Shown here piece after piece: positions 1-34,862 of a DNA stretch of 34,862 bases; positions within the stretch are counted from its first letter, which is position 1, and each line of letters starts with the position of its first letter. The stretch covers positions 1 through 34,862 of the forward strand of contig RDEW01000013.1 of assembly GCA_011109175.1 (NCBI GenBank), written 5' to 3'. Both the position numbers and the translations under genes were made by a program. The notes beneath the pieces were generated by a model. That model searched no databases. It worked only from the letters and a program-made list of their open reading frames with translations, and was not told the DNA's origin. This stretch comes from Dicyema japonicum. Lineage: Eukaryota; Animalia; Dicyemida.

Positions 1-180
1 GTTTCAATTGTTACAGAATCAAAGTCCTTCAACGTCACCCAAATCCATCAAGAACCAGCATAAAAGGTAAGGACGTCCATTCATTGATGTTGTGGAGAAC
101 CCTCCAGTGAAGTGGGGAGAGCAAATAATCCTTTTAACATGCCAGAATGGCAGTGAGACATGTGGATCACATGACGCACT
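1..180 (-). mobile_element. Degenerate 3' fragment of an I-group-like LINE (same family as 3811-4050)
   Basis: Visibly homologous to 3905-4040 (e.g. gttgtggagaacctccagtgaagtggggagagcaaataatcc vs gttgtggaaacccctccagtggagtgggaagagcaaatgatcc). Confidence 0.5.
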
Positions 181-439
181 TTAGTAGAAAGGAATAGTTA
201 GAAAAGTTCAAAATAAATTTGAAGTCATTGACCCAACAATATCATCATTCTGTAGAACAAGGTGAATGACAATTAAAAATCAATGATGAATGCCAATTTA
301 AAATGTCATTAACGAGTGTGCACAGAATTAATAATAAACCGTGTCAAATTGTTGAAAACTCACGTCTCAATCATATTAAACGCAAATATGAATGTGACAG
401 ATAAACATGATTTATTATAATTATATAATTTCAAAATGC

Positions 440-860
440 TTGATGTGATTGTGCTCAGTCACCATACCTTCAAAAGTTCTCTTCAACACGACTTATTGAA
501 TGCAAGTCTTCGTTGCTTGTTCGATGGATAGGTTCTCAACATTATCCGACAACTTCATTTAACTAATAACCGGTGGACTTATTTTTACTTGACAGTCATA
601 GAGAAGCGAGAATTCTCTTGCAAAAAATAATCTTGTGACATATAACTCAGCTTGTTTGATGTTTGATATGACCATATGAAGTATAAATCTTGTGGTCTAT
701 TTGGTGATTTTCTCTTATTTCAGAACTTATCAAATTTACTTTGATACACATCCAATAACTTAACCATTTCCCAAAATAGGCATTTACAGAACCGGGAGAG
801 CAAAGTATGTAGCCGATAACATGAAGCACCCACATATATATGCTTTCGCCACACACCCTT
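440..860 (-). mobile_element. R4/Dong-like non-LTR retrotransposon remnant, C-terminal restriction-like endonuclease (RLE) region
   Basis: Minus-strand translation with stops gives ...IRENHQIDHKIYTS...HIKHQ... and ATKTCIQ*VVLKRTFEGM, resembling the R4-type C-terminus (IQxVVLKRTLES). Confidence 0.5.
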
Positions 861-1034
861 TCTCTCTTCTCAAGTTGTCTCTAATCTGACTTTTACATTT
901 TTATAAGATAGTAGGATTCGACGAGTACTACAAGGTCACGATCTAAAAGTCATGATTTCGATTCGGGGGAACTACATACTTACGAAAAATTAAAGAATGA
1001 GACAAAAAGAACATTATTCGATTTAAACACCAAA

Positions 1035-1624
1035 GAATATTTGAAAAAAAATCGGACATAAACTGGGAGTATCCGAAAAACAAGACAATTTATAGGATCT
1101 TTTATAGAACTTGAATAACTTGGAAACTCTGAGTGAGGAATTCTAAAAGGACAATTTTGAGACATATTTGTTGACTACGTTTGTTTCAGCAAATATAACT
1201 TTTCTACGAGACTTTATAAGATCCAGATTATCTCCAAGTTATGATATTATTCATGATAGAAGATACCTCGACAATATTAACATTATGACTTGTGACTACC
1301 ACGAAGAGTTTTCGAATGTCGTTCGCCATCCTTCCGGGCTCTTTTGCCACAATAGTAATCACCAACTGTGTGCTGTATTTAACCGTGAAATATCTAAAGA
1401 CTACTCTGTTGAATATTGGTACTCCAACGGAGCTTTTCTTTCGAAGTTATAATTGGAGTTCCAACTCATGCTCTAGGATACAAAACTACCACCAAGAATA
1501 CCAAAATATAGGACTTGATAGTTGGCACAACTCCCCTAAGAAACACTCTACATCATCCCGGAAAATGGCTTATTCTGAAGTATTAAACAGAGTTTATTTT
1601 AGTGTTGCAACGAGGATTACCTAA
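1035..1624 (+). pseudogene. Possible decayed host gene for a hydrophobic/membrane protein (partly repeated at 2414-2894)
   Basis: One frame reads protein-like for about 190 codons, broken only by point stops (…DPDYLQVMILFMIEDTSTILTL*LVTTTKSFRMSFAILPGSFATIVITNCVLYLTVKYLK…). No family recognised. Confidence 0.25.
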
Positions 1625-3675
1625 ATATATGGAACGACACACAAAAAACCGTACGTGGTGTTAAGGCCTATTATTGGTTGGAGTATAAAACTCACCAGTG
1701 CAATCGAGAGAATGTTAAAGGTTTACTAAAATAAGGAAAATTTGCTGGTACAGTAAAGTCTCTCGAATTCGCCAATTTCAGAGATCGGCAAATTTGGCGG
1801 ATTCGTCCATCCATTAATAATGTAAATCAAAAAAAAGTTATTTATAAGCAAAGAAATCAGTAAGTTTTGATTTGTTTCTTTTTAGAGTTCGTATCATTGA
1901 AGATCCAAGCTTTTCGACATTAAAGAATTCCTGATTTTATAATTCTTTTAATTTATTTAAGGCTAGAAAAGCCTCGTTAATAGTCGCACCTTTCTGACTT
2001 TCTTCAAGGGTGAATAATATTGCATCTTTTAAGTTTAATTTTTTTATGCAAAATAGGAATTTATCCGAGCTTCAATTTTCTGAATAATATTAAAAAATTT
2101 AACAGAATTGAGAATGCATTTGTACGATTTGATGTTTTACTATCCCTTGCTTCCTTGAAAATCAATGATCCTTCGTTTCGATGCAAATGTTTTGGATTTC
2201 TTAGTAATAATTTCATCGTTTAAAATGGCTCCTTTAACTGCATTATATTTTTTGGAAAAAATTTCTGAAATTATTTTTCGAAGGTAATTCAACATTCGAT
2301 TTAATAGACTTTAAAGTGGCAATTTTTTCTTTGTTTTTTAATCGTGTACAGTTACGTTTCATGAAAACAACAATAAACAACGACAACGTGTTAATAAATT
2401 ATTTAAAAAAATNTAAAAGGACAATTTTGAGACATATTTGTTGACTACGTTTGTTTCAGCAAATATAACTTTTCTACGAGACTTTATAAGATCCAGATTA
2501 TCTCCAAGTTATGATATTATTCATGATAGAAGATACCTCGACAATATTAACATTATGACTTGTGACTACAACGAAGAGTTTTCGAATGTCGTTCGCCATC
2601 CTTCCGGGCTCTTTTGCCACAATAGTAATGACCAACTGTGTGCTGTATTTAACCGTGAAATATCTAAAGACTACTCTGTTGAATATTGGTACTCCAACGG
2701 AGCTTTTCTTTCGAAGTTATAATTGAAGTTCCAACTCATGCTCTAGGATACAAAACTACCACCAAGAATACCAAAATATAGGACTTGATAGTTGGCACAA
2801 CTCCCCTAAGAAACACTCTACATCATCCCGGAAAATGGCTTATTCTGAAGTATTAAACAGAGTTTATTTTAGTGTTGCAACGAGGATTACCTAAATTTAT
2901 GGAACGACACACAAAAAACCGTACGTGGTGTTAAGGCCTATTATTGGTTGGAGTATAAAACTCACCAGTGCAATCGAGAGAATGTTAAAGGTTTACTAAA
3001 ATAAGGAAAATTTGCTGGTACAGTAAAGTCTCTCGAATTCGCCAATTTCAGGGATCGGCAAATTTGGCGGATTCGTCCATCCATTAATAATGTAAATCAA
3101 AAAAAAGTTATTTATAAGCAAAGAAATCAGTAAGTTTTGATTTGTTTCTTTTTAGAGTTCGTATCATTGAAGATCCAAGCTTTCCGACATTAAAGAATTC
3201 CTGATTTTATAATTCTTTTAATTTATTTAAGTCTAGAAAAGCCACGCTAATAGTCGCACCTTTCTGACTTTCTTCAAGGGTGAATAATATTGCATCTTTT
3301 AAGTTTAATTTTTTTATGCAAAATAGGAATTTATCCGAGCTTCAATTTTCTGAATAATATTAAAAAATTTAACAGAATTGAGAATGCATTTGTACGATTT
3401 GATGTTTTACTATCCCTTGCTTCCTTTAAAATCAATGATCCCTCGTTTCGATGCAAATGTTTTGACTTTCTTAGTAATAATTTCATCGTTTAAAATGGCT
3501 CCTTTAACTGCATTATATTTTTTGGAAAAAATTTCTGAAATTATTTTTCGAAGGTATTTCGATTTAATAGACTTTAAAGTGGCAATTTTTTGTTTGTTTT
3601 TTAATCGTGTACAATTACGTTTCATGAAAACAACAATAAACAATGACAACGTGTTAATAAATTATTTAAAAAAAT
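1144..3675 (+). repeat. Direct tandem duplication of about 1.27 kb (1144-2412 and 2414-3675) joined at a single N; probably an unmerged haplotype overlap
   Basis: Copies are offset by 1270 nt and differ by roughly 15-20 substitutions plus a 7-nt indel. The N at 2413 sits exactly at the junction. Confidence 0.9.
1751..2412 (-). mobile_element. pogo/Tigger-family element, first copy, truncated at the contig join
   Basis: TA followed by left TIR cagtaaagtctctcgaattcgccaatt at 1751. Near-identical to 3021-3675; no right TIR before the N. Confidence 0.75.
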
Positions 3676-3776
3676 ATTTAAAATTAAAAAACATGGAATC
3701 GAGAAATTTTGTTAGTAAAAATGGCGGATTAGAGAATTTAGTCGTTATAATTGGCGGATTCGAGAGACTTTACTTG
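3021..3776 (-). mobile_element. Internally deleted pogo/Tigger (Tc1/mariner superfamily) DNA transposon
   Basis: TA at 3019-3020 and 3777-3778. TIRs cagtaaagtctctcgaattcgccaatt / aattggcggattcgagagactttacttg. Minus ORF 3410-3649 encodes a CENP-B-type HTH (LNDEIITKKVKTFASKRGIIDFKGSKG). No DDE domain. Confidence 0.85.
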
Positions 3777-3810
3777 TACTTATCCAGTCGATAACCGCCA
3801 CTTTCTTGCA

Positions 3811-5010
3811 ATTATTATTATTATTAATTAACCCGGATACACCGAGAAAGAAGTTAAAGTAACCAACTTATTAAGTGTATCCAGTTTCCACTTCTACAGA
3901 ACAGAGTCCATCCGGAATCAACATAAAGGGTAAAACGTCCATAGTTGCAGTTGTGGAAACCCCTCCAGTGGAGTGGGAAGAGCAAATGATCCTTTTTCAT
4001 GCCGGCCTGGCACTGGGCGTCACCTAGACAGGTGGATTCCTGCAATAAAATCAATATATGATATTTTTTTAGTTAATTTTATTCGCTTACGAATAATTTT
4101 ATTTTCTATTTAATAATTTTGCCTTATTGTTAATATTCGCTGGAGTCTTCTGGATAAGTGCCATGTGACATTTAATATCTGTAGTCCTTTGGTGAAGACT
4201 TGTTTGGCATGTTAGGTAAAATTAAGCAGCTTGTCGTCACTCCTAGGATTGAAGGGTTTCTTGTGACAGGTATACGAGTATGTCCGATGAAGATTTCTGG
4301 TTCTTCTTTGGACTGTCGGTCGGAGGTGAATAAAGTGCATGTTGATTTGGAGCCGATACCGAAAGACGGTTAGCTATCAAACAACGTGGATACAGTCCAC
4401 TTTCTTCTGTGCTATTGAGACTGCTTCTGACGTCGAACTGCTTCTTGTTGCAATGATGATATCGTCAGAATAAGAAAGCAGTAGGAAATTCTTGTCAATG
4501 TCTGCTGGCAGGTCGTGGAGGAAAAGTTGAATAGACTAGGGAACAAAAGCGAACCTTGGGGCACTCCGTTTGGTAGTAAACATGATCACGATCTGAGGTG
4601 GCCACAGATAACCCTCCCACGTCTTCCAGATAAAAAATTGGCCGACCATAGCTTCAATCTAATATTTTTCCAATTAAATGTTTCCTCGTACCGAGTCAAA
4701 CGCCTTGTTGATGTCAATCAGACCATTGTTGTCCGCATATGTTTTAAGGTAGTGTTAAAACCATCCACAATTAACTGTTGAAGCGTTGATAAGAAAGTCG
4801 TAGTTTATCTTCAAGAACGGAATCTGTGTTGGAAATTCGGTTGAGTTAGGGAAGGAGTAATTTCATATAGGATTAATTTTCCAACTTGATATCACAAACT
4901 TGGAATTACAAAAAAACAATATTCTGTACTTAACTCCGATGCACTATGACATAATTGTCTTCATCTTTTATAAAGAAGCGTCTCCCTTCTTAGTCTACTC
5001 ATGAGATATC
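3811..5010 (-). mobile_element. I-group (Ingi/Nimb-like) LINE remnant: RT core (4140-5010) and 3' end with (TAA)n tail (3811-4050)
   Basis: Minus-strand motifs LERLIL…FQHRFRS, GVPQGSLLFPSLFNF, SYSDDIII, KSTCTLFT, NPSILGVT. A DHLLF zinc-knuckle-like remnant lies near 3990; (att)n run at 3811-3825. That both parts are one element is inference. Confidence 0.7.
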
Positions 5011-5739
5011 AAATACTAAAACTCGAAGAAATAAATAAGTATCGAATGCTCCAATGTCTGGGTCTTAACCTGCCTTAAATTGAAAGAACTTTCCTTGAGT
5101 AGGGGAACAAGAGAGTTATTTGTTAACTACGAAATCTCTATTGTTCTAGTAGCAACATTATCTGAAAACTAAAATAATTCGCGTAGCGCCATGTGGTGCT
5201 ACGTGGATAGTTTGTCAAAATTATTTTCTTTCCTTCCGATGGCGTCTTACTGAGAAGGCGCCTAATGCCTGGCCGGCATCAAGAGGATAAAACAATTTTT
5301 CCCGGAGACAACGTCGTTAACTGGTGACAAGTTCTGGAGTGCTGGAACGAGTCAGGATCGGAGTTATTTAGTCTGGTTACCTTGGTCTTTGGAAATAATT
5401 TTAATTTTTTTAATTTTAGACTATAAATTTCTTAATTTTAATTTTTTTGAATGAATTATAATTACATCCACTGGGTTATGAGCAAGATTCCTTGCACTGC
5501 AATTCTCCTTGAATGGCAGTATATTTACTTAAATAACAAATCTTTATTAAGCTTCAAAAGTGTTATAAATTAGTAAGCAGCCTTCGTGAATGAGCCCATT
5601 TTTTGATACAATTTGTGTGGGAATAACTTAATCAGCCATCATTAATATATATTAAGCACGTGTCTAAGCTAGAAAATTTAAAAATTTAGACACTGAAAAA
5701 ATTTAACTAGTTTGTCAGCCCCAAGTGGTGAAACATGTG

Positions 5740-6500
5740 TGTACTTAAAACTAATCGGGTTCCATTTATATTTTTGGGAGCACCTTGAGAGCATTCAGGA
5801 TGCGAGAAGACATGCATGCCTCAAAGCGGCTAACTGCCATTCAACAGGTGCCTGGCTGAACGTCTATCTTTGTGCCGACATTGACAACCTTCTGGACGAT
5901 TAGGCATTGAGAATGGCCACCTCGCTATGTCTTGGTCTTAAAGTGTGTGGAGCTTAAATGTCTTTTTGGACGTTTGATTGGTCAATATGGCTAGCATCCA
6001 CTGTTGTGAGGGTTGAACGTGGGCTGTATCCCAAGACATGCTTGTCTCAACGTGACGTTAAAAAACGCATTTTCCTCTGCTGCCCACAACTGCATTTTGG
6101 AGCCGACTGGTCTCACCGGAGAAGATGGCAAACGCCTCGACGGGATGACAACATTCCTTTTTGCTAATGGTCGGAACTTGGTTTGGGATGCTACAAGTGT
6201 TGATACATTCTCTCGAAAAATTTTTCCGCTTCAGTCTCAGACCCAGGTCATGCTTCTAAACAGAGGAGAATGAAATATAGAAGCATCTCGGAGGATCACT
6301 TGTTTGTCTCATCTTCTGTTGAGATGTCAGGAATTCTTGGCCCACAAGCTAACAATCTAGTCCCAGATCAACTCAATGATCCCAAGGGCCACTAAGGATC
6401 CAAGTGAAACGGATGGCTTCGATTGAAATATAAAGCCCGTTGTCGTCAAGACGAGCGGAGTATTCAGGCCTAACAATTGTCAAGGGAAACAGCCATTCCA
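5740..6500 (+). mobile_element. CRE-clade non-LTR retrotransposon remnant (thumb, zinc finger, RLE)
   Basis: Translates to HSTGAWLNV…LLDD*ALRMATSLCLG, RHACLNVTLK, LEPTGLTGEDGKRLDGMT, LVWDATSVDTFS, VEMSGILGP, IVKGN. Confidence 0.8.
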
Positions 6501-7081
6501 TCCTAAAACCTGGATTATTTTGCTTGTCAGTTACGTAATAAATTGTTTATGTGTTTAAAAAATTGAAATATTTTAATCAAATTAATAAATAAGCTTATTA
6601 AATGGATTTAATAAATATCTTTTAATTTCTATAGCCAAATTATTAAAATTGCCGAATTGGGTTTAAACAAGCACTTTTTCAGAGTGCCTTACAAATACAG
6701 AATTTTTAGATTCAATCCTACTTCCCAAACGTTCTTGAGGTAACACTTTCACATATGTTGCTTCTTTAGGACTGGCATAGTTTTCTGGACTTTCGGTCTC
6801 CCAAAGACCAGATATGAAAACTTTGAGTTTCAGCAATTTTTGATCGATATAACTCCTGTTAAGTGGCGTGACCTTCAATGATAATTTACAATTTCCAAGA
6901 GTTTCAACTATAATCATTTCTAAGCATTAATACAGGATCCAGAGATGAGAACAACCCACGTGGGTAAAAAATCAAAAACTTTATTTTTTCAATAAGACTA
7001 TTTAATTACTATTCTTCTTATAAATGCAATATTAATTTACTTGTTTCAATCCTCTAACTATGTTCAATAAATAAATGTGTC

Positions 7082-7380
7082 GCCGCGTAGAGACGCAGCC
7101 GACCAGGTGGAGGTCAAGAAGATCCATAAGAACGAATCCCTCGGAGACCATTACCATTTCGTCCCCATTGCTGTGGAGACAACTGGAACTGTAGGAGCGA
7201 AGACTAAGGCCTTTCTCCACAGCATTGAAAGCAAACTCGCCTCAAAAAGGTGCGAACCACGGGAGGGACTCTAGTTGAGACAGAAACTCGAAATGGCGAT
7301 TATCAGAAGTAACGCCTTCGCTATTCTGTCGTCCTAATTATTGCCTAATTTTCATTATTTAAAAATAATTTTTGTCAAAA
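7082..7380 (+). mobile_element. 5'-truncated CRE-clade insertion with 13-bp TSD
   Basis: AAATAAATGTGTC at 7069-7081 and 7381-7393. Encodes the RLE tail HFVPIAVETTGTVGAK…AIIRSNAFAIL. Confidence 0.85.
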
Positions 7381-8155
7381 AAATAAATGTGTCCCACATA
7401 AAACTTAAAAGCTCGTGGTCAAAAGGTTTTTCAAAAGTGAAAAATAATATAACTGAAATTCATTATTATTGTAAGTAATACTAAAGCTGAAATTCAGTCT
7501 GGTTACAATAGGTTGCTTTTAGAGGAAGTTTTGGTCGAACATTTTGAACCCTCTATGAAGGGTAACTGACAAATCTATGTACTCTGGGGTGTTTAATAAG
7601 CTATGTAGTGTTTTAGGTAATGTCATTAAACTTAATTAGTTTCAAAAAGCTTTTAAGTAATCTTTATCAGTTCCAGGACCCTTAAAAACTTGAATGATTT
7701 GCAAAATAGTCAATCATCCATGTCAAAAATAATCGAAATTATTTTCCTGGTTATTTAGATCTCCCAAACTAATGGACGGATTAGCCAAATTATTTAGGAG
7801 GATCTATATTTTAAAATTTTTGGGGAGATCGGACCCTGCGAGCGGGAGATGCAGGAACTTTTGGGATGTTTTCAAAAATTCATTTATATTTAAGCAATCT
7901 TTAATAAATTAATATTCGGTATTTATTTACGTTATTAAAGTATAACATATTTGATAATTTTTTAGGGATCAATTACTTTATTGGTGAGATCCATCATATA
8001 GGAGGGTCAATTTGACCACCTTATATTTCCACAATAGCAAGAAGATTGAAAAAAGGCTGCGGAATCTTCGAGTTAACGAGGGAAGAAAATGTATCATAAA
8101 GCTATGTCGATTTATATGCACAAACCCAGAAAACTTTAGACCTAGTTGCAGACTT

Positions 8156-8878
8156 TTAGTTAATTAGTAAGTTAGTTAAGTAAACTCGACCTCACTAACT
8201 TGTAGGAGGCAAGTAAAATAGGTAATTTGTTGTAACTCGTAGATGTTGCAAAAGGGACAGAAGTTATCGTACGTCAGTTGAGAGGGTAGTGCCCACATTG
8301 TAGACGATTAAGGTTTACCCCGGATGTCCCTCATAAAAGAGTATTCTGATTGGTCTATTGGAAGAACGGAACGGTGTAGTATTATATAATCGAGTCTTTG
8401 ATGGTTCTCGTAGAAATAAAATTGTGTATCTGTTTCAGACGACTCAGGTCATTGGAGATGATAGCATTCGAGACACGTTACTGATTGTCATAATAATTTT
8501 TTTTGTTTTGGGGTTTGCATAGATGGTCTGGCTATAGGCTGGGAGAAGAACTGCAGAGCTTTTATTTCTAAATGGTCTCAATTGGAAGGATCTTTGATTC
8601 CCAGTGAAGATGATCAATAGGGGGTTGATCTGAGTCTTCCAATTATCGTTCGAGAGCGGTGTTTTATCTTCAACCTATCATTAACACGATACAATCCCTG
8701 AAAGATGTAAGAAGATTATAATCAAACCTATTAGAAAACCATGAATTATCACAAAGTTTGTCAACCAATGCCGAGACTCACCGATCTATGAAATCGAAAA
8801 ACATTGCTGCGTTCTATTTAATAGCTGCTGATCTCCTACAAGTTAGTTAGGCGAATGTTACTTAACTAATTAACTAAT
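8156..8878. repeat. About 720-bp segment bounded by imperfect 45-53-bp inverted repeats
   Basis: 8156-8208 ttagttaattagtaagttagttaagtaaactcgacctcactaacttgtaggag vs reverse complement of 8833-8878 ttagttaattagttaagtaacattcgcctaactaacttgtaggag. Confidence 0.75.
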
Positions 8879-8949
8879 TGTCGACAAGACTTGGATTAAA
8901 CAGTTTTTTGTCGCCCTCCACGAGCATCGATGTCAGTGAATGTTCTTAT

Positions 8950-10050
8950 TTCCTTGTGATATTTGGATAAACCTGACGCTCCCCCGCTGCGGTCATTACG
9001 TGGTTCTCAACGTTTACCTGTACAAGACCGGATAGGCAAAGTATCCATTCTATTCTTCATGTACATTTGATGACCACGGGACAGATGAATTTTTCTAGTC
9101 ACCTGGCCCACCTTCTGTGTTTTCTTCTCACGGGATTTACCTTTTAGAAATCTGGGAACGTCCCTCATTTGTTATCTATTCGTTTACTTGACTTAAAATT
9201 ATTAGTCTAATTTCTTCCCGAGAACACTTCCAGCGTTAATGTGATCGTCATATTTTCCGCTAAGGATTTCGCAGACTCATGCATATAAGTGGTCGGATGA
9301 CTAACTAATTATAAATTTTGCATTACCTTTAACGTTGATTACGCTTTAAGATACTCAAAAAATAATACAATTGGAAATTTTCCCTGATTTAAAATATCGA
9401 TATTTTTTAAATGAAGACATTCTCGTCTGTAGAGGAACATTTGGTATGGGAACATTCTTACGTAACAATATTTTAAGATAAAACATCAGAAACTTCTATG
9501 TCTCACGTAGGAGTTCATTTCAAGTAAGTATCTTTTAAATTAACTCATCAACGCTAGTAAGATCCACGTCTGGAATAACTGGAAAAGCAGAGCCTCACGA
9601 TTCACAAATAGAACGCCTTCGAGACGTCCTGGCACATCACATTCAGAAAGCACGTGAAATTTATGGCCTTAGCTATTTCTGAACTAAAGTTGTCAAACAA
9701 TTAACCATGGACTGACGCGGCTGAAAATCATGAGTCACCATGAGGTACAGTTTATCCTAATAGCGAGGTCCCTGTATAAGATATTTCGTGGGGAGATATC
9801 TCCAAAATTTTTTGAGTTGAGCATCATAAACGACACCTCGTCAGGGAGATGGTCGAAAGATCCCTTTCACAACCATGTTGTGTCAGATGACTTGTCACGT
9901 TACGTGTGGAATCTGCGTAAAAGTTTTCTATTAACCTCTGTAAAAGTCCCTCTTTCATATTCGAACGCATGACTGTCAGATCACATGAAACAGCGCTCAA
10001 CCAAGAAGGCCAACGATTAAAATTATTCATTTTGTAACAGATGACAATTC
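8950..10050 (-). mobile_element. Highly decayed non-LTR retrotransposon (RT/RLE-type) remnant
   Basis: Weak minus-strand motifs QHGCERDLSTISL, VPHGDS and MKNRMDTLPIRS; many stops. Confidence 0.3.
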
Positions 10051-10249
10051 AACTTAAACACGTAGGCATCTTTCAAATTACCTTAATAAACTTTATCCTT
10101 TTTACATATTAAATATTTTGCAAATCAGCAATATTATATTTAGATGCTCTATTTAGATCTTCAATAAAATATCTGTAAATTTTATAATTTCCTATTATTT
10201 CTTGTCATAACTCTATAAAATGGAATCCCTCATAAATGCAGGCTATTTG

Positions 10250-12330
10250 AATGTCACGAAGATTCATTTTTTCATTTTAGGGTTGGCCGGTTAGATAAGA
10301 CGAATCTTTTGTTTTAACTTGGCTTAGGGAATAAATTATTGACGTGTGTTTAAACACGAGAATTTTTTGGGTATTCGTTGACTGGAAAGGCTTATTATGT
10401 AGGGAAAAGTATGACTATAGTTGAATTACTTTAAGTCCTTAGTAAATGAGGTAACTGAAGTTCTGAAAGTGAAATGGTAATCCAATTCGAAGATTTAGGT
10501 CATGTTAAGCGTTATTTTAAGATTAGAAAATGATTGGATTAGTTGTGGGCATGTCACTGAGGTGATGATAAAAAAGGAAAGGGATGATCACGAAGGGCAT
10601 CATATGAAAAATTGCTGAAACGAGAGATATGGAAGTGTAAACAAGTTTGACCAGTCGCCCACAAAAGAATTAGACCAAGGCATACAGACATAATGAATAT
10701 GGAGGAATTTAATATAGTTGAATAAACCATAGGGATTTGGGATCAGTAGATGGAAGCCACAACAGTTTTTAGACCGAAATAAATAATTAAGCCTGCTACG
10801 ATTTAATTTGGGTAAAGTCGAACGGGGAGTGGTTCAATGAAGAAGAGAAAAAACCATATTGTGACTTAAATAGATGGAGAGAGTAGAAATGATATTTTTC
10901 CTAAATCTTCGATACCACTGAGATAAGAGAGATAGGTCTGTAGAATGGATTTTGCTAGTCAAGCAGAGAAAGATAATGATCGACTTTTTCTAGATCATTA
11001 GTATGTAACATGCATTTATGGAGAATTCGAGGAATATTTGACTGCATCAAGTCAGTTTTGTCCGAGATGTTACAAATGGATGATACACGATCTTTTACGG
11101 GTCTTGGTAGAAGTTTTGACTGTTTTTGATTGGATCATAGATGAGGCTTTAGGTTGATAGCGACAGTCTGAGTTACATATGTGCATCGTGTAAAGATTGC
11201 AATACTGTTCACATTTTAGTTTCGAAAAAGAAGATCAATGTATGAGGCTGATAAGATCATCACCATAAGAAATGCTGAGTTGTTTTTCAATTTCGATGTT
11301 GAAAAAGAGATAGTCTAGAGCATGGTTTCCGACCTGGTTTCCGTGAAACTTATTATAAATTATTTAATAATAGTATTTAATTATTATCTACAAGGTGCAA
11401 GTAGAAATGTCCAAAGTTGCGAAATACGACAACTTAAATCGACCATCTTATGAAGTATATAATTATTTTAATTCAACAGGTGAGTTATCTTGTAGCACGC
11501 TGTGTAGAGGCACATACAATTGCCGAAAATTTAAAAGCCATGTTCAAAAAAGACCATCGACTGTATTTATGGCGAACAAATTTTGACGGTCATCCGTAAA
11601 TATAAATAGCATTACACATTACATGCTGCAAGAGTATCTTGATGAATCAAAATGCGCATTAGATGATACAGTACTTCAGGACATCAAAGATCATTTGGTA
11701 CTTTTGGACGATGACATTGCGAGATATTTTCCGGATAAATTTGATGACGCTTTAGTTCAAAATCGATTCAAAATTAAAGTAATGCCAGCAAATCTAGCAT
11801 CAATCGAATATGAAACTCTTATTGACATCAGAATCATCGTCAAATCAGTTATATAAAATGAATCCGTTTTCAATTTTTGGATAACATACATTTCAAAATA
11901 TCCTGATTTCTCAGAAAAAGCTATACATACACTATACCTTTTCCAACGTCTTAATTGTGCGAGTCGGGGTTTTCAATATTTACATTTTCTAAAAACAAAA
12001 TATAAAAATATACTCAATGCTTCCACTGAGAAAATGATGCAGTTGTCAACAGTAACTCCTAACGTTACACAACTCTATGATAAAAAGTTACTCAATATTC
12101 ACATTAAAACTGTTTTTGGTTAACACTATTATGTTTTAAGTGAAAATTGTAATAATTGAATTAGAAGGGTTCCGGAAAAAATGAATTATCCAAAAAGGTT
12201 CCGCGAGCACCTTAAGGTTGGGAACCAATGGTCTAGAGTCAACAAGTTCACCATACTTTGTTAAATTCCATTTATATAAATTTGTGAGATTATGCTTTGT
12301 TTGTTAGAAGGCACGGAGATGGATCCACCA
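10250..12330 (-). mobile_element. Decayed LINE reverse transcriptase, split by the hAT insertion
   Basis: Removing 11321-12238 restores a continuous minus frame INGI*QSMVNLLTLDYLFFNIEIEKQLSISYGDDL (GxPQG to YxDD region). Confidence 0.6.
11321..12230 (+). mobile_element. Internally deleted hAT transposon (Buster/Charlie type)
   Basis: 8-bp TSD GTCTAGAG at 11313-11320 and 12231-12238. TIRs catggtttccgacct / aggttgggaaccaatg. C-terminal dimerisation domain FWITYISKYPDFSEKA…LCESGFSILHFLKTKYKNIL. Confidence 0.9.
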
Positions 12331-13450
12331 TATCTTAGTTTGAGATGATCTCTTCAGAAAAAAAAAACTTCGTTCCCGTTTAATGACCGTGAAGTAAAAT
12401 GTCTATATGGACACGAAAGCTATTGATACCTCGGTGTTTTAGAGGACAAATAAAGTAATATGAAGTCTTGAACACTATTGCTGAAAATATGAGAAAGAGG
12501 GTAATAAACTTTGTACATAATAAGTTCAATACTGTAAATCTATAAAGCGGTTAACATACATGCTTTTACCCTTTACAAATTACTATATTTGCTTAATTAA
12601 CATTGCTTTCAAGTATAAGATGGACCTCACCCAAATAAGCCTTAACGCTATCAAGGAATATCAACAGAAATCCATGATGGATAGTATCAGGAGAAAGTCG
12701 CTCCACTATACTTTTTAATTGCTGCGGAGACGAAATTATTAATGTTGCTGGATCAGCTGAGTGGTTGGTGAGCGGAAATAATAGTCCAAGATCTGAGACT
12801 TTATTGTCTTCTTCGAGACTGGAATCTGTTTTTTCTGATAAATAATTACTATGTAATCATTTAAGAAGTCGATATAGTCGGCAGATCATGTGGCTCCACG
12901 TTTTAATAGGATGCTTAACAGTGACTAAATTAGAAGACACGATGAGGTGGTTACATTAGCACTTATGCAGAATCAAAGGCGTCAAAAAGTCTAAGAGACT
13001 GAAGACGCATTCTGTCAATTCCATAGTCAATACTCAGAGAGTTGAAATCCGGGTGGACTCATCCATAAAGACTGATACTCAGGTCAGGTCCAACAAACCT
13101 GATATTTTTTGTGTCCACGATAAGGTGAAGAATTAAATTGTACTTATTGAAATTGGAATTACTTCTCAAGAATTATTGAAGCAAACTAAAGTAGAAAAGT
13201 CACGGTATTTGCTGGAGAGCTCTAGCTGGTACCAGCTCCAGTTAAAGTCGTACATTTGTTCTAATCTAAGATGGTGTCGTTTCGAAGACTTATAAATCTT
13301 ACTTGGGAGCCATCGCAATCGATGAACTAATTAGAGCCGAGCATGTTGGTGGAGTATAATATGGGTGCACACCATCGAAGAAGATTTAATCGCAGCAACC
13401 AATTATCTGCTGTAATTGACAGTTCAATGACGTTCCAGGTAACCTGAATG
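12330..13450 (+). mobile_element. R4/Dong-like non-LTR retrotransposon remnant (RT end and RLE)
   Basis: Y*YLGVLED; HDEVV; HLCRIKGVKKSKRLKTHSVNSIVNTQRVEIRVDSSIKTDTQVRSNKPDIF; VLIEIGITSQELLKQ. Confidence 0.8.
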
Positions 13451-14169
13451 AAGTGGAAACGGATAGGATTCAGGTCAACGACATTTTTCTAAGAAAGGAA
13501 AGGTTTAAAAGCGAGTATTAATTTTTTATTTAATTATGTTTTATTATGTTTTCTGTAAAAATAAAACTCGATTAATTTAATTATAAATGACCTTTCTCTG
13601 GAAAATAGAAGAGTTTCACTGCAAAGATTAGATAGCGATACAATCGACTTTTTGGTTTTAAGGCAAAAATAAATCAAGAACTACACGACCGAAAACCGCA
13701 TTGGGAAATTTATCAAAACAAGTTTAAAAAAAATCCAGACGAATTTCGAGTTATTAGAAATTTTTTTTAAATAGGAAATATATCAATAAAATCGGCTGAA
13801 AAACCCACTTTTTCTTATTTTATTTTGTAGGTTATTCTTGGGTTTAAATAAATAAAACTATTATTATTGAAAATTAGTGATTAGCGTCATGTGGTCTACT
13901 AGTTGTGAAGTTCTGGATGCGCTCAGGGTGCACCTAATGCATCGCGAAAAAGGACTATTTGCTCTCTTCCATTGGATAAACATTTTGATCCGATCTTTGT
14001 TATTCTTGAATTGGATTAAGAGGAAAATTATGGACTTAGAGCCCTTATTTCAAAATTCAAGATTGACATAATACCAATTCAAAAATCACATTTATCATGA
14101 ATTCCCTGAAAAATGAAGACACTTAACAAGAAATAAACTCTTGGGAAATTAAGAAATAACTGAGATTAT

Positions 14170-14850
14170 TGTAATGTCTGTCGGTTCTACAAGAGAAAAA
14201 TTGTTCTTAATATTTATGTACCTCCTGGGTTATGCCCAAAAAATACTCAACGGTGTCCTGTCAGTTCTGAAAAGTTTAAATTACGTTTTGATCTGTTGAG
14301 ATCTGTCTGACGCCAAGCCCTCTGGCTGACAGGTCAATCTACCGATGCAGGGGAAATTTACGGCTGTCTTAGTCGGGCCGGGCCCTGAGAGTCATAAATG
14401 ATCCCTTTCAAAACAGGAAAATACCATGCAGGATCTCAGATCAGCGAACCTCACCGGACATCAAGCTCTTCCCCTTTTCTTTCTACAAGAATAAATTGGT
14501 CCGTCATATATGACACTAGAGGCGACTATAACCATATTTTGTCGAAGATCAAGGGCGAGATCATTCGAGACAAGTTGAAGCTATCTTATATATCAAACTC
14601 ACAAATTTTCAACACTTAGGAATTTAACAAACAGAAGTTTGAGTAGTGTACAGCTGGAGAGTGTCTCCTCCATTGACAAAGCAGTTACCTATATCAATAA
14701 TGTCCTTCTAGAAGCAAGATATATGACTACATTTTCAGAAGAGAGTACAACATTTCAGAATTGTTTGCTTGCGTGGCTGAGCGAAAACGTTACATCCCTA
14801 TTCATCTTTGGACAAGAAAATGTGTATATAAGTTAATTGAAATTGAATCG
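14170..14850 (+). mobile_element. LINE APE-endonuclease remnant (I-group-like)
   Basis: NIYVPPG, TSPDI and WSVIYDTRGDYNHIL motifs across frameshifts; resembles the 31950-33174 element. Confidence 0.5.
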
Positions 14851-16119
14851 GATGGAAAACATTACCATTTAAGAAATGGCAAAAAATCTTAGGAGTGGTC
14901 TATAACACTCAATTTTGTTTCTCGCGATAAGTTGTAAATGTATAAACAAATGTGAGAAAAAATCAACCTGCTAAAAAGCCTAACCTTACATATCTTCGAC
15001 TAATACACAGAAAATCGCAGCTACAAAAAAGGGCTTTTATGATGACAAAGAAATGGTCTACGAACGAAATCTTGGAGATCCTATCAGAAGGAAGTAACGG
15101 TGATGACCTGATCCAACATGATCAGGAGAAAGCTCAACTCCAACAAGCTTGTGTAAGATCGACGAAGGAGCATTGAGCCATGCTGAGAGCCTGGATTAAT
15201 TTTTTTAGTATCACTTAGTTTGTTTTTTTTTCAGTTTAACGGTGCTCTTAGGATAAAGATTGGATTTGATTATCTAGCCGGCCGAGTGGGCAGAGTGTAA
15301 CGAGTTCTGGCTGTCTGGGAGGAGCTATATCTAATATGACTTTTTGTTTATAGAATGTCACGGTCGAGAGCTGAGAAGTCAATGCTCAAAATACAAAAAA
15401 ATAATTTTTCAGAAAGCATTTCATTGAAAGAAATTATTAATAATAATTAATAATACTTATGCATAGTATTTTTTAAATATCAATTATGCAATATGGTTCT
15501 AGTGGAATTAACAGTAAGCAATAAAAAACTAAAATTTTTAGTGACTCGGGACAACTTGATAAATTCATTGACTGGAAAGAAAGGTCAAAAATCAAGCGAT
15601 ATGCTCAAAATTTTATCTTAAAGGAATCCGCGGTCTACATTACTAAAAATGGTCGAGAGTTACGATTTTTTGTATTGAGAAAGCTGAACTAAAACTAAAA
15701 TACATTGAAGTTGTATATTTGTTGATTTAAATTAGGCTCAACACAATCTTAATCACTTTGGATGTAATAAATTATATAGTTTATTCTCACTTACCATTTA
15801 TGGTGCAAGACGTAGTGAAGTGGCTACTGTGGTATCTAAATGTGTTTATTGTCAGGTAAATTATTAATTCTAACAATTTTTAGTCTAAACGAGTAATTAC
15901 ACATATTATTGCTTATGGGCCGAGAGACCGATACAATGTAGATCTTGTCGATTTAAGGAATATTTCCTACGTTTCGAGACGACCACAAGCTCCATGGATA
16001 CAGGGACAAGTCGAACGGTAACTTTTTTGTTTAATGTCAATAGATATAATAAATCAATAAAATGATGGATCTCATCGGCGAGTGCATTGAGAGGCAATTT
16101 TGGATCCTATATTAATTTG

Positions 16120-16532
16120 CGGCGCAGAATCATGGACATTGAAAAAGGCGGATAGGCGAAGAATTAATGCTTTTGAGTTGTGGTGCTGGAGGAGGTTACT
16201 AAGAATCCCTTGGACTTCCAAAGTAACAACCATCAATGTACTCAAACGGGTAGAGACTGACATTTCGCTAGAAAAAAGAATCGTAAAACACAGATTGGCG
16301 TTCTTTGAGCATGTTGTCCGCTCTGATTCACTGGAAAGAACCATTATGCTGAGCAATATTACTGGGAAGAGAAGACCTGGCCGACCAAGGACTCGGTGGC
16401 TATCCACGATGGAAGACGTCACGGGAATGCCTATATCATGGCTACTCCAAATTGCAACGGATCGGGGAGAGTGGAGGAAACTCGTTCATGAGATCTCCAA
16501 GGGTCGGACACGACTAAATTGGACAACATAAC
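16120..16532 (+). mobile_element. 5'-truncated classical RTE-clade LINE 3' end
   Basis: GAESWTLKKADRRRINAFELWCWRRLLRIPWT…FFEHVVR…RRPGRPRTRW. Candidate 11-bp TSD ATATTAATTTG at 16109-16119 and 16533-16543. Confidence 0.85.
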
Positions 16533-16569
16533 ATATTAATTTGATAATTGGACAAGATAACATAAGATA

Positions 16570-17045
16570 GAAAAGTTCTGGCGGTTGCCTCTTTCGAAAA
16601 AATTGGATGCGGCGAAACTAATAAAACTCGCCTTCGAATTCGGTTGTACAACTCCTTCATCGAACCAATTCTACTTTATAACGCGGGGACTTGGGGCTAA
16701 CCACCAAAGAACTGGAGAACCTCAACTTTTGCCAAGAAAACAACTACGACTTCTACTGGGAATCTACTGGTCAAAACGGATGACTAACGACGAGCTCTAC
16801 AGAATCACTCAAACAACAAAGATTGGAAATAAAGTGACTTGGGCGAAATGGCAAGCTCTTTGGACATATTCTAAGAGCTATGGAAATGTCACCGGCCAAT
16901 CAGTCCATGGAATCATAATTTTTTATATTAAACAAAAATACGTATCGAGGCCGACAAAGAACAACGTTGCCGTCGACGCTTAACAAAAGAACTCACTTGC
17001 ATAAGAATAAAGCTTTAAACAGCAGAGGATCTGGATGATCTGAAG
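16570..17045 (+). mobile_element. RTE-like LINE C-terminal fragment (family of 25661-28662)
   Basis: Frameshifted RLYNSFIEPILLYNAGTWG…RKQLRLLLGIYWSKRMTNDELY…RPTKNN, colinear with ORF 25702-26181. Confidence 0.7.
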
Positions 17046-17099
17046 GTTGTTGCGGAGAAACAAATCCAAACAGATGATATCTATACACCCACATTCATT

Positions 17100-18070
17100 G
17101 GGCATTCGCGGAGCTTGTCAGACGAAAATAACACAGTTTGAGGTGTTAGAAGCATTTTACCATATGAACAACAACAGAGCTGCAGGATGTAATGGAGTCT
17201 TAGAGCAATTACTCAAATACGCTCCCAATAGTCTTGCGAGCTTTTTCGCACAAATACTGAACAAGGCTAATGCTTTACACTGTTTTTTTCAATCGGTCCG
17301 GAATATTAATACCGCGTTTATAAATCGGCAAACGACGGGCACCCTTTGGAAGATAGATCTATTGTGCTAATCACACTCTAAGGTAAACTCAATCGACCCT
17401 TGTTCGAGGTCTTATAACAATATCGGTCTATCGATATCCCTCTTGCTGTCAGAGTGGTTTCAGGTCTAGAAGATCCACAGATGATGTAATCTGGAGCCAT
17501 TGCTGGATCATCGCAACATGTCAGAAGTACAAAAAATCCTTTCATATTCTGCAAGGTTTTTACAGCATCAACATGAATAAATTACTTATCGTGTTGAATG
17601 ACGTCATCGACGAAGACATTCTGCGCATTATACATACACTGTTATCTGAAACAGAACTACTTGTTCGAGTTTACTCTAAGGAGTCTAGACCATTTTCTAC
17701 CAATATTGGAACCCCACATGGGGACACTCTCTGTATTATCATCTACCTGGAGGAAGCTTTGAGAGATATAAGAGAACAAATTAGATGTCCGGACAACCAC
17801 TTTATGGAACTACTTTATGGTCGATTTTATCGCTGAAAATCGAGAATTTTTAGACGTTATTATGGAGAAAGAGAAAACATTTTGAGCAAATGGTTTCTCA
17901 AGGTCAATGAAGATAAAACTGAAATAACCACGATTGAAAGAACGTGAACCCGCCTTGATAAATAGTAGAAGAACACCCGTAAACTCGAATCTTCATTTAC
18001 CGATTCAGAAGATATCACAAGAAAGATATTGGCCACGATAGCACTTAAAAGTTACAATCAATTTTGATGA
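17100..18070 (+). mobile_element. RTE-like LINE RT-core fragment (family of 25661-28662)
   Basis: NNRAAGCNGV…LLKYAP; frameshifted GFRSRRSTDDVIWSHCWIIATCQKYKK; GTPHGDT…IIIYLEEALR; KWFLKVNEDKTE. Confidence 0.75.
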
Positions 18071-18399
18071 GAAAGAATCAGGTCTGCTAGTGTGGTAGTT
18101 CTTGTGAAAAGTAGTGTATCATTCATATCTTATGGAACGAGTCCAGCCTCTCTATTTCCTATTTTGAAGTAGCCTAGTTCCCAACGTTGTATAGTGAAAA
18201 GCGAATCTACGATACAGGAAACTCTCGGGAGGAACACCGAAAAAAAAATGAGGAGCTGCTTAAGGAGGCTCGAATTACCAGACGGTTCCACTCTCTTTTA
18301 TTTTATTTTGCGGGTGATTCTTATTTTTTAAATAAAATTAAATAAATAGCAGAATAGGCTTTCTAAGCAAATTGTATAGCAGTATATTTAGTTTGATGA

Positions 18400-18960
18400 T
18401 AATAACTTTTCGTTTAAGTTATAAATTCCTAATTTTATGCATAGACGCATTTACCAAGGTTTTTCTATGTATGACATCCTCACTCTCTCCAAGAAGCGAA
18501 CCAAGTTTTTTTTACATACCGCCTCTTCCAATCGAGTGTTAGTCATTCTTCTTATTTCCGTTAAATCTGTTTTGTCTTTTCTTACAGTAAGAAACCATTT
18601 CCCAAGTATATCCGGTGCTTTTTCTAGTACATGTTCCAAGAGCGCTCTGTTTCTGAAATTTAGTTGACGTTGTCTGCATAGATTAATTCTTTTTTTCCCC
18701 TTGCTATAGCGGTCTGAGTTCCTTCATAGCTGCTTCCAATTATATCATGGACAGTAGGGGAGAGTCGTCTTGAGGAACGCCTGTTTTTGTGTTAATTCAT
18801 TATATGGGACCGAAATTTTTTTTATTTACCCCCGGTCTCTTCAAGTTAAAGAAACTGGTGATAGCAAGAACGTGGCCGGACATCTTGTAAAAAAAGCCTT
18901 TGTTTGACAAGGATAACCTTCTTGATTGAAGACAGATATGTTCTTTTAAAGTTTTTGTCA
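18400..18960 (-). mobile_element. RTE-like LINE RT fragment, inverted relative to 17100-18070
   Basis: TGVPQDDSPLL…LEAAMKELR; EKAPDILGKWFLTVRKDKTD. Confidence 0.7.
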
Positions 18961-19185
18961 CATAAAAGGTATTTTTACTGTAGGGTATTATTAAAATAAA
19001 AAAAGGGTGTATCCATTCAATGAAGCTATTTTTTCGGTGTGGGCAATTGTCAGCTGATTATAAAAAGACGGTCATATATTACAGTGATACGCTGTTATGT
19101 GCAGTGTACTGCATCATTTGTTAACTAGTGCATTTAGCACACATGCATAAATTAATGTAAGTGTGGGTTATTGCTATGAAAAGGT

Positions 19186-19370
19186 AGATGGTTGATCCTG
19201 CCAATAGTAATAAGCTTATTTTACAGATAAGCCTTTCATGAGCAAGTGCAACTTCATGCTCTCTAATGAACGAGACCGCTGACGGCTCATTAAATCAGAC
19301 ATAACATACTAGTTTTTGTCAAACTACGGAAATTGCTGTTATAAATTTAGAACTAATACACATGTAAAGC
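19186..19370 (+). rRNA. 18S rRNA: 5' fragment of 18S rRNA gene (degenerate, probably pseudogene)
   Basis: tggttgatcctgcca…gataagcc…ggctcattaaatcag…tagaactaatacacatg follows the 18S 5' end; similarity stops at about 19370. Confidence 0.85.
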
Positions 19371-19529
19371 TTATTAATTCTGGTCTTATTGGTCTCTTGT
19401 TATTTAATATTAAATGATTTGGTTTATAAAATATTAATTCTAATAAAAATATAATTTTATTTATATTTACTGGATAACCTAAAAAGTAAATAAAATTTAA
19501 AACTTAAAATTAAACGAACGACAATTTAC

Positions 19530-20010
19530 ATGTTTAGTGTACGACAACATTTACACAAACGAACTGGAAAATTTGGAATTATTTGGTAATAAACTTATAG
19601 TAATCAAAGGCTCGCTGCCACTAATTATGGAAAAATAAAGAAGAATGACTACTGCAAATTAGACATAGTTGAAAACTGGTTAAGATCATGATTAACATAC
19701 AGTTATGAATTGTTAGCACACATGGAAGGATTGAACCAATATAGCAGAATATCGTTGTATTTTTCGGGAAAACTATTTATTGGAATCGTTAGAATTCATT
19801 TCAAACAGATTTCGCTGTTAATCGGTAAATCATTAAGTAATAATAACAGAGGATATTATGAATTTGATTAAATCGTTCAGACGAAAAAAGACAAAATCTA
19901 AAAAAAAGTCACAATTATGTTCAGAAATTCGTTATATTGACTTTGATATAGAAGATCTTCCCAATATAGTATTATATTATTTAATATTTAGTCAATTTCA
20001 GGTTGTTCTG
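19530..20010 (+). CDS. REC8: Meiotic cohesin kleisin REC8, N-terminal Rad21/Rec8 domain; 5' part only, cut by the N at 20011
   Basis: Exons 19530-19585, 19610-19678, 19703-19824, 19850-19968, 19992-20010; GT-AG introns of 24, 24, 25 and 23 nt. Spliced ORF has no stops: MFSVRQHLHKRTGKFGIIWLAATNYGKIKKNDYCKLDIVENCYELLAHMEGLNQYSRISLYFSGKLFIGIVRIHFKQISLLIEDIMNLIKSFRR… This matches the animal REC8 pattern (HTGxFxxIWLAAT; SLYLSAQLQIGVIRV…LVEDI) better than RAD21 (IWLAAHW). Confidence 0.88.
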
Positions 20011-20011
20011 N

Positions 20012-20062
20012 TGGTGTGCATGGTTGATTCTGTTAAACGAAGCATTAATTTTTAAATAACTA
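20012..20062 (+). rRNA. 18S rRNA: Short internal 18S rRNA remnant fused to 28S sequence
   Basis: tggtgtgcatgg and ggttgattctgttaaacgaa resemble the conserved ggtgcatgg and ggttaattccgttaacgaa stretches with the intervening sequence deleted. Confidence 0.4.
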
Positions 20063-21230
20063 AACCCGTACCATGCATCCTCTGGTAAATCAATAAACGA
20101 TGATAAAGGAATTCGGCAAAATAGATCTGTACCTTCGGTAGAAGGAATGGCTATACGGGTTGAGTCTATATTGTTCTATTTCTGTTAATCCAGTTTGATA
20201 TTCCTTGATATAGAAGGGGTAGAACTGGCATTAAAAAGCCGTAGCCTTTGACGGTTTTTACGCAGTGTGATTTCTACCAGTGCATTAATTTTAGCGTGAA
20301 GAGAATCATTTACGCACTGGTAGACGGCGGGAGAAACTATATGATTCTCGTAAGTTGTCCGAGTGCCTCGTAATTTAATTGATGACGCACATAAATGGAT
20401 TAACGAGATTTCCATTGTCCCTATCAGCACTCTAGCGAAATTACAGCCAGAGTAATGGGCCTGCGAAATAAGGGTGAATGACCCTTTTGCGCTTGAACTC
20501 TAGATTGGCATTGTAAGAGGACATTGATATAGTGTTGATGGGAATTGATCTATAGACGACAATTTGAAATCACTCCACAGTCATCTTCTTACTAATTTAT
20601 TAATGCTTTACTATCCGCCAGGAAGGTTATACCGCAAGCCCTAAATGGGTGGTTCAGATCCGAAAACAGTGTCATTTGAGAGTTTAGCTAGGGTGGTAAA
20701 TCTTCAAAACGATAACGAAGGTTCTAAAGGTGCGCTCAGGCGTAATAAAAATCTGGCATGGAGCGAAAATGTAAAAGTTTGCATTATTTGCATGTTCAGT
20801 TCGTATGAAAAACTCGAAAGCGTAACCTATCGATCCTTTTACTTTTAAAAACTTTAAGCTATAGGTCACAGAAAAATAACCACAGGAATACAATTGGCTT
20901 TTGGCGCCCGAGCGTACATAACAAAGGTGCTTTTTGATCTTTCGATGTTGGCTCTTACTATCATTTCAAAGCATAAATCGTAAAGTGTAGGATATTCACC
21001 TACTAACAGGGAACGTGAGTTGAGTTTAAACCATCGTGAGATAGGTTAGTTTTACTCTACTGATTTGGTGTCGTTGCAACAGTAATTCTGCAAATTACGT
21101 GAGGAACTGCAGAGTCAGAAATTTTATTCATGCACTTGACTGAAAAGTCAGTGGTGCGAAGCTATCCTCTTAAAGATAACTGGACGCATCTAAACTAGGA
21201 TCTTGACTGGAAGTAACGACATTGTGCAGT
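20063..21230 (+). rRNA. 28S rRNA: 3' half of 28S rRNA gene, degenerate (pseudogene)
   Basis: Colinear conserved blocks cccgtacc; ggcaaaatagatctgtaccttcgg; tggattaacgagatt; tcgatgttggctctt; acagggaacgtgag; tcgtgagataggttagtttta. The sarcin-ricin loop is mutated (attacgtgaggaact, about 21093-21108). Confidence 0.9.
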
Positions 21231-21828
21231 GCACTACTATAGAAAGAATATGCTTTTATCTTGGTATCGAGGTTTTCCCCAAAAGTATATGTGCTTCAAT
21301 ACATTGGTGGTGTACTCTAATCTTGGTTTAGGCATTCATTTGAGGCATTATTATTGATTATTAAACAGTGCAGTAAAATTAATTTATCAACAGATTTGTG
21401 TCTCTAATTGTCTAGAGTGCGATAGCTAGTGTGTTGGCTGTGTTATTCACACAAGATTTGGTTAGAGAGTATCACCTGTTATAAAACTTATAATAGAGTC
21501 AATACAACATGAAACAATTATCACTTCAAGTTTTGATTTATTATTATTTCAGTTTATGGCTATTTTTCCTGTATTAGTTGCGAAAACATCCAAAATAAGC
21601 TTTAAAATGTTTGATAATTCAAAGATGGGTGTTCCAATGGTTTATAAGATTCTTTGTGCGCCATGATTGGTGGTTACTTAGACGTGTTTTGATTCATCCA
21701 CGACGTTTGCCTTTTTGTTTCCTGAATGGTTTTATTATCCCGCTATTCAGCAGTTTTTAGGCCCTCAAAAGTTCTGGTTTTTATCCACCTAAGTAAGTTT
21801 TGCTGAACCACTCAATAACGCATTTTAT

Positions 21829-21960
21829 GGTCGGGTGGCGCAGTGCTACTAGTGACAATCCAAAATTATGAGATCCCTGTTCGAATCCTCTGCTGTCCAT
21901 TCGTTTGAAGGTTCCACGCAGGCTGTGAGTCAACTCGCCTGGAAATAACATGTAATAAAT
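21829..21960 (+). mobile_element. tRNA-derived SINE-like element
   Basis: Pol III A box gtggcgcagtg and B box gttcgaatcc (21879-21888), poorly pairing acceptor stem, short non-tRNA body, AT-rich tail. Confidence 0.55.
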
Positions 21961-22082
21961 ATTATTTTTCCACACTTCATATTAGGTATACGAGGATTAT
22001 GGAAGCAAAGATAGGATTTTCCCCCATGGAGTCCGTACATACGACCCCCTACTTGTTATGACAAATTCCTGAATGTGTGTAC

Positions 22083-22180
22083 ATTATTTATTTATTAAGC
22101 CCGGATACACCGAGAAAGAAGTAAAGTAAACAACTAATTAAGTGTATCCAGTTTCCACTTTTACAAAAATAGAGTCCATA
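22083..22180 (-). mobile_element. About 100-bp extreme 3' end of the LINE family at 3811-4050
   Basis: ccggatacaccgagaaagaag…ttaagtgtatccagtttccactt…gagtccat is nearly identical to 3833-3910, with an AT-rich tail. Confidence 0.8.
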
Positions 22181-22949
22181 TTTTTATTTTTTAAGCATTA
22201 TCATGTAAATTTACATCTAAACATTTAAGGCAGTATAAAAATTTGAGGGAGAATTTTTTAATCGACGTCTTTATGTTTTTCAAAGAAAGTTATAGCTTGT
22301 TTTCATTCAACTATTAAAAAATAATCGATAATAAAGAGGATTGCCTGTCCGATCTAGTATGCTGTACCAAAATGTACTTATATTTGATGTCCAACTTTTT
22401 TGAGATCTTCAACACGTATAATTCTGCTACGGAAAAAGTTGTTAAGACGGTTTCAGTTTATTTAATTTAAAAGAAAGTTAGTAGAACTGTTGTTGAAAAG
22501 AGAGTACTTTTGCTTTTCTGGAAAGAAAATTGTAGTAATCTGATTACCTTATTCTGGAAATTAGTGAAATATCTAGTCTTTTGTCATCTCCTTAGGTGGA
22601 ATCTTCTCTTGTAAAATTAGACTTGTGAAGATATGACAGGTTGATCTGAAATTGTACATTAAAAGTTTTTTTTTCCAATTCTAATGTCAACAATTCAACG
22701 CTTAAGGATCTTGATTACAATCTATTTGATATCGTCGGATTCTTTCGAACCATCATAATTTTTTCTCTGGTCGAATTTTGCACCCAGTCCGTCAATACGT
22801 TTGTTAGTGTAAAAGACATCATATTGTGGTGAAGCAGATTGTTCCTTTTTGTAATATTATTAATTATTTTATTAAATTTTATTTAAATTATTTATTTTAT
22901 TAAATATTAATTATTTTATTAAATTTTATTTAAATTTATTCTAATTTTG

Positions 22950-23150
22950 CCTTTTGTGCAAGGAACTGGGAAACCCATTAAAGAAAAAGGTGCCCCATGC
23001 AGAGGAATTCGGATTGTTATAAAAAAAGTGCACGCCGATTGAATTTCTATGCAGAAAGAAGAGAAGGCGCTTCCGGAATGTGGTTTGGTCATCAGAAAAC
23101 CAGACGAAGAGAGTTCGGATGTTGTTGGAGGATGGGATCACTTAATTAGT
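22950..23150 (+). repeat. Unclassified dispersed repeat, homologous to 29050-29240
   Basis: tgcaaggaactgggaaacccatt…gaggaattc…ccgattgaatttctatgcaga…gatcacttaa matches the 29050 copy. Confidence 0.7.
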
Positions 23151-23476
23151 TAGTTGTGATCTATCTTTCTTGGTGTCTTGGAGTTAAATAAATAATGGGA
23201 CCTAACCCCACAAGTGATAGTAGTTTTACGAGCTACCTCATTGTATCAACAAAATACATAAAGTCCAAAACAATTAATGGATGTATCAGATCGTTTGAAA
23301 CAGATCTACTTGAACATCGGAAGACTCTACAGACTCTAATAAAATACTACAGTAGCTCCCTCGAGGAATCAACACCGAGAGAATATGAGAGCCTTGATCC
23401 AATTGGTCGGGATCACTTAGTTACTTTTTTCGGTTTAACAGTGATCTTTGGAATTAATTTATTTTTAATTAAAAGG

Positions 23477-24170
23477 CAGTTTACCCTCTGTTTCTCGCCA
23501 TTTTTTTAAAAAAATCCAATTTTACTAAGGAAATTCCATTGCTCGCCAAATACTACTTACTCGCCACGTTTTAGTATTAAAAATTAAAATTTATTATTTA
23601 AGAAGAATAATTATTCAAAATATTTATGCGGCGTGTCTTTTTTCGTAACATGAGGAAGTGTTCAAGATTATATCTTATGATCAACAAAAAATCATAAATT
23701 ATCTTATTGCACAACTCTCTCTAAGTTTAAGGCGTGTCTCAGAAATTTTTTCAACGCGTTTCAAAAATCAATTTCGAGACGTTCAATAAACAATCTTAAA
23801 TTGAAAAAGAAAAGATTCTTGAAATCAACCCAATTTATGGGACACGTTCTTGTTTTTCAAAACTCAGACATCAATTGATACTGAAATCATTACATGGATG
23901 TACTACATGGAATCAATTCGAGTTTGCCTCAATGATAAGATCATTTTATCGAAAGCAACTGAATTTGCTGCATTAAATGGACTCTGAATTTAAATCCAGT
24001 AAAGGATGACTGGCAAAGTTTAAAAAAGGCACAATGCAAAATTACAAATTTTCAAGGTTAATTGGGTTATACTGCGGATGAGTTTAATATGAAAATTGAA
24101 GACTTAAAAAAATTATCTTCTCAAAAATAAATATGCTTCGAAAATGTTTATGATGCTGATTTTTTTAATA
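23477..24170 (+). mobile_element. Second, older pogo/Tigger remnant
   Basis: TIR-like cagtttaccctctgtttctcgccatt at 23477; degenerate HTH region SIDTEIITWM…LNDKIILSKATEF…EFKSSKG*LAKFKK; ENVYDAD. Confidence 0.65.
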
Positions 24171-24992
24171 CATTGATTATTTCTAATACTCGCCAATTTT
24201 TGTTTGGTCCCAAAATGTATTAGAAAAAATTAATCGCCTCTTGATCCGTTTAAGTAACCACCAGGGAAATTAAATCGACCAATTAGTATTTATACGACTC
24301 ACTTTATCATCAATAATCTAAATAATAACATGAATGCTGAAACTGGTGATATTACAAAAAGACAATAGAAATTAAATCTGATTTTGTCTCTCAATTTCCA
24401 TGAAATTGGACTTTAATGCTTCAAATGTATTTGTTCCCATTTTAATGCTTCTTATGTATACTGAACAAAACGATGTTAAAATTCTTGGAACTCTTTACTT
24501 TATAGACACTGTTAGTTTTCAAATAAATCCATTCTACAAAAGTCAAGATATCGACAAGTTCAAATAAATTTACGAGACAATTTCTATGAAACTGGACTCA
24601 CTGATCTGCATGTAACTTATCCAAACTATCGGACCGAGCTTACAAGAAGTTCATCAATGCACAATTGGAGATATGATAAGCCATAATGTCAATATTAGTC
24701 TATAAACTCCCAGATTATATCATCACATAATAGAAAATATATAATATTCCCAGCTAATATGACATAAAATAAGCTGTTCAAAAATACGAAATCCAATATA
24801 CTGAAAAAATAAATTCTTCTTATAAATGTAAATATTATAGTTCATCGCAAACATAGAAGATTAGCACGGACATCGGGTTTATGCACAATAACTTTATCCT
24901 AATTATGGGGGTCTGTCATCAAAATGTCTAATAGTTTGACAATTATTTGGAATTACTGAATTTAACTGAGGTAGGTCTACTGAATATGACAN

Positions 24993-25651
24993 ACACTAGC
25001 GAAGTATGGCGATCCCCACCTGTATTTTTACAAAATGTTTTCACTGTACGAGCTCTCTTGCGTGGTAATCATGTGGACTTGAGAGATATCTTTGATGCAG
25101 AGCTTAGTGTACACTCCAGTATTGGAAGTTAATTAGAAATTTGAAGACGTTTCCTATATAGCTATTGATAGGAGCGATCACTCGGCTGTAGAGATAAGAA
25201 ATCGGCAGGACAATCCATTGTGAAAACGATTGGGAGGTAGTATAGCAGATTAATTCGTTCCACATACCCAATGATAACTCTACGTTTTTAATGGTTTGTC
25301 TACCGGAACATTCGTGAATGAGTCAGCTGAGAAGAGAAACCGATTTGTACTTGTCTTGTGATAATCTCGATACACTTGGATGATTTCTATGTATAACTAC
25401 TATATACTTCACCTAATTGAATAATATTTAACTTTGATGCCTCAGATATGCGGTATTTGTATCCTTTCCGTCTTTAGATTAAAGGATGAGAGGTATCTCG
25501 ATTGCTTAGCCAATCACTAGGCCATAATGGAACCTTTACTTTCATTGACATTTTTGTGACTAAAATTTCATTAGAATTTGCGGTGACCACTGCTGAATGA
25601 TCCAAAGGACAAGGATTCATGTGAGGCTAGATGGCTTCGAGAGCGTATCTC
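24993..25651 (-). mobile_element. Old R4-like RT remnant that is the target of the RTE-like insertion
   Basis: Rejoining across the TSD gives LFLLTIAIE; downstream are DHSAVV (YxDD position) and GYKYRISE (YKYLG position). Confidence 0.45.
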
Positions 25652-25701
25652 AATAGCTATTATTATTATCAGCACTGCCGAGAACACATAAAAAACAAAA
25701 G

Positions 25702-26181
25702 TCAATTAAGGTTCCCTTGTGCCGCGCCGGCCACCCTTTGCACCAATCGCATCCAAAGGCCTCTCCGTTTCGCAAGATCTCTTAGTTCATCGAGGTCATC
25801 CATTGTTTTCAACTCCCTGCCTATGGCTTTTAGGTCCTCATTTAGCGTGATAGGTAAGGTTGTTCTAGGCCTTCCTCGGAATGATTTTGTTTTTTCCATG
25901 AAATATTCATCTATTACGTGATTTGCCGGGACATCCAGGTCCATCCTCAGAATGTGACCGAACAGTCTCCATCTCGATCTTCTGATTTCCATGGATAATG
26001 GTTCTGTTTTGCTCAACTTATATAATTGTTCGTTTTTGATCTTCATTTTGTAGTGAATATTAAGTGCCTTCCGAAGCATACTGCGGTCGAAACTGTCAAT
26101 AGACTCCATTGCCCGTTTAGACAAACCCCATGTCCCACAGTTATATATTAGGATGGGCACAACAAAGTATTTGTATATCAT
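25702..26181 (-). CDS. C-terminal part of the same RTE-like polyprotein (after the frameshifts)
   Basis: VPILIYNCGTW…RWRLFGHILRM…RGRPRTT; the intervening frame reads DEEDVARRKILASGAF. Confidence 0.8.
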   Translation of the reverse strand: MIYKYFVVPILIYNCGTWGLSKRAMESIDSFDRSMLRKALNIHYKMKIKNEQLYKLSKTEPLSMEIRRSRWRLFGHILRMDLDVPANHVIDEYFMEKTKSFRGRPRTTLPITLNEDLKAIGRELKTMDDLDELRDLAKRRGLWMRLVQRVAGAAQGNLN

Positions 26182-26270
26182 AAGCTTTATTTTTCCACAA
26201 AGTCTTCTTCCCGAACTCCATATTTTAGATAGGCTTCTGAAAGCACCAGATGCAAGGATTTTCCGTCGAG

Positions 26271-28661
26271 CTACATCTTCCTCGTCCCCAAGAGCGATCC
26301 GACCTTCTTATGTCTTCTCCACGTCTCGTCGGATATCCTCTCTGCACGGCTGAATGATGTAAATTCCGTTTTGTCAGTGTTTATCTTCAAGAACCATTTT
26401 TGGAAAATGTTAGGAAGATGTTCGTTTATGTACTTGAGAAATTCAGAATCATCCGATACAAAGTCCAGATCGTCTGCGTAAATCAACTCATAATATTGTC
26501 CTTTAATGGATAATCTGAAATCCCTCAGTGCAGCCTCAAGATAAATAATAAATAGAATAGGAGACAACGAATCCCCTTGTGGAACTCCCCGAGTGGTTTT
26601 AAAAAAATTGGAAGCGGTATTTCCGATTTTGACAGCCAGGTGAGTATCTTCTAGGAGCAAGGAAATAATTCTAACATCATCCGTGTCTAGAAATGTATTC
26701 AGAATGTTAATAAGTAGTCCCCTGTGTACAGAGTCGAATGCACGACTCATGTCGATCCCCAGAACTTCTATGCATTTTTTGTATTTCTGACATATAGCGC
26801 CAGACCATCTGTGCGTCCATACTATGTCGGCGGTTGATCTTTTTTCCCTGAAACCGCTTTGTCCAGGCGATAAGAATTTGTCGACTTTCCCTTTGATTCG
26901 ATTTAATACAATGATAGAGAGGGTTTTCCGTAAGACCGATAATAGAATTATTGGTCTTAGACTGTTTGCGGGACCTCTAGGTTTCCCAGGTTTTGGTATT
27001 GGAATTAGCCATCCTCTCCCAATTCCAAGATCGTTTTTGTCTTCAAATGCTTTATTGAGTATGATGGTGATTATTTCACCCAATTCAGTGGGTCCACATT
27101 TTATTAACTCTGCAGGTATATTATCAGGACCAGCCGCTTTCCTGTAGTTTAGTTTTCCTATTGCCTTGATAGTTTCCGCGATAATAATGGGGCAGTTAAG
27201 AGGAGCCGTTGATGTTATTGGAGATTTGTTTTCAATTTCTTGATTGTTAAAGATGTCATAGTAGTGTGAAGAGACTATGTTCGCCTTTTCAATAACATTC
27301 AATACTGATCGTCCATGTTGGTCGTGAATAACAATATTCCCTGGTCGTTTCTTTTTGCTAATAATCCGAATGGCTTTGAACATTTTGGATCCGTTCTTAT
27401 ATTTCTTGATTTCATCGACCTGTTCCTCCACTTCCTTTTTTACTTGATATTTTTGAAGTTTTTTGATTTTTGTTAAAATTGAGTTACGAACTATCCTTAG
27501 CTCTTTTTTTAGACTCGGTATATTTGAATTATTAATTCTAATCCTCAAATTCTTTTGTTCTGAAGATAAGTATGATATTTCTTCGTTGTTATATTTGAAT
27601 TTGTTTTTGTGAGTAGTCCCCAAAACCAACGACGCGGTATTCTTCATTGCAACTCCAACGTCATTCCACAAATCCTGTGCACTATTGTTTGTATTCATCT
27701 TGCTTAATTCCTTTCTGAGTTTTTCGCCATACTCTTTCATCTTTATTTCATTGCTTATTAGAGTTTCTGTATCCAATCTTTCGAATTCCGTTTTTCCATA
27801 TCTTCCAGGTTTGTACAAACTTCCCAAAGAGAACCGAGTGATCACCAATTTGTGATCACTTGATGTTTCAAGCCCATCGTATGATCTCGAGTTTCGTATT
27901 AGGTTTTTGTTCCTTCTTCTGCACAAGATATAATCAATTTGATTATATATTTTAATCAAGTTGCCATTTTTGTCCTTTCGTGAACCAGTCCAGGTAGTTT
28001 TATGTCTTGCTGGGTGTTCAAAAGCAGTGTTCGTAATAAATAAGTTGTAGGATTCGCAGAATTGAACCAATGAGACACCAGAGGAATTTCGACGATTCCG
28101 AGCATGTGATCCAATACAAGTCTCCCCATTCCGTACTTTACCAACTCTGGCATTCCAGTCTCCACCAATAAACGTCAGATATGACGACGAAAGTGAGTCA
28201 TATGTCCCTGTCAAACATGAGTAAAACGCACCAAGTTCTTCAGGATTGGCATCAGCCCGGACAGCGGTCGGAGCATAAACATTGACGATAGAAATAACAG
28301 AGTTGGGCTTTGTTCCAAACTTCAGTTGCATGACTGCAATACGATCCGAGACAGCCCATACGCGTGTCACACGGTCGTAAAGATCCCTGTGAACCGCAAA
28401 TCCAAGACCATAATGTCGGCAGTCAGAGTCCAAAGTGATCATGTAGTAATCATCAAATTTCGTAATAGAATATGCTGTAATCTTTGTCTCTTGAATGCAG
28501 CAAATACTGACACCATGGATAGATAAATCACGTGCGAGTTGATGTTTTTTGGTGATGAACTTCAAGCCTCGAGTGTTGAAAGTACCAAGAGAGAATGGGC
28601 AACGGGTAATTAAGCGCCAAGAAGACATATTTTCAAAGAGGGACGTCACCACCTCAACCAA
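26271..28661 (-). CDS. APE endonuclease-reverse transcriptase polyprotein of the RTE-like LINE (first ATG at 28628)
   Basis: GTFNTRG, CIQETK, NVYAP, GGDWNA, QIDYIL, SDH (APE); QSGFR, DMSRAFD, GVPQGDSLSP, YADD (RT). Confidence 0.9.
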   Translation of the reverse strand: MVEVVTSLFENMSSWRLITRCPFSLGTFNTRGLKFITKKHQLARDLSIHGVSICCIQETKITAYSITKFDDYYMITLDSDCRHYGLGFAVHRDLYDRVTRVWAVSDRIAVMQLKFGTKPNSVISIVNVYAPTAVRADANPEELGAFYSCLTGTYDSLSSSYLTFIGGDWNARVGKVRNGETCIGSHARNRRNSSGVSLVQFCESYNLFITNTAFEHPARHKTTWTGSRKDKNGNLIKIYNQIDYILCRRRNKNLIRNSRSYDGLETSSDHKLVITRFSLGSLYKPGRYGKTEFERLDTETLISNEIKMKEYGEKLRKELSKMNTNNSAQDLWNDVGVAMKNTASLVLGTTHKNKFKYNNEEISYLSSEQKNLRIRINNSNIPSLKKELRIVRNSILTKIKKLQKYQVKKEVEEQVDEIKKYKNGSKMFKAIRIISKKKRPGNIVIHDQHGRSVLNVIEKANIVSSHYYDIFNNQEIENKSPITSTAPLNCPIIIAETIKAIGKLNYRKAAGPDNIPAELIKCGPTELGEIITIILNKAFEDKNDLGIGRGWLIPIPKPGKPRGPANSLRPIILLSVLRKTLSIIVLNRIKGKVDKFLSPGQSGFREKRSTADIVWTHRWSGAICQKYKKCIEVLGIDMSRAFDSVHRGLLINILNTFLDTDDVRIISLLLEDTHLAVKIGNTASNFFKTTRGVPQGDSLSPILFIIYLEAALRDFRLSIKGQYYELIYADDLDFVSDDSEFLKYINEHLPNIFQKWFLKINTDKTEFTSFSRAERISDETWRRHKKVGSLLGTRKM

Positions 28662-28859
28662 AAATAGCTATCGTCAGAAGAAACAACTTTTATTAAATTA
28701 TTATTAAATTTAGTAAATTAAAAAAATAATTATTAAAGAATATATTTTTGTAGGTAAATTTTAATATCGCATAAATCTCATATCAAAGTTAACTTTATCA
28801 GATTAATTTCAAAGTTCAATTCAAGGGCGTTGTATCCACATGAAAATAAGTGGCTTAAT

Positions 28860-28990
28860 AGTAAATAAATATAGGAAAGAAAAACAATACGACCTTACGA
28901 AGACAGTTCATTTTAACCCCGTCGCGGTCGAAACCTCGGGAATTCTAAACCAAAATCCCTTTCTTACCCACATGGCGTTTGTTGAAAGCA
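28860..28990 (+). mobile_element. Small CRE RLE fragment
   Basis: FNPVAVETSGIL motif. Confidence 0.55.
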
Positions 28991-29049
28991 AAAAGAAGGA
29001 GGGAGGCCGAGAATAAGGATGACTGATAGAACACAATCGTAGAAGGGAA

Positions 29050-29240
29050 TTCCTCCTTATGCAAGGAGCTAAGAAACCCATTCAGAGAAAGGGTGAGTCA
29101 CGAAGAGGAATTCTAAAGAAGGGCACTCCGATAGAATTCCTTTGCAGACACAACAAAAGGCACCTCAAGAATGCAGTTAGATCACTGATGGAACACTTAA
29201 GGATAGTTCGGGAGCTATTAGAGGCTGAGATCACTTAAAT
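29050..29240 (+). repeat. Second copy of the unclassified repeat at 22950-23150
   Basis: CKELRNPF…KKGTPIEFLCRHNKRHLKNAVRSLMEHLRIVRELLEAEIT*. Confidence 0.7.
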
Positions 29241-29309
29241 AGTTGGCTTAACCTTTAAGAACATTCTCTCCCTTGGGAAAGAAAAACTATGGCAGAATTT
29301 AACTTAAAN

Positions 29310-31150
29310 GTTGTTCCATCCGGTCTTTGGTTAGCTGGGGCGAGTCCGAGCGGATCCAATTGGACAGAAAATACGACCGCCTCAAGTCCCCAAGAAATAA
29401 CTCCGTTGATGCGCCGTTTCTTGGACTCCTTCCAGCACTCCTCCGGCAGGAAAGAGTGTGAAGACATTTCTCGTAGACCATTCCTTTACATCTACAGCGA
29501 TGTATCCAAAAACATTCATTCCGAGGCGGACGGAAGACCCAATCCTTTAAAAATTCATGTCCCTGAAACTTGGGCTGTCCATAGAAGAAAAAGAAGTCGA
29601 ATAAAGACGTGTGGATTCCAGGGTTTTTAAGTCTGATGTGAATAGTTGGACGGATCCATTATTCTCTTCCAGAAGAGTTGACATATTACTGCCATATAGA
29701 GGAGAGCCGAAAACATTGCATTTTCGAATGGGGTGACTGAGACATCCCAGAGATAAGTAGAATTCGTAGCCACTCAAGTCGTCTCTCTGAAAACAACGTT
29801 AATGATTTCACATTTATACGGATTTGGTTCCAATCCAGGTGCTGTAAGTGCAAAAATAGCGGACTCGACCTCTGCCAAAACAATTTCTCAATCCCCTCCG
29901 ATGGTCGCATTATCCAGGTACCATAAGCTCAGTGGGGTTCCGATCGCTGATGCTGTACAATCGATGCCAACGGCAAGGAGTAGGAGGCCAAGGGGGTCGC
30001 CTTGTTGGACCTCAGTCTTGGATTCGATGATGTGTTGTCCTAAGATTAGCGTGCAAATAGAACCATATGAGAGTTTCACCAATCTGTTAATTTCCGGGAT
30101 CATGGAGATGATAGCTTCTATGATTCTATCTCTGCGAATGCTATTGAAGGCAATGCGGATGTTTAGTTTGACTATTATAGCATTTGTAGTGTCTGGCGGA
30201 CTGACAGCGAAGTTCCGGATTGAGTGGATTATTGCCTCGCATCCATGAGAAATTCCAACCCCAAGTTGATTAGGGCTCAGTCGTGGACTTGCTCGCTATA
30301 CTGGCAGCAATCTCAGGTGCCTGAATACATTGTCTATAGCGATGAGTCTTAACTCACTACAAGGCTTTCTGAAGGTGATCAATTTGAATGCAAAAAGGAG
30401 TCCTCTGGCATAGTCGGAAAAATCATCCCGAAGAATGATGTAAGGGTCTTTATTGAATTAATGAGGGAATTCCCCATATCGGCGGTTGTGGAAAAAATAA
30501 GGTCTTTCATATGGCTCGGACGTAGGCCGTCCAAGATATATGAAATAGCAGATCGTATATCACTTGTGGTGGTTGCCAAATGTGGAATGTCCTTCCCAAT
30601 TTCTGTCTCGCGAAGATCCGACGGGGCGGGTGGATGTTTTTTGGTGATGAGCTCGAGGGTTTCGGTAGTTGGTGAAAGAACCTTGTCATTGCTATAGAGC
30701 GTACGCAGGGCACCTCGAATGTCCCCGACCATGACCTTCTTATTCACTTCTTTGCGTATCTCCCACTTGTCTTTTTTGATCCTGGAGGATGAGGTGATTC
30801 AAACGCCCTAAGCATTCATCCTTGTTAGATAGCTCTCCACACAAGCTGATTCAAACGGCGTAGGCATTCATCCGTGTTAGATAGGTCTAAGACAAGTCCA
30901 GAGAAAGGCTTCTTACGCCCACTGTGATTCCCAAAGCATGAGGGGGCATGACCAATTTGGCAAAGATCGTGCGTCCTTCTTGTTAGCTTATAGGACCCAA
31001 GGTGTCCAAAATTTAGGAAACGGGAACATTGAATACCGAATTTCTTCTTGTTTGCTTTGCCACAGATTATGCAGGGAAGAAACGTGGGGAAGCATGGTTT
31101 ATTACGTCCACTTTGAGTTCAGTGTCGTTAGTTCTAGCAGTGAGGTTTAC
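29310..31150 (-). mobile_element. CRE-clade retrotransposon, decayed RT with a deletion into the RLE region
   Basis: GDIRGALR…KKHPPAP; LDGLRPSHMKD; RPIAI; NQLGVGISHGCEAIIH; EVQQGDPLGLLL; WYLDNATIGG; DPLGLAPANQRPDG. Confidence 0.85.
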
Positions 31151-31219
31151 CATTTTAATCGAGACTCAAAAAGGAACCCACTAGAACAACAATAATTTAA
31201 AATTCCTTTTGTGAATCAT

Positions 31220-31360
31220 AAGAAGCAGGTCACTGATTCTGTTAAACAGAATCGGATCATCATCGCGAAGAAAAATGATAGAAATGTAGCTGGCATTTCC
31301 TTGCAAATGGTTAGGGGAAATGCGTTCTCAATTATGAGAGCAGCCAGTAGTTGTTAACTG
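31220..31360 (+). mobile_element. CRE extreme 3' fragment
   Basis: ISLQMVRGNAFSIM (typical IQRGNA end). Confidence 0.55.
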
Positions 31361-31559
31361 TTAGTTTAACTGTTTTTAGTACAAAATAATTCAGGAATGA
31401 TATAAGACGATTAAAAGTGTTTTTAAATTCTTTTCTTTTTTGTTGCGTGTGTCTCTGAAGAAATCAGGTTCCAGAAGTATAAATACGTAGGAAGAAGTAC
31501 TCTCGAATTTTCTGTGTAAGAAGCAGTCTTTTGTGAAGCTGGTCGGAACCATATCAATC

Positions 31560-31720
31560 AATCACTATCATAGAGAGGTTATACAAAACTCAATTCTGAA
31601 CCCTGATTTATTCAACATATTCATGATGAGCCTACGTTGAGTATTGAGAATTTCTGTCAAGTCCTTAGGAATCAGCTTTTAAAGTAATACTTGAGACGTG
31701 ACTACATACTTCCAGTTAAA
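31560..31720 (+). mobile_element. LINE RT fragment
   Basis: EVIQNSILNPDLFNIFM (GVPQGSILxPxLFNIF). Confidence 0.5.
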
Positions 31721-31949
31721 ACTGCTTATTTTCTATATATTTGTTAAATGTGAGAAAGAAGGCTTTCCAAGCTCTTCTTGAATGTTGTGTCTGAAGAGAA
31801 ACAACATTCTCTTCATTTTTTGGGGTTATACTGGCTACTTTGGTTTACAAATGCTAGGAAAACATGTGCGTGTTAGCGTGGTGTCAAGTGGCTCACTGGA
31901 AAAGCTGTCACCCATTCCTAATTGGAACAAAAGAGCCTCATTCCTCCCC

Positions 31950-33174
31950 CATCTAAATTGACTTGCATTTGGGATGATTCCCCAGACTTATGTTCAAAAC
32001 TTATGTTGTGTGGAGACATTGAAAGCAATCCAGGCCCTCATGAAAACTGACTATTCTACAACTCAATGTGAACGGTATCAGAAGGAAGATCCTAGAACTT
32101 CTGGCATTCCTTGCAGAAATGAACGCTGATTTTGGACTAATCCAAATTATCACTAACCACTCCAACACCTTGCTTTTCCGGATACACGGTGATCCGATAC
32201 ACGGTGCCTTTAACGACATAAGCCCTCAGGTTTCAAACCTTTTGGACTCAGATTGTACTTTGGAGCAGATCACTATTAAGTTTCAATTATTCTCTTTTTT
32301 CTGGATCATTTTAGTCAATGTGTACATCCCTTCACAGGGGTCCTGTCCAACTTCCTATGTTCCCCAAATATTCCGCCTTTCCGGACTGAAAAATTTTTCT
32401 AATATGTAGCGATCTTATAAATCGTCATCCCTTGTGGCTAACTTCACATTCTGCCAACAACCGAGGTGAACTCTTTGCAAATGGCCATAGAGACATGATT
32501 GTCCCTAATGACCTAACGCCCATACAATAACTCCACTTAGGACCACATATGGTTGTGCATATATTTTTTCCAGTGACCTATATCTCTACATCTAAGAGGA
32601 CTTCGGCGGATCCGTATGCCCTAAGTCAAGTGAAAAAATTCAAGAATTATGGCAAGTCAGACTGGACAGGCTTTAGTAATTATGTCAATGATGTGTTGGT
32701 CAACCTTCAGTTGACGAGGCTGCAAAACTTATCAGTGAGGAAGATTTTGATTCCTCTCTCGTCATATACAAAATTTGTCCCTACTTTAAACTCACGCACC
32801 CTTCAGCTCATAAAACGAAGAGACCTTCTAAAACGATCCAAATTGATGGTCGCAAACTCCTTGGGAGCAATCAGAGGACTAAACAAGGAAACCAGTCTGA
32901 ACATTAGAGAACATGGAAAATGGATGTCGCCTACATAAAAAGAGCTCATCTTCCCAATTTTGGAGAACTCTAAAACAAGTCAACATCGAGTTGGAGACGC
33001 TCACGGGCAGTAATATCTAAAAAATGAATGCCATATACACCCAAACTTATTCATGAAACATTATGCTACAATCAGTTTTAAAACATTCTCAAAACAACTG
33101 ACATCAAGGTGAAAAAACCGAAGAAGAGCAATACCAGGAACTATTCTCAGAAAAAAGGTTCCTAGAAGCTATCA
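31950..33174 (+). mobile_element. I-group LINE 5' portion (APE endonuclease and pre-RT region), cut by the gap
   Basis: LEQITIK…VNVYIPSQGSCP; HPLW; NRGE; NYGKSDWTGF. Confidence 0.65.
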
Positions 33175-33511
33175 NNNNNNNNNNNNNNNNNNNNNNNNNN
33201 NNNNNNNNNNNNNNNNNNNNNNNNNNNNNNNNNNNNNNNNNNNNNNNNNNNNNNNNNNNNNNNNNNNNNNNNNNNNNNNNNNNNNNNNNNNNNNNNNNNN
33301 NNNNNNNNNNNNNNNNNNNNNNNNNNNNNNNNNNNNNNNNNNNNNNNNNNNNNNNNNNNNNNNNNNNNNNNNNNNNNNNNNNNNNNNNNNNNNNNNNNNN
33401 NNNNNNNNNNNNNNNNNNNNNNNNNNNNNNNNNNNNNNNNNNNNNNNNNNNNNNNNNNNNNNNNNNNNNNNNNNNNNNNNNNNNNNNNNNNNNNNNNNNN
33501 NNNNNNNNNNN
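33175..33511. other. Assembly gap (337 N)
   Basis: Run of N. Confidence 1.
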
Positions 33512-33597
33512 CATCAAAACTAATATGAATCAGTAAAAATTTCAAGGGAGTGGGTATTTTGACTTGAGGAAAATTAAAGACTGAAATTATCAAAATA

Positions 33598-33969
33598 TTA
33601 TTTAGGAATTGGATAGTCAATTTCATAGTCACAGTCTTGTTTGTCTTGACTAATTTCAACAAATTTTTCAGAGAGTTTCTCAAATTCTTTAAGATTTACC
33701 ATTCTAATATAATATTTATAAGAACTATAAGGGATAACAAAAAGTTCATACAAAAGTAAAGTCCCACAAATGGAGTAGCCTACTAAACTCATTCTAAAAG
33801 TCCTTTTGAGCTTATCTTAATATTATTAACCCTACACTACTAGTGAACATGAAAGTTAACAACCCACAAATAGTCCCTCCTACGATTCCATAACGAACTC
33901 CATGGTTGAGGCAGTCATTCACCTAATCTCATTACATTTCAAATGTACACTATCGATATTTGCAACCAT
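33598..33969 (-). CDS. Small two-helix membrane protein, COX20 (cytochrome c oxidase assembly factor)-like
   Basis: Introns 33948-33923 (26 nt), 33840- or 33837-33816 (25 or 22 nt) and 33751-33725 (27 nt). Product MVANIDSVNDCLNHGVRYGIVGGTICGLLTFMFT(S)NKLKRTFRMSLVGYSICGTLLFSYKYYIRMVNLKEFEKL…; C-x6-YG…F.FTS pattern as in COX20. The gene is likely real; the family call is tentative. Confidence 0.55.
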
Positions 33970-33988
33970 AAGTTAATTAAAAATTAAA

Positions 33989-34772
33989 TTATAAATTATT
34001 ATTTTCACAGAAATAAATACTATTAATAAATTAATAAAATACCATCGAATTGAGGGACATGAGTCTCCTTTCATATATGAGGGTATGACATTCTGGTGAA
34101 ATTAAAATATAAAATACAAAATGACTAAAATCTTCTTTCCCCCATCCACAGTTGTAGGATAGTTGCTTTAAATACAATATTGCAGAAACTGCAGAATAAT
34201 GTTCATAAAATCTAATAATAAATCAACATTACTTGACGAAAGCATATCTCTGTTTGCTGTTCAACTTAATCTGGAAAATTGGTTCGAAATTTTTGAGCCT
34301 ATCACGTATTTTGTTAACAGTTATATTTTCTGGTATCTTGCCAATAAACACGACAGTGTTAAAATGGTTCCCCTGTTTTGAGATTTCGTGGAAACCTAAA
34401 TGTAAGCTATCAGTAACTGAGGATTGGGTAGTTTTTCCCACTGAAGGCTGTTTTTACGATTATTTTCTTGTTTTTCAGGACTGAATTGTTCATTTCTGAG
34501 ATTGCCATTTTAACTGCCTAAAGTCAGTGGTTCAGTTACTTCTTCAGTTGCAAACTTGATAAAGCCACATTTCCAATTTCGATCTGTCCAACACTCCCGC
34601 AAAATCTTTACTCTTCTGAAATGTTACAAATGGTGGACATTATTTCTCCAAACTTTTTGAACGCATAATTAAGGTCAGTTTCGATTGTATCCCATGACAG
34701 GTTACTCACAAATATTGAATATTTTAACAATCTTACTTTTTTATTGTCAAACATATTTGGTGCTATTGTCAT
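33989..34772 (-). CDS. TIA1: TIA1/TIAR (Pub1/Nam8-related) RNA-binding protein with two RRMs
   Basis: ATG at 34772. Introns 34638-34616 (23 nt), 34539-34518 (22), 34417-34396 (22), 34232-34212 (21), and probably 34117-34093 (25) and 34042-34020 (23). Product …YSIFVSNLSWDTIETDLNYAFKKFGEIIRVKILR…KCGFIKFATEEAVKMAISEMN…ILSFHEISKQGNHFNTVVFIGKIP…RYAFVKFYEHYSAVSAI…CGWGKE mirrors TIA1 RRM2-linker-RRM3 (LSYDEVVNQSS…CTVYCG; HESAAHAI…CYWGKE). The 3' end is uncertain (stop at 33989 or 34031). Confidence 0.85.
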
Positions 34773-34862
34773 TCAATAAAACTTAACAATTTATATATGT
34801 GTTTATTAATATGTAATTATTAGTTAATTATTATTTTGTAATTAATTTAACTGACTATTTTT

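Follow-up and report, generated by a model that had tools for sequence, protein, structure and literature searches.

We analysed a 34,862-nt stretch of the Dicyema japonicum genome (hereafter the window) in which a gene of the Rad21/Rec8 kleisin type lies between pieces of ribosomal DNA (rDNA). We conclude that positions 19381–20074 probably hold the visible part of one copy of a multi-copy kleisin cassette family, embedded in a duplicated rDNA relic, and that this copy has probably been converted recently and is probably not a working REC8. The full cassette would measure ∼2.3 kb, made up of an upstream AT-rich block, a kleisin gene split by very short introns, and a 3′ flank of ∼0.45 kb. The initial annotation had instead proposed that a live REC8 sits inside a collapsed rDNA repeat, possibly using rDNA-derived regulatory sequence.

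The rDNA in the window is real, collinear and confined to one strand and, to judge from its sequence, dead. All parts of the locus (5′ETS/18S piece, kleisin exons and 28S half) are on the + strand and collinear in rDNA order. The relic begins with ∼270 nt of decayed 5′ETS-like rDNA (18918–19186, +), recognised by comparison with the DNA upstream of 18S in the rDNA copies at loci C57 and C290 (78–80% identity), and continues into a decayed 18S 5′ end (19187–19377, +) equivalent to about nt 1–186 of the 1647-nt 18S. When compared with the best 18S copy of the genome (C332:191434–193080, 1174 bits), window positions 19155–19377 were 80.9% identical over 225 nt (E 6.5e-55), with the 18S piece aligned to nt 3–186. 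This bears out the 18S 5′ end previously placed at 19186–19370. Rfam did not call this piece at E ≤ 1; the BLAST search against the genome's own 18S did match. AT-rich DNA separates the 18S piece from the gene, as described earlier, at about 19381–19529.

Beyond the gene, a decayed 28S (LSU) 3′ half occupies 20075–21381 on the + strand. BLAST homology begins at 20075, and the sole Rfam rRNA match in the whole window falls here (RF02543, eukaryotic LSU rRNA; 20089–21381, +, 553 bits, model positions 1890–3399 of 3401), in agreement with the 28S 3′ half and rDNA order that had been claimed. The 28S relic shares 77% identity with the best long LSU copy (C135) and 88% with the paralogous relic at C327. 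It is followed by 3′ETS-like DNA (21382–21520, +) in common with the C327 locus, to which window positions 21336–21520 are 86% identical. The window relic lacks all sequence between 18S nt ∼190 and 28S position ∼1880. The sarcin-ricin loop sequence is conserved in eukaryotic LSU rRNA, and in the relic (21094–21107) it reads ATTACGTGAGGAAC, with two changes from the conserved sequence. The relic therefore combines large deletions with core changes, as expected upon loss of function. The exact sarcin-ricin loop occurs in none of the LSU copies of the assembly, so no working rDNA was at hand for comparison. The heavy mutation of the rDNA (18S ∼81% and 28S ∼77% identity) indeed stands against four stop-free exons in the gene.

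One proposed rDNA piece, a mid-18S remnant at 20012–20074, did not survive scrutiny. Its best local alignment to the genome's 18S scores 21, compared with a mean of 18.6 for shuffled sequences, of which 54 in 300 reach 21. The same stretch also follows the kleisin gene at C113, a locus without rDNA, and we therefore assign it to the gene cassette, as a conserved 3′ flank (+) that is common to C327 and C356 (91%) and to C113 (86.5%). By comparison with C327, it sits about 0.4 kb beyond the stop codon, in a conserved island that covers about 0.3–0.47 kb past the stop.

Four kleisin exons are visible in the window, all on the + strand: exon 1 with its ATG at 19530 (19530–19585), exon 2 (19610–19678), exon 3 (19703–19824) and exon 4 (19850–19968). 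They are separated by GT..AG introns of 24 nt (19586–19609, 96–100% conserved among copies), 24 nt (19679–19702) and 25 nt (19825–19849), and exon 4 is followed by a fourth of 23 nt (19969–19991). Together, the exons provide 122 codons without a stop. Protein searches were made exon by exon, and the match to Pfam Rad21_Rec8_N (PF04825) came from a six-frame translation; it covers 19530–19823 and model positions 1–75 and scores 29.5 bits against a cut-off of 23.1. Both exon 1 and exon 2 fall within this match. Exon 3 alone reached 21.8 bits (E 2e-4) and in a PDB search was weakly similar to the yeast Scc1 N-terminus (4ux3_B), whereas exon 4 alone had no Pfam match. Exons 2 and 3 share 46% and 44% amino-acid identity, respectively, with a sister family described below (family B). 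In this six-frame form, the Pfam check suggested by the initial annotation gave a match above the cut-off, and its description of the 5′ half of a Rad21/Rec8-type gene with a clean frame is confirmed.

The same annotation counted five stop-free exons with four tiny introns. The four introns and the first four exons stand, and exon 5 is at most a putative 10-nt microexon (19992–20001, +), after which 20002–20010 would be the start of intron 5. These 10 nt are identical in all copies, and at C327 and C356 the frame holds only if they join the next exon across a 29-nt GT..AG intron. A longer exon 5 was rejected because reading past the 10 nt meets a stop codon in the gap-free copies.

The visible gene ends at a scaffold gap, a single N at 20011 that had been noted before. 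At C327 and C356 there is no gap, and the gene continues past the point equivalent to the window N, reaching its stop codon ∼1.16 kb further on at C327. Matching left and right sequences are spaced 1569 nt apart at C327 (1.57 kb), 1637 nt at C356 (1.64 kb) and 1451 nt at C113, which would give the N a probable true length between about 1.45 and 1.64 kb. Since the same layout recurs gap-free at C327 and C356, some 1.6 kb containing the rest of the gene is most probably hidden behind the single N, and the earlier suggestion that the missing part lies in the gap is very probably correct. We consider it quite unlikely that the contigs ending at 20010 and starting at 20012 were wrongly scaffolded and are not neighbours, with the kleisin copy truly adjoining only the 18S piece. 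Such an error would be in keeping with a join that consists of one scaffolder-placed N inside a repeat with three copies of ∼99% identity, and with identity to C327 that changes from 99.4% to 88% across the N; however, C327 and C356 have the same left–right order without a gap, and this gap-free pair shows the same drop in identity at the gene end.

To place the window copy in its family, the assembly was scanned (67,542,437 bases in 377 contigs). A six-frame scan for Rad21_Rec8_N found eight places, and a DNA search added a further copy at C312. Family A has at least six copies: the window, C327 (99.4% identity over 19044–20010), C356 (98.7% over 19401–20010), C312 (85%), and C113 and C79 (80% each). 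Its sister, family B, has two (C35:658172 and C352:144939). The families are collinear, and their amino-acid identity is 41–54% in three parts of the protein, namely the N domain, one middle exon and the last exon. A canonical RAD21 is encoded separately on C13, where the N domain scores 108.5 bits and the C domain 28.2 bits; it gave the sole clear C-terminal Rad21_Rec8 match in the genome, and its translation resembles standard RAD21. Family A pieces had no tblastn match to this RAD21 at E ≤ 0.01. The count of six family A copies, two family B copies and one canonical RAD21 speaks against a single-REC8 reading, and family A would be a dicyemid-specific multi-copy family. The initial annotation would have doubted its own live gene if a complete REC8 existed elsewhere and the window copy were untranscribed; a complete, near-identical copy does exist at C327, which is one half of that pair.

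The arrangement of a kleisin within rDNA is not confined to the window. At C327, the 18S 5′ piece, the kleisin and the 28S 3′ half are all present, and at C356 the kleisin is followed by 28S model positions 1456–2388. The earlier observation that the gene is flanked by collinear, same-strand decayed rDNA therefore holds and extends to C327. Different rDNA pieces were kept at each locus: the window retains the largest part of the ETS, the relic at C327 is truncated at the position matching 19044, and the one at C356 has more 28S and no 18S. This fits descent of the three loci from one ancestral composite with later losses. We propose that an ancestral cassette would have taken the place of the central part of an orphan rDNA unit (between 18S nt ∼190 and roughly 28S model position 1456), and that copies of the composite would then have arisen at three or more loci, among them the window, C327 and C356. 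The rDNA flanks may afterwards have drifted to 72–92% identity, with different pieces lost at each locus. On the evidence of the copy boundaries, which vary from one pair to another, we rejected a mobile element with fixed ends as the basis of the 2.3-kb cassette.

The identity profile along these loci is uneven. C327 and C356 are 98–100% identical from ∼130 nt 5′ of the ATG to ∼20 nt past the stop, and beyond this gene tract identity falls sharply to 72–92%. Likewise, the window differs from C327 at six positions within 19044–20010 and is 88% identical to it over 20012–21019. Old flanks around a young gene tract suggest that recent gene conversion has kept the gene tract alike, at 98–100% identity. 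Conversion would also account for the contig break at 20010, as an assembler faced with a near-identical 3′ part may have been unable to resolve it and ended the contig there. As a separate observation, the dispersed duplicates are gene-sized and have sharp ends.

The AT-rich block upstream of the gene (19381–19529, +), a putative promoter plus 5′UTR, was informative about regulation. Over the 130 nt directly 5′ of the ATG (∼19400–19529), the six family A copies are all 91–100% identical, even where the locus has no 18S fragment. Hence, rDNA-derived regulation is not supported, and the likely promoter appears to belong to the gene cassette. We therefore give very little credence to a single live REC8 in a collapsed rDNA repeat that perhaps uses rDNA-derived regulatory sequence. 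The clean frame over 122 codons in the window and the genuine rDNA flanks are in its favour, and a meiotic kleisin is expected in an animal with described gametes (PMC6736024); nevertheless, family A numbers at least six copies and family B two, the upstream block is conserved where no 18S is found, and the nearest complete copies share a frameshift.

This frameshift bears on whether the window copy works. The visible half of the window copy has no defect. At C327, C356 and C312, however, a G run is one base shorter than at C113 and C79, so that these three copies share a one-base loss. The exon around the G run is a single 68-aa open frame at C113 and C79, homologous to family B; in the three shortened copies the same exon is split in two frames, and a TGA follows four codons on, before the C-terminal exon. 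C356 has a further one-base deletion in a later exon, and C312, C113 and C79 have frameshifts within exons 1–4. Each gap-free family A copy thus has at least one frame break, and in none of these paralogs does an uninterrupted frame join the N and C domains. Because the window copy belongs to the C327/C356 conversion group, its hidden half probably carries the same break. With the closest complete copies sharing a frameshift before the C-terminal domain, the claim of a live gene is doubtful. Rather than the single functional REC8 of the animal, the window copy is more probably a truncated form or a pseudogene that underwent recent conversion.

Two observations speak for a coding past of family A: exons 2–4 differ between young and old copies most often at codon position 3 (33/61, 39/81 and 40/78), and families A and B are conserved as proteins. 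The frame after the shared break is still open and 93–97% conserved, and it can be maintained across the break by one GT..AG model that has introns of 36 and 37 nt, so an unmodelled intron or frameshifting could rescue the shared one-base loss. This leads to an alternative that we regard as rather unlikely, in which family A comprises working, expanded and concertedly evolving meiotic kleisins and the apparent frameshift is overcome through an unusual intron or ribosomal frameshifting, or else reflects an error of assembly. Consistent with this, the conversion tract matches the extent from promoter to stop, the C-terminal exon beyond the frameshift is conserved and free of stops, third codon positions differ most, and introns and upstream block are strongly conserved. 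Against it, the same one-base loss is present at three separately assembled loci, C356 is broken at a second point and C312, C113 and C79 each at others, and a 36-nt intron that restores the frame would be rich in GC, whereas the introns of 23–25 nt seen here are AT-rich.

The introns and the upstream block are better conserved among copies than exons 2–4, which is odd for a pseudogene family. AT-biased mutation was discarded as the cause, since the excess of exon change occurs at both A/T and G/C sites. A bolder proposal, which we rate as improbable, takes families A and B as one expanded REC8-like family of at least eight copies: promoter-plus-gene cassettes would have been moved about and homogenised by conversion, the SMC3-binding N domain would be the fastest-diverging part, the 23–25-nt introns would be constrained more tightly than the coding sequence, and the frameshift would be bypassed in the mRNA. 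If so, an animal of roughly 30 cells would have several working, specialised meiotic or germline cohesins. Returning to our preferred reading of a converted, probably non-working copy, the best candidate for an intact gene would lie outside family A: no frame break was seen in the family B copy at C352, whereas the family B copy at C35:658k has a one-base deletion in exon 4.

Alpha-kleisins are cohesin subunits that bind SMC3 through N-terminal helices and SMC1 through a winged helix at the C-terminus. By sequence comparison, the encoded protein would be an alpha-kleisin of the Rad21/Rec8 family, and both families appear clearly distinct from canonical RAD21, which has its own gene on C13. Assignment below this level was attempted in several ways. 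PDB searches with exon pieces returned weak Scc1 or RAD21 matches only, and in two ESM Atlas look-ups the nearest clusters were all Rad21_Rec8_N, which is informative at the family level only. A phmmer search with a 94-aa stop-free piece of family B against 1.84 billion representatives found no kleisin at E ≤ 1e-3 and gave two unrelated matches. At the other end of the protein, which for the window copy would fall within the gap, Pfam did not detect the C-terminal domain (PF04824) in the last exon pair of C327, and BLAST of the C327 C-terminus to that of RAD21 was weak (E 0.095); this exon pair is 48–54% identical to family B and has a short LVL-type motif like that of RAD21. Some N-terminal motifs of the family may resemble vertebrate REC8. 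Since the assembly yielded no alpha-kleisins other than RAD21 and families A and B, a REC8-like meiotic role is our best guess for them. The dicyemid hermaphroditic gonad makes both eggs and sperm (PMC6736024), so a meiotic kleisin is expected in these animals and the retained meiosis highlighted by the initial annotation is not news. A literature search found no paper on both Dicyema and REC8.

In several respects, the Dicyema genes resemble known REC8/RAD21 alpha-kleisins. Their N-terminal domain scores above the Pfam cut-off, they coexist with a separate canonical RAD21, and in the complete paralogs an N domain is followed by a long, variable central part and then by a short C-terminal exon carrying a putative winged-helix-like motif. 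They differ in being very divergent, with a C-terminal domain that Pfam does not detect. Extra kleisins also occur in other lineages, such as COH-3/COH-4 beside REC-8 in C. elegans meiosis (PMC4174578), RAD21L in vertebrates (PMC10085773) and additional rad21 paralogs in Fusarium (PMC6591460). As in lineage-specific expansions of this kind, Dicyema has more than one divergent paralog beside RAD21, near-identical duplicate pairs included; in contrast, most of its copies are frame-broken, and they are dispersed as gene-sized cassettes. The sharply bounded 98–100% tract within 72–92% flanks likewise resembles concerted evolution of dispersed paralogs, with the difference that conversion is deduced here solely from how identity varies along the loci. 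Human (PMC5381670) and filamentous fungal (PMC5555474) genomes are described as having orphan or degraded rDNA units away from the array. The window 18S and 28S are similar in being decayed, collinear, far from a working array and mutated in core motifs, and differ in that the middle is replaced by a protein-coding cassette and the composite has apparently been copied to three or more loci.

The published D. japonicum assembly has 67.5 Mb in 377 scaffolds, with a mean intron of 38 bp and 49% repeats (PMC6736024). Scraps of rDNA occur across it (76 SSU and 198 LSU first-look candidates), and one unit in canonical 18S-5.8S-28S order runs from C35:461754 onward. The published pipeline discarded contigs covered by octopus reads (PMC6736024), a filter that would remove conserved working rDNA. 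The genome thus appears littered with rDNA scraps that travel with duplicated segments. For annotation, the window locus is best treated as a repeat-collapsed gap and not scored as the animal's REC8, for which the copy on C352 is a better candidate. At present the locus matters chiefly to annotation, beyond which it is a modest curiosity. If the family were active, however, a reduced parasite would be multiplying, not losing, a core meiotic chromosome protein, and the genes would be markers for the dicyemid sexual stage.

Other repeats were also noted. An upstream element common to the window and C79 turned out to be a common interspersed repeat. In the window, a common interspersed repeat is present at 18374–18790, and a non-LTR retrotransposon ORF lies on the minus strand at 26271–28661.

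Conservation within the scattered Rad21/Rec8-type kleisin copies (family A) was unevenly distributed between introns and exons. When young copies were aligned with old ones (alignment A1; window 19586–19991), identity reached 84–100% in exon 1, in the 23–25-nt introns and across the upstream block, but just 65–85% in exons 2–4. The lower identity of exons 2–4 relative to the introns was seen at both A/T and G/C sites. From sequence comparison, the ultra-short introns of family A appear to be under more constraint than the coding sequence.

The copies also differed in reading frame. A G run was one base shorter in the copies on contigs C327, C356 and C312 than in those on C113 and C79 (L048:5563–5690 in the extracted C327 locus and the equivalent site in L049–L052), which splits a 68-aa exon and places a TGA ahead of the C-terminal exon. 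Downstream of this break, the frame in C327, C356 and C312 is still open and conserved. The long intron of the C312 copy also holds ∼436 nt of inserted DNA (L050, about 5170–5530), part of which is a 28S 5′-region fragment in the opposite orientation.

The sister kleisin family, family B, has copies on the − strand of C35 (L056; C35:654500–660500) and C352 (L057; C352:141000–147500). Their 98.5% identity is confined to a gene-sized 1.8-kb tract. Exon 4 of the C35 copy carries a one-base deletion, and the number of 51-nt tandem units, each coding for a 17-aa repeat, differs by one between the pair.

Beyond the single-N gap at 20011, the window contains single-N scaffold joins at 2413, 24992 and 29309 and a 337-N join at 33175–33511. 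By analogy with the 20011 join, which seems to hide sizeable sequence, the three single-N joins may do likewise.

Despite 198 LSU-like candidates, the eukaryotic sarcin–ricin loop AGTACGAGAGGAAC had no exact match anywhere in the whole assembly. Working rDNA seems to be absent from the assembly, perhaps lost through the published octopus-read filter. Among matches to window 20012–21500, many scattered 28S fragments had differing start points and a common end near 21259. They look like 5′-truncated copies, although the shared end may merely mark the limit of conservation.

Window 18374–18790 is an interspersed repeat, about 420 bp long, with at least 326 first-look candidates genome-wide at about 72–77% identity. 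At 26271–28661 (− strand) lies a non-LTR retrotransposon, whose 796-aa open frame combines an AP-endonuclease domain with a reverse transcriptase (RVT_1, 106.8 bits).
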